From the NCBI GenBank assembly GCA_043822305.1, contig JBDRBU010000078.1, forward strand, positions 1 through 43,318: DNA of 43,318 bases. The letters are read 5' to 3'. The notes beneath the pieces are model-generated. The model was given only the letters and a program-made list of their open reading frames with translations, ran no database searches and was not told the origin of the DNA. This DNA is from Candidatus Firestoneibacteriota bacterium. Lineage in GTDB: Bacteria > Oederibacteriota > D2-FULL-39-29 > JBDRBU01. Positions 1 to 43,318 of the stretch are shown piece after piece; positions within the stretch are counted from its first letter, which is position 1, and every line of letters starts with the position of its first letter. The translations under genes were made by a program, and so were the position numbers.

Positions 1-183
1 CATAATCCTTGTTAAGCATCTGTCATTTTCCTCCGTATAATATGTTTTTATTTATATTATACAGGATTTAACAGATACTTTCTATTTCAAAGATCCATCC
101 TATCCTATTACATCTCTACAATAGAACCTGAAGAACCCAAACCATTAGCCGTAGCCAGAGAAACAATCAATAATATCAGTAAA

Positions 184-275
184 CCCCGTTAGAGAATTTT
201 TTCTAACGTGATACCTGACGGTGGTATTAAACCACCGTCAAGGATTATTTTTTTACCACCGACTAAAATCGATGG
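184..275. repeat. Cluster of three short palindromes (MITE/REP-like)
   Basis: CGTTAGA..TCTAACG (187-208); perfect 10-bp stem TGACGGTGGT/ACCACCGTCA (216-240); imperfect CCACCGA..TCGATGG (256-275). Confidence 0.6.
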
Positions 276-341
276 CTTTTTCTCTAAAAAATTCTTTGTG
301 GGCAAACCTTCATTTTCAAATATTTGATAGTCATGGCTAAC

Positions 342-587
342 CTAAATCCAACTAATTACAAGTTTTGGACATCTCTTAATAATTTTAAAGAAAAATACGA
401 TATTATATGTTGGATATAACTCCGAAGTTACAATCTGATTTTCAACAATGAATTTTTCCCCCTTTATCCTGGTTGATATATTCAATTCCGCCTTAATATC
501 ATAAGACATTAAATTCATTTCATAAATTGCTATATATCCGCCTGATGTAACTTTTGACTCTATCGCTTTCAGATTAATATTCTCCAT
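342..587 (-). pseudogene. Hypothetical ORF, probably a remnant interrupted by the 624-766 element
   Basis: Frame stays open upstream of ATG 587 as far as the element edge; an orphan AGGAG SD and promoter lie beyond the element; no recognisable family. Confidence 0.3.
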
Positions 588-623
588 TCTTATTTTTTCT
601 TCAACATTATTTAAAATACTTTT

Positions 624-766
624 GTAATAGGTCAGTCACTGATGCTTAATAATTATTTTTAGATGTAGTCGCAATCTTTAGCTTGCGGGAATTATTGTTT
701 AAATTACATTTTTCGCAGGCTGAAGCCTGCAGCTACCAAACCATGCACCTTCCACTGACCCATTAC
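624..766. mobile_element. MITE-like element with 13-bp terminal inverted repeats enclosing an inverted GTAG-REP pair
   Basis: GTAATAGGTCAGT (624-636) vs ACTGACCCATTAC (754-766), 1 mismatch; internal REPs at 665-687 and 714-736. Confidence 0.6.
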
Positions 767-847
767 TAAAACACCTTAAATGTTGCATTTTATTTTGAAT
801 ATCTAACAATTTCGTTTTTGTCTCCTTTTTGTCTTGTTTCTGAAACT

Positions 848-876
848 ATAATATTATAAGTTTTCCATTCTGTCAA
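848..876 (-). promoter_or_regulatory. Sigma70-type promoter (leftward)
   Basis: TTGACA-17 bp-TATTAT on the minus strand. Confidence 0.5.
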
Positions 877-890
877 TATCTAAATTCATT

Positions 891-922
891 ACAACCCCCT
901 AACCCCCTTTATTAAGGGGGAA
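891..922. repeat. CCCCC/GGGGG palindromic repeat, copy 1
   Basis: ACAACCCCCTAACCCCCTTTATTAAGGGGGAA; near-identical copies at 11769, 12366, 24942, 25030. Confidence 0.85.
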
Positions 923-947
923 CCAAACATCAGAATTAAAAAAATGC

Positions 948-976
948 TTGACGAAATTATTATAAATTGCTATATT
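948..976 (+). promoter_or_regulatory. Sigma70-type promoter of the asd operon
   Basis: TTGACG-17 bp-TATATT with extended -10 TG. Confidence 0.6.
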
Positions 977-1020
977 AAATAAGAGTTAAACCTGTAAGGG
1001 GGTAGGGGGTAGATAAAAAA

Positions 1021-2031
1021 ATGAAATCTTATAATGTATCTATAGTTGGAGCAACTGGAGCCGTTGGAATAAAAATGAGAGAAATTCTTGAAGAGAGGAA
1101 TTTCCCTATAAAAAATTTAATACTTCTGGCATCTTCTCGTTCTGTTGGAAAAAAATTTAGTTTCAAAGGGGTTGAATTTACTGTTCAAGAGTTAACAAAA
1201 GATTCTTTTAAAGGAGTAGATATTGCATTATTTTCAGCAGGAGGAGGAATAAGTAAAGAATATTGCCCCATGGCCGCAAAATCCGGAGCAGTAGTTATTG
1301 ACAATAGCAGTGCCTGGAGGATGGATAAAGAAGTTCCTTTAGTTGTGCCCGAAGTAAATCCGAAGGCAATAAAAACGCATAAAGGAATAATTGCAAATCC
1401 AAATTGTTCTACAATACAAATGGTAGTAGTCTTAAATCCATTGCATAAAGCAGCAAAGATAAAAAGAATTGTTGTGGCAACATATCAAGCAGTTTCCGGT
1501 AAAGGTTTAAAAGCAATTGATGAATTAGAAAAGCAAATTAAAGCAATAAGTAAGGGTGAAAAACCGATTGTTCAAGTATTTCCGCATCAAATTGCTTATA
1601 ATGTTTTGCCACATATTGATGACTTTTTACCAAACGGATATACTAAAGAAGAAATGAAAATGGTAAATGAAACCAGAAAAATAATGGGAGATGACAGTAT
1701 TAGAATTACGGCAACTACGGTTAGAGTCCCAGTATTTAACTGTCATAGTGAAGCCGTAAATATAGAAACTGAAAGGAAATTATCTCCAAATGAAGCAAGA
1801 GAGATTTTAAAAAAAGCACCTGGCGTTATTGTTGTTGATGACCCTTCACAAAATAAATATCCATTAGCCATAGATGCAAGTGGAAGAGATGAATCCTATG
1901 TGGGAAGAATCCGTGAAGATGAATCAATTTCAAATGGATTAAACTTGTGGATTGTAGGAGATAATATTAGAAAAGGAGCAGCAACTAACGCCGTCCAAAT
2001 AGCAGAATATATCATAAATGAGAAACATTAA
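1021..2031 (+). CDS. asd: Aspartate-semialdehyde dehydrogenase
   Basis: GATGAVG, DNSSAWRM, IIANPNCST, DNIRKGAATNA motifs. Confidence 0.97.
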   Translation: MKSYNVSIVGATGAVGIKMREILEERNFPIKNLILLASSRSVGKKFSFKGVEFTVQELTKDSFKGVDIALFSAGGGISKEYCPMAAKSGAVVIDNSSAWRMDKEVPLVVPEVNPKAIKTHKGIIANPNCSTIQMVVVLNPLHKAAKIKRIVVATYQAVSGKGLKAIDELEKQIKAISKGEKPIVQVFPHQIAYNVLPHIDDFLPNGYTKEEMKMVNETRKIMGDDSIRITATTVRVPVFNCHSEAVNIETERKLSPNEAREILKKAPGVIVVDDPSQNKYPLAIDASGRDESYVGRIREDESISNGLNLWIVGDNIRKGAATNAVQIAEYIINEKH

Positions 2032-2749
2032 ACTTGTTATTGAATATGATGGTACAGATTATTCCGGTTGGCAAAGAATTCCTGGTAAAAAAACAATTCA
2101 AGGCACTATAGAAGCTGCGTTATCCAAGATATTAAATGAAGATATAAAGATAACAGGTGCTAGCAGAACTGATGCTGGTGTTCATGCTTTAGGTCAGGTT
2201 GCTAATTTTAAAACAGACAATCTCCTCCGTGATTTATTCTCTTTAAGGAAATCTTTAAATAGTGTCCTTCCTCCCGATATAGTTATAAAAAAAATTTCTA
2301 AAGTGGATTTGAAATTTCACGCAAGATATTCTGCAAAATTAAAACATTATAGATATGAGATTTTAAACAGTAAAATACCCTCAGTAATTAGCCGAAGATT
2401 TTCTTTATTTTTTTCACAGGAGTTAAATCTATCATCAATGAGAAAAACGGTGAAGTTTTTGAAAGGTAAGCATAGTTTTGAAAAATTTTGTGTAAAAGAC
2501 GATAAAGTTAATTTTAAAATAACATTAAAAGAGGTTAAAATAAGACAATTGAAAGATTTTATTTATATTGATTTTTATTCCAAATCTTTTTTAAGAAAAA
2601 TGGTCCGGATGTTGATTGGTTTTCTTTTAAATGTAGGTATTGAAAAATATAAACCAAATAATGTGAAATTAATTTTCAAAGGGAAATTTAAGTTTTCCCC
2701 TGTGGTTGCACCAGCCCGTGGGCTGTTTTTAATGGAAATAAAATATTAA
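2018..2749 (+). CDS. truA: tRNA pseudouridine(38-40) synthase
   Basis: YDGTDYSGWQ, SRTDAGVHA catalytic motif, FLRKMVR. Confidence 0.95.
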   Translation: MRNIKLVIEYDGTDYSGWQRIPGKKTIQGTIEAALSKILNEDIKITGASRTDAGVHALGQVANFKTDNLLRDLFSLRKSLNSVLPPDIVIKKISKVDLKFHARYSAKLKHYRYEILNSKIPSVISRRFSLFFSQELNLSSMRKTVKFLKGKHSFEKFCVKDDKVNFKITLKEVKIRQLKDFIYIDFYSKSFLRKMVRMLIGFLLNVGIEKYKPNNVKLIFKGKFKFSPVVAPARGLFLMEIKY

Positions 2750-2758
2750 TTATACTAT

Positions 2759-3766
2759 ATGAAAACTAAAATAATTTTTTTGTTAATTATATTAACCCCT
2801 TTTATTGGTTTTTCAGATAAAAACGATAATGTTTTAGAAAAGGCAGGAGAAATTCCAGATGGCATAGTGAAACAGGAAGAAGATGGTTGTATCATTGAGT
2901 GGGCTTACAAAAATGGACATAAAAAAGGAATCAGTAAAAGATATAATAGTAATGGAAAATTGATCATGGAAGGCGAATATGTGGGAGGGAAACTAAATGG
3001 ACTTACAAAAATATATTATGATGATGGTGAGTTAAAAAAAGAGTTGAATTATAAAGACAATAAACCTGAAGGCGTAAGTAAAGGTTATTTTCGTAATGGA
3101 AAACTTGAAGTTCAGGCAGAATACAAATATGGCTACCTTCATGGTCTGGCAATTATATATTTGGAGAATGGAGAAATTAAATCTGAACAGACTTACAAGA
3201 GGAATGAATTAAATGGGATGACTAAAGAGTATAAGAATGGAAAATTATGGAAGGAATGTAATTACAAAAGCAACAAACTTAATGGTTTAACTAAAGAGTA
3301 CAATACAGATGACGGAAGACTTGTTTGTGAGTGGTCATATAAAAACGATAAATTAGATGGGGTAAGTAAAACATATGGCGAGGATGGGAAATTAAAAGAA
3401 GATATAAATTATTTTAATAATAAAAAAAATGGTTACACGAAGGAGTATGAAAAAGATGGGAGAGTAAAAGCACATTGGAATTATATGGATGGCGTGCGTG
3501 AAGGTAAGAGTATGGAATATTATGATACAGGTGAAGTTGAATATGAATATTGCTATGAGCATGATAAAAAATCAGGCATTAGTCAAGAATATGGAAAAGA
3601 TGGAGTGTTGTTATCTGAGTGGAATTATCTGGACGATAAATTAAACGGATTAAGCAGGCATTACTACAAAGGTGGCAAGGTAAAACATGAGTATCTTTAT
3701 GAAAATGGTGTTTTAAAAGAGAAAAGAAAATATAATTTACAAGGGCAGGCTGTAAAAGAAGATTAA
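2759..3766 (+). CDS. Secreted MORN-variant repeat protein (YwqK-like)
   Basis: Signal peptide followed by many ~24-aa repeats of the type YKNGKLNGxxKxYyxNG. Confidence 0.85.
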   Translation: MKTKIIFLLIILTPFIGFSDKNDNVLEKAGEIPDGIVKQEEDGCIIEWAYKNGHKKGISKRYNSNGKLIMEGEYVGGKLNGLTKIYYDDGELKKELNYKDNKPEGVSKGYFRNGKLEVQAEYKYGYLHGLAIIYLENGEIKSEQTYKRNELNGMTKEYKNGKLWKECNYKSNKLNGLTKEYNTDDGRLVCEWSYKNDKLDGVSKTYGEDGKLKEDINYFNNKKNGYTKEYEKDGRVKAHWNYMDGVREGKSMEYYDTGEVEYEYCYEHDKKSGISQEYGKDGVLLSEWNYLDDKLNGLSRHYYKGGKVKHEYLYENGVLKEKRKYNLQGQAVKED

Positions 3767-3783
3767 AGGGAGGGTAAAAAACA

Positions 3784-4515
3784 ATGAAAGAATTAATGCC
3801 AGAAGAAATCTTAAGATATGAAAGGCAGTTGCTTGTCTGGGATAAAAAAATACAGGGAAAACTTAAAAATTCTAATATTTTTATAGCAGGTGCTGGTGGG
3901 TTAGGCTCTTCTGCATCGATTTATCTGGCAGGTGCTGGTGTAGGTAAGATAAGCATCTGTGATTTTGATAAAGTAGAAATTACAAATCTAAATAGACAGA
4001 TTTTACATAATGATTTAAGGATTGGAAAAAATAAAGCAGAATCTGCTAAAAAAACATTAGAAAGAACAAATAAGAATGTTGAAGTTATTGCTTTATCAGA
4101 GAAAATAGATGAAAATAATGTTTCTGATTTAATAGGAGAGGTAAATGTTATAGTAGACTGTCTTGATAACTTTGAAACAAGATTTGTTCTTAATAAATAT
4201 GCTGTAAAAAAGAAAATACCGTTGGTTTTTGGTGCAGTTCAAGGATTTGAAGGGCAAATTAGTTTTATTAAACATCCCGAGACTTTTTGTCTTGCTTGTT
4301 TGTTTGAAGAAATTCCGCCAAAGGAAATTTTCCCTGCCGTAGGAGTTACTCCGGGTGTCATAGGCACATTACAAGCCTTAGAGGTTTTGAAATATTTAAC
4401 AAAAATAGGTGAAAATTTAAATAACGAACTTCTAATATGGGATGGTTTAACTAATGACTTTCGAAAGGTAACTATTAAAAAAGACCCAGCCTGTGAAATT
4501 TGTGGAAAGTTGTAA
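3784..4515 (+). CDS. HesA/MoeB/ThiF family adenylyltransferase
   Basis: RYERQ, GAGGLG, NLNRQ, DCLDN, two CxxC zinc pairs. Confidence 0.9.
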   Translation: MKELMPEEILRYERQLLVWDKKIQGKLKNSNIFIAGAGGLGSSASIYLAGAGVGKISICDFDKVEITNLNRQILHNDLRIGKNKAESAKKTLERTNKNVEVIALSEKIDENNVSDLIGEVNVIVDCLDNFETRFVLNKYAVKKKIPLVFGAVQGFEGQISFIKHPETFCLACLFEEIPPKEIFPAVGVTPGVIGTLQALEVLKYLTKIGENLNNELLIWDGLTNDFRKVTIKKDPACEICGKL

Positions 4516-4518
4516 AAT

Positions 4519-6909
4519 ATGTTAGATATAGATAAAAAGATATTAGACATAAATAAAAATATAGTTGTGGCTGCTCCTGCTGGTTCTGGTAAGACTGAAA
4601 AATTGGCCAGAAGATATATTGCTTTACTTCTATCGGGGGTAAGTCCAGAGAGAATCTTAGCCATAACATTTACCGAGAAAGCTGCGGCTGAGATGAAAGA
4701 AAGAATATTGAAAATTTTAAGAGAGGAAAAACAGGATTTATACAGGATAATCAAAGAAAAGATTTTTTTAATGAGGATTTATACGATACATAGTTTCTGC
4801 CTTACGCTTTTAAAAAGATTTGCGTTTGAAAAGGGGTTAGACCCTAACTTTGAAATAATTGAACCAGAAGAAATGGGAGTAATTGATGAAATAATTGATT
4901 CATTCCTTGTGAAATTAATAGACGAAAAAAATAACAAACTAAAAGATTTTGTGTTAGAACTTAGTACTAAATATGGATGGAACAAACTAAAAGATTTTAT
5001 TAAAAGACTCTTTGATTTAAGGCCATCTTCATTGAAAGGGAATTTATACAGATTAGATACTTCAAATTTTTTGAGTTTGAAAGAAGAAGCCATTTCTTCA
5101 GTAAAACAAATAAATGACCTTTATGAAGTATTTAAAGAATCTTTTCAAGGAAGAGATTTTGATAAAATATTTACATGCCTAAATTCATTAACTGAGTATT
5201 TTCTTACTCAGGATGGAAAACCCAGATCGATAATTCCCAGAGAACTAAAGATTGCCTGTGATAAAGCCACTTTTAAGAATTTTACAGATAAAATGAATAA
5301 ATTTTTTAATGGAGTAAAAAAAATAATTTATAATCTTGAGATTGAAAAATTATATGAAATATTTAAATTTTGCAATGAAGAATACACCTTAAAGAAAAAA
5401 GAATTAAACCTTCTTGATTTTAATGATTTAGAGCTTCTAACTTATGAATTGCTTAATGAGAGCAGTGAAGTAGATAATATACTATTTGCTTTTGATGAAT
5501 ATACAGACCATATACTTGTTGATGAATTTCAGGATACTAATTTTTTACAGTGGACTATTATAAAAAAACTTACTGAAGAATGGAGAGCAGGGCTTGGGAG
5601 TAAAAGAGAAGAAGGTACTAATCCAACACTATTTATAGTTGGGGACAAGAAACAGTCTATATACGGTTTTAGAAATGCAAATGTTGAAGTATTTGATACA
5701 GCCATTAGAGAAATGCAAGGATGGTATGGTAAGATGTTTGCTCAAATAGGTGTTAAGGAGAATTATAGATGCGGGAGGGAAATAGTAAATTATGTTAATG
5801 ATATTTTCTCAAAAATTATGACAAGGGAAGAAAACGACCCTTACTGGAAGACTGGATATGAAAGATTTAATTCTAGACGAAAGCCAGAAGGTAAAGTTAT
5901 CCTTCTAATAATAGAAGAGAAAGAAGCGTCTAAAAAAGAAGAGGCAGAAAGAGTGGCTAAAACAATAAAAGAGATAATAAAAAATGAAAAAAAATATGTT
6001 AAACATAATGACGAGGAAATAGAAGAGAAAATAAAATACAAAGATATTGCTCTCCTTTTAAGAACAAGAACGCACTTAAATGAATATGAAACAGCCTTAA
6101 GAAAAGAAGGGATACCTATTGTTGTTGTTCGTGGATTAGGATTTCATCAGGAGCCAGAAATTACCATATTAAGGGCTCTTATTTTCTTTTTGATAGAATC
6201 TTCTGATGATTATAGTTTGTATTTACTTTTGAAAAGTCCACTTTTAAATATCTCTGAAGATGAAATTTTAGAGATGGCTCAAAAGCAGGGGTTAACACTT
6301 TATGAAAAAATAAAAGATGATGAAAATTTGAGGATATTAAATGAAACATTAAAAAAAGTAAACAAATCTCCGTTAAACCATTTAATAGAGGAATTTCTCA
6401 TTAAAACAAAAGGTTGGGAAGTATTTTATGAACTTCAAAGGACGGCTAATATTAAAAAATTCATTCAAATAGTTCAGGAGTTTGAGTCGCAAGGCAAATC
6501 GTTACAAAGCATAAAGGCATATTTTGAAGAAAAAATGAATGCATTAGAAGAGCCAAAGGCGAATTTAAATACAGAGGAGATGGATGCTGTAAAAATCATG
6601 ACAATCCATACAGCTAAGGGGTTAGAGTTTCCTGTTGTCTTTGTTGTCGGGATGGAAAAAAAGATTGAAGAAAATAAAGATGAAATTAGGGTAAAAGTAA
6701 ATGAGGATAATATAAACATTTTATACTGCCCTGATTACAATATAAGAAGAGAAGAAGAAGATTTTCGAGAGTTAATAAATAAAGAAGAAGAGGAAGAAAA
6801 AAGAATATTTTATGTTGCTTTAACTAGAGCCAGGGATATATTAGTTCTTTCAGGTGTAAAATCATCCGAGTCAAAAGGTTTCTGGAAGTATGTTGTCGAT
6901 GACCGGTGA
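4519..6909 (+). CDS. UvrD/AddA-like SF1 helicase, apparently lacking the C-terminal nuclease domain
   Basis: APAGSGKT, DEFQD, VGDKKQSIYGFR, TIHTAKGLEF, YVALTRAR; ends ~25 aa after motif VI. Confidence 0.85.
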   Translation: MLDIDKKILDINKNIVVAAPAGSGKTEKLARRYIALLLSGVSPERILAITFTEKAAAEMKERILKILREEKQDLYRIIKEKIFLMRIYTIHSFCLTLLKRFAFEKGLDPNFEIIEPEEMGVIDEIIDSFLVKLIDEKNNKLKDFVLELSTKYGWNKLKDFIKRLFDLRPSSLKGNLYRLDTSNFLSLKEEAISSVKQINDLYEVFKESFQGRDFDKIFTCLNSLTEYFLTQDGKPRSIIPRELKIACDKATFKNFTDKMNKFFNGVKKIIYNLEIEKLYEIFKFCNEEYTLKKKELNLLDFNDLELLTYELLNESSEVDNILFAFDEYTDHILVDEFQDTNFLQWTIIKKLTEEWRAGLGSKREEGTNPTLFIVGDKKQSIYGFRNANVEVFDTAIREMQGWYGKMFAQIGVKENYRCGREIVNYVNDIFSKIMTREENDPYWKTGYERFNSRRKPEGKVILLIIEEKEASKKEEAERVAKTIKEIIKNEKKYVKHNDEEIEEKIKYKDIALLLRTRTHLNEYETALRKEGIPIVVVRGLGFHQEPEITILRALIFFLIESSDDYSLYLLLKSPLLNISEDEILEMAQKQGLTLYEKIKDDENLRILNETLKKVNKSPLNHLIEEFLIKTKGWEVFYELQRTANIKKFIQIVQEFESQGKSLQSIKAYFEEKMNALEEPKANLNTEEMDAVKIMTIHTAKGLEFPVVFVVGMEKKIEENKDEIRVKVNEDNINILYCPDYNIRREEEDFRELINKEEEEEKRIFYVALTRARDILVLSGVKSSESKGFWKYVVDDR

Positions 6910-6961
6910 TTTATAAATATTTACTAAAAACCATAGTTCTATTCAATTTTATATCATCTTA

Positions 6962-6982
6962 ACGGCTTTCACTGACAATTTA
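6962..6982 (-). repeat. 21-bp dispersed motif TAAATWGTCAGTGAAAGCCGT, copy 1
   Basis: 20/21 identical to 24895-24915; degenerate copy at 20152-20172. Confidence 0.65.
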
Positions 6983-7028
6983 CCATATGTTTTAATCTCC
7001 GGAATTAGTTTAAAATAAAATATTTTTT

Positions 7029-7298
7029 TCACCGATATACTTCTCTTCGATGTTTTACTCTATAGATATAAATCAACTTGTTAAAATCGTCAATTCTATA
7101 ACAACATCTGTAGTCACTGACTCGAATCCGATATCCACCTTCCTTATCCATCAACTTTATACATCCGTGTGGTCGTGGATTATCTGCTAAACTTTGCATA
7201 GATTTTTTTAACCGTAAAAGGATTTCTTTAGTAACAATATTATCCAGATCTCTTTGTGCTGCTAGAATGATCAAAACTTTATATATTTCTTTTTTCAA
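7029..7298 (-). CDS. RelE/ParE family toxin
   Basis: 89 aa, NPRPHGCIKL..YRIRVSDYR..YRIDD..HRREVYR. Confidence 0.92.
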   Translation of the reverse strand: MKKEIYKVLIILAAQRDLDNIVTKEILLRLKKSMQSLADNPRPHGCIKLMDKEGGYRIRVSDYRCCYRIDDFNKLIYIYRVKHRREVYR

Positions 7299-7509
7299 AG
7301 TATTTCTCCAATGGTATTGCTAAACCTTCTTCATATCGTAATTGTGAAATATCTTTAGAATCTTCAAACAGTTCTTCTCTCTCTATTTTCTCAGTAATTG
7401 CACTGTCAATAAAAAAACCAATTTTTGTCCCATGTTCTTTACAAAACCCTCTGACTTTTTTAATGGTGGGTTCAGGTATCTTTAGTGCAAAGGATACAAT
7501 CTTATGCAT
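7279..7509 (-). CDS. Putative antitoxin (RHH-like N-terminus, acidic C-terminus)
   Basis: Overlaps the toxin start; AGGAGG SD favours ATG 7509 over the listed start at 7524. Confidence 0.75.
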   Translation of the reverse strand: MHKIVSFALKIPEPTIKKVRGFCKEHGTKIGFFIDSAITEKIEREELFEDSKDISQLRYEEGLAIPLEKYFEKRNI

Positions 7510-7540
7510 TTTTACCTCCTTCAAGAAATAAGTTTACTTT

Positions 7541-7569
7541 ATTATATCTTAATTTTTAAACTTTGTCAA
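7541..7569 (-). promoter_or_regulatory. Consensus sigma70 promoter of the TA operon
   Basis: Perfect TTGACA-17 bp-TATAAT on the minus strand. Confidence 0.8.
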
Positions 7570-7612
7570 GAGAAAAAAGGTCAAATATTTTTATTTATTA
7601 TTGCTTTCATTT

Positions 7613-8254
7613 TTATTTGCAGGTATCTTTAAATGCTAATTTTCCAAATGCTTTTAAACGATGATAATCGGGGGTTTTGGTTCCGGATGGTTTCCATAAA
7701 CTGTATTCATCTTTTTTTATACAATGAACAATATTATAATCAACTCTAAATAATCCTATGTTCCAAATAGTTTCATTTTTAGGATATTTTTTTATCGCAG
7801 AAAATGGAATTGCAAATTCTGCTGAGAAAAATTTGCCCTTTTTGATAAAAGTTGCTGTTTTTATCCCTTTTGCAATCCACTTATAATTAAATTTTCTATA
7901 TACTTTTGCTTTATAATCCAGTAAATCACCTAAAGCATTTAGTTCAAAGCCAAAGTATGATTTATCGTTTAGCGTTGGGGCTAAAAATATCTCTACAACA
8001 TCATCGAGCCAGACATTTCCTTTTCTTCCTCTTTTAATGGCCTGAATATCTTTATCATAGGCTAAATAACCCAGATATAAATATTTATCATCCCAGGTTA
8101 ATTTTGCTACAGTTTTTTGTTTTAAATCTACTTTTTTAGCCCAGGGAAATTGGAAAGGTCCTACAGGTTTAAGTTTCCCCCAAATCTTTTCATTTAACTT
8201 TCCATCTATTTTTATTTTATCTTTGGTTTTAATGCAGTTATAAGTATATTTCAT
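7613..8254 (-). CDS. Carbohydrate-binding family 9-like (DOMON-like) protein
   Basis: IKIDGKLNExxW, WDDKYLY, DxVEIFL, ExAIPF pattern. Confidence 0.75.
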   Translation of the reverse strand: MKYTYNCIKTKDKIKIDGKLNEKIWGKLKPVGPFQFPWAKKVDLKQKTVAKLTWDDKYLYLGYLAYDKDIQAIKRGRKGNVWLDDVVEIFLAPTLNDKSYFGFELNALGDLLDYKAKVYRKFNYKWIAKGIKTATFIKKGKFFSAEFAIPFSAIKKYPKNETIWNIGLFRVDYNIVHCIKKDEYSLWKPSGTKTPDYHRLKAFGKLAFKDTCK

Positions 8255-8274
8255 CGTGCCATATTAGAACTTTG

Positions 8275-8607
8275 TTATTTCTTTGTTTTCTTGCTGGATT
8301 TATTTTTTTTAAATCCTGATATAATTAAAGAAATTAAACTCGCTATAAGTGTTAAAAAAGTATTAAAAGGATTCTTAAATACACTTACAGCATCTTTAAT
8401 ATTAGATACGGCACCTTCAACCATGGTTATAACATTTCCTGCTTTTTCAACATTTATTTTTGCCTGACTAACTAAATCATTTATATTATTACTGAGTTGC
8501 TCAATACTCAGTAAGGATTTCTTTAATTGGACTAAAACAGGAACAAGATAAACCATTAAAATTACTGTACTAATTGCAATTACTGCTAATAAAATATCTA
8601 ATGTCAT
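8275..8607 (-). CDS. DUF948-like membrane-anchored coiled-coil protein
   Basis: N-terminal TM helix, helical body, basic tail. Confidence 0.55.
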   Translation of the reverse strand: MTLDILLAVIAISTVILMVYLVPVLVQLKKSLLSIEQLSNNINDLVSQAKINVEKAGNVITMVEGAVSNIKDAVSVFKNPFNTFLTLIASLISLIISGFKKNKSSKKTKK

Positions 8608-8636
8608 TTTAACTCACCTCGCTTTTATTTTGGATT

Positions 8637-9701
8637 TTATGTTTCCCAACTCCCATATTTAATAATTCCACGGTATAATGTTTCAAATGTAACTTTCAGG
8701 GTACAAAATATTGGTACAGCAAGTAACATTCCCCAAAATCCTATTAAGGCACCACCTATGGCTACAGAAAGTATTACGGCCAGTGGATGCAAATTTACTG
8801 ATTTACCAACAACAAGGGGTGAAACAAGGGCATTGTCTATAAGTTGGACAATAATCAAGACAACAACCACCTGAATTGCCATAACTAGGCTCTGATGTTC
8901 TATAACGGCTATGAATATTCCGGGTATCATTCCCATTACAGGCCCGAGGTAAGGGACAATATTAGTAATTCCTGATATGGTACCTACAATAATTGCATAT
9001 TTTAATCCTATTAAATATAATCCAATAACGGAAAGTATTCCAACAATAATGCAATCTGTAAGTTGTCCTCTTATATAATTTCCGATTTGTTTGTTGATTT
9101 CGTAAAGTAAACAAAGAAAGGTTTCAAAATACTTATTTGGAATAATTTTAATAATATTTTTTCTAAAGGCTCTGCCATCTTTTAATAAAAAGAAAGTAGT
9201 AAATAAAATTATAAGAATACCTGTAATTATTCTAAAAGATTGCATGATTAAAGAAGGAATAGATTTTTCAATTATCTGAGGTACCTCGCTGGATTTTTCA
9301 TTAATTATTTTTTTTAAACTACCTTTTGGTAAAAATGTTAGATTTTGTTCTAGTGAAGTCGCGCTTTTTTCTAAACTTAATTTTATATTGTTGAAATACG
9401 AAGGGACTTTGCCTTTTAAAGTATTAACTTCATCAAATATTGAATCGTAAGAAAAAAGCAATACAACAAAAAATATTAAAAAAATACTAATAAATATGAT
9501 TGAAACAGCAATACTTCTTTTTATTCCTTTACCTTCTAGTTTGTCAGTTAGAGGATTTAATATATAAACTAAGATAAAGGCTATTAAAAAAGGTGTTAAT
9601 AAATCTTGGGCCAGGTAAAATATAAACAAAGCTAAAAGAATACCGGCACAGACAATTATTAGTTTAATCCAATTTAAAACTTTAAGATTTTGAATCATCA
9701 T
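8637..9701 (-). CDS. AI-2E (UPF0118) family transporter
   Basis: PFLIAFILVYILNP, YIRGQ, VPYLGP, LHPL, GMLLAVP motifs. Confidence 0.92.
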   Translation of the reverse strand: MMIQNLKVLNWIKLIIVCAGILLALFIFYLAQDLLTPFLIAFILVYILNPLTDKLEGKGIKRSIAVSIIFISIFLIFFVVLLFSYDSIFDEVNTLKGKVPSYFNNIKLSLEKSATSLEQNLTFLPKGSLKKIINEKSSEVPQIIEKSIPSLIMQSFRIITGILIILFTTFFLLKDGRAFRKNIIKIIPNKYFETFLCLLYEINKQIGNYIRGQLTDCIIVGILSVIGLYLIGLKYAIIVGTISGITNIVPYLGPVMGMIPGIFIAVIEHQSLVMAIQVVVVLIIVQLIDNALVSPLVVGKSVNLHPLAVILSVAIGGALIGFWGMLLAVPIFCTLKVTFETLYRGIIKYGSWET

Positions 9702-10191
9702 TAAGTCCTTTTTTCACGCTTGTTTCAGTGGTATGCCTTAATCTTGCTGCTAAAATTTGGGCTAATTTTAATAAGACTTTCGAACCTAATTTTGGTTCTC
9801 TTTGAAGCAGTGTTAAAAAATCTGGTCTATAGAATCCTAATACTTCTGTTTTAACTATGGCCGTTGCTGTGGCTGAACGAGGATCTTCATCAAGTAAAGC
9901 AAGTTCTCCAAAAAACTCTTTTTCTTTTAAGACGGCTACCTCAACTTCTTTTAAATCTCTTTTTTTAGTTAATCTAATACTTCCATTTTTTATGATATAC
10001 ATCCCTGCTCCGGGTTCTTTTTCATGAAATACAACCTCATTTGACAAATAAGACCTCTCGTGAGTAATGAGTTCAATTTTTTTAAGTTCTAATTCATTTA
10101 AACCTCCAAATATGGGTATTTTTTCTAAGATCTTAGCTACTTCACTCTTTTCTCCGAATATTTTATTTTTAATTATTTGAATTATATTCAT
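9682..10191 (-). CDS. Stand-alone cyclic nucleotide-binding domain protein
   Basis: Phosphate-binding cassette FFGELALL...PRSATA; no HTH. Confidence 0.9.
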   Translation of the reverse strand: MNIIQIIKNKIFGEKSEVAKILEKIPIFGGLNELELKKIELITHERSYLSNEVVFHEKEPGAGMYIIKNGSIRLTKKRDLKEVEVAVLKEKEFFGELALLDEDPRSATATAIVKTEVLGFYRPDFLTLLQREPKLGSKVLLKLAQILAARLRHTTETSVKKGLNDDSKS

Positions 10192-10215
10192 TTTTGAAAC
10201 TCCTTTTAATTATAT

Positions 10216-11733
10216 TTATTTAAATTCTTTTTTAAAATGATTAATTGCTTTTTTTAGTTCTTCAATATTTTTTTCATCCAAGTCTTTTTTATTTTTTATA
10301 TCCTGAACTAATCTTAAATAATTTTCATCCATGAATTTATAAAGTTCAGATTCAAACAATTTTATTTTATCATTTGGGATATCGTCCAAAAATCCTTGAA
10401 TTCCGGCAAAGAGTATAATGATTTGTTTTTCTACCGCGAGTGGCTGATACTGGTTTTGTTTTAGTATTTCAACCATTTTCTGGCCCCTGAATAACTGTGA
10501 TTGCGTGGCTTTATCTAATTCCGCACCAAATTGCGTAAAAGTTACTAATTCCCAGTATTGTGATAAATCTAATCTTAATTTGCCAGCAACTTTTTTCATG
10601 GCTTTATTTTGGGCAGAACCACCAACACGGGAAACGGAAAGTCCAACATTTATTGCGGGTCTAATGCCAGAATAAAATAAACCACTTTCTAAATATATCT
10701 GACCATCAGTAATAGAAATTACATTTGTTGGAATGTAGGCGGAAACATCCCCGGCTTGAGTTTCAATAATTGGAATTGCAGTTAAAGAGCCACCTCCTCT
10801 TGCATCATTCAACTTAGAAGCTCGTTCCAATAACCTTGAATGTAAGTAAAATATATCACCGGGATATGCTTCTCTTCCGGGAGGTCGTCTTAAAAGTAAC
10901 GAGAGCTGTCTATACGCTACGGCATGTTTTGAAAGGTCATCGTATATAACTAATGCATGTTTTCCATTATCTCTAATCTCTTCTCCAAGGCTACAACCAG
11001 CATATGGAGCCATGTACTGTAAAGACGCGGGGTCACTGGCCGTATTAGATACAATAATAGTATGGTCAAGAGCATCATACATTTCTAATGTTTTTACAAC
11101 CTGAGCCACTGTTGATTTTTTCTGACCTATGGCCACATAGATACATATAACACCAGTATCTTTTTGGTTTATTATTGTATCAATAGCTATTGTAGTTTTT
11201 CCGGTCTGTCTATCTCCTATAATTAGCTCTCTTTGACCCCTGCCTATAGGTATCATGGCATCAATAGATTTTATTCCAGTTTGTAAAGGTTCTCTTACCG
11301 GAAGTCTTTCAACCACCGTAGGCGCTCTAACCTCTATCGGCTTAAATTTTTTAGCCACAATAGGACCTTTGCCATCTAAAGGATTTCCAAGTGAATCAAT
11401 CACTCGCCCCAGAAGTTCTTTACCCACAGGTACTTGCATGACTTTTCCAGTACATTTAACGACATCTCCTTCTTTTATCTTTTTATCATCTCCTAAGATA
11501 ACAACACCTACATTATCCCGCTCTAAATTTAATGCTATTCCGGAAACATTATTTGGAAATTCAACAATCTCAAAAGACCTTACTTCGTCTAATCCATATA
11601 CTCTTGATATACCATCTCCTACTTGAAGCACTATGCCGGTATTTTTTTTATCATATTTACTTTCATAGTTTTTTATTAAATCTTTCAGTATGGAAGTTAT
11701 TTCTTCCGGATTTGTTTTTATTTCTTTAACCAT
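10216..11733 (-). CDS. atpA: F1 ATP synthase subunit alpha
   Basis: [34 protein letters not shown]. Confidence 0.98.
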
Positions 11734-11768
11734 AGTTCACTCCTAATGTTATAATGTTATTCCTGTTA

Positions 11769-11800
11769 TTCCCCCTTAATAAAGGGGGTGAGGGGGTTGT
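11769..11800. repeat. CCCCC/GGGGG palindromic repeat, copy 2
   Basis: Reverse complement is 31/32 identical to 891-922; abuts the atpH stop. Confidence 0.85.
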
Positions 11801-12331
11801 TTAACTCAGTAAAATGTTTTGAACCTTAATTAACTGATTTCTTAAACTCCCGTCTATAATTTCGTTTCCAATTTTTATAAGTATTCCACCGATTAAATCT
11901 TTATTGATTTTAAAATTTAGTATAAATGTTTTTTTATATTTCTTTTCCAATGTGTTTTTAATTTTGATTTTCTGAGAGTCTTCTAGATTCATTGGACTTA
12001 TTACTTCTCCAGCCACTATACTGTTCTGCTCCAAATGAATATTAACAAAGGCATTATAAATGTCTAAAAAATAAACTATTCTTTTTTTATCAATAAGAAT
12101 GTTTAGAAAATTTTTCACAGAGTGGCAAACCCTAGAACCAAATAATTTGTTAATAATTAGTTTTTTTTCTTCATGAGAAACATTAGGGTTGGCAATGATT
12201 TTCATAATATCAGAAGTTAATATATTCTTAATAAAATTTAAATTGTCCATTACCACTTCAATATTTTTATCTTCCTGAGCCACTTTAAATAAAGCAGTAG
12301 CATATTTTTTGCTTATGGTTTTAGGTAGCAT
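11801..12331 (-). CDS. atpH: ATP synthase subunit delta
   Basis: KKYATALF, LIGG..IKIG..IIDGSL; position in operon. Confidence 0.93.
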   Translation of the reverse strand: MLPKTISKKYATALFKVAQEDKNIEVVMDNLNFIKNILTSDIMKIIANPNVSHEEKKLIINKLFGSRVCHSVKNFLNILIDKKRIVYFLDIYNAFVNIHLEQNSIVAGEVISPMNLEDSQKIKIKNTLEKKYKKTFILNFKINKDLIGGILIKIGNEIIDGSLRNQLIKVQNILLS

Positions 12332-12365
12332 AGCCCTCTCAAGTTATTTTGATTCCCCCTTTTAA

Positions 12366-12397
12366 TTCCCCCTTGATAAAGGGGGTGAGGGGGTTGT
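12366..12397. repeat. CCCCC/GGGGG palindromic repeat, copy 3
   Basis: TTCCCCCTTGATAAAGGGGGTGAGGGGGTTGT between atpF and atpH. Confidence 0.85.
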
Positions 12398-12402
12398 CCT
12401 TC

Positions 12403-12891
12403 TTATTTTTCCCCGCTAATTTCTTCTAAAATCCCATCAATTAATTTTTCCTGCGTTTTTTTGTCAATACTTTCTCTAATTACTTTTTCTGCAATAGAAA
12501 CGGCTAAATTCGCTACTTCGGTTCGTAATTCCTTAAACATTTTTTCTTTTTCTATCTCTATTTTCTCGTATGTTTTATCAAGTATGGCTTTAGCTTCTTC
12601 TCTGGCTTTAAGGATTATCTCATTTTTAACTTCGATGCCTTCTTTTGTTGCGATTTTTACTCCTTCTTGAATTTTTTTATCTATTTCGGCAAGATTTTTC
12701 TCATAATCACCTTTTAATTTCTGTACTTCATTTTTTTGCTGTTCAATATTATTTAATGTTTGTTTAATATTAGTTGCTCTTTCAGATAGTATTTTTAAAA
12801 AATATTTTACAAATACTTTCCAGATTAATACCATTCCAATAATAAAAGTAACTATTTGAATTGCTAATATTTTCCAATCTATATCTAACAT
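12403..12891 (-). CDS. atpF: ATP synthase subunit b
   Basis: N-terminal TM helix, ER motif, long charged helix, AEKVI; position in operon. Confidence 0.92.
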   Translation of the reverse strand: MLDIDWKILAIQIVTFIIGMVLIWKVFVKYFLKILSERATNIKQTLNNIEQQKNEVQKLKGDYEKNLAEIDKKIQEGVKIATKEGIEVKNEIILKAREEAKAILDKTYEKIEIEKEKMFKELRTEVANLAVSIAEKVIRESIDKKTQEKLIDGILEEISGEK

Positions 12892-12895
12892 AAAT

Positions 12896-13276
12896 TTAGT
12901 TTTTCTTTGGTTCTTTAATTGGTTCGGTTTTTAATTTTTCTTCTAAATCTTTTTTATCTACTTCTAATTTGATTTTTTCCATTTCTAATTTTAATACTTC
13001 AATCTCTGACTTTACTTTTTCAACATTTAAGTAGGGTGTTGTATATGGATTAGCAAAGATGATTATAAGGGATACAATAAGAACGTAAATTGCAAGAGAT
13101 TCGATGAGGGCTAATCCTAATATTAACGAGCCTTGTATTGAACCAGCTGCTTCTGGCTGTCTGGCTATTCCTTCTAATGCTTTTGAAGTGGCCCAGCCTT
13201 GTGCAAATGCTGTAAGTATAGAACCGATAGCTATGGCAGCACCGGCTACTATTATAGATACTATAAAGATTGTCAT
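12896..13276 (-). CDS. atpE: ATP synthase subunit c with C-terminal coiled-coil extension
   Basis: ARQPE loop, LIESLAIY ion-binding helix, FANP end followed by 49 extra mostly charged residues. Confidence 0.93.
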
Positions 13277-13342
13277 ATTTTTTTCCTCCTTTTTAGATAT
13301 GAGGCCCAGTAAAATTTCACAGAGCTCTCTAAAATTTTATTT

Positions 13343-14068
13343 TTAATGTTGTTCGCCAGTTTCTATTGCCCCGGCTATATATACCATTGAAAGTAAAGTA
13401 AATACTAAAGCCTGAATAAAACTTACCAAGACACCAAGTAACATTATAAGAGGTCTCAATATTAGAGGAAACACTGACAGAATTATACCAATTTTAGGTA
13501 TAGAAGAGAAAGCTACAAATAATACAGCAAGTATTCCTAATAATATCTCTTTGGCCATTATGTTTCCAAATAAACGGATTGATAAAGATAAGGGTCTTGC
13601 TAATTCACTTATTATATGAATAGGAAAAAGTATAGGAGATAGCCAGTAAGGCGGCCCTAAAAAATGTTTAAAGTATCGCCATAATCCTTTTTCTTTTATT
13701 CCAAAGTAGTGAATGGAGAAAAATATAATTAAGGCTAGAGATATTGTAACATTTATATTACTGGTTGGAGACTTAAACCCTGGTATTAATCCTATTAAAT
13801 TTGAAAAAAGGATAAACAAAAATAAAGTTATAAATAATGGTAAAAATCTTGGGCCATTTTCTCCCAGAAATTCTTTTGATTTTAAGATAATCCATTCTAC
13901 AATATATTCAACAGCGTTTTGTAATCCAACAGGAGATTTACTTATTTTTCTTTTTGCAAATAAACATAATGTTATAATAATAACCATAACAATCCAGGAC
14001 ATGGTAACCACATCAGGGATTCCGGGTATTTTAATCAAAATTATTTCTTTTAAAACGCCTTCTTCCAT
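13343..14068 (-). CDS. atpB: ATP synthase subunit a
   Basis: SPTSNIN, RPLSLSIRLFGN, IQALVFTLL. Confidence 0.96.
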   Translation of the reverse strand: MEEGVLKEIILIKIPGIPDVVTMSWIVMVIIITLCLFAKRKISKSPVGLQNAVEYIVEWIILKSKEFLGENGPRFLPLFITLFLFILFSNLIGLIPGFKSPTSNINVTISLALIIFFSIHYFGIKEKGLWRYFKHFLGPPYWLSPILFPIHIISELARPLSLSIRLFGNIMAKEILLGILAVLFVAFSSIPKIGIILSVFPLILRPLIMLLGVLVSFIQALVFTLLSMVYIAGAIETGEQH

Positions 14069-14077
14069 AATTACCTT

Positions 14078-14175
14078 GACTTTCCATAATGTAAATAAAT
14101 AATACTTATCCTGTCCCTGAGCCTTGCGAATGGTACAGGGTTAGGAATAGTTGTTCGCCAAAGCGAACAGACTAT
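14078..14175 (-). repeat. 61-bp hairpin element, copy C, carrying a ~36-bp palindromic insertion
   Basis: Matches the 14646-14767 units on both sides of the insertion at ~14105-14140. Confidence 0.8.
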
Positions 14176-14441
14176 GACTTAAAAAACAATCTAAAAGGTG
14201 AAATTAAAGTAACAACAATCAAAGAAACTGCCGTGGCTATAAAAGTTGTTCGACCAAGTAACTTAACGACTAAAATTAAAACACAAGTTAGAATTATAAA
14301 TCTTATTAAGTAACCTATTATGGCGAATTTTCTGCCCTTATTTTTTTCTAAAATTAAAGATTTCTTTACGGTTAAATATAACAAGTAAGAATTAATAATA
14401 CCTGTTAAAACTCCGATAACAATCCCTAATATTATACTCAT
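14172..14441 (-). CDS. atpI: ATP synthase protein I-like membrane protein
   Basis: Hydrophobic 89 aa with YLIR motif, directly upstream of atpB. Confidence 0.7.
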   Translation of the reverse strand: MSIILGIVIGVLTGIINSYLLYLTVKKSLILEKNKGRKFAIIGYLIRFIILTCVLILVVKLLGRTTFIATAVSLIVVTLISPFRLFFKS

Positions 14442-14644
14442 TTTATCTTATTTAATCCACTAAATATGTTTAAAAACCCAGCCATGATTCCTAATATTAA
14501 AAAAATTAAAGTAAAAATTGGAGAAGAGCTAAATAAATCATCTAAAAAAATACCAAAACCAAGTCCAACGAATATAGAAACTACTAATGTCATTCCAATA
14601 CTGCTGGCCCACCCTAATTTAACTAAAGATTTAAAGTCAGTCAT
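14438..14644 (-). CDS. atpZ: AtpZ/AtpI family protein
   Basis: G..LD..F.SSPIF....LILGIMAGF pattern; first gene of the operon. Confidence 0.8.
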   Translation of the reverse strand: MTDFKSLVKLGWASSIGMTLVVSIFVGLGFGIFLDDLFSSSPIFTLIFLILGIMAGFLNIFSGLNKIK

Positions 14645-14645
14645 T

Positions 14646-14767
14646 GACTCTCCATAATGTAATAAATAATATCAGAAATAGTTGGTTCCGAAAGTAACCA
14701 GACTATGACTTCCCATAATGTAAACAAATAATATCAGGAATAGTTGGTTACGAAGTAACCAGACTAT
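14646..14767 (-). repeat. Two tandem 61-bp hairpin elements (copies A and B)
   Basis: 14646-14706 and 14707-14767 are direct repeats. Confidence 0.9.
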
Positions 14768-14834
14768 AAATAATAATAACATAAAGAGAGTGGAAATATC
14801 AATATAAAATTATAATGTCTTTGCCTTTTTAATA

Positions 14835-14863
14835 TTGTATTCTTTAATGAATTATGTTATAAT
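14835..14863 (+). promoter_or_regulatory. Sigma70-type promoter for the micropeptide/pseudopilin operon
   Basis: TTGTAT-17 bp-TATAAT with extended -10 TG. Confidence 0.65.
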
Positions 14864-14889
14864 TTGTAAATCAAAAGGAGGATAACCTT

Positions 14890-14937
14890 ATGTGCGGTTC
14901 TTGTGGATGTTCCAAAAAAACTAAAAAGAAAAAATAA
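14890..14937 (+). CDS. 15-aa Cys-rich basic micropeptide MCGSCGCSKKTKKKK (not in the ORF track)
   Basis: AGGAGG SD at 14876-14881, 8 nt before the ATG; promoter just upstream; stop overlaps the TAAGGA SD of the next gene. Confidence 0.65.
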   Translation: MCGSCGCSKKTKKKK

Positions 14938-14950
14938 GGATATCTTGTAT

Positions 14951-15364
14951 ATGCTTTTAAAGAAAAAAAAGTTGATAATAGGTTTTACACTAATAGAACT
15001 TATGATTGTTGTAGCCGTATTAGGGCTTATTGCTGCTGTGGCCATCCCTAAATTCGGAGAACTTTTAGAGAGAAGCAGGGAAGGCACAACAAAGGGAAAT
15101 ATTGGCGCAATAAGATCTGCTATAGCAGTCTACTATAGTGATAATGAAGGTAAATATCCTGATGACTTTTTATCTTTTAATAAATATTTAGAACCAATAC
15201 CGAGTGCAAAGGCAACTCCTTTGGGGAATACAAATGCTATTACTCTACAAGCAGGTATTCCAACTTCAGCCGGTGTTGGCTGGTCATATGATAGTGATAC
15301 TGGTGAAACTTGGTGCAATAGTACCGCGTTAGATACACGGGGAGTTTCATTTACAAGTTATTAA
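14951..15364 (+). CDS. Type IV pilin / GspG-like pseudopilin
   Basis: Basic leader followed by G|FTLIELMIVV prepilin cleavage motif; ATG 14951 has an SD, unlike the listed GTG at 14903. Confidence 0.88.
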   Translation: MLLKKKKLIIGFTLIELMIVVAVLGLIAAVAIPKFGELLERSREGTTKGNIGAIRSAIAVYYSDNEGKYPDDFLSFNKYLEPIPSAKATPLGNTNAITLQAGIPTSAGVGWSYDSDTGETWCNSTALDTRGVSFTSY

Positions 15365-15396
15365 TATAAAAACAAAATATAAAAGGAGGTAAATTT

Positions 15397-16080
15397 ATGC
15401 CAGAAAATATGAGTTTATTGCAGGCAATAGGTAGAAATGTTTGGGCATTACTTACTATTGCGGTTTTAATAGTTTGTTCATTTTTATCAGTATATTTTAT
15501 GATAGAAAGGTTTTTAAGATATAAAAAAGCAAAAATAGATACAACACATTTGCTTGGTAAAATTAGAAGGATATTAATTAAAAATGGGAAGTTTAACAAA
15601 ACGAACATTCCTCAAGCATTAGATTTATGTAAAGAGACAAGAGGTCCAGTTGCTGTTACTTTAATGGCTGGATTAGTAAAATTCTCATGTCCAAAAGAGG
15701 AAATAGAAGACAACATGCAAAAAACTGCATTAGAAGAAGTTTCTAAATTAGAGCAAAATCTTGTAGTAATTGGAAGTATTGGAAGCGTTGCTCCATTTAT
15801 AGGATTACTTGGAACAGTTATTGGTGTAACGGAATCTTTTATGAGATTATCATCCATGGGAGGTGGAGGGATAAATGTAGTTGGCGCAGGTATAGCTCAG
15901 GCATTAGTTGCGACTATTATAGGATTATTTGTAGCCATCCCTGCGGTTGTTGGCTATAACATTCTTATCCGCATGGTAAACAATTTTTCTACCGAGATGA
16001 CAACAAGTTCAGTAGAACTTATAAGTATTATCACGACAAAAAGTATTGGGAAAGAAGACTTAGAAGAAACAAAGGAGTAA
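15397..16080 (+). CDS. MotA/TolQ/ExbB proton channel protein
   Basis: APFIGLLGTVIG, GIAQALVAT..GLFVAIPA. Confidence 0.93.
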   Translation: MPENMSLLQAIGRNVWALLTIAVLIVCSFLSVYFMIERFLRYKKAKIDTTHLLGKIRRILIKNGKFNKTNIPQALDLCKETRGPVAVTLMAGLVKFSCPKEEIEDNMQKTALEEVSKLEQNLVVIGSIGSVAPFIGLLGTVIGVTESFMRLSSMGGGGINVVGAGIAQALVATIIGLFVAIPAVVGYNILIRMVNNFSTEMTTSSVELISIITTKSIGKEDLEETKE

Positions 16081-16083
16081 TTC

Positions 16084-16500
16084 ATGATAAATCTAAATAA
16101 AGAAAGAAAAGTATTCTCAGAGATAAATATTACCCCTTTAACAGATGTGGCCTTAGTCCTTCTCATTATATTTATGATTACGGCCCCACTAATAATGCAG
16201 TCCGGTATAAAAGTAAAACTGCCTGGAGCAGTAACATCAGATTTTTCGCCAGAGAAAAATATTATCTTAACTATCCCCGCGGATGGAAAGGTATATCTGG
16301 GTAATCAGGAGATTGCTTTAAAAGATTTATTTGAGCCGATGGCTGCTTTACTTGCTATTAGCCAAACTAAAATTGTAGTAATAAATGCCGATAAAGATGT
16401 TGCGCATGGTATTGTTGTTTCTGTCCTTGATATAGCCAGGCAGGCTGGTGCAGAAAAATTATTTGAATCTACCGAGCATAAAGAACTGATTAAAAAGTAA
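16084..16500 (+). CDS. ExbD/TolR family protein
   Basis: EINITPLTDVALVLLIIFMITAP with the conserved Asp. Confidence 0.93.
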   Translation: MINLNKERKVFSEINITPLTDVALVLLIIFMITAPLIMQSGIKVKLPGAVTSDFSPEKNIILTIPADGKVYLGNQEIALKDLFEPMAALLAISQTKIVVINADKDVAHGIVVSVLDIARQAGAEKLFESTEHKELIKK

Positions 16501-16545
16501 GGACAGGTCGCAACCTATCATTACGAAATCCAAAAGGGTTGTTTT

Positions 16546-17796
16546 ATGATAATGGATAAGATTTCTAAAATATCGTTTTTTATAACTTTAATTGGACATA
16601 CTATTATTGTGGTCGCAGTTGGAATTATTATATCCATGCCAGCAAAAGAATATATACCTTTAGTTGAAATTAGTTTAGTAAATCTTCCAAAAAAACTCAC
16701 AGAAGGAATTAATTTGCCAGGCGGACCATCTGAGGGAACGAAGGAAAAAATTCAACAACCTAAATCGACAGAAAGTTTACTTCCTCCTTCAGAAGTGGGA
16801 GTTACTCAGGATGTTGGATTAATTAACTCTATAGATATAGTTGGAAGTGGTGTTGCCAAAAATTTATTTTTTAGAGAAGGAAAAGTTGCTGGATTTTCAT
16901 TTACTGGTAGTGGAATTCGCAAGGCAAAACCAGATAATGTTTTTATTAAATTTTCTGTAATATCTGATATCTCAAATACTTTAAGGGCAGCAGAGATAAG
17001 CATAGGAAGAAAAATAGATTTTGTAATATACAATGTAGGAAGACGGCTTTCTATAAAAAAAGAAGATTTTAAAGTAACAGCACCTAAACTACAGATGATA
17101 GAACAGGTTATAAAGGCACCATCATCAGATGATAAAGGAGGTTCTTCAAAAAAAGAGCATAAGTATACAATTGCAAAGAATATCATCGTAAATAATCTTG
17201 GTAATAGGAAATTAGTAGATATATGCGAAATCATTGATATGGCTATTAATTATGGAGCAGTGGCTATATCTCAAACTTCTGCTGATAATCCAAGTTGGGT
17301 ACAAAGTTCAAAAGCATTAGGAGAAAAAAATTCATCTGTTTCATCATCACGAGGAATGCCAAAAACAAATGTAGATTTTGAGATGCAATCACCTTCAAAT
17401 GAACTTATAAATTATTATCTTAAGGCGGAAACATTTGAAAGAATGATAAAAGAAGCGAAGGATGAAGCATTACAGGATGCAAAAAAACAGGTTGAGAATG
17501 TAAAAAAAGTACTACATTTTGATGAGAAAGAAATGGAAATAAAATTTGATGAAAGTACTTCTACTTTAATAAGCGAAGAGGATGAAATAGTAGTAAAGGT
17601 TGATGTTACGGCAGTTCTTTATAGACCTAAAAAATCAGAGAAAGATGTTGAGTTAGAAGAATTCTGGACGGAAAAAAAGACTCAAGAAAACGAAAAGAGA
17701 ATGAAAGAGATTATGAATAATATAGAGAATATTAAAAAAGATGTTAAAGATATGAATGTGAAAGAGAAGGTAGATTCAGTTGAAGAAGGGGAGTAA
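16546..17796 (+). CDS. TonB/TolA-like anchored protein with a SIMPL(DUF541)-like domain
   Basis: TM helix with TxxxH; FTGSG...KPD and EAKDEALQDAKKQVE patterns resemble SIMPL. Confidence 0.55.
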   Translation: MIMDKISKISFFITLIGHTIIVVAVGIIISMPAKEYIPLVEISLVNLPKKLTEGINLPGGPSEGTKEKIQQPKSTESLLPPSEVGVTQDVGLINSIDIVGSGVAKNLFFREGKVAGFSFTGSGIRKAKPDNVFIKFSVISDISNTLRAAEISIGRKIDFVIYNVGRRLSIKKEDFKVTAPKLQMIEQVIKAPSSDDKGGSSKKEHKYTIAKNIIVNNLGNRKLVDICEIIDMAINYGAVAISQTSADNPSWVQSSKALGEKNSSVSSSRGMPKTNVDFEMQSPSNELINYYLKAETFERMIKEAKDEALQDAKKQVENVKKVLHFDEKEMEIKFDESTSTLISEEDEIVVKVDVTAVLYRPKKSEKDVELEEFWTEKKTQENEKRMKEIMNNIENIKKDVKDMNVKEKVDSVEEGE

Positions 17797-17808
17797 CTGG
17801 AGAAATTC

Positions 17809-18399
17809 ATGCATTTAGAGCAGTTTCCAGTATATAAAGCAATTACAGAAAGGCGAACTATTCGCAGGTTTAAACAGGACAAGATATCAGATGAGATACT
17901 AAAAAAATTAGTTAACGCGGGAAGACTTGCTCCATCTGGTGCTAATCTTCAACCAATAGAATATATTATCGTAAATGATGAGGCGTTAGTAGTTGAAGTT
18001 TTTAAAAATGTTAAATGGGCTGGCTATATTACTCCAAAAGGCAATCCAAAAGAAGGAGAAAAACCTACGGCTTATATTATAGTTCTTGTCGATAGAGATA
18101 ATAAGGGAACAACAGCAAATTATGATGTAGGTGCAGCCGTAGAAAATGTTTTGTTGACTTCTGGGGAAGAAGAAATTGGAACTTGTTGGATGGGTTCTAT
18201 TGATAGGGAAAATTTAAGAAAGATTTTTAATGTGCCTAATGATTTTATAATTGATTCTGTTATAGCCTTAGGATATAAAGGAGAGAATCCTGTAGTTGAG
18301 GAATACAAAGGTTCGGTTAAGTACTGGAAAGATGAAGGTGATATTTTACATATCCCCAAGAGAAATCTAAAAGATATCCTACACTGGAATAAGTTTTAA
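17809..18399 (+). CDS. Nitroreductase family protein
   Basis: RRTIRRF, APSGANLQP, GTCWMG. Confidence 0.93.
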   Translation: MHLEQFPVYKAITERRTIRRFKQDKISDEILKKLVNAGRLAPSGANLQPIEYIIVNDEALVVEVFKNVKWAGYITPKGNPKEGEKPTAYIIVLVDRDNKGTTANYDVGAAVENVLLTSGEEEIGTCWMGSIDRENLRKIFNVPNDFIIDSVIALGYKGENPVVEEYKGSVKYWKDEGDILHIPKRNLKDILHWNKF

Positions 18400-18459
18400 T
18401 AGGTCTAATTGCTTCGCAATTAACCATGACCAATATTATATTTTACACTAAGGTAAGTC
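18399..18459 (+). repeat. 61-bp hairpin element, copy D (diverged)
   Basis: Same length, bulged 7-bp hairpin and TTTACA..GG.AAGTCA tail as copies A-C. Confidence 0.65.
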
Positions 18460-18460
18460 A

Positions 18461-19741
18461 ATGAAGAAAACTGTTATCCTAGGTGCGGGTCTATCTGGCC
18501 TTTCAACTGCTTATCATCTGCAAAAATACAATCAAGAATACTCGCTTTATGAAAAAGACGATAAAGTTGGTGGATTATCAAAAAGTATTAGAATTAAAGA
18601 CTTTTCTTTTGATTGGACAGGTCATTTCTTGCATTTTAAAAATGATCATGTAAAAAGTCTTGTTTTTAAATTATTAAAAGGCAATATGAAAGAAATAAAA
18701 AGAAAATCAGCGGTTTATATTTCAAATCAGTATATTAACTATCCCTTTCAAGCAAATTTTACACAACTTAATAATGAAAAAATTATTAAAGAATGCGAGG
18801 AAGGTCTTTTAAAAATAAAAAGATTAAAGGGATATAAAAATTTTAAAGAATGGATTTATGGAAATTACGGAGATGGAGTTGCAAAATACTTTATGATACC
18901 CTATAATAAAAAATTATGGAGATTTCCCTTAAATAAGATTTTGCCAACCGGAACTACAAGGTATATCCCGGATACAAGTAAAGAAAGCAAGAAAAGTAGA
19001 AAAAGTTATGGATATAATATTCTCTTTTATTATCCTGCGAAAGGGGGTATTGGCTGCTTGGCTGATTCTTTGGCTAAGGGCTTAAAAAATACTTGTCTAA
19101 ATAAAGATATTAGTAATATTAATGCAGAAAAGAAGACAATAAAGACAAAAAACAGAATAATGGATAATTATGATTATTTAGTTTCAACCATTCCCTTGCC
19201 TGAATTAATAAATATGATTAAAGATGTTCCATCTAAAGTAAAAAAGGCAGCGGGTTCATTAAGATCTGTTTCATTGTTTGGACTTAATCTGGGAATAAAT
19301 AGACCAAATATTTCACCTTATCACTGGATTTATTTCCCAGAACATAAGTTTATATTTTACAGAGCAGGGTTTTATTCTAACATTTCTTCTGACCTTAATC
19401 CAACTGGCACATCTTCATTATATGTAGAAGTTTCTTTAAAACCGGATGAAAAAATGTCAAAACAAAGATTGATTGGAAAGATAAAAGAAGATTTATTAAA
19501 AGCAAACATTCTCAAAAAGTCGGATAAAATCCTTGTTGAAAATTCTATTGAAATAAAATATGCATATGTTGTCTTTGATTTAAATTATAATAAAAATTTA
19601 AAGTTAATCATGGATTTTTTAAAAGAAAAAAATATATATTCCATAGGAAGATATGGTCGGTGGACTTATTCTTCAATGGAAGATGCAATTTTAGATGGAA
19701 AGGTAGTAGCCGAGGAGATAAAAGGAATCTCTATATTTTGA
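18461..19741 (+). CDS. FAD-dependent oxidoreductase (HemY/UDP-galactopyranose mutase-like)
   Basis: GAGLSG, GGLS.S, FD.TGH, PYN.KLW, GRYG.W.Y..MEDA. Confidence 0.8.
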   Translation: MKKTVILGAGLSGLSTAYHLQKYNQEYSLYEKDDKVGGLSKSIRIKDFSFDWTGHFLHFKNDHVKSLVFKLLKGNMKEIKRKSAVYISNQYINYPFQANFTQLNNEKIIKECEEGLLKIKRLKGYKNFKEWIYGNYGDGVAKYFMIPYNKKLWRFPLNKILPTGTTRYIPDTSKESKKSRKSYGYNILFYYPAKGGIGCLADSLAKGLKNTCLNKDISNINAEKKTIKTKNRIMDNYDYLVSTIPLPELINMIKDVPSKVKKAAGSLRSVSLFGLNLGINRPNISPYHWIYFPEHKFIFYRAGFYSNISSDLNPTGTSSLYVEVSLKPDEKMSKQRLIGKIKEDLLKANILKKSDKILVENSIEIKYAYVVFDLNYNKNLKLIMDFLKEKNIYSIGRYGRWTYSSMEDAILDGKVVAEEIKGISIF

Positions 19742-20086
19742 ATAGTACTGCTTCTATTGAAGAAAAGGAGTTTTATGTCAAAACTTGTATAAGTGAGAAA
19801 TGGAGTTTTAGAGAATTACGAAGACAAATTGATTCTTCCTTATGCGAACGCTTTATGCTTTCAAAGAAAGCAGATAAATTAATACCAAAGTCAAAAGAAA
19901 AAAATATTCTCGCTCATTTTAAGGATGAATATATTTTTGATTTCCTTGGGTTAAAAGATAAATTTTCAGAAAGAAATTTAAGAAAATCAATTCTTCCTTG
20001 AGTTCGGCAGATATTTTGCACTTGTAGGAGATGAATACAAGATAACTGTTGGTAATGGGGATTATAAGGTAGATTTGTTTTTGTAG
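19735..20086 (+). pseudogene. DUF1016/YhcG (PD-(D/E)XK) remnant; boundaries approximate
   Basis: FY..C..EKWS.REL.RQI.S.L.ER and KDEYIFDFLGL; continues in another frame as FLEFGRYFALVG.EY..VDLF, then a stop; N- and C-termini missing. Confidence 0.8.
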
Positions 20087-20183
20087 ATTAAAAGGTATGT
20101 CAGGGTCAGGGACGACCCTGACTCCATAATAATATGGGTAGAAAAATAACGACGGCTTTTACTAAATATTTACCATTTATCAT

Positions 20184-21347
20184 ATGCGAAAAATCAATGT
20201 TTTACATATAATTACTAAATTAGAATTAGGTGGTGCTCAGGAGAATACTCTTTATTCTGTTGCTAATCACGATAGAGAAAAATACAATGTGTTTTTAATT
20301 TCAGGGACTGAAGGAGAACTTGTAGAAGATGCTAAAGGGATAAAGGATGCACAGATAATTTTACTGCCAGAATTAAAACACAAAATTTCACCTTTTTATG
20401 ATATTTACTGTTTATTGAAATTATGGAGATTGTTTAAAAAATATAAAATTGATATAATCCATACACATAGTTCAAAGGCCGGGATACTTGGGAGATTCGC
20501 TGGATATTTAGCCAAAATTCCAATAATCATTCAGACTATTCATGGTTTCTCATTTAATGATTATCAGAATTTTTTTGTTAGAAATCTATATATATTTTTT
20601 GAAAGGATTGCTGCCAAAATTTCGGATAAACTAATCGCCGTGACTAAAATTGATATAGAAAAAGGATTAAAAGCAAAAGTCGGCGTAGCTGAACAGTATA
20701 CAGTTATACATAGTGGTATAAACATAGATGAGTTTAGTAGTCAACATAAAGAGGTTGAGGTAAGGAAAGAATTTAATATTCCTTTGGATTATAAAATAGT
20801 TGGAATGATTGCCTGTTTTAAGCCACAGAAGAATCCGCTTGATTTTATAAGAGTAGCAAAAATAGTCAAAGAATCGTTTTCTAAAGTAAAATTTATTCTT
20901 GTGGGTGATGGAGAATTAAGGCCGGATATTGAAAAATTAATCAGTGAATTAAACTTACATAATGATGTGATTTTAACTGGATGGAGAAGAGATGTTGCTG
21001 AGATTTTATCATCTTTTAATGTCTTGGTTTTAACATCATTATGGGAAGGATTGCCCAGGGTCTTTCCTGAAGCCATGGCCGAAAGAAAACCAATTGTAGC
21101 CACATCTGTAGATGGAGCAAAAGAAGTAATAATAAATGGAGAGAATGGGTTTTTATTAGAGCCAAAAAATTTAAAAGGTATGGCCGAAAAAATTACTTAT
21201 CTTTTAAATAATGAAAATATTGCCAAAAAAATGGGAGAGTGTGGATTTAACATAGCAAAATCTTTTGATGCCAAAGAAATGGTAAAAGATATAGAAGAAG
21301 TATATGAACTAAAAATTGCGGATGGCGAATTACGGATTAAAGGATAA
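20184..21347 (+). CDS. Glycosyltransferase family 4
   Basis: GGAQ, HTHSSKAG, S.WEGLP....EAMA. Confidence 0.93.
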   Translation: MRKINVLHIITKLELGGAQENTLYSVANHDREKYNVFLISGTEGELVEDAKGIKDAQIILLPELKHKISPFYDIYCLLKLWRLFKKYKIDIIHTHSSKAGILGRFAGYLAKIPIIIQTIHGFSFNDYQNFFVRNLYIFFERIAAKISDKLIAVTKIDIEKGLKAKVGVAEQYTVIHSGINIDEFSSQHKEVEVRKEFNIPLDYKIVGMIACFKPQKNPLDFIRVAKIVKESFSKVKFILVGDGELRPDIEKLISELNLHNDVILTGWRRDVAEILSSFNVLVLTSLWEGLPRVFPEAMAERKPIVATSVDGAKEVIINGENGFLLEPKNLKGMAEKITYLLNNENIAKKMGECGFNIAKSFDAKEMVKDIEEVYELKIADGELRIKG

Positions 21348-21352
21348 GGATT

Positions 21353-22417
21353 ATGAACAAAAGAATAAAAGAATTACAGGAAAAACTTGAGAAGAAAAAA
21401 TTAGATGGTTTTATAATTACAAATCCAATAAATAGAAATTATCTGACGGGGTTTACTGGTTCTACCGGATATTTACTTATAGCCAAAGAAAAAGGATATT
21501 TTATTACTGATAGTAGATATATGGAACAAGCAAAGTTAGAAGTACCTGGTTACGAAGTAATTATAACTTCAAATTATTTTAAGAAAATATGTGAAATTAT
21601 AATAAATAAAAAAATAAAAAGATTAGGATATGAATATAATAGCATACTATTTAGCCAATATGAATTTTTAAAAGAAAGATTAGAAAAAATAAAATGGAGA
21701 GGGATAAAAAATTTCATAGAAGATTTAAGAATGATAAAAACTGATGAAGAAATTGATTTGATAAAAAAAGCAGTGAAAATCGCAGAATTATCGTACGAGA
21801 AAACACAAGGCAGGATTAAAGAAGGAATTTCTGAAAAAGATATTGCTTGTGAACTTGAATACAACATGAAAAAATTAGGAGCAGATGGAGTTTCATTTTC
21901 AACTATTGTTGCTTCTGGCAATCGTGGTGCTCTTCCCCATGGAATATCTTCTGATAAAAAATTGAAAAAAGGAGAATTAATAATAATTGATTTTGGTGTG
22001 AGTTACAAAGGTTATTGTTCTGACTTGACAAAAACCATTGGATTAGGTATAATACAAAAATCATATAAAGAAGCATATAGAGTGGTTTACAATGCTCAAC
22101 AAGAAGCGATTTCCTTCATTAAAAGTGGAGTAAAATTATCTAATTTAGATAAAGCAGCCAGAAATTATTTAAAGAAACATAAATTACATAAATATTTTAT
22201 TCATAGTTTAGGTCATGGGATAGGCAAAGAGGTTCACGAGGGGCCAAAGGTTTCGCATAAATCAACAGGTTTTGTAAAAGAAGGCATGGTTTTTACAGTT
22301 GAACCCGGGATTTATATTTCAGGTAAATTTGGAATTAGAATTGAAAATATAATAGTTGTAAAAAAAGACAGTATTGAAGTTCTTGGAAAAGACCAGAGTA
22401 AGTTAGTTGTATTGTAA
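21353..22417 (+). CDS. Xaa-Pro aminopeptidase (M24)
   Basis: YLTGFTGS, DFG...GYCSD.T, HSLGHGIG..VHE, TVEPGIY, GIRIE. Confidence 0.93.
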   Translation: MNKRIKELQEKLEKKKLDGFIITNPINRNYLTGFTGSTGYLLIAKEKGYFITDSRYMEQAKLEVPGYEVIITSNYFKKICEIIINKKIKRLGYEYNSILFSQYEFLKERLEKIKWRGIKNFIEDLRMIKTDEEIDLIKKAVKIAELSYEKTQGRIKEGISEKDIACELEYNMKKLGADGVSFSTIVASGNRGALPHGISSDKKLKKGELIIIDFGVSYKGYCSDLTKTIGLGIIQKSYKEAYRVVYNAQQEAISFIKSGVKLSNLDKAARNYLKKHKLHKYFIHSLGHGIGKEVHEGPKVSHKSTGFVKEGMVFTVEPGIYISGKFGIRIENIIVVKKDSIEVLGKDQSKLVVL

Positions 22418-22421
22418 ATAC

Positions 22422-22444
22422 CGCAGGCTAAAGCCTGCGACTAC
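22422..22444 (-). repeat. GTAG-REP-like palindrome
   Basis: Minus strand reads GTAGTCGCAGGCTTTAGCCTGCG; related to 665-687 and 714-736. Confidence 0.75.
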
Positions 22445-22481
22445 CTGAGTATTTACCTATACAGGAAGTGAGGATTATCAT

Positions 22482-23042
22482 ATGGTAGATTCAAGTGATC
22501 TAAAAAGGGGAACATTAATAGAAATAGATAATGTGGTTTATGAAGTTGTAGATTACAGTCGGCATAAACCAGGTAAAGGACCTACTTCTATTAAAACAAA
22601 GATTAAAAATATAAAATTGGATACAACCATAGATAAGACATTCGATGCAGGAATACAATTAAAAGATCCTGATGTAGAACAAAAAGAGATGCAGTATTTA
22701 TACAAAGATGGGGAAAATCATGTATTTATGGATACAAGTACTTTTGAGCAGATTTCTTTTAATGAACATCAATTAGGGAATAATATCAAATTTTTAAAAG
22801 AAGGCATAGTTGTGGACTCTTTAATTTATAAAGGAGAACCTCTGGGAATAAAACTTCCAATCGCTGTAAATTTAAAAATTATAGAAACTGCTCCTGGTGT
22901 TAGAGGTGATACAGTTTCTGGAGGATCAAAGCCAGCTACATTGGAAACGAAATTAGTTGTTAATGTACCACTTTTTATAAATATTGGAGATGTTGTTCGG
23001 ATAGATACCAGAATAGGAGAGTATTTAGAAAGAGTTAAATAA
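22482..23042 (+). CDS. efp: Elongation factor P
   Basis: HKPGKG, PGVRGDT, KPATLET, IDTR.GEYLERV. Confidence 0.97.
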
Positions 23043-23055
23043 ATATGGAGGGCTG

Positions 23056-23520
23056 ATGAATATAAAAGAAATAAAAGATTTAATAGAATTATTAAAAGGA
23101 AACGATATTGCCGAGATAGAAATAGAACGGGAAGGGATGAAGATAAAATTAAAAAAAGGTTCATCAAATACGATCATTACCCCTTCTCAATATATTCCAC
23201 CCCAGGCCTCAGGATCAACTACTCCTCAGATAGAAACTCCAAAAGTGCAGAACCAAGCATCAGAGGTAAAAGAAGAAAAGACGATAACAATAGAGTCTCC
23301 TATGGTTGGTACATTTTACAGGACTTCATCACCTGATGCTCAGCCATTTGTTAAAGAAGGAGATGAGATTAAAGAGGGGCAGACTGTTTGTATTATTGAA
23401 GCCATGAAGCTAATGAACGAGATAAGAGCAGAAATAAAAGGGAAAATTATAAAAGTGTTAGTGGAGAATGGCCAGCCGGTGGAATTTGGCCAGCCTTTGT
23501 TTCTGGTGGAACCATCTTAA
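23056..23520 (+). CDS. accB: Biotin carboxyl carrier protein
   Basis: [16 protein letters not shown] biotinylation motif. Confidence 0.97.
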
Positions 23521-23532
23521 TTAGAGGAAAAT

Positions 23533-24873
23533 ATGTTTAAAAAAATATTAATTGCAAATAGAGGAGAAATAGCATTAAGAATTATAAGAGCCTGTAAGGA
23601 GATGAATATTAAAACTGTGGCCGTGTTTTCAAAAGCAGATGAAGATTCTTTATATGTAAGAATGGCGGATGAGAATGTATGTATAGGGCCAGCTCCAGCG
23701 AATAAAAGTTATTTAAGTATCCCAAGTTTAATAAGCGCCGCTGAGGTATCCGATGCAGAAGCAATTCATCCGGGTTATGGGTTTTTAGCCGAGAATGCAC
23801 ATTTTGCTGAGATTTGCAGAGATTGTGAAATTAAATTTATAGGTCCAACTCCAGAGGTTATAAGAAAGATGGGGGATAAAATCTTAGCCAAAGATATTAT
23901 GAAAAAAGCAAACGTTCCCGTCGTTCCTGGTAGCGAGGGTGTTATTAAAGATGAAAAGGAAGCACTAAAAATAGCAAAGCATCTAGGTTATCCGGTGATA
24001 ATAAAAGCATGTGCTGGTGGTGGAGGGCGTGGGATGAGAGTTGCCCACAACGATGTAAGTTTAGTTAGTTCGTTTTTAACGGCCAAAGCAGAAGCTGAAT
24101 CATCTTTTGGAAATTCTGCTTTATATTTAGAAAAATATGTAGAAGAACCCAGACATGTTGAGTTTCAGATATTAGGTGATGAACATGGTAATATAATTCA
24201 TCTGGGTGAAAGGGATTGTACTATTCAAAGAAGACATCAAAAGTTAATAGAGGAAGCACCATCACCAATCATGACCCCTAAGTTGAGAGAAGAAATGGGG
24301 AGAGTTGTTTTAAAAGGGGCAAGAGCAGTTGGGTATACAAATGCAGGAACTATGGAATTTTTAGTTGATAAATATAATAGATTTTATTTTATGGAAGTAA
24401 ATACAAGGATACAGGTAGAACATGGAGTTACTGAATGTGTTATGTCTGTTGATTTAGTCAAAGAACAAATAAAGATTGCCTGTGGCGAGAAAATTGGACT
24501 TCCAAAAAGGGATTTACAATTTAGAGGACATGCTCTAGAGTGTAGAATTAATGCAGAAGATCCTGATAAAAACTTTATTCCATGTCCGGGGAAGATTACT
24601 ACTTTTGTTCTGCCAGGTGGCCCTGGAATTAGAATAGACACGCAGGTTTATACTGGATATACTATTCCGCCTTACTATGATTCAATGATAGCCAAGTTAA
24701 TTGCATATGGTAATGATAGGTCAGAAGCAATAGTCAGGATGCGAAGAGCCCTTGATGAATTTGTCGTAGAAGGTATTAAGACAACAATTCCTTTTCATAA
24801 AAAGGTGTTTTCTAATTCTCTTTTCATGAGAGGCGAGATAAATACAGGTTTTGCAGAAACAATTTTAGAGTAG
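23533..24873 (+). CDS. accC: Biotin carboxylase
   Basis: [33 protein letters not shown]. Confidence 0.97.
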
Positions 24874-24894
24874 TCACTAACCTTCCATAGATTA

Positions 24895-25061
24895 TAAATA
24901 GTCAGTGAAAGCCGTGAGAATTATATTTTTATATTTCCATATTCCCCCTTTGTTAAGGGGGAATCAAGGGGGTTGTTGTTATGAATATCTATGACAATAC
25001 GATATGGAACGGCAACGATTATTAAAAGAACAACCCCCTAACCCCCTTTGTTAAGGGGGAA
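24895..25061. repeat. 21-bp motif followed by an inverted pair of CCCCC/GGGGG repeats
   Basis: TAAATAGTCAGTGAAAGCCGT (24895-24915); repeats at 24942-24976 and 25030-25061 in opposite orientation. Confidence 0.8.
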
Positions 25062-25085
25062 TTAAAAATTAGAGAGGCAATAAAC

Positions 25086-26516
25086 TTGAAAGATTTTACG
25101 CAGGGTAGTGTTCCGAAACAACTTTTTTCGTTTGCCGTGCCTCTTTTGCTTGGTAATTTTTTGCAGTCAGCTATTGAATTTATGAATATGTTCTGGGTTG
25201 GCCGACTGCTTGGTCATAAGGCCATAGCGGCCGTAGCCACATCACTCCCAATAGTTTTCTTTTTAATCTCTGCTCTTATCGGCTTAAGTGTTGCCACAAA
25301 TATTATTGTGGCCCAAGCATATGGCTCCAAGAACTTCAAATTCATGGAAAAAGTTTTTTCAAATTCTTTTATGACAAACCTTGCGCTGTGCGTGGTTATT
25401 TCCTTTGTCGCATTTTTTTTTAGTTCAGGTTTACTGGGACTTGTCAACTGTCCTTTAGAGATAAAGCCGCAGGCAAATTCATTTTTCAGGATAATAATTA
25501 TAGGTCTTTCGTTTAATTTCATTTACAACTGGTATTCCGGGATACTGCGCGGTCTGGGAGATTCAAAGACGCCGTTATATATTCTGATACTTAACGCCAT
25601 AATTAATTTTATATCAGTGCCGATTTTTATCCGCTTCTTTGGGTTAAATGGAGCTCCGATAGCGAATATTGGTGCCGGCATAATTAGCGGTATCGTCGGT
25701 TATATTTACACGAGTAAAAAAAATCCGTTCTTTAAGGTTCATTCCTGGGATTTTACTGTTGAATGGGATATAATAAAAAAAATATTCACTCTAGGCATAC
25801 CTGCTTCCTTGCAGATGGTTATCATGTCTTTTGCCGGTGCTGTAATAATTTCGCTTGTCAATAAATTTGGCCTAGAAGTTACGGCAGCATATGGCATATG
25901 TATGCAGGTTGACCAGATGGCTTTTCTGCCATCGCTGACCATAGGTATAGCTATCACTTCAATGGTTGGACAAAACTTAAGTGCGGGGAAATTTGACAGG
26001 ATAAAGCAGATATTTTATTACGGAACAATTATGGCGGCGATATTATCACTCACTTCATTTATACTTGTTTATTCATTTCCCGAGCAGATAGCCAAGGTCT
26101 TTAATAAGGACCCAAAGGCTTCCGCATCTGTTATTAAATATGTTGTAGGCTATATAAGGATTACTTCATTTGGATATATTGGGATTGCTTTGATGTTCTG
26201 CATTATGGGCGTAGTAAGAGGGTCTGGAGATATGATGGCCATATTTATCCTTACTTTTATTTCAGCCGTTATGTTTAGAATCCCATTATCCTGGATTCTA
26301 TCTCAGAAAACAGCTCTGGCCGAAAAAGGAATCTGGATAGCCATTTTGATTAGTATATATGTTACATTGATTTTAGACTATATTTACTATAAATCTGGCC
26401 GATGGAAGAAAGTAAAACTAATCCATTTGTATGAAGCGCAGGAAGAACAATCAAAAGCCCTTTACGACCAAAGGAAGTCCCCGTGGGGCGAGGCCGAAAC
26501 CGAAAAACCGGTGTAA
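25086..26516 (+). CDS. MATE family efflux transporter
   Basis: About 12 TM segments, RGLGDSKTPL, VGQNL.AG; TTG start with GAGG SD. Confidence 0.92.
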   Translation: MKDFTQGSVPKQLFSFAVPLLLGNFLQSAIEFMNMFWVGRLLGHKAIAAVATSLPIVFFLISALIGLSVATNIIVAQAYGSKNFKFMEKVFSNSFMTNLALCVVISFVAFFFSSGLLGLVNCPLEIKPQANSFFRIIIIGLSFNFIYNWYSGILRGLGDSKTPLYILILNAIINFISVPIFIRFFGLNGAPIANIGAGIISGIVGYIYTSKKNPFFKVHSWDFTVEWDIIKKIFTLGIPASLQMVIMSFAGAVIISLVNKFGLEVTAAYGICMQVDQMAFLPSLTIGIAITSMVGQNLSAGKFDRIKQIFYYGTIMAAILSLTSFILVYSFPEQIAKVFNKDPKASASVIKYVVGYIRITSFGYIGIALMFCIMGVVRGSGDMMAIFILTFISAVMFRIPLSWILSQKTALAEKGIWIAILISIYVTLILDYIYYKSGRWKKVKLIHLYEAQEEQSKALYDQRKSPWGEAETEKPV

Positions 26517-26533
26517 AATAAATAGGGCAGATA

Positions 26534-28342
26534 ATGAAAGAAAAAATACTTGAAGTATTAAATAAATATTGGGGTTATATTACTTTTCGTGAATTTCAGG
26601 AAGAGGCCATAATGTCAATATTGGAATCCAATGATACTCTTACCATTCTTCCTACCGGGGGTGGGAAGTCAGTATGTTTTCAGGTCCCGGCCTTAATCTT
26701 AGATGGTACCGCGGTCGTCATATCTCCTCTTATATCGCTGATGAAAGACCAGGTTGACTTTCTTAAAGATATTGGTCTTGAAGCAGAATGTTTAAATTCA
26801 GCATTGACCGTGGTGAAGATGCGGGAAGTTACGGCAAAAATAAGGACAGGCACGGTAAAACTTCTTTATATTTCCCCTGAAAAACTTATGACAGAATTTA
26901 TGCTAAATCTTTTGAAATCCATTAAAATCTCGTATTTTGTAATAGATGAAGCTCATTGTATAAGTCATTGGGGGCATGATTTCAGGGCAGAATACAGGCA
27001 GTTGCATATGATCAAAAATAAATTCTCCGGAATAAATATCCATGCTTTTACGGCCACGGCTACCGAAGAAGTTAAAAAGGATATATTAGGACAGTTAAGA
27101 CTTGATAAGCCACATGTTTATGTGGGCCGGGTGGACAGACCTAATCTTACATATAGATTATCGGAAAGAAACGGGGATGGGTATAAGCAAATAATTGACA
27201 CTTTAAAATTGCATAATAATCAGGCTGGAATAATCTACTGCCTTAAACGAACTGATGTAGACGAAATATCCCAGGCACTAAACTCAGAGGGATTTGCTAA
27301 CCAGCCTTATCATGCGGGGCTTCCAGATGAGGAAAGGAAAAAAAATCAGGAGATGTTTGCCTCGGAAAAGGTAAATATTATTACGGCCACAATTGCCTTC
27401 GGGATGGGGATTGACAGGTCAAATATTCGTTTTATTATACATGCAGCTATGCCAAAATCCGTCGAGCATTATCAACAGGAAACAGGACGGGCGGGAAGAG
27501 ACGGATTGCCGTCATACTGTTACTTGTTTTATTCCGGGGCAGATTACAGGATATGGGAATATATATTTAAAAAGTCAATGTCCGGCCATAACTCGCATAA
27601 GAAACTGGGGGAAATGTATAATTTTTGTTCGGTTCCGATGTGCAGGCATTCATTCTTGTCGGGATATTTCGGACAAAGTTATCTTAAAGCAAACTGTGTC
27701 TCGTGTGACTTTTGTCTTAATGAGATAAGCAGTATTGATGAATCACATGAATTTGCAAAAAATATTATTGAGTGTGTCTTTGGTGTTGAAGAGCACTTCG
27801 GTGCCGAGCATATTTCTAATGTGCTCATAGGAAATATCACGGATAATATTGCCAGGTGGGGACATGAGGCGATGCCGTCGTTCGGTCTAATGAGTGGCGA
27901 AACAAAGAGAGCCGTTCGCTCTATGATTGACCAGCTTATAGCTCAAGGGTATTTAAAAAGAACGGGGGAATATTTAACTCTTTCTGTAACTGATGATGGA
28001 ATGAAAGTGCTTTCCGGACAGATAAAACCAAAGTTAACAAGGGTGATAGACAGAAAGAAAAAAGCCGAGATAAAAAGGAAACAAAAAGATACTTTAAAGT
28101 CAGAATATATCAATGTTGACAAAAATCTTTTTGAGACACTTCGGCTTTTGAGGAGAAGCATAGCGGACAGAAAAAATATGCCGGCGTATATTGTATTTTC
28201 TGACAAGACTCTCCGGGAAATGGCAGAAAAGAAGCCCAAAAGTCTGGAAGACATGTCTTTGATCTTCGGTATCGGAGAGTCTAAACTTAAGGAATACGGC
28301 AGCATATTCTTAAAGGTGATAAAAGAGTACAACGAAAGATAG
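26534..28342 (+). CDS. recQ: ATP-dependent DNA helicase RecQ
   Basis: PTGGGKS, DEAHCISHWGHDFR, QETGRAGRDG, Zn-binding cysteines, HRDC domain. Confidence 0.96.
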   Translation: MKEKILEVLNKYWGYITFREFQEEAIMSILESNDTLTILPTGGGKSVCFQVPALILDGTAVVISPLISLMKDQVDFLKDIGLEAECLNSALTVVKMREVTAKIRTGTVKLLYISPEKLMTEFMLNLLKSIKISYFVIDEAHCISHWGHDFRAEYRQLHMIKNKFSGINIHAFTATATEEVKKDILGQLRLDKPHVYVGRVDRPNLTYRLSERNGDGYKQIIDTLKLHNNQAGIIYCLKRTDVDEISQALNSEGFANQPYHAGLPDEERKKNQEMFASEKVNIITATIAFGMGIDRSNIRFIIHAAMPKSVEHYQQETGRAGRDGLPSYCYLFYSGADYRIWEYIFKKSMSGHNSHKKLGEMYNFCSVPMCRHSFLSGYFGQSYLKANCVSCDFCLNEISSIDESHEFAKNIIECVFGVEEHFGAEHISNVLIGNITDNIARWGHEAMPSFGLMSGETKRAVRSMIDQLIAQGYLKRTGEYLTLSVTDDGMKVLSGQIKPKLTRVIDRKKKAEIKRKQKDTLKSEYINVDKNLFETLRLLRRSIADRKNMPAYIVFSDKTLREMAEKKPKSLEDMSLIFGIGESKLKEYGSIFLKVIKEYNER

Positions 28343-28369
28343 GAATAAACAAGTGAAAGATATTTTATG

Positions 28370-28398
28370 TTGATTTTTCTAGAAAAATTCTTTATACT
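28370..28398 (+). promoter_or_regulatory. Sigma70-type promoter upstream of the methyltransferase
   Basis: TTGATT-17 bp-TATACT. Confidence 0.55.
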
Positions 28399-28410
28399 AA
28401 GACAACAAAG

Positions 28411-28435
28411 GTAGTGCAGGGTCTTTAGACCCTGC
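28411..28435 (+). repeat. GTAG-REP-like palindrome, left of the RM genes
   Basis: GTAGT-GCAGGGTC-TTTA-GACCCTGC. Confidence 0.75.
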
Positions 28436-28443
28436 TAAAAAAG

Positions 28444-30027
28444 ATGAAATCAATCGCATTATTTTCAATAAAAGAAGCTGGGGAATGGGCTACTAAATAT
28501 TTAGATAAAACTGTTACAACTTCTAATATTTCTTACCTTATTCAATATGGACGAATTAAAAAAATTGAAAATAATGGAACAACACTGATTTCAAGGCAGG
28601 ATCTTCTTGATTATTACAAATCCTACAACGGTAACCGCGAATTTTCTTGGAAAAATCAACTTGGGGAGGACTTAAACTGGGCATTATCGTTTGACCAATA
28701 TAAAGAAGCTGAAACAACAAAGCATGTTCACCGGCTACATCCATACAAAGGGAAATTTATTCCACAGCTTGTAGAATACTTTTTGGATAGTCATACTGAT
28801 AGTTTCAAGAAACAAGTTTATTTCAAACAAGGCGATATAGTTCTTGACCCATTTTCAGGAAGCGGAACAACAATGGTTCAGGCCAATGAACTTGGTCTGC
28901 ATTCTATTGGTATTGATATCTCTGCTTTTAATTCTTTAATTGGAAACTGTAAGATTATAAAATATGACCTTTCTGATGTTCAAACTGAAATTAATAGAAT
29001 AACAAAGGCATTTAAGGGAATCCTTGTAAACTCTCACATCCTTAAATTTGAAGAAAAACTTTTGCAAGCACTTTACAACTTCAATAACAAATACTTTCCT
29101 GTTCCAGATTATAAATATAAACTTAACCGAGGGGAGATAAACGAAGACAAATACGGAACAGAAAAGGAAAAAGAGTTTTTGCCTATTTTCAACAAACTTA
29201 TTAATGAATACAAAATAAAGATAAAACAAGATAGAGCAGACACTTTCCTTGATAAATGGTATTCGCAACATATCAGAGATGAAATTCAATTTGTATTTGA
29301 GAAAATTAGAAAGGTTAAGAAAATTGACACCAAAAAAATCATCAGTGTTATTTTGAGTAGAACTATTCGTTCTTGTAGAGCAACAACTCACGCTGACCTG
29401 TCAACACTTATTGAACCAATTACAGCAAGTTATTATTGTTCAAAGCATGGGAAAATTTGCAAACCGCTATTTTCAATCCTTAAATGGTGGGAAGCATATA
29501 CAAAAGACACTATTAATAGGCTTTTTCAATTTGACAGATTACGAACCAAAACTTTTCAATATTGTATAACCGGTGACAGTAGAACCATTGATATATTTGG
29601 AGAACTTGAAAAGAGAAATACTTTATTTACAGAGTTAGCCAGGAGACAAAGAATCAAGGGAATATTTTCAAGTCCACCATATGTTGGTTTAATTGATTAT
29701 CACGAACAACATGCATATGCCTATGATCTTTTCGGTTTTAAACGACAGGATGAATTGGAAATCGGTCCGCTTTTCAAAGGACAAGGAAGAGAAGCAAAAC
29801 AAAGTTACATACAAGGAATAGCCGAAGTGCTTAATAACTGTAAAAAATATTTAACTGATGATTACGATATTTTTCTTGTAGCAAATGATAAATACAATAT
29901 GTATCCAATCATTGCCGAAAAAGCAGAAATGCAAATCGTTAATAAATATAATCGCCCAGTGTTGAACCGCACCGAGAAAGATAATGGGGTATATTCAGAA
30001 ACTATTTTTCACTTAAAGGAGAAATAA
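28444..30027 (+). CDS. Amino-methyltransferase (probably N4-cytosine) with N-terminal HTH-like domain
   Basis: HPYKGKF, DPFSGSGTT (motif I), SSPPY (motif IV). Confidence 0.88.
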   Translation: MKSIALFSIKEAGEWATKYLDKTVTTSNISYLIQYGRIKKIENNGTTLISRQDLLDYYKSYNGNREFSWKNQLGEDLNWALSFDQYKEAETTKHVHRLHPYKGKFIPQLVEYFLDSHTDSFKKQVYFKQGDIVLDPFSGSGTTMVQANELGLHSIGIDISAFNSLIGNCKIIKYDLSDVQTEINRITKAFKGILVNSHILKFEEKLLQALYNFNNKYFPVPDYKYKLNRGEINEDKYGTEKEKEFLPIFNKLINEYKIKIKQDRADTFLDKWYSQHIRDEIQFVFEKIRKVKKIDTKKIISVILSRTIRSCRATTHADLSTLIEPITASYYCSKHGKICKPLFSILKWWEAYTKDTINRLFQFDRLRTKTFQYCITGDSRTIDIFGELEKRNTLFTELARRQRIKGIFSSPPYVGLIDYHEQHAYAYDLFGFKRQDELEIGPLFKGQGREAKQSYIQGIAEVLNNCKKYLTDDYDIFLVANDKYNMYPIIAEKAEMQIVNKYNRPVLNRTEKDNGVYSETIFHLKEK

Positions 30028-30028
30028 A

Positions 30029-30205
30029 ATGGACAACGAAAAAGTAATTTATTCATTATGTATTGAGGATATTCTTGCTGTGATAGAAGAAAATGATATA
30101 AAAATTGAATTAACCGAACAGAATATCAATTATATTAAAGATAGAATTGGAGACACGATTGATTGGAGAGGGGCAATTGAATTTGCCTTATCGGATATAA
30201 AATAA
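30029..30205 (+). CDS. 58-aa acidic hypothetical protein within the RM operon (not in the ORF track)
   Basis: AAGGAG SD; MDNEKVIYSLCIEDIL...IDWRGAIEFALSDIK; fills the M-R gap. Confidence 0.7.
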   Translation: MDNEKVIYSLCIEDILAVIEENDIKIELTEQNINYIKDRIGDTIDWRGAIEFALSDIK

Positions 30206-30223
30206 AAAGGAGAAGAGAGTCCA

Positions 30224-31075
30224 ATGCTAAATAATACCCAAAAAGAAGATATAATTGATGTAATCAAAACTTGCCTAAGAAACAAGTTCCGAAATTACAA
30301 ACCAGAATCCAATAATATGCCTTTCCATTTTCGTCTATTGGGAAAAGATAGAATGGCTTTATACTCTTTTATTCAATCACTCAATACCACATTTGGAACA
30401 TCAATCTTTGAGCCGGTTGCAGTAGCATTAGCAAAAAACAGATTCCAGAATGTCCAATCGCAATATGTTTTGGGAACAACCATCAGTCAAGGTTCACAAA
30501 GCACCATTCAACAAATAATGAATAATCTTACAACTGGTACCAGTCCTGATAAAGAAACAGAGATCAAAGCAATTAGAAAGGTTTGCCAGCAAGGGAAAAT
30601 GAATCAGTTAAAAACGGTAAAAGTTGATTTATTCATTGAAAGCAAAGACGGTGAAATATTTCTTTTTGATCTTAAAACAGCAAAACCCAATATCAGTAAT
30701 TTTAAGGATTTCAAAAGAACATTGCTTGAATGGGTAGCCATTGTTCTTTCAACAAATCCAAAAGCTAAAGCAAACACTTTAGTCGCCATTCCCTATAATC
30801 CGTATGAGCCCAAGCCCTACGAACGGTGGACATTAAAAGGAATGCTTGACATAGACAACGAACTCAAAGTAGCAGAAGAATTTTGGGATTTTCTTGGTGG
30901 TAAAGGTGCATATAATGAACTACTGGACTGTTTTGAAAAAGCAGGGATTGAATTGCGACCAGAGATTGACCAATATTTTGTACGTTTTAACCAAAAAACT
31001 GAGATTCTTCGCTACTCAGATGTCTTTAGATGCTGTTTAATATTATTTAAAGATACAGGGTCTAATGACCCTTGA
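30224..31075 (+). CDS. Type II restriction endonuclease, TdeIII/MjaII-like
   Basis: SFIQSLNTTFG.SIFE, VDLF...FDLKTAKPN (PD-(D/E)XK core), AIPYNPY, EFWDFLGG; adjacent to the MTase. Confidence 0.82.
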   Translation: MLNNTQKEDIIDVIKTCLRNKFRNYKPESNNMPFHFRLLGKDRMALYSFIQSLNTTFGTSIFEPVAVALAKNRFQNVQSQYVLGTTISQGSQSTIQQIMNNLTTGTSPDKETEIKAIRKVCQQGKMNQLKTVKVDLFIESKDGEIFLFDLKTAKPNISNFKDFKRTLLEWVAIVLSTNPKAKANTLVAIPYNPYEPKPYERWTLKGMLDIDNELKVAEEFWDFLGGKGAYNELLDCFEKAGIELRPEIDQYFVRFNQKTEILRYSDVFRCCLILFKDTGSNDP

Positions 31076-31079
31076 CTAC
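31056..31079 (-). repeat. GTAG-REP-like palindrome, right of the RM genes
   Basis: Minus strand reads GTAGT-CAAGGGTC-ATTA-GACCCTG; inverted relative to 28411. Confidence 0.7.
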
Positions 31080-31144
31080 ATTACTTCTTGTAATATCCTG
31101 TTTTTTGCGATTTCAAAATGTGGTAATTATTAGAAAGGAAAAAA

Positions 31145-33067
31145 ATGCTGCAGATAACAAACCTTACAAAACATTTTGGCGAGCGTGTAATTCTCGAGGA
31201 TGCTTCCGCATTTTTCAATAAAGGCGAGAGGGTCTCGCTGGTTGGTCCTAACGGTTCCGGTAAAACAACATTTTTCAGGATAATTACCGGCGACGAACAT
31301 TCGGATTCCGGTGACCTGGTCATACAGAACAAAGCAAGTGTAAGTTTTCTTCCTCAGGAAATAGATTCCATAAAAGGCCGAATTGTTATCGAAGAAGTTA
31401 CAAATGCAAGTAAGGACCTAAATATAGTCAGGAATAAAATGAGAGAGATTGAACATAAAATGTCCGGAGGGGAAACTGAAACTATTATGAATGAATACAG
31501 CGGCTTGATGGCACAGTTTGAGACAATGGGAGGCTATAATATAGAACATCAGGCTAAAAGAATCCTGTCCGGGCTTGGCTTTAAGGAAAGGGATTACGGA
31601 AGAAAGACTGATGAGTTTAGCGGGGGATGGCTTATGCGAATCGCGCTCGCCAAACTGCTCGTGCATCCTGCTGATATTATGCTCTTAGACGAGCCGACTA
31701 ATCACCTTGACTTGAGCACTCTGCTTTGGCTTCAGAATTATATTAAATCGTACGAAGGCATAATTATTTTCACATCACATGACAGAGATTTTATAGACAA
31801 TGTATCAACCAGAATTATAGAAATAGACGATGGCAAATTAGTAAGTTACAAAGGAAATTATTTATTCTTTACGGAAGAAAAGCGGAAGAAACGTGAACTT
31901 TTGGAAAAGCAAGCTGCCCAGCAGGAAAAAGAAAGGGAGCATCTGCAGGAATTCATCAATCGATTTCGCGCCAAGGCATCAAAGGCGAGGTCAGTTCAAA
32001 GTAAAATCAAGTATCTGGACAAAATGGAAGAAATTAAGATTCAAAAAGAACGAAAAACCTTAAACTTTAAATTTTCTCAACCGGCCAGAAGCGGCCGGGA
32101 AGTTATAAACCTAACAGGCATACATAAATCTTACGAGGAGAACAAGGTATATGATGGCGTTGATTTAATGATTGAAAGAGGTGACAAATTAGCCTTTGTG
32201 GGTATAAACGGTTCAGGCAAGTCAACGCTCCTAAAAATAATAGCCGGTGTACTGCCTTTTGATAAAGGGGTTAGAAAACTCGGCGTTAATGTTGATGCTG
32301 TTTATTATCCGCAGTACCGTCTTGATGTGCTTAATCCGAAAAATACCTGTTTGCAGGAAGCCGAACAGTCAGGCCCGGAAAAATCGCAGCAGGAGATCCG
32401 CAAACTACTCGGTATTTTTATGTTTAGGGGTGATGATGTGTTCAAGCCTGTATCAGTTTTAAGCGGAGGAGAAAAGAGCCGCCTCGTTCTGGTAAAAATT
32501 TTAGCCAATCCGCCCAATTTTATTCTGATGGATGAACCGACAAACCATCTTGATATTCCTTCAAGAGATATTTTGCTGAAAGCACTCAAAGATTATACAG
32601 GAACAATATGTTTCATTAGCCATGATGTGCATTTCATAAGACATATTGCCACAAAAATATTAGAAGTGAAGAATGGAAAAATTGAAGTTTATCCCGGCGA
32701 TTACGAATATTACATTCACAAGAAAAAGCTAAATGCCGGCCAAGCGGAAGAAAGAATTTCTAGGCCGAAAGCGAAAGAGAAAAAAGAAACAGTTTCAAAC
32801 AAGGAGTCGGAGAAACCAAAAAAGAAAAACCCGATAGTTGTGGAACATAAAAGAAGGCACCTGTCTGCCAAACTTACCGAGGTTGAGAAAGAAACCGCAG
32901 AATTAACCAAAAAGCATGATGAAATGAGTAAAGCCCTGGCCGACCCTGCTACTTACAGGGAGAGAGATTTTGTTGACAAGGTAAAAGAACATAAGAGCAT
33001 AGAAGAACGCATAAAAGAGCTGAATGCTGATTGGTGCAAACTCTCGGAGGAAATAGAAGGGCTTTAA
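31145..33067 (+). CDS. ABC-F family ATP-binding protein
   Basis: Two ABC domains (GPNGSGKT, FSGG, DEPTNHLD; GINGSGKS, LSGGE) and C-terminal coiled coil; no TM segments. Confidence 0.95.
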   Translation: MLQITNLTKHFGERVILEDASAFFNKGERVSLVGPNGSGKTTFFRIITGDEHSDSGDLVIQNKASVSFLPQEIDSIKGRIVIEEVTNASKDLNIVRNKMREIEHKMSGGETETIMNEYSGLMAQFETMGGYNIEHQAKRILSGLGFKERDYGRKTDEFSGGWLMRIALAKLLVHPADIMLLDEPTNHLDLSTLLWLQNYIKSYEGIIIFTSHDRDFIDNVSTRIIEIDDGKLVSYKGNYLFFTEEKRKKRELLEKQAAQQEKEREHLQEFINRFRAKASKARSVQSKIKYLDKMEEIKIQKERKTLNFKFSQPARSGREVINLTGIHKSYEENKVYDGVDLMIERGDKLAFVGINGSGKSTLLKIIAGVLPFDKGVRKLGVNVDAVYYPQYRLDVLNPKNTCLQEAEQSGPEKSQQEIRKLLGIFMFRGDDVFKPVSVLSGGEKSRLVLVKILANPPNFILMDEPTNHLDIPSRDILLKALKDYTGTICFISHDVHFIRHIATKILEVKNGKIEVYPGDYEYYIHKKKLNAGQAEERISRPKAKEKKETVSNKESEKPKKKNPIVVEHKRRHLSAKLTEVEKETAELTKKHDEMSKALADPATYRERDFVDKVKEHKSIEERIKELNADWCKLSEEIEGL

Positions 33068-33259
33068 TCCCATAACGGTTGTTTCAGCCGGTTAGAACAT
33101 CTCCTCGACTTTTCGAAAAAATTAAATTATTGTATTTTTTTTGCTGATTAAATTTTGCTTTTCCCTTTAAAAAGCCAGTTTAATTGTATATAATATAATA
33201 AAATATTTGGGATAGACCCATAATGTTGTTTCAAGTTAACAGGTTTAAGGATAAAATAA

Positions 33260-34579
33260 ATGAGATATGGAATATTTGTAAGTGCAAACCAAAAGGAGTT
33301 AAAAGACGAAAGATTTGCGATTAGTGAACTTATAAATAGCAATACTACCCTGCGTAATGTTTTTAATATATTTCTTTTTGAAAATTTGCCAGCCAAAGGA
33401 AAATCCCCGGTTTCAACTTATTTTAAACAAGTAGATAACAGCGACATTTATATTTGTATTATTGGGAATGAATACGGTATTAAAGGAAAAGATGGATTGT
33501 CTGCAACAGAAAGAGAGTTTAAGAGATTTTTGAAAACGAAGCCAAAAGGTGAAGTGCTATTTTTTGTAAAGGGTGGCAATAAAGAAGACTTAAAAAGAGA
33601 TTCTGATACACAAAAACTGCTTAAAACAGTTAAAGACAATTATATTTATAAAAGGTTCGGAAATATTGATGAACTTAAGACGCAAGTTTTAAGTAGTCTT
33701 GTTTGCTATATTGATGAAACGGGCGCAATTAACAAAAACCCATTTGACCAGATTGCTTGCCGTGAATCAAAATATTCTGATATTGATGAGAATGAAGTTA
33801 GGTCATTTTTGGAAGTTAGGGCTGTGAAACTGAAAGTGAAGATTCCTAAAATAGCTATCAAAGATTTTCTATTTAAGACTCTTAAAGTTTTAAAGAAAGA
33901 CGGTGGCAAGTTTTTTCCCACAAATACTGCTTTGCTTTTCTTTGGAAAGAATCCAGCAGATTTTATTCCTCAAAGTGAAATTAGGATTGCGAGATATGAA
34001 GCGATAAGAGAAGCAGTCATCAATGCAATTGCACATAGAGATTACTATCGCCGTGGTGCACCAGTTATGATTTCAATATTTGACGATAAGATTGAGGTTT
34101 CAAGCCCAGGAGGTTTATTGCCTGGATTAAACATAAAAAAACTGGAAGGACACCACGAATCAAGGAATAAAAATATCTGCGAGATATTTCACGAAACAAA
34201 GGATATGGAAAAATATGGAACAGGTATTAATAAAATGAAAACGCTTATGAAGAATCACGGATTGCGTTCTCCAGAATATAAGGAAGAAGGAGACTTCTTT
34301 GTTGTAACGTTTTATGGACCTGGAGAAAAAATATTGGATTTAGTTTCAGATATTCCTGAAGAAAGACAAACCGATTTAAAAAAGTTAGGTTTAAATGATA
34401 GACAGATTGAAGTATTACGATTAATGGTAAATGAAACTAAAAATATTACTATTGGAGGGTATGCAGAGAAGTTTGGTGTAAGCGAGAAAACGGCAATACG
34501 GGATATTAAGGGTTTAGTAAAATCAAGGATGGTTGTTAAAGTGGGATATAAAAAAGGTGTTTTTTTTAAGGCAAAATAA
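33260..34579 (+). CDS. DUF4062 + RecG-C/HATPase_c_4-like + HTH protein, probably internally deleted
   Basis: IFVSA.QKEL..ER, SATERE; REAVINAIAHRDY, SPGGL, SRN..I, EKYGTGI; C-terminal HTH. Confidence 0.75.
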   Translation: MRYGIFVSANQKELKDERFAISELINSNTTLRNVFNIFLFENLPAKGKSPVSTYFKQVDNSDIYICIIGNEYGIKGKDGLSATEREFKRFLKTKPKGEVLFFVKGGNKEDLKRDSDTQKLLKTVKDNYIYKRFGNIDELKTQVLSSLVCYIDETGAINKNPFDQIACRESKYSDIDENEVRSFLEVRAVKLKVKIPKIAIKDFLFKTLKVLKKDGGKFFPTNTALLFFGKNPADFIPQSEIRIARYEAIREAVINAIAHRDYYRRGAPVMISIFDDKIEVSSPGGLLPGLNIKKLEGHHESRNKNICEIFHETKDMEKYGTGINKMKTLMKNHGLRSPEYKEEGDFFVVTFYGPGEKILDLVSDIPEERQTDLKKLGLNDRQIEVLRLMVNETKNITIGGYAEKFGVSEKTAIRDIKGLVKSRMVVKVGYKKGVFFKAK

Positions 34580-34826
34580 AATGTCCTTAAAAATGTCCCT
34601 AAAATGTCCCAGAAAAAGGATTACAATCCAATCACTATAAAAGTCTAATTTAAAGTTATACTAATTGCTCATAAATACTATGTTATATCAGGAAAAGATC
34701 TTATTTTTTTGCTGATTGATATTGCATAAATTGTGTAATTTTGTTATTATTAATCTTAAGAGTATAAAAAAATTTAAATGTAAAATCTGTTGCTACAAAA
34801 AAATTAATGTTTGATATTTTAGATTA

Positions 34827-34899
34827 GGGGATGTAGCTCAGTTGGGAGAGCGTTGCCTTCGCAAGGCAGAGGCCGCCGGTTCAATTCCGGCCATCTCCA
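34827..34899 (+). tRNA. tRNA-Ala(CGC), CCA not encoded
   Basis: Acceptor GGGGATG/CATCTCC with G3:U70, anticodon loop TTCGCAA, TTCAATT T-loop. Confidence 0.95.
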
Positions 34900-34923
34900 T
34901 AAAAAGATTATAGAGAAGGAAAA

Positions 34924-35499
34924 ATGCAGAAAAAAATTAAAAAAAAGGTAGCTGTCCCCTTTAATGATCATAGAAGTAAGAAAATAATTGTGTTAACGCA
35001 TTGTATACTTAATCAGAATGCTCGTATTGATGGTGCGGCAAATCTTAAAGGAGTGATTTCACAAGTTCTTAATGTTGTCGTAAAACGAGGCTATGGTGTT
35101 TTACAGATGCCGTGTCCTGAGATTGTGGTTTCTGATTTAAGACGATCAAAACGGACAAAAGAAATGCCATATGTAAGACAGATGCTTGAAACTAAAGAAG
35201 GGCGGAAGCAATGCTACCAGTTAGCCAAAGATATTGTTAAACAAATAAAAGATTATATTAACAATGGGTTTTTTATCCCTGCAATTATCGGGAAAGATGG
35301 TAGCCCTGCATGTGGTGTAGTAACTACGAGTAAACCAGGAAAACCAGATACACCCGGTGATGGTGTTTTTATTGAAGAACTTCATAAAGTGTTAATAAAG
35401 AATGAAATTGATATTCCGATTATTGGAATGAAAGATGATAATAAAAAAGATATTAAAAAAACAGTAAAATGGTTAGAAGATAACCTTAAATTGGAGTGA
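34924..35499 (+). CDS. DUF523/TudS-related putative Fe-S desulfidase
   Basis: HCILNQN, QMPCPE, GSPACGV, GVF motifs. Confidence 0.75.
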   Translation: MQKKIKKKVAVPFNDHRSKKIIVLTHCILNQNARIDGAANLKGVISQVLNVVVKRGYGVLQMPCPEIVVSDLRRSKRTKEMPYVRQMLETKEGRKQCYQLAKDIVKQIKDYINNGFFIPAIIGKDGSPACGVVTTSKPGKPDTPGDGVFIEELHKVLIKNEIDIPIIGMKDDNKKDIKKTVKWLEDNLKLE

Positions 35500-35500
35500 A

Positions 35501-37159
35501 ATGTCGTATCTGGTTTTTGCAAGAAAATATAGACCTCAAACTTTTGATGAAGTAGTTGGACAGGAACATGTAGCGAAAACTTTAAAAAATGCTATTGAGT
35601 CAGGTAGAATTGCTCATGCATATTTATTTTCCGGCCCAAGAGGAGTAGGTAAAACCAGTATGGCGAGGATTTTATCTAAGGCCATAAACTGCGAAAAAGG
35701 ACCAACACCATCTCCATGCAATAAATGTAATTCCTGCATGGAAATAACAGGAGATATATCCCCCGATGTTATGGAAATTGATGCGGCTTCAAATACAGGG
35801 GTTGATGATGTAAGAGATTTAAGAGAAAAACTAAGATTCTTGCCGGTTAAAAATAAATACAAGATTTATATAATAGATGAAGTCCATAGATTAAGCGGGA
35901 ACGCATTTGATGCGCTTCTTAAGGTTTTGGAAGAACCACCAGAACATGTTCATTTTGTGTTTGCGACAACTGAAATATCTAAAGTTCCTCTAACAGTTGC
36001 ATCCCGCTGTCAGAAGTTTAATTTTAGAAAGTTAACAGTATCCGAGATATCCGCGCATTTATCTTTTATTTTAAAGAAAGAAAACATAGAAATAGATGAT
36101 AAAATTTTAAATTTAATAGCAAGAAATTCAGATGGTTCATTAAGAGATGCAGAAAGTATTTTAGATCAGGTTATTTCATATGCAAATGGTGAGATTAAAA
36201 TTGAAGAAGTGGAGAGATTATTAGAATTAGTTGATACTAAATTACTTTCAACATTTGCTAATTGTTTGATTGATAAAAAAACAGAAGAAATTTTAAATTT
36301 AATAAACGAGATATTCAAATCAGGGCATGATATTTTATTGTTTTGTAAGTATCTTGTAGAATTTTTTAGAAATCTTTTAATAATAAAAATAGCCAAAAAA
36401 CCGGAAGAGTTAATAGAAATAGTAGATATTGATGATATAAATAATTTAAAAGAGTTTTCGGACAAATTGTCCGAGAGCTCATTGATTAATATTATAAAGA
36501 TATTAACAACACTAATGGAAGACTTAAAATATAGTTCATATCCAAGAGTCTTGTTGGAAGTTGCTGCGGTAAAAATCACAAGAATGGCTGATATAATCGA
36601 TGTAAATTTAATAATTAGCAAACTTGAAAATCTGGAGAAAGAGTTTAAAAAAGAAGTCACATCTAAAGAGATAGATAGTGTGGAACAAGGAGAAACTTCT
36701 TCTAATGATAATATAAAAATAAATGATATAGAAGAAATTGATTTATTGAACGATGGTGATGAAAACGAGAATCTTGATAAAATTAAAAAAAACTGGGAGA
36801 TTTTTATTGAAAGAGTCAGGGAAAGGAAAAAAACTGCATATGGGTGTTTAGCCTCCGCGGTTCCTTCAGGATTTAAAAATAATAAATTGTATATTGATGT
36901 TAAAGACGATTATTCTAAAAAATCGATAGAGATTGAATTAAATCAAATGGCCATAAAAGAAGCCTTTAAAGAGATGTTTAAAAAATCAATAGATATTATC
37001 ATAAACAAAACTGAAAATAATTCGATAGGCGAGAAGCCACCTCAGACAGCAGTAAAATATGTTGAAACCAAAGAAGTGCATATTGAACCAATAGTTAAAG
37101 TGGCCAACCAGATATTCGAAGGAAGAATCCTTAAAAAGGGTGAATATGGAAAGTTTTAA
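35501..37159 (+). CDS. dnaX: DNA polymerase III subunit gamma/tau
   Basis: ARKYRP, GPRGVGKT, Zn cysteines, DEVH, SRC. Confidence 0.97.
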   Translation: MSYLVFARKYRPQTFDEVVGQEHVAKTLKNAIESGRIAHAYLFSGPRGVGKTSMARILSKAINCEKGPTPSPCNKCNSCMEITGDISPDVMEIDAASNTGVDDVRDLREKLRFLPVKNKYKIYIIDEVHRLSGNAFDALLKVLEEPPEHVHFVFATTEISKVPLTVASRCQKFNFRKLTVSEISAHLSFILKKENIEIDDKILNLIARNSDGSLRDAESILDQVISYANGEIKIEEVERLLELVDTKLLSTFANCLIDKKTEEILNLINEIFKSGHDILLFCKYLVEFFRNLLIIKIAKKPEELIEIVDIDDINNLKEFSDKLSESSLINIIKILTTLMEDLKYSSYPRVLLEVAAVKITRMADIIDVNLIISKLENLEKEFKKEVTSKEIDSVEQGETSSNDNIKINDIEEIDLLNDGDENENLDKIKKNWEIFIERVRERKKTAYGCLASAVPSGFKNNKLYIDVKDDYSKKSIEIELNQMAIKEAFKEMFKKSIDIIINKTENNSIGEKPPQTAVKYVETKEVHIEPIVKVANQIFEGRILKKGEYGKF

Positions 37160-37748
37160 TACAAGTTCTTTAGAAAGATTAATCAATGAACTTGAAAAAA
37201 TGCCGGGAGTTGGACCAAGAACGGCTCAAAGGTTAGCGTTTTATATTTTAAAAACAGAAAAAAATGAAATTTTAAACTTAGCCAGAACAATAGAAGAAGT
37301 TAAAGACAAAATAAAATACTGTTCAATTTGCTTTAATGTTACTGAAGGTGACCCTTGCTTTATATGTAATTCTACAAAAAGAGATAAAAGTTCTATTTGT
37401 ATTGTCGAGGAGCCATTAGATATTATGACTATAGAAAAGACTGGAGTATTTAAAGGAATTTACCATGTTTTACTTGGAAGTTTATCTCCTCTTGATGGAA
37501 TAGGACCAGAAGATTTAAAGATAAGAGAACTTTTATTAAGATTAGAAAAAAATAAAACAAACGAAATAATAATTGCCACAAATCCTGATGTAGAAGGAGA
37601 AGTAACGGCAATATATTTAAGTAATCTTATTAAGCCATTAGGAATAAAAGTTACAAGATTAGCCCAAGGTGTCCCTATGGGTTCAAGTTTAGAATATGCA
37701 GATGAGGTTACTTTAGCCAAAGCAATCGAAGGCAGAAGGGAAATTTAA
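37146..37748 (+). CDS. recR: Recombination mediator RecR
   Basis: PGVGPRTAQR, C4 zinc finger, Toprim EGE.TA; start may be 37140 or 37146. Confidence 0.96.
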   Translation: MESFNTSSLERLINELEKMPGVGPRTAQRLAFYILKTEKNEILNLARTIEEVKDKIKYCSICFNVTEGDPCFICNSTKRDKSSICIVEEPLDIMTIEKTGVFKGIYHVLLGSLSPLDGIGPEDLKIRELLLRLEKNKTNEIIIATNPDVEGEVTAIYLSNLIKPLGIKVTRLAQGVPMGSSLEYADEVTLAKAIEGRREI

Positions 37749-38812
37749 TGAACATTGATACGATAAAAATAAAACCAACCCCAGATTTTGGTAGAATTGA
37801 AAAAGCATTAAAGAGAAATGAAGTTCCAGATAAAGTTCCGTTTTATGAATTATTTAGCAACATTGAAGAAAAAATTATTGGAGATAAAATAAAAAAGAAT
37901 GATTGCAAGGATGAATTAGATTATCAATTAAAAACACATATTACATATCAGTATAAACTTGGTTATGATTATTTAAATGCAAAAGCAAATTTTTTCTTTA
38001 CAATACCACAAACACATACTGGCGATACAAAAGAAGGTAAAAGGGATTATGTGAAAGGGACTGATTCTTTAATTTCAAATGAAGAAGAATTTGAAAAATA
38101 TCCTTGGCCTGATATGAATAACATTGATTTTTCACCAATGGAGCGGATTAAAAAGATGATCCCTGCTGGTATGAAAATTATAGCACTTAGTTCTGGTGGT
38201 GTTTTAGAGAATGTAATGTGGATTATGGGCTATGAACCAATGAGTTATGCTTTGATAGAAAATCCAAAATTGGTAAAAGCAGTTTTTGAAGCAGTTGGAA
38301 GCAGAATAGAAAAACTTATTAAAACTTATGCAAGTATGGATTTTGTCGGAGCAATTGCAGTTGGTGATGATATGGGTTTTAAAACCCAGACTATGATATC
38401 TCCTGCTATGATGAGGGAATATGTTTTTCCTTGGCATAAAAGAATAGTAAACATTTCCCATTCTTATAGAAAACCAATGATTTTACATTCCTGTGGAAAT
38501 TTAAAAGAGATTTATAATGACATAATTGCATGTGGATGGGATGGGAAACATTCCTTTGAAGATACAATAGAACCAATATGGGAATTTAAAGAAAAATACA
38601 GTAATAAAATTTCCTGTCTGGGTGGATTTGATATGAATAAAATATGTAGACTAAGTTCAGAAGAAATAAGAAAACATACAAGATTTTTAATTGATAAATG
38701 CTCTCCTTCCGGAGGATTTGCAATTGGCACAGGAAATTCAGTGGCGAATTATGTTCCTCCTGAAAATTTGCTTACAATGTTAGAAGAAGCATTCAATTAC
38801 GGAAGGTATTAA
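37748..38812 (+). CDS. Uroporphyrinogen decarboxylase / MtaA-CmuA superfamily protein
   Basis: DDMGFK, HSCG, GGFD, GGF..GTGNS. Confidence 0.82.
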   Translation: MNIDTIKIKPTPDFGRIEKALKRNEVPDKVPFYELFSNIEEKIIGDKIKKNDCKDELDYQLKTHITYQYKLGYDYLNAKANFFFTIPQTHTGDTKEGKRDYVKGTDSLISNEEEFEKYPWPDMNNIDFSPMERIKKMIPAGMKIIALSSGGVLENVMWIMGYEPMSYALIENPKLVKAVFEAVGSRIEKLIKTYASMDFVGAIAVGDDMGFKTQTMISPAMMREYVFPWHKRIVNISHSYRKPMILHSCGNLKEIYNDIIACGWDGKHSFEDTIEPIWEFKEKYSNKISCLGGFDMNKICRLSSEEIRKHTRFLIDKCSPSGGFAIGTGNSVANYVPPENLLTMLEEAFNYGRY

Positions 38813-38841
38813 AAATATTTTTGACAAATATTCTTGTAGAA

Positions 38842-38870
38842 TTGACTTTGTTATTATTTTATAGTATATT
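38842..38870 (+). promoter_or_regulatory. Sigma70-type promoter of tRNA-Asn
   Basis: TTGACT-17 bp-TATATT. Confidence 0.6.
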
Positions 38871-38873
38871 ATT

Positions 38874-38898
38874 GTAGCGCTCGGTTTTATGCCGAGCG
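38874..38898 (+). repeat. GTAG-REP-like palindrome in the tRNA leader
   Basis: GTAG-CGCTCGG-TTTTATG-CCGAGCG. Confidence 0.55.
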
Positions 38899-38911
38899 TA
38901 AAAATTATAGT

Positions 38912-38986
38912 TCCTCGGTAGCTCAATGGTGGAGCGGCTGGCTGTTAACCAGTAGGTTTCAGGTTCGAGTCCTGACCGAGGAGCCA
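38912..38986 (+). tRNA. tRNA-Asn(GTT)
   Basis: Acceptor TCCTCGG/CCGAGGA + GCCA, anticodon loop CTGTTAA, TTCGAGT T-loop. Confidence 0.96.
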
Positions 38987-39084
38987 TGAACCATTCGCTA
39001 ACGCTCAGGTTCATGGCTCAGCCATAATAATATGGATGCAAATGGTTCATGCCCTGCACCGGAGCGAAGCGACTGGTACAGGGC
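38981..39084. repeat. Two palindromes with a shared GAGC..GCGA.TGG core between the tRNA and the GIY-YIG gene
   Basis: 12-bp perfect stem 38981-38992/39008-39019; second stem 39051-39084. Confidence 0.75.
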
Positions 39085-39106
39085 TTCTTTTTAAGGTAAT
39101 GAATTT

Positions 39107-39373
39107 ATGAATAACTTTTTTTACACCTATGTCCTCCTAAGTCTGCAAGATAATAACTTCTATATCGGTTTTACTGATGATTTAGAACGCAGGATAAAAG
39201 AACACGAACAAGGCAAGAATATTTCAACTTCCAAAAGACTTCCTGTAAAATTAATCTATTTTGAAGGCCATCTTTCCAAGGAAGATGCTCTAAGAAGAGA
39301 ATCCTACTTTAAAACCACCAAAGGCAAAACCACCTTAAAGCAGATATTAAAGGAGTATTTAAGCAAAAATTAA
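39107..39373 (+). CDS. Small stand-alone GIY-YIG nuclease
   Basis: YTYVL...FYIG.T.DL.RR..EH..G, A.RRE..FK. Confidence 0.92.
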   Translation: MNNFFYTYVLLSLQDNNFYIGFTDDLERRIKEHEQGKNISTSKRLPVKLIYFEGHLSKEDALRRESYFKTTKGKTTLKQILKEYLSKN

Positions 39374-39458
39374 TTAATAAAAATAGAATTGCAGGTGCGA
39401 TTTGCGGTTTTTTATTCCTAAATAGAATTATACTGTGTTATAATATTACCAAATAATC

Positions 39459-39953
39459 ATGACTATAAATTTTAAAGAAATATTTAAAAAAGAGGTGTTT
39501 TTCGAGGGGTGGAGAATATATTGGAAAACTGCGATATTGACTGTTCTAACTTTTATTGTTGTCGGTCTATTTAATAAGAATTTTCAAATTCAATTTTCTA
39601 GTCTTATAAATATACTAGATTCTGCATGTCGGGGTTTAGTCCTAGTATCACCCATTTATTTTATTTATGTTATTCTAATTGTTTTTGTTGATATGTGTAT
39701 AAAAAAAATAGACGGTAAGAGATTCTTTTTGTCATTTAAAATATCTTTTTGGTTGGTAATTTATGATTTAGTGTTTTTTACTTTATTTATTTTGCCAGTA
39801 ATTTTTATGTTTAGGGTAAGCCATTACCCGGGGAATGATAGGTTATCTTTTCAGATATTAATCTCAATGTCTATAGAATGGGTATTATTTATTTTATTAC
39901 AAATAGTATTGATAGGTTTTTTTTACAAAAAAATAATTGTGAAAAAGTATTAA
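39459..39953 (+). CDS. Hypothetical membrane protein (about 4 TM)
   Basis: Hydrophobic segments only; very AT-rich. Confidence 0.55.
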   Translation: MTINFKEIFKKEVFFEGWRIYWKTAILTVLTFIVVGLFNKNFQIQFSSLINILDSACRGLVLVSPIYFIYVILIVFVDMCIKKIDGKRFFLSFKISFWLVIYDLVFFTLFILPVIFMFRVSHYPGNDRLSFQILISMSIEWVLFILLQIVLIGFFYKKIIVKKY

Positions 39954-40014
39954 ATATTAAAATTTAATTCTATTTGACGGGTTAGAATCCGAAGGGTATA
40001 GGGGGAATAAAATA

Positions 40015-40620
40015 ATGTTAAAAATTAGAACAGTCACAAAATTATTGGCTTGTATTTGTCTTGTTGTGAGTATTGTTTGTTTGAGTATGGTTAATGCAGA
40101 AGAACCAAAAACCACTGACAAAGAGAAAAGGGCGAATATGTTAGTCGACAGCCTTTCCGGTGGAAATTATTCTGACAGTGTTAAGTATTTTGATAAGACG
40201 ATGAAAGCGGCTCTATCCGCCGATAAACTGGAAGGCGTTTGGAAAAGTATTATTTTGCAAGCCGGTTCTTTTAAGGAAAAGGCAGCTATAAGAAAGGAAA
40301 AAAGCGGTGCGTATACAATCGTTTATGTTACCTGCAAATTTGAACACGCCCTCTTGGATGCAAAAGTTGTTTTTGATAAAGATAATAATATTGCAGGGTT
40401 ATTTTTTGTTCCAACGAAAGAGGCAACAGAATACCGTATTCCTGTTTATGCCAAGCCAGATAATTTTGTCGAGACTGATGTTATTATAGGTTCAAATGAG
40501 TGGAAGTTGCCAGGAACACTTGCTTTGCCAAATGGCCACGGACCTTTTCCAGTCGTTATACTTAGAGCGGAGCGAATGGTTTACGGCAATAATAGAACTG
40601 CAGGTTGCCAAAGGAAATAA
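40015..40620 (+). pseudogene. DUF3887-like + alpha/beta-hydrolase protein, truncated
   Basis: Signal peptide, FD.TMK.AL...KL..VW, IAGLFF; then LPGTL.LP.G.GPFPVVIL breaks off before the expected HGSG. Confidence 0.7.
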
Positions 40621-40743
40621 AAATGCAAAGACACTGAATACCCACTTAAAGTGGGTATGACAGAAGAAATAGGGAAACTCCACGAAATTAGATATTGACA
40701 AAGGAGTATGAAAGTTATAAGTTTTTTTTTCAGAATTAATCTA

Positions 40744-40772
40744 TTGATTAAAAATTTTATATTTGGTATAAT
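40744..40772 (+). promoter_or_regulatory. Sigma70-type promoter, probably giving a leaderless mRNA
   Basis: TTGATT-17 bp-TATAAT with extended TG; ATG 6 nt downstream; no SD. Confidence 0.6.
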
Positions 40773-40778
40773 ATTTTT

Positions 40779-41636
40779 ATGAAACTTTCTGTTTTTACTG
40801 TTGTTATGCCTGAATTTTCATTCGAGGAAATGGCTAAGTTAATTTCCAATATTGGATACGATGGGATTGAACTAAGAGTAAGGGATTTGCCTGAAGAAGT
40901 AAAAAATAAACCGTATTCTTATTGGGGAAATGTTAAATATGATCTAGGTGTAAAGAATTTAAAAGATAAAGCAAAAGAAATTAGAAAGATTTGTGATAAA
41001 TATAAACTTAAAATATGTGCTATTGCGTCTTATTTGGGATGTCATGAACCGGAATCAGTTGAAGAGATTTGTAAATCCTTATCGGTTCTTGACTGTAAAA
41101 TGATAAGAGTTGGTACCTCTTATTATGATGGTCAGAAAGATTACAACAGTCTTTATAAAGAAGTAGTAAATAATTTTGAAACCATAGAAAAAGTTATGAA
41201 AAAATACAAGGCAAAAGCATTAGTTGAAACACATATGAATACTATTGTCCCATCTGCTTCATTATTATATAGAGTTGTTTCAAATTTTAATCCAAAATAC
41301 ATCGGTATTATTTATGACCCTGGTAATATGGTCTATGAAGGATATGAAAATTATAAAATGGGATTAGAATTATTAGGGGGTTATTTATCGCATGTTCATA
41401 TAAAAAATATGAAATTAGAATTAAAAGATATTAATTCCAATGGCACGGCTATTTGGCAGGCAGAATCTGCTTCAGTAAATTCCGGATGTGCAAATTTAGA
41501 ACAATTTATTTCTATTTTGCAATCTTTTAAATACAACAACTGGCTATCAATAGAAGATTTTAGTAATGTGCCCACAAAAGAGAAATTAAAAAAAGATTAT
41601 AATTATCTAAAAAAGATAATAGGAAAAAAATCATGA
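40779..41636 (+). CDS. Sugar phosphate isomerase/epimerase (xylose isomerase-like TIM barrel)
   Basis: GYDGIEL, VETH, YDPGN, HVHIK, SIED. Confidence 0.88.
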   Translation: MKLSVFTVVMPEFSFEEMAKLISNIGYDGIELRVRDLPEEVKNKPYSYWGNVKYDLGVKNLKDKAKEIRKICDKYKLKICAIASYLGCHEPESVEEICKSLSVLDCKMIRVGTSYYDGQKDYNSLYKEVVNNFETIEKVMKKYKAKALVETHMNTIVPSASLLYRVVSNFNPKYIGIIYDPGNMVYEGYENYKMGLELLGGYLSHVHIKNMKLELKDINSNGTAIWQAESASVNSGCANLEQFISILQSFKYNNWLSIEDFSNVPTKEKLKKDYNYLKKIIGKKS

Positions 41637-43102
41637 AGAATATGTTTTTAAAAACAGGGTTAACGTTTGATGATGTTTTGCTTGTTCCAAAAAAATCAAA
41701 TGTTTTACCAAACGAAACAGATGTTTCTACTTATCTTACAAGAAACATTAAATTAAATATTCCACTTTTATCTTCCGCCATGGATACGGTAACTGAATCA
41801 AGACTGGCTATAGCCTTAGCCCAAGAAGGTGGTCTGGGAATAATACATAAGAATTTATCAGTTAAAGAACAAGCAGGAGAAGTTGATAAGGTTAAAAGAT
41901 ACCAAAGCGGAATGATTGTTCATCCAATTACATTACCCCCTCATGCATTTATAAGAGAAGCATTTGATATAATGACAAAGTATAAAATATCAGGAGTTCC
42001 TATCACAGAAGACGGGAAAGAAAATGGCAGATTAGTTGGAATTCTTGCAAACAGAGATTTAAGATTTGTAAAAAAATTAGAAGGGAAAATTTCTGATTAT
42101 ATGACAAAAGAGAATTTAATCACTGCGGGTGAAAATATTACTTTGCAAAAAGCACAGGAGATATTGAATAAATATAAGGTTGAAAAACTTCCCGTAGTTG
42201 ATAAAGATTTTCATTTAAAAGGGTTAATTACTATAAAAGACATTGAAAAGAGATTATCACACCCAAGTGCATGTAAAGATAAATTAGGCAGACTTCGTGT
42301 TGGGGCAGCCGTTGGTGTATCAAAAGATACAGAAGAAAGAGTGTCTGAATTAATAAAAGCAGATGTGGATTGTCTGGTTATAGATACGGCTCATGGACAT
42401 TCTTTTGGAGTTATGCATCTTTTGAAATTACTTAGAAAGAAATATCCAGATAAAGAGATTATTGTTGGAAATATAGGCACAGAAGAAGCGGCAAAAGATT
42501 TAATAAAATTAGGAGCAAATGCAATTAAAGTAGGAATCGGACCTGGTTCAATATGCACCACAAGAATAATTGCTGGAATAGGAATACCACAGCTAACCGC
42601 CATATATGAATGTGCTCGTGTTGCCAAAAAATATAAAATTCCTGTTATTGCTGATGGTGGAGTAAAATATTCGGGTGATATTATAAAAGCATTAGCTTCT
42701 GGTGCAGACTGTGTTATGGTCGGAAATTTATTTGCTGGAACAGAAGAAGCACCCGGCGAGATGATATTTTTAGAGGGGAGAAGATTTAAAGTCTATAGAG
42801 CCATGGGTTCTCTTTCTGCCATGAAGAAAGGAAGCAAAGACAGATACTTTCAGGAAGATGTAGAGACGGCTAAATTAGTGCCAGAAGGTGTAGAAGGCAG
42901 AGTCCCTTATAGAGGTTCTTTATCCGGGATTGTTTTGCAGTTAGTAGGCGGGGTAAAATCCGGAATGGGATATTGTGGAGCAAAAACAATAAAAGATTTG
43001 CAGGCAAAAGCAGAATTCATTGGGATTACTTCAGCAGGGTTACAAGAAAGTCATCCACATAATGTTACCATTACAAGTGAACCACCGAATTATTGGATAT
43101 AA
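41633..43102 (+). CDS. guaB: IMP dehydrogenase
   Basis: LTFDDVLL, CBS pair, GIGPGSICTTR, YRAMGS. Confidence 0.98.
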   Translation: MKNMFLKTGLTFDDVLLVPKKSNVLPNETDVSTYLTRNIKLNIPLLSSAMDTVTESRLAIALAQEGGLGIIHKNLSVKEQAGEVDKVKRYQSGMIVHPITLPPHAFIREAFDIMTKYKISGVPITEDGKENGRLVGILANRDLRFVKKLEGKISDYMTKENLITAGENITLQKAQEILNKYKVEKLPVVDKDFHLKGLITIKDIEKRLSHPSACKDKLGRLRVGAAVGVSKDTEERVSELIKADVDCLVIDTAHGHSFGVMHLLKLLRKKYPDKEIIVGNIGTEEAAKDLIKLGANAIKVGIGPGSICTTRIIAGIGIPQLTAIYECARVAKKYKIPVIADGGVKYSGDIIKALASGADCVMVGNLFAGTEEAPGEMIFLEGRRFKVYRAMGSLSAMKKGSKDRYFQEDVETAKLVPEGVEGRVPYRGSLSGIVLQLVGGVKSGMGYCGAKTIKDLQAKAEFIGITSAGLQESHPHNVTITSEPPNYWI

Positions 43103-43318
43103 GTAGAGACAGCGACTATTTTTGGTAAGTCCTTACTAACATCATCATAGCGAAAGGTGTTTTTTTTGTCATTGCGAGGGTTCTTCAGGTTTGATTGTAG
43201 AAAATTTATTTAATATTTCTACCTTTGCCTGAAGCCTCCTTTAATTTGAATTTATCCTAATTTAAGGTTAGGATATTGACCTTTTTACAGTTCAATTCTT
43301 CACTGTGTATTTTATCAC

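Follow-up and report, generated by a model that had tools for sequence, protein, structure and literature searches.

A family of short bulged-hairpin repeats dispersed through a Firestoneibacteriota genome

The IS200/IS605 insertion sequences and the REP repeats carry a hairpin with an extrahelical base, have neither terminal inverted repeats (TIRs) nor target duplications, and are transposed as single strands by HUH enzymes. The Rickettsia palindromic elements (RPEs) are longer repeats, whose chief habit is in-frame insertion.

Passages of the survey of GTAG REPs (Di Nocera et al. 2013, PMC3733652) describe short, dispersed, mainly extragenic hairpins of high copy number, with occasional ones in ORFs. 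Subfamilies differ by alternative but complementary residues in the stem, some families have 12–13-bp stems with 1-bp bulges, and the repeats supply TAG stops to their neighbours; the terminal GTAG is kept in more than 90% of the members in most families, and the listed variants hit positions 2–3. According to passages of Corneloup et al. (2021, PMC8266576), TnpA-REP (RAYT), the enzyme of the REPtron systems, works on single-stranded REPs, requires the bulge in E. coli, and has its cut site guided by a 5' tetranucleotide; a guide and cleavage-site model for IS200/IS605-type transposition is given there as well.

Here we describe a hairpin-repeat family of about 55–60 copies dispersed through one bacterial genome (assembly GCA_043822305.1, 125 contigs, 96.8% complete). 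Four copies lie in the window, that is, the whole 43,318-nucleotide stretch of contig JBDRBU010000078.1 that was analysed. The element shares with the GTAG REPs, as far as the passages cited describe them, size, copy number, mainly extragenic dispersal with occasional copies in ORFs, swaps of stem between subfamilies, the bulged stem of some families, and a (G/A)TAG tetranucleotide at the hairpin foot, whose terminus gives the neighbours their TAG stops. Unlike a REP, it always bears a conserved 33-nt A/T-rich arm, its tag is base-paired, its copies form direct tandem arrays and not inverted doublets, and it flanks no RAYT gene. The foot tag is ATAG in about 30 of 48 copies, with A-T as the outermost pair, and GTAG in about five of 48; the others differ. 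Against the GTAG-tagged REPs, which are palindromic units of 20–40 bp, the size and copy number agree, whereas a terminal GTAG in most members and a RAYT gene flanked by its cognate repeats are lacking. The same genome holds several classical GTAG REP families.

With the IS200/IS605 elements, in the part of their description drawn on here, the repeat shares a subterminal imperfect hairpin with an extrahelical base, the lack of TIRs and target duplication, and a short preferred insertion sequence; it has one hairpin per unit, whereas the IS has one at each end. A miniature derived from IS200/IS605 would be expected to have hairpins related to those of a resident IS at both ends; the single hairpin does not agree with this, and the resident IS200 copy has a different, unrelated one. 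Mycobacterial MIRUs, in passages of PMC12548453, are likewise small repeats inserted at the starts of operon genes with the neighbour's translation preserved. There a small ORF within the repeat, which overlaps the start by 4 nt, provides the coupling, whereas our element, unrelated in sequence, contributes a TAG stop and, in one subfamily, a Shine-Dalgarno (SD) sequence 6 nt ahead of the ATG. RPEs, mentioned in PMC3733652, are likewise palindromic repeats that occur in frame in protein genes left open; our element is shorter and is in frame at only two of about 56 loci.

Window copies and structure of the unit

The unit is a conserved A/T-rich arm of about 33 nt (consensus GACTTTCC-TA-TGTAAA...TTAGGA) followed by a 12-bp hairpin, and its length varies from 57 to 64 bp across the family. 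The window copies were located exactly where the earlier note had placed them (Table 1), and covariance model R1, applied with filters off, matches these only; the degenerate arm proposed at 34665–34697 gave no match up to E 10, filters off.

Table 1. Element copies, their parts and the context genes in the window
Feature	Position	Strand	Remarks
Copy A	14646..14706	+	63.6 bits; first member of head-to-tail pair
Copy A, parts	arm 14646-14677; hairpin 14678-14706; unpaired G 14701	+	
Copy B	14707..14767 (model match 14707-14768)	+	80.7 bits
Copy B, parts	arm 14707-14739; hairpin 14740-14767; unpaired G 14762	+	GAA loop
Copy C	14078..14175 (model 14078-14176)	+	two halves, 33.0 and 37.5 bits; between atpI and atpB
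Copy C, parts	arm 14078-14104; foreign insert 14105-14140; remaining arm and hairpin 14141-14175	+	
Nested second-family hairpin	14105..14140	+	36 nt, CCTGT.CC...GGTACAGG
Copy D	18399..18459	-	67.5 bits; subfamily stem TAATTGC/GCAATTA, GAA loop
atpB	13343-14068	-	context gene, outside element
atpI	14172-14441	-	context gene; stop lies in copy C
atpZ-type gene	14438-14644	-	context gene, outside element

Copy A lies 1 nt from the start codon of atpZ (14642–14644, minus strand), and its hairpin reads ATAGT-TGGTTCC-GAAA-GTAACCA-G-ACTAT, with one mismatch in the inner stem. The DNA fold of copy B has −7.1 kcal/mol (z −2.6). Copy C (98 nt), with the stem TGTTCGC/GCGAACA and the unpaired G at 14170, is an ordinary unit that a hairpin from a different repeat family splits in two; the stop codon of atpI is the TAG (14172–14174) of this copy, read on the gene strand. 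This second family is also present at 39053–39082 of the window and in GTAG-REP loops elsewhere. Copy D fills the whole gap from the nitroreductase stop (18397–18399) to the amine-oxidase start (18461), and its gene-strand end is ...CTAAGGTAAGTC, a single base (a) and ATG, with an SD-like AAGG 7 nt from the ATG. The two copies thought to end exactly at an ATG stop 1 nt short of it. The C-GAA-G loop reported for two window copies is seen in those at 14707 and 18399.

The structure statistics were taken on 48 distinct genomic copies. The helix of 5 outer and 7 inner base pairs covaries in both parts: its foot is fixed (T, T-A, unpaired G, A), while the inner and outer stems vary by subfamily and remain complementary. 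Pairing is observed in 92.5% of cells, versus 30–38% with the partner slid; compensatory double changes occur at 8 of the 12 base pairs; none of 500 shuffles reaches the observed covariation score; and RNAalifold, run independently, recovers the same bulged helix. There are thirteen inner-stem variants, seven of them with at least three copies. Thus the covariation, first noted for the inner stem, is real and goes further, including the five outer pairs. The unpaired base, five pairs above the helix foot, is G in all 48 copies, which bears out the constant position suggested by the window; the most frequent loop is GAA (12 of 48). Only 8 of 574 cells hold a wobble pair, and the two strands therefore fold equally well, in keeping with a palindrome in DNA. 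These data support the conclusion that the conserved feature of this DNA element is its shape and not the stem sequence.

The hairpin module alone measures 28–31 nt, and none was found on its own in the genome, save remnants of nested copies. TnpA-REP cuts single-stranded REPs at a CT close to the hairpin; on the arm-first strand of our element, direct reading of the consensus finds CT dinucleotides only in the terminal GACT at either end.

Distribution, mobility and gene junctions

The covariance model yields 58 matches in the 2.15-Mb genome, so that the further copies expected outside the window do exist, and nhmmer with the four window copies as the query yields 59 matches at E<1e-3. Copies are found on at least 40 contigs, flanking, upstream of or within ordinary housekeeping genes; nearly all are intergenic, in a gene-dense genome with about 92% within long ORFs. 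The covariance model produced a single match among 40 relatives, in one of them, and scans of a species-genome collection and a metagenome collection gave chance-level matches only (28 single ones at 19.6–28.1 bits and two at 18–20 bits, respectively). The family is lineage-restricted and occurs in essentially a single genome.

The copies bear several marks of movement. At five or more loci a copy is nested within another one at the arm–hairpin boundary, the host hairpins being different, and in one case (C74) a copy resides within the hairpin of another. Six variants formed by the arm and a short bulged hairpin are situated within GTAG REP loops. Head-to-tail arrays are present, and the arms and stems reassort, as two arm types carry three stem types. 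The gene of a transglutaminase-like protein contains two in-frame 57-nt copies, each adding 18–19 residues, and these are missing from all four aligned homologues.

The stop-to-start junctions occupied by copies measure 0–25 nt in relatives, which provides proxy empty sites. At the nitroreductase–amine oxidase junction, five of the seven loci listed from relatives with the same gene order show TAATG, TGATG or a gap of 2 nt. Out of nine loci listed for atpI–atpB, five have an ATGA overlap and two a 1-nt gap, with a spacer of about 25 nt in another one; for dctP–dctQM, TAATG is seen at one of the nine loci listed and a short spacer (about 10–25 nt) at the other eight. The copies appear to have inserted directly 3' of a T, in many cases a TAT or AT, and the left flank shows no covariation with the right end of the element that would indicate a guide-based choice of target. 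Neither a target duplication at the copy flanks nor terminal inverted repeats were detected, the ends GACTT... and ...GACTAT being direct, not inverted. A classical MITE was rejected, since the ends are not inverted and the flanks have no matching duplication. The evidence supports the view that the element is mobile DNA and acts like a site processed by a DNA-moving enzyme.

Among the nineteen antisense loci listed, ten have their stop codon inside the element or overlapping it, and four have it within 1–3 nt, the hairpin end giving a TAG stop on the gene strand. At eight of the nineteen the ATG is 1 nt past the arm, that is, ...CTAAGGAAAGTC is followed by a single base and then ATG, and in one subfamily the arm end provides an SD sequence 6 nt ahead of the neighbour's ATG. 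These junctions invite a reading of the unit as a cis-acting RNA module, in which a transcribed intercistronic hairpin would be an mRNA stabiliser or processing site, the arm would be a portable ribosome-binding region, and the spread would be incidental. Most copies are indeed within operons, and at 27 of 38 co-directional loci their orientation places the TAG, the hairpin, an A/U-rich tract and the SD on the mRNA; the eight loci above fit as well. Moreover, at the nitroreductase and dctP junctions the native SD in relatives would fall within the upstream gene, and hence the element's SD must serve now. However, the orientation is opposite at 11 of the 38 loci, the near-absence of wobble pairs leaves no strand-specific RNA signature, terminator-like tails were found at 0 sites, and such a function poorly accounts for the nested, tandem and in-frame copies and for a family essentially in one genome only. 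No Rfam family matches the element: the whole window yields two tRNAs only, and in the scan of 13950–14900 at E<=10 the top match over a copy scores 14.1 bits, compared with the gathering score of 43. We consider this reading unlikely, though the least so of the alternatives.

The cis-regulatory role suggested by the earlier note may still accompany the element as a secondary effect, with the missing Rfam family and the 8 wobble pairs in 574 cells standing against it as the main function. The single orientation relative to transcription holds within the window; genome-wide it is a bias only, 27 versus 11 loci by co-directional neighbours and 36:18 by local strand. This strand bias is not assignable to replication, as GC skew here tracks the coding strand (r = 0.98).

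Candidate enzymes

The core sites of integron attC are RYYYAAC ... GTTRRRY. Like attC, the element is a folded single-strand site in which structure and extrahelical bases, rather than sequence, are conserved; its extrahelical G is fixed, and atpZ–atpI are flanked by copies. It had therefore been proposed as a site of a tyrosine-recombinase cassette system with atpZ–atpI as a cassette. In contrast to integrons, it comes without IntI, conserved cores or cassette arrays. Direct reading of the consensus and stem variants finds neither core, GTT in the element being followed by GGTT, GTTC, GCCC or AATT, none of which fits RRRY. The four tyrosine recombinases of the genome score 161, 150, 87 and 70 bits on TIGR02249 against a cut-off of 265, the top two being XerC and XerD; hence no gene of this 96.8% complete assembly reaches the level of an integron integrase. 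Arrays of promoterless cassettes were not seen, and single copies are dispersed beside housekeeping genes on 40 or more contigs, some within a gene. The flanked atpZ and atpI are normal members of a conserved atp operon, with the same order and likewise tight junctions in relatives. An integron-like system is thus very improbable.

The genome does encode XerC and XerD, and the arm matches the left arm and spacer of one genomic dif-like dyad at 12 of 17 positions, the search pattern for such dyads not being derived from a tool. We nonetheless give hardly any credence to a Xer-dependent element whose arm would hold a dif-like half site. The match has p = 7e-4 per position, which amounts to about 6–8% for any match in a 61-nt element on two strands, and the matched dyad falls within an open reading frame. 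The second arm is missing: by direct reading, only five of the 11 nt past the 6-nt spacer are complementary to the left arm, and the resemblance to dif noted earlier is limited to one arm and the spacer.

The repeats belong to a known kind of selfish element, of which they form a new family, and are not a gene-cassette recombination system. With a probability of roughly 0.55, the units are lineage-restricted, non-autonomous REP-like or miniature mobile repeats that depend on a Y1 (HUH) transposase and travel in folded single-stranded form. This tyrosine HUH enzyme, encoded at another place, would excise or copy a unit and insert it again while folded as single-stranded DNA; it would recognise the hairpin shape, the unpaired base and a short foot sequence, not the stem letters. 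The junctions show that copies persist where their own ends keep the adjacent genes functional, and some 57-nt copies are tolerated in frame within a protein.

Six Y1 genes of the genome exceed the Pfam cut-off. Five of them are RAYT/TIRYT-like (69–78 bits, cut-off 80); the inverted repeats on either side of these (GGGGWCAG...) are their own and bear no relation to the element. The genome has no intact RAYT above the curated cut-off and no transposase gene adjoining a copy or flanked by the element, and none of its transposase candidates was identified as the partner enzyme. The missing cognate enzyme and an assembly in 125 contigs, 96.8% complete, would agree with mobility that does not involve Y1, caused by a transposase of another class that was lost or is missing from the assembly, by replication slippage or a switch of template at the palindrome, or by recombination between copies; arm and stem reassortment fits too, and unequal exchange could expand the arrays. 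However, IS110 and TnpB genes were absent from the genome search, and a single subterminal hairpin with an extrahelical base and neither TIRs nor target duplication fits single-strand HUH elements best, which makes such mobility rather unlikely. Somewhat more doubtful still is shape-only transposition by a single hairpin, with a fixed 12-bp helix, the unpaired G and a constant T-A/G/A foot, where at least seven stem sequences would co-propagate, the arm would be a portable stop/ribosome-binding/start adaptor, and the enzyme would be an off-target TIR-type Y1 or an undescribed one. If true, the adaptor arm would make insertion harmless at gene junctions with translational coupling and even within reading frames.

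The family is a well-resolved case of tiny selfish repeats colonising a gene-dense genome with the operons left intact: the element brings a stop codon with it, in one subfamily also a ribosome-binding site, and lies 1 nt from the neighbour's start. With one invariant unpaired base common to many stem variants, the copies form a good natural data set for asking which features of a hairpin a single-strand transposase recognises. In annotation, the units account for odd gene ends, short spurious ORFs and the two 18–19-residue inserts in a conserved protein.

The 61-bp unit, its hairpin and its distribution

The genome harbouring the window is a 2.15-Mb draft of 125 contigs with 31.6% G+C. All four copies of the 61-bp intergenic element reported from the window are present there (see the table). 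On the strand where the arm precedes the hairpin (the arm-first strand), the unit reads GACTTTCC-TA-TGTAAA, a variable A/T stretch, TTAGGA, ATAGT, T plus six variable bases, the loop, the complement, a single unpaired G and ACTAT. Copy C, 98 nt long, is a normal unit that a 36-nt hairpin from another repeat family splits. The covariance model R1, built from an alignment (A1) of 48 distinct full-length copies and applied to the whole window with filters off, matches these four copies only; the degenerate arm suspected at 34665–34697 produces no match at this setting.

The 12-bp helix comprises an outer block of five pairs and an inner block of seven, separated on the 3' side by one unpaired G. 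The covariation proposed from the window copies is borne out by A1, as 92.5% of its 574 cells pair, compared with 30–38% when the partners are slid by 1–3 columns. Changes on both sides are seen in 8 of the 12 pairs, covering 100 cells, and the observed covariation score was reached by none of 500 shuffles; the shuffles ignore relatedness, and the slid-partner controls, which keep it, agree. RNAalifold, unaided, predicts the identical bulged helix and no second helix in the arm. The outer pairs also covary (ATAGT/ACTAT, ATGGT/ACCAT, ATACT/AGTA). The unpaired base is G at the same position in 48 of 48 copies, in line with the earlier claim for the window copies, and the T-A pair adjoining it is invariant. 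The inner stem occurs in 13 variants, of which seven are represented by at least three distinct copies, and three arm types reassort with the stems.

A structured cis-regulatory RNA had been suggested as one identity of the element. Since wobble pairs are almost absent (8 of 574 cells), the two strands fold about equally well, the DNA folds of copy B being −7.1 and −6.8 kcal/mol. Such symmetry is expected of a DNA palindrome and unusual for a strand-specific RNA. No Rfam family is matched at the gathering score, and none with the limit relaxed to E ≤ 10.

A profile of the four window copies finds 59 genomic places at E < 1e-3 and 64 in the second round, and R1 yields 58 matches in this genome, the sole member of its own family and genus among the genomes sampled. 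In 40 relatives R1 has one match (51 bits), in a single genome. An 18-mer searched for in a collection with a single genome for each species gives 28 single hits, all at 19.6–28.1 bits under R1, that is, the 18-mer alone, and a two-block pattern searched for in metagenome contigs gives two matches of 18–20 bits lacking the hairpin; both collections may omit entries for this genome or its close relatives. The only outside copy, in the relative G008, has a tRNA gene on one side and, on the other, 17 nt that repeat the 3' end of this tRNA, an arrangement like the remnant of an integrated element. Two copies in the present genome (C21:225 and C14:17939; C plus a number denotes a contig) also adjoin sequence resembling tRNA 3' ends.

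Coordinates of the element copies, Y1 genes and other repeats (present genome unless stated)
Feature	Contig	Positions	Remark
Copy A	C78 (window)	14646-14706	+
Copy B	C78 (window)	14707-14767	+
Copy C	C78 (window)	14078-14175	+
Copy D	C78 (window)	18399-18459	−
Copy in G008	C12	59617-59679	locus L065:1501-1563
In-frame copies	C71	4518-4575, 4815-4872	locus L175
Arm-only fragment	C72	14399-14427	atpD-atpC junction
RAYT/TIRYT-like Y1 gene	C51	22716-23429	
RAYT/TIRYT-like Y1 gene	C100	23000-23671	
RAYT/TIRYT-like Y1 gene	C81	27216-27923	
RAYT/TIRYT-like Y1 gene	C81	21933-22904	
RAYT/TIRYT-like Y1 gene	C68	4363-5040	
Second hairpin family	C78 (window)	14105-14140, 39053-39082	first site splits copy C
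Second hairpin family	C9, C28, C32, C34, C37, C51, C66, C103, others		
Composite unit	C36	24067	
Composite unit	C77	11971	
Composite unit	C85	2550	
Composite unit	C122	12875	
Composite unit	C123	26900	
Composite unit	C74	5698	
Repeat ATTCCCCCTT.ATAAAGGGGGTGAGGGGGTTGT	C78 (window)	891-944, 11768-11800, 12365-12397, 24941-24973, 25030-25073	

Gene junctions and mobility

Placement was counted at 52 loci without an overlapping long ORF, genes being taken from a long-ORF caller that covers 91.6% of the genome. Both flanking genes are opposite to the arm-first strand at 27 loci and on it at 11; seven loci have flanking genes in mixed orientation and seven are at contig ends. Thus, the single orientation described for the window copies persists as a 2:1 bias (27 vs 11 loci; 36 vs 18 by local strand) and not as a rule. 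A replication-strand bias is inseparable from the coding strand.

The junctions were read at those 19 opposite-strand loci whose length allowed them to be printed. The stop of the upstream gene is inside or overlaps the element at 10 of them, usually as the TAG of (C)ATAGTC, and lies 1–3 nt ahead of it at four. The downstream ATG is 1 nt past the arm at 8 of the 19 loci, and all eight of these copies carry the arm variant ...CTAAGGAAAGTC (gene strand), with a Shine-Dalgarno-like AAGGA 6 nt from the ATG; other copies end just ahead of the neighbour's own Shine-Dalgarno sequence. In the same-strand class, a flanking T and the GA of the element can form a TGA stop, and the AT of the element with a flanking G can form ATG (two of six printed). 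A 29-nt fragment consisting of the arm alone lies at the atpD-atpC junction and provides the atpD stop; the atpC start (ATGACTTTCAAT...) that comes after it resembles the arm's own first bases. GTAG REP termini are described as often providing TAG stops (Di Nocera et al., PMC3733652), and the insertion of MIRUs at start codons is said to do little damage (2025 review, PMC12548453).

Several arrangements are evidence that the element moves, among them the six composite units with an arm variant in a GTAG REP loop (described below). At no fewer than five loci (C1, C34, C41, C67, C116) a unit with the stem TGATTGC or TGGTTGC is nested at the arm-hairpin boundary of another unit, the host hairpins differing among the loci; in C74 one unit is within the hairpin of another. 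The foreign 36-nt hairpin enters units at most 1–3 nt from the same boundary at seven loci, and head-to-tail arrays of two or three units are seen in C78, C14, C121, C34 and C41. Two in-frame 57-nt copies, 297 nt apart, are found in a transglutaminase-like gene, where each of the four aligned homologues (42–48% identity) has two matching gaps, of 18 and 16 columns; the copies add ...ATIPK..(M/R)ES.. segments missing from these homologues, and the frame stays open because their TAG is changed (GACCAT end).

Three junctions that a unit occupies in the present genome were compared with relatives of the same gene order, where they are tight. The nitroreductase-amine oxidase junction is TAATG, TGATG or a 2-nt spacer at five of the seven loci shown, with the downstream protein starting at a conserved position. 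The atpI-atpB junction is an ATGA overlap at five of the nine loci shown, with a 1-nt spacer at two and a spacer of about 25 nt at one further locus, and the dctP-dctQM junction is TAATG at one of nine, the other eight having a short spacer (~10–25 nt). Since the relatives are distant, these tight junctions are proxies for empty sites and not true ones; at the TrmH-like junction the neighbours differ in relatives. That the 61-bp element is a mobile dispersed repeat is far more certain than its assignment to REP-like elements moved by a Y1 enzyme.

Candidate enzymes and alternative identities

Our favoured reading, to which we give a probability of about 0.55, is that the unit is mobile and REP-like and depends on a Y1 enzyme for its movement. 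The element would be handled as a folded single strand by a Y1 HUH transposase, because its anatomy fits, with one subterminal hairpin carrying an extrahelical base and a conserved short foot sequence, and because its ends are not inverted, a target duplication is absent (none is seen in the flanks of the copies) and tandem arrays are direct. The anatomy also includes a T before the unit, often as TAT or AT. According to PMC8266576, the substrate of TnpA-REP is single-stranded REPs, cut at CT near the hairpin; the E. coli enzyme needs the bulge, and the 5' tetranucleotide is the guide for the cut site. On the arm-first strand of our consensus, CT occurs only in the GACT at each end, and in the outer stem the foot sequence is paired to the terminal ACTAT, possibly as a guide/cut-site duplex.

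Six Y1 HUH genes pass the cut-off of Pfam; one encodes an IS200 TnpA and the other five are RAYT/TIRYT-like (see the table), one of these five having a DnaA-C-like tail. IS200 copies are situated at contig ends (C64, C2, C86, C87). Four of the five RAYT/TIRYT-like genes are flanked by their own GGGGWCAG-type inverted repeats, unrelated to the 61-bp element and also dispersed in the genome. Against the Y1 mechanism, none of the genome's Y1 genes is flanked by the 61-bp element, the tag is mostly ATAG and not GTAG, no guide-flank covariation with the right end of the copies is seen, and a link between the strand bias and replication cannot be made.

The earlier note proposed a recombination site of a cassette system, with copies bracketing atpZ-atpI and a half-dif-like arm. 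The integron-site and cassette reading is not upheld: copies flank ordinary operon genes, none of the four tyrosine recombinases (XerD, XerC and two of phage type) reaches the integron-integrase cut-off, and attC core motifs are absent on direct reading of the element. Neither is it dif, because the arm has no dyad partner; it agrees with one dif-like dyad of this genome, situated in an open frame, at 12 of 17 positions (p = 7e-4 per position).

Other identities were set aside as well. No terminator-like site was found at 13900–15000. The arm with its preceding T contains TTGACT-16/17-AATAAT/TAATAT-like promoter matches in all three plus-strand copies; the promoter reading was not adopted, given 10 sites vs 6.4 ± 2.6 in shuffles and best-conserved columns falling in the would-be spacer. 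Loci resembling a group II intron tail are not introns but REP hairpins whose loop contains an arm variant, and the arm-only matches include no parent element in which a gene separates the arm from the hairpin.

Other repeats and relation to known elements

The genome has several classical GTAG REP families. Six composite units consist of a GTAG REP (GTAGTCGCAGGCT...AGCCTGCG) whose loop holds an arm variant and a short hairpin (GCACCGCGAAGCGGGTGC) in which one base is unpaired. The arm variant AAAATCAATATATTAGG of variant units (e.g. C34:20974, C39:15254) appears to fit the IHF-site consensus. The second small hairpin family (CCTGT.CC ... GGTACAGG, ~36 nt) has 24 pattern matches counting both strands, mostly within loops of GTAG-tagged REPs. 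At seven loci its host is the arm of the 61-bp element, and in REP loops and arms alike it enters just 5' of TTAG. Another repeat, ATTCCCCCTT.ATAAAGGGGGTGAGGGGGTTGT, occurs in the window in both orientations, with two copies between atp genes.

The 61-bp element works like a REP or a miniature element, but it lacks two features that define REPs, the conserved GTAG and the flanked RAYT, and it falls outside the classical MITE definition. Of interest are the number of stem variants that co-exist with a single invariant unpaired base, the attachment of an arm acting as a stop/Shine-Dalgarno adaptor, and the in-frame copies.

Follow-up and report, generated by a model that had tools for sequence, protein, structure and literature searches.

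A 15-codon reading frame upstream of a pilin gene may encode a metal-binding micropeptide of a scattered, unannotated family

We propose, with roughly even confidence and from sequence alone, that a 15-codon open reading frame (micro-ORF) directly upstream of a pilin gene in a Firestoneibacteriota genome is a real, translated gene for a metal-binding micropeptide with a HypB-type site. The micro-ORF lies in a stretch of 43,318 nucleotides (contig JBDRBU010000078.1; hereafter the window), and all coordinates given below refer to its forward (+) strand. We infer that the micropeptide is made and that it binds metal, be it Ni, Zn, Co or Cu. Once Met1 had been removed, the metal site would consist of the free amine of Cys2 together with the thiolates of Cys2, Cys5 and Cys7, and the lysine tail would anchor it to some anionic surface, for instance the inner membrane leaflet or nucleic acid. 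As judged by comparison across genomes, the micro-ORF has the features of a peptide family that is scattered over both Bacteria and Archaea and absent from annotation.

The micro-ORF (MCGSCGCSKKTKKKK, followed by TAA) occupies positions 14890–14937, and its 15 codons can be read directly: ATG TGC GGT TCT TGT GGA TGT TCC AAA AAA ACT AAA AAG AAA AAA TAA. A Shine-Dalgarno (SD) sequence, AAGGAGG (14876–14882), is located 7 nt 5′ of the ATG. Further upstream are an extended −10 element, TGTTATAAT (14855–14863), with a perfect TATAAT at 14858–14863 and TG at 14855–56, and, 17 nt 5′ of the −10, a −35-like hexamer TTGTAT (14835–14840) that matches TTGACA at three of six positions. The TAA (14935–37) falls within TAAGGA, a weak SD 10 nt 5′ of the pilin ATG, such that the micro-ORF stop is overlapped by the degenerate pilin ribosome-binding region TAAGGATATCTT (14935–14946). 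The pilin ATG (14951) stands 13 nt 3′ of the stop, and the pilin frame is +1 relative to that of the micro-ORF. The initial annotation had described a short ORF in this place with a perfect SD, a promoter, an N-terminal HypB CxxCGC motif (as defined in PMC12284835) and a stop overlapping the pilin SD, and each of these can be read in the sequence, the −35 being weak. As TTGTAT matches TTGACA at only three of six positions, the micro-ORF promoter is below threshold and absent from the list of a promoter scan, which returned 7 sites against 5.6 ± 2.4 in shuffled sequences. An Rfam search of positions 13500–16500 gave no match. The identical TGTTATAAT also occurs 5′ of a paralogous pilin gene on contig C83.

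A frame of this kind could arise by chance in the 5′ untranslated region of an AT-rich sequence in which lysine codons are common, and the host genome has 428 ORFs of 8–40 aa preceded by a strong SD. We regard a chance origin as very improbable. By our own arithmetic, about 1.3e-4 matches to MCxxCGCxKK are expected per genome (both strands, 2.15-Mb genome, 31.6% G+C), whereas the host genome contains one, the micro-ORF itself, and the backwards-read control contains none. Only 7 of the 428 ORFs have at least two Cys among their first nine residues, and the micro-ORF alone combines three Cys with a basic tail. It also fits the family described below at the free position 4 and in its tail, length and SD.

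The pattern MCxxCGCxKK was scanned across 185,579 species genomes, which yielded at least 118 distinct matches. Because this pattern was derived from the window, the agreement of the micro-ORF at the fixed positions is by construction, and independent agreement is confined to position 4, tail, length and SD. Among the 118 matches listed, 46 are ORFs of 10–27 aa in which an SD-like 5-mer stands at −20 to −4 and K/R/P make up at least 60% of the tail. Position 4, free in the pattern, is occupied by T in 32 of these and by S in another 11 (43 of the 46 family-like ORFs among the matches listed). For ORFs of 10–31 aa among the matches listed, tails have an average K/R/P fraction of 0.95 with an SD (n = 47) versus 0.57 without one (n = 24). 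The consensus that we define here is M-C-x-[TS]-C-G-C-x-K-K followed by a basic K/R/P tail, 10–27 residues in total. The window peptide starts MCGSCGC, as in the family start M-C-x-[T/S]-C-G-C, and continues with SKKTKKKK (K at six of seven residues from position 9). Its length of 15 and its own SD likewise agree with the family. The likeness may reflect common descent or convergence, given that the search pattern itself sets 7 of the 15 residues, that 1 of 99 genomes in the host phylum matches and that the peptide may have arisen locally from a pilin leader.

By taxon label, the 46 family-like ORFs among the matches listed come from Omnitrophota (11), Methanocellaceae (9), Planctomycetota (6), DPANN archaea (5), Deltaproteobacteria (5), Patescibacteria (1) and others (9). 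Most members are stand-alone tiny genes with no close co-directional gene, and a terminator-like hairpin follows many of them. The family is most regular in Methanocellales, where 13 of 15 genomes carry MCD[T/S]CGCGKKPK with 0 mismatches to a degenerate pattern for which three were permitted (backwards control, 0). These copies differ at synonymous third positions, use all three stop codons and have flanks that cannot be aligned except for GGAGGTGA; many are followed by a hairpin. The combination of presence in 13 of 15 genomes, synonymous-only differences and unalignable flanks indicates that selection acts on the amino-acid sequence of the peptide in this order. A lack of conservation, named at the outset as grounds for abandoning the micropeptide, is thus not what we find, since a conserved peptide family exists. 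Elsewhere the family is sparse under the strict pattern: 9 of 401 genomes sampled from one large phylum, labelled Omnitrophota, match (control, 0), all nine being ORFs of 12–19 aa, three of which start MCGSCGC as the window peptide does. In the host phylum, 1 of 99 genomes matches, and this is the window genome itself. Conservation is therefore not demonstrable for the window copy, since the closest relative also has no copy at the locus.

Profile scans were made with relatives of 20–31 residues in place of the 15-mer. The longer relatives match NCBIfam HypB_prefix_1 and HypB_prefix_2 only, weakly and below cut-off, and three family members gave no match in Pfam. Around eleven loci of the 10-residue subgroup, Rfam returned two microRNA matches far below the gathering score, which we take as chance. 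No description of the peptide family was found in protein records or the literature, and three members of at least 20 residues are absent from about 15 billion predicted proteins. The micropeptide would have been overlooked because gene callers drop such short ORFs. As a more tentative proposal, in which we have somewhat less than even confidence, the family may represent an ancient, overlooked metallopeptide of 10–20 residues, a HypB site on a polylysine anchor, that extends from methanogens to DPANN archaea and Patescibacteria and was recruited on more than one occasion as the cytoplasmic leader of type IV pilins. If true, this would place the micropeptide with the smallest functional proteins known to be conserved. 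Provided that they are produced and do bind metal, the peptides would constitute an unannotated, new class of metal chaperone or buffer of very small size. Cultured Methanocella, in whose order this 12-residue single-copy gene is nearly universal, would offer an experimental handle.

In the window, the micro-ORF would be the first cistron of a transcript that runs into the pilin gene and probably into the genes for ExbB and ExbD. The pilin gene (14951–15364) encodes a 137-aa prepilin-type protein (PF07963; TIGR02532, 25.9 bits against a cut-off of 16.3). It is followed by genes for an ExbB/TolQ/MotA-family channel protein (15397–16080; PF01618, E 1.6e-30) and an ExbD/TolR-family protein (16084–16500; PF02472, E 2e-27), and a scan for terminator-like sites between the pilin gene and ExbB found none. 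The next gene (16546–17796) encodes a 416-aa protein with a hydrophobic N-terminal stretch, as judged by eye. It has no Pfam match over cut-off and no NCBIfam match, and it is kept after ExbD in the closest relative, where its counterpart has 395 aa. Each of 12 genomes from the order has a homologue of the window pilin (50–63% identity), and the host genome encodes a prepilin peptidase.

The initial annotation had tied the peptide to the adjacent ExbBD genes as part of a TonB-type system, a connection that the comparative data do not bear out. In the closest relative, whose ExbB is 77% identical, there is neither a micro-ORF nor a pilin gene 5′ of ExbB, and the same is true of all 11 order-level relatives. 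An ExbB-anchored search for relatives yielded none in genome contigs and one in metagenome contigs. Among 130 neighbouring ORFs at 30 family loci, a Pfam search for ExbB, ExbD and TonB found none. The Pfam neighbours at these loci vary and include PAC2, KH and RIO1 in Methanocella, and elsewhere argB/argD, AhpC with SOD, MsrAB, rubrerythrin, an LTXXQ metal-resistance protein, eRF1, an RRM protein and TilS. By Pfam, argB-like and argD-like genes flank the micro-ORF at two loci (L073 and L075), and at L161 and L162 a start of this type follows 15–20 nt 3′, as judged by eye; in all, four genomes besides the host have the micro-ORF 15–25 nt 5′ of an argD-like gene. The idea of a consistent gene neighbour was dropped because of this variety; oxidative-stress or metal genes occur at four loci, which is too few. 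The ExbBD neighbourhood is probably a local accident that stands outside the system of the peptide. Of the earlier suggestion of a mini-metallochaperone or a leader peptide, the HypB-type motif and the conserved family speak for the peptide itself, and the control of a TonB-type system is not supported.

The same data bear on a secreted metallophore, binding nickel or copper, that the cell would take back up through a TonB-dependent route with the neighbouring ExbBD as its energy source. We consider this reading scarcely credible, even though the micro-ORF is near ExbB and ExbD, its CGSC stretch presumably resembles the methanobactin core and the host genome encodes two TonB-dependent receptors. 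Neither receptor is in the window, and one adjoins another ExbB paralogue, on contig C68; moreover, the ExbBD link is absent in the 12 relatives and at the other family loci examined. The micro-ORF product has no signal peptide, the operon has no exporter, and a search of the host genome for an MbnB/TglH-type enzyme (PF05114) gave 0 matches. The first and last of these findings leave a secreted metallophore unsupported.

A regulatory upstream ORF, whose 15 codons matter by being translated while the peptide itself does not, is a doubtful alternative. Such an element could act through re-initiation 13 nt 3′ of the TAA or by opening the weak pilin ribosome-binding site. It would tie the output of pilin (and ExbBD) to translation of Cys and Lys codons, for example by sensing charged tRNA-Cys or tRNA-Lys or through stalling on the lysine run. 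The SD of the micro-ORF is strong, whereas the pilin has only TAAGGA, overlapped by the micro-ORF stop, versus GGAGGTGA in the paralogues; the spacing 5′ of argD-like genes in four other genomes would suit the same arrangement. In the predicted minimum-energy fold, the start region of the micro-ORF (GGAUAACCUUAU) is base-paired to the region where ribosomes would bind for the pilin (AUAAGGAUAUCU), but this fold is no better than those of shuffled sequences (z = −0.98; 38 of 200 shuffles equal it), and no terminator or antiterminator lies between micro-ORF and pilin. The regulatory reading also sits poorly with the family, in which most members are free-standing, a hairpin often following them, and in which the amino-acid sequence is conserved rather than codon content alone. 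It is not exclusive, because it is compatible with a functional peptide. Micro-ORF and pilin are probably translationally coupled, since 13 nt separate the stop of the one from the start of the other, and the SD of the pilin is degenerate relative to those of the paralogues. Frameshifting into the pilin was considered separately and set aside: a −1 shift on the A-runs misses the pilin frame, and a +1 shift at AAA-TAA reaches it with nothing in its support.

The recurring link of the peptide is with pilin leaders, that with the TonB-type system being local and probably accidental. The closest paralogous pilin in the host genome, on contig C83, is 55–57% identical (55% by tblastn) and starts MGCCEKKGKKGKKGKKG|FTLIE behind TTGACA-17-TGTTATAAT and AAGGAGG. 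A leader MGCCCKK[A/M]KKSKKG|FTLIE is found in four relatives, and one Saccharibacteria pilin carries the in-frame leader MCKTCGCMNKKYVKKTVKKSSRG|FTLIE, which begins MCKTCGC. Three pilin paralogues in relatives have GGAGGTGATATCT 5′ of the ATG. Pilins with shorter in-frame MCxxCGC leaders numbered 0 in genome contigs, and no prepilin motif was found near other family members in the 118 loci listed, the sole regex match not being an ORF. A link between peptide and pilins is possible.

These leaders raise the question of whether the micro-ORF is a relic or offshoot of a Cys-rich, polybasic pilin leader, separated from the pilin by a stop and a change of frame, that is still translated, through its retained promoter and SD, with no function of its own. 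A three-Cys polybasic leader is present on the C83 paralogue and in the four relatives, the micro-ORF start, after promoter and SD, sits where Cys-leader pilin genes begin, the window pilin is in the +1 frame, and the Saccharibacteria example implies that such peptides are able to act as leaders. We nonetheless consider this origin quite unlikely. The window pilin has a full ordinary leader, MLLKKKKLIIG, followed by FTLIELM, comparable to MLKKKG or MLKSKKG of the paralogues, and a remnant of the paralogue ribosome-binding site (GATATCT) lies 3′ of the micro-ORF stop. As both remnant and complete leader stand downstream, the micro-ORF is outside the ancestral pilin gene. Its cysteines follow the precise C-x-x-C-G-C arrangement of the free-standing family, S at position 4 included, rather than the contiguous CCC of the leaders. 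A leader produced by joining the two frames would run to 31–39 residues, about twice the paralogue length. When the region was aligned locally, as DNA, with the upstream regions of nine paralogues, no alignment exceeded the best of 200 shuffles. The possibility of a relic of a longer gene, raised at the beginning as one way in which the micropeptide could be refuted, draws some strength from the three-Cys polybasic leader of a paralogous pilin.

Our preferred reading, a micropeptide with a HypB-type site, leads to the question of its metal and partners. In PMC12284835, the HypB CxxCGC motif is described as binding Ni(II) at picomolar affinity via the N-terminal amine, Cys2, Cys5 and Cys7, and small peptide maquettes of it bind Ni and Zn. 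The micro-ORF product carries this N-terminal CxxCGC, the signature of the HypB high-affinity site. The host genome (96.8% complete) gave 0 matches to HypB (SIMIBI GTPase domain, TIGR00073), and among five other peptide-bearing genomes HypB is absent from three. For HypA, the host gives no more than a match under the cut-off, its frame interrupted by 5 stops, and a search for the [NiFe] hydrogenase large subunit found none, the only weak match being NuoD of complex I. The HypB pathway is therefore not the context of the peptide, as the host has neither HypB nor [NiFe] hydrogenase and three of five other carriers have no HypB. These absences also make it highly unlikely that the peptide supplies the N-terminal nickel site in trans to a HypB lacking one, as does the statement in PMC12284835 that maturation in E. 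coli is not supported by the motif once the remaining N-terminal extension is missing. That arrangement would suit a Methanocella sp. in which the 12-mer is present and HypB starts MHKIQVNVG…, with no CxxCGC, and the HypB prefix is the sole profile resemblance of the family. A possible nickel client in the host is a Ni,Fe-CO dehydrogenase, whose catalytic subunit matches TIGR01702 at 719.8 bits (cut-off, 478) and whose gene is preceded by those for two MinD-like ATPases; the host also encodes a CbiMNQO-type transporter. The occurrence of the peptide in genomes of 0.8–0.9 Mb argues against a nickel-specific role.

Several known systems share features with the micropeptide. Cys-rich leader uORFs act as attenuators, for example the mycobacterial polycysteine uORFs, which are likewise very short Cys-rich ORFs 5′ of an operon; in the window, however, the downstream genes are unrelated to cysteine, no attenuator structure was found, and the family is mostly stand-alone. 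The methanobactin precursor MbnA is likewise short, gene-encoded and rich in Cys, with TonB-system genes nearby, and methanobactin is taken up by a TonB-dependent route. The micro-ORF differs from MbnA in lacking both a leader-core layout and the enzymes MbnB and MbnC, its neighbours being pilin, ExbB and ExbD, and the operon has no receptor or exporter. Bacterial metallothioneins and small metal chaperones such as SmtA and CopZ have in common with it a small cytoplasmic product and thiolate-based metal binding, predicted in the case of the micropeptide, but they are three to five times longer, are folded and have other Cys patterns, and a Pfam search with three family members showed no sequence relation.

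Prepilin leaders such as MGCCCKKxKKSKKG of the host order and MCKTCGC…RG of one Saccharibacteria pilin are similar in size (14–23 residues), with three Cys near the N-terminus and a Lys-rich remainder, and stand directly 5′ of a GFTLIE pilin. Their cleavage by prepilin peptidase would free a similar cytoplasmic peptide. In contrast to such leaders, which run in frame and directly into G|F-T-L-I-E, the window peptide has its own stop and a different frame, and the window pilin carries a separate leader. The host-order leaders show contiguous CCC rather than CxxCGC. The N-terminal site of HypB (CTTCGC in E. coli) shows the same order of Met1, Cys2, x, T/S, Cys5, Gly6 and Cys7. The micropeptides differ from HypB in having no GTPase domain or further N-terminal extension, in their length of 10–27 residues with a K/R/P tail, and in their presence in genomes without HypB. 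As described in PMC12284835, HypB-type chemistry, in which an amine and three thiolates form a square-planar Ni(II) site that also takes Zn, works in short maquettes.

The short open reading frame (micro-ORF) reported in the initial annotation was confirmed: it lies at 14890–14937 (+), has the sequence ATG TGC GGT TCT TGT GGA TGT TCC AAA AAA ACT AAA AAG AAA AAA TAA and encodes MCGSCGCSKKTKKKK. A Shine–Dalgarno (SD) element, AAGGAGG (14876–82, +), is located 7 nt 5′ of the start codon, and farther upstream on the same strand are a perfect −10 element with TG extension (TGTTATAAT, 14855–63, likewise read from the sequence) and a −35-like TTGTAT (14835–40). Because TTGTAT agrees with the consensus at only three of six positions, this promoter is absent from a consensus scan that yielded 7 promoter-like sites (shuffles: 5.6 ± 2.4) and not one terminator-like site. 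The micro-ORF is very probably translated. Thirteen nucleotides past its stop, at 14951 (+), begins a 137-residue prepilin-type protein (MLLKKKKLIIG-FTLIELM…; PF07963; TIGR02532, 25.9 bits against a cut-off of 16.3). This gene is followed on the same strand by those for ExbB (15397–16080) and ExbD (16084–16500), both assigned by Pfam, and by a gene for a 416-residue protein that has no family in Pfam or NCBIfam and a hydrophobic N-terminus by eye.

Upstream of the micro-ORF lies an F-type ATP synthase operon in the opposite direction; Rfam gave no match in 13500–16500. The ATP synthase c-subunit ORF (12896–13276, −; 126 residues) carries, by eye, a Lys/Glu-rich C-terminal extension of ~50 residues past the usual two-helix hairpin. 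Two tandem hairpin units (…TAGTTGGTTNCGAAAGTAACCAGACTA…), 61–62 nt apart, lie at 14661–14775 in the stretch that separates the atp operon from the promoter of the micro-ORF, a region that folds well (z = −3.0; none of 200 shuffles equals it). A role as local operator was rejected, because the unit recurs, whole or in part, on over 20 further contigs of the genome; it is a dispersed REP-like repeat.

Chance is a poor source for the micro-ORF. From the G+C content of 31.6% we calculate that the two strands of the 2.15-Mb genome should contain ~1.3 × 10⁻⁴ matches to M-C-x-x-C-G-C-x-K-K, against one observed and none to the reversed control pattern. There are 428 strong-SD ORFs of 8–40 codons in this genome, seven of which have at least two Cys in the first nine residues; the micro-ORF alone combines three Cys with a basic tail.

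Degenerate DNA encoding MCxxCGCxKK was then sought across 185,579 species, each represented by a single genome, giving at least 118 distinct matches, so that all derived counts are lower bounds. Among the matches listed, at least 46 are family-like, being 10–27 residues long, preceded by an SD-like 5-mer between −20 and −4, and ending in a tail in which K/R/P make up 60% or more. Their lengths, among these listed matches, are 10 (n = 10), 11 (2), 12 (11), 13 (6), 14 (9), 15 (1), 17 (2), 18 (1), 19 (2), 20 (1) and 27 residues (1). At position 4, which the pattern leaves unconstrained, 32 of the 46 listed have T and 11 have S. For listed matches of 10–31 residues, the mean K/R/P fraction of the tail is 0.95 when an SD is present (n = 47) versus 0.57 when it is not (n = 24). 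The remaining matches listed, named by eye, are HypB-like proteins with His-rich continuations, zinc-finger or radical-SAM interiors of long proteins, and random sequences. Judged by record title, the 46 listed family-like ORFs come from Omnitrophota (11), Methanocellaceae (9), Planctomycetota (6), DPANN archaea (5), genomes labelled Deltaproteobacteria (5), Patescibacteria (1) and others (9, including Sumerlaeia and Dehalococcoidia). Examples are MCDTCGCGKKPK, MCATCGCRKKKPKK, MCNTCGCGKK, MCGSCGCGKKKPKK and MCGSCGCSKKKAKKKKK, the last, from a Pacearchaeota record, being nearest to the window's peptide among the matches listed.

Outside Methanocellales the strict-pattern family is sparse, since only 9 of 401 genomes sampled from the phylum of one Omnitrophota-labelled carrier match (control, 0); all nine matches are ORFs of 12–19 residues preceded by a purine-rich, mostly SD-like stretch. 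One metagenome-assembled genome ('bacterium DX1.bin10') has two distinct copies, MCDTCGCNKKKKP and MCETCGCKKKKKE (loci L048 and L071). Each copy follows a gene for an HTH_10 regulator, and one has a PAC2-family gene nearby, a neighbour also seen in Methanocella. A 98-aa ORF in an Acutalibacter record (L105), by eye a CsoR/RcnR-type metal-sensing repressor, begins MCQECGCQKK, so HypB may not be the only protein to carry this N-terminal motif.

Seven residues were fixed in the first scan, which was thus biased, so the search was repeated in Methanocellales with the full 12-codon degenerate pattern and up to three mismatches. Exactly one match was found in each of 13 of the 15 genomes, every one with zero mismatches, and none with the backwards control. 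Most codons vary at synonymous third positions among these copies, the sole non-synonymous change being T/S at residue 4 in one genome; TAA, TAG and TGA are all used as stops, and the flanks are unalignable apart from the G-rich SD (GGAGGTGA in most). Such features mark a protein-coding gene on which purifying selection acts.

G+C-rich hairpins lie 3′ of many Methanocellales copies. Where the flank is long enough (45 family-like loci), the 60 nt past the stop fold at a mean of −14.8 kcal/mol versus −11.6 for a 60-nt upstream control (Wilcoxon p = 0.026), a modest effect. At six loci (L109, L115, L131, L141, L144 and L148) a conserved 5′ leader, …CCACCTTTCrGCGCaTCC..GCATCcAAtG…GGGGGTGGCGAC-ATG, is located ~75 nt 5′ of a 10-residue ORF, MC[NK][TS]CGCGKK. 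Helices predicted in it involve both the SD and the start codon; of the 18 predicted pairs, just one shows a compensatory change in the six sequences. Rfam gave only two chance-level microRNA matches at these loci. This leader could act as a translational switch for the peptide.

Three members, 20, 27 and 31 residues long, do not occur among ~15 billion predicted proteins and have no Pfam match; NCBIfam gave only weak sub-cut-off matches to HypB_prefix_1 and HypB_prefix_2 (best 17.5 bits, cut-off 30). A full-text literature search with the CXXCGC motif, four peptide strings and word combinations found no description of such peptides. By every feature checkable on 15 residues, the micro-ORF appears to belong to a real, undescribed micropeptide family under selection.

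The initial annotation was right to recognize the motif of the HypB nickel site. HypB CxxCGC is described as binding Ni(II) with picomolar affinity in square-planar geometry through the N-terminal amine, Cys2, Cys5 and Cys7, and small peptide maquettes of the motif as responding to Ni(II) and Zn(II); the motif without the remaining N-terminal extension fails to support hydrogenase maturation in E. coli (PMC12284835). From the identity of the motif with this well-studied site, we infer by analogy that the micropeptides would bind metal.

In the genome, which is 96.8% complete, neither HypB nor a NicO permease was found, HypA gave only a sub-cut-off match in a frame with five stops, and the one weak hydrogenase large-subunit match was rejected as NuoD inside nuoBCDH. 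It does encode the catalytic subunit of a Ni,Fe-CO dehydrogenase (TIGR01702, 719.8 bits; cut-off 478) and, elsewhere, an ECF CbiM-CbiN-like-CbiQ-CbiO (CbiMNQO-type) Co/Ni transporter (contig C53, 5381–8256; L217). Two small ORFs and two genes for MinD/ParA-like ATPases, the latter possibly CooC-type nickel insertases, lie just 5′ of the dehydrogenase gene (cluster at contig C52, 4983–9196; L216, 484–4697). The organism thus has one nickel enzyme or more and lacks Hyp proteins. Nickel, with CO dehydrogenase as client, is a possible assignment here. Supply of the HypB site in trans by the micropeptide would fit the Methanocella carrier, whose HypB lacks the motif, but cannot be the general explanation: HypB occurs in two of five other carriers and is missing from the 1.9-Mb Omnitrophota, 0.8-Mb Nanoarchaeia and 0.9-Mb Paceibacterota genomes. 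Buffering of zinc, cobalt or copper, or a thiol-redox role, would fit the distribution at least as well as nickel.

The proposed tie to an ExbBD/TonB-type system is unsupported. Each of the 11 further genomes of the order has an ExbB orthologue (48–59% identity), preceded in each case by a conserved, by eye DUF192-like ORF of ~158 residues (156–166 in ten loci; cut by the locus end in L018), and in none by a pilin or micro-ORF. The only closer relative found, metagenome contig L183 (ExbB 77% identical, same four downstream genes), also lacks both before ExbB; there a 611-residue ORF stops ~130 nt upstream, with a TTGACA…TAAAAT promoter-like stretch between. At 30 family loci, the 130 ORFs that are 125 residues or longer and lie no more than 900 nt from the micro-ORF include no ExbB, ExbD or TonB, and no ORF at the 118 family-scan loci listed contains a prepilin motif. 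Micro-ORF and pilin thus form a unit that, in this lineage alone, has been placed ahead of an ExbBD operon older than itself. As the gap is 33 nt and lacks a terminator, transcription probably reads through into ExbBD in the window, but not as a conserved design.

Within this unit, it is the micro-ORF that has the strong SD; the pilin start is preceded by no more than TAAGGA, which contains the micro-ORF stop codon, compared with GGAGGTGA in its paralogues. The simplest reading is that a ribosome would terminate at the micro-ORF stop and re-initiate 13 nt downstream at the pilin. In the minimum-energy fold of the predicted 5′ end, the micro-ORF start region pairs with the pilin ribosome-binding region, but shuffled sequences fold as well (z = −0.98). 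Operon-internal copies exist elsewhere, as judged from Omnitrophota- or Planctomycetia-labelled genomes: at L073 and L075 Pfam places an argB-like gene on one side of the micro-ORF and an argD-like gene on the other, and at L161 and L162 a start of this type lies 15–20 nt past its stop (by eye). The argD-like gene is thus 15–25 nt past the micro-ORF at these four loci, a reading that for L161 and L162 is by eye from the downstream start.

Homologues of the window pilin (50–63% identity) occur several per genome in all 12 genomes of the order, and most have short ordinary leaders (MLKKKG, MLKSKKG, MRNKKG) after GGAGGTGA. The window's genome also encodes a prepilin peptidase. One paralogue in the window's genome (contig C83, ~17045–17100, −; 55% identical by tblastn, 57% in another search) begins MGCCEKKGKKGKKGKKG-FTLIE behind TTGACA-17-TGTTATAAT and AAGGAGG, and paralogues in G001, G003, G005 and G009, other genomes of the order, begin MGCCCKK[A/M]KKSKKG-FTLIE. 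As these starts are shared, a polybasic leader with three contiguous Cys is conserved in the order (L194, L198, L200, L201 and L203). All species genomes were also scanned for MCxxCGC followed by GFTLIE; there were no matches at 12–42 nt and two at 45–75 nt, one an out-of-frame chance match inside a HypB-like gene. The other, in a Saccharibacteria record (L215, 601–684, −), is a type IV pilin with the in-frame leader MCKTCGCMNKKYVKKTVKKSSRG-FTLIE, in which the micropeptide motif seems to serve as prepilin leader. These leaders bring up the alternative named in the initial annotation, that the micro-ORF is a relic of a longer gene, here a cut-off pilin leader; we nevertheless think this improbable, as the window pilin already has an ordinary leader and GATATCT, a remnant of the paralogues' ribosome-binding region, sits 3′ of the micro-ORF stop. 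In its Cys spacing and its S at position 4 the micro-ORF product moreover matches the free-standing family, not the contiguous CCC leaders, and in local DNA alignment none of nine paralogue 5′ regions outscores the best of 200 shuffles. The recurrent connection between micropeptide and pilin leader is new. To our knowledge, Cys-rich prepilin leaders have not been described, and the three-Cys polybasic leaders of the order resemble the micro-ORF product in both size and composition.
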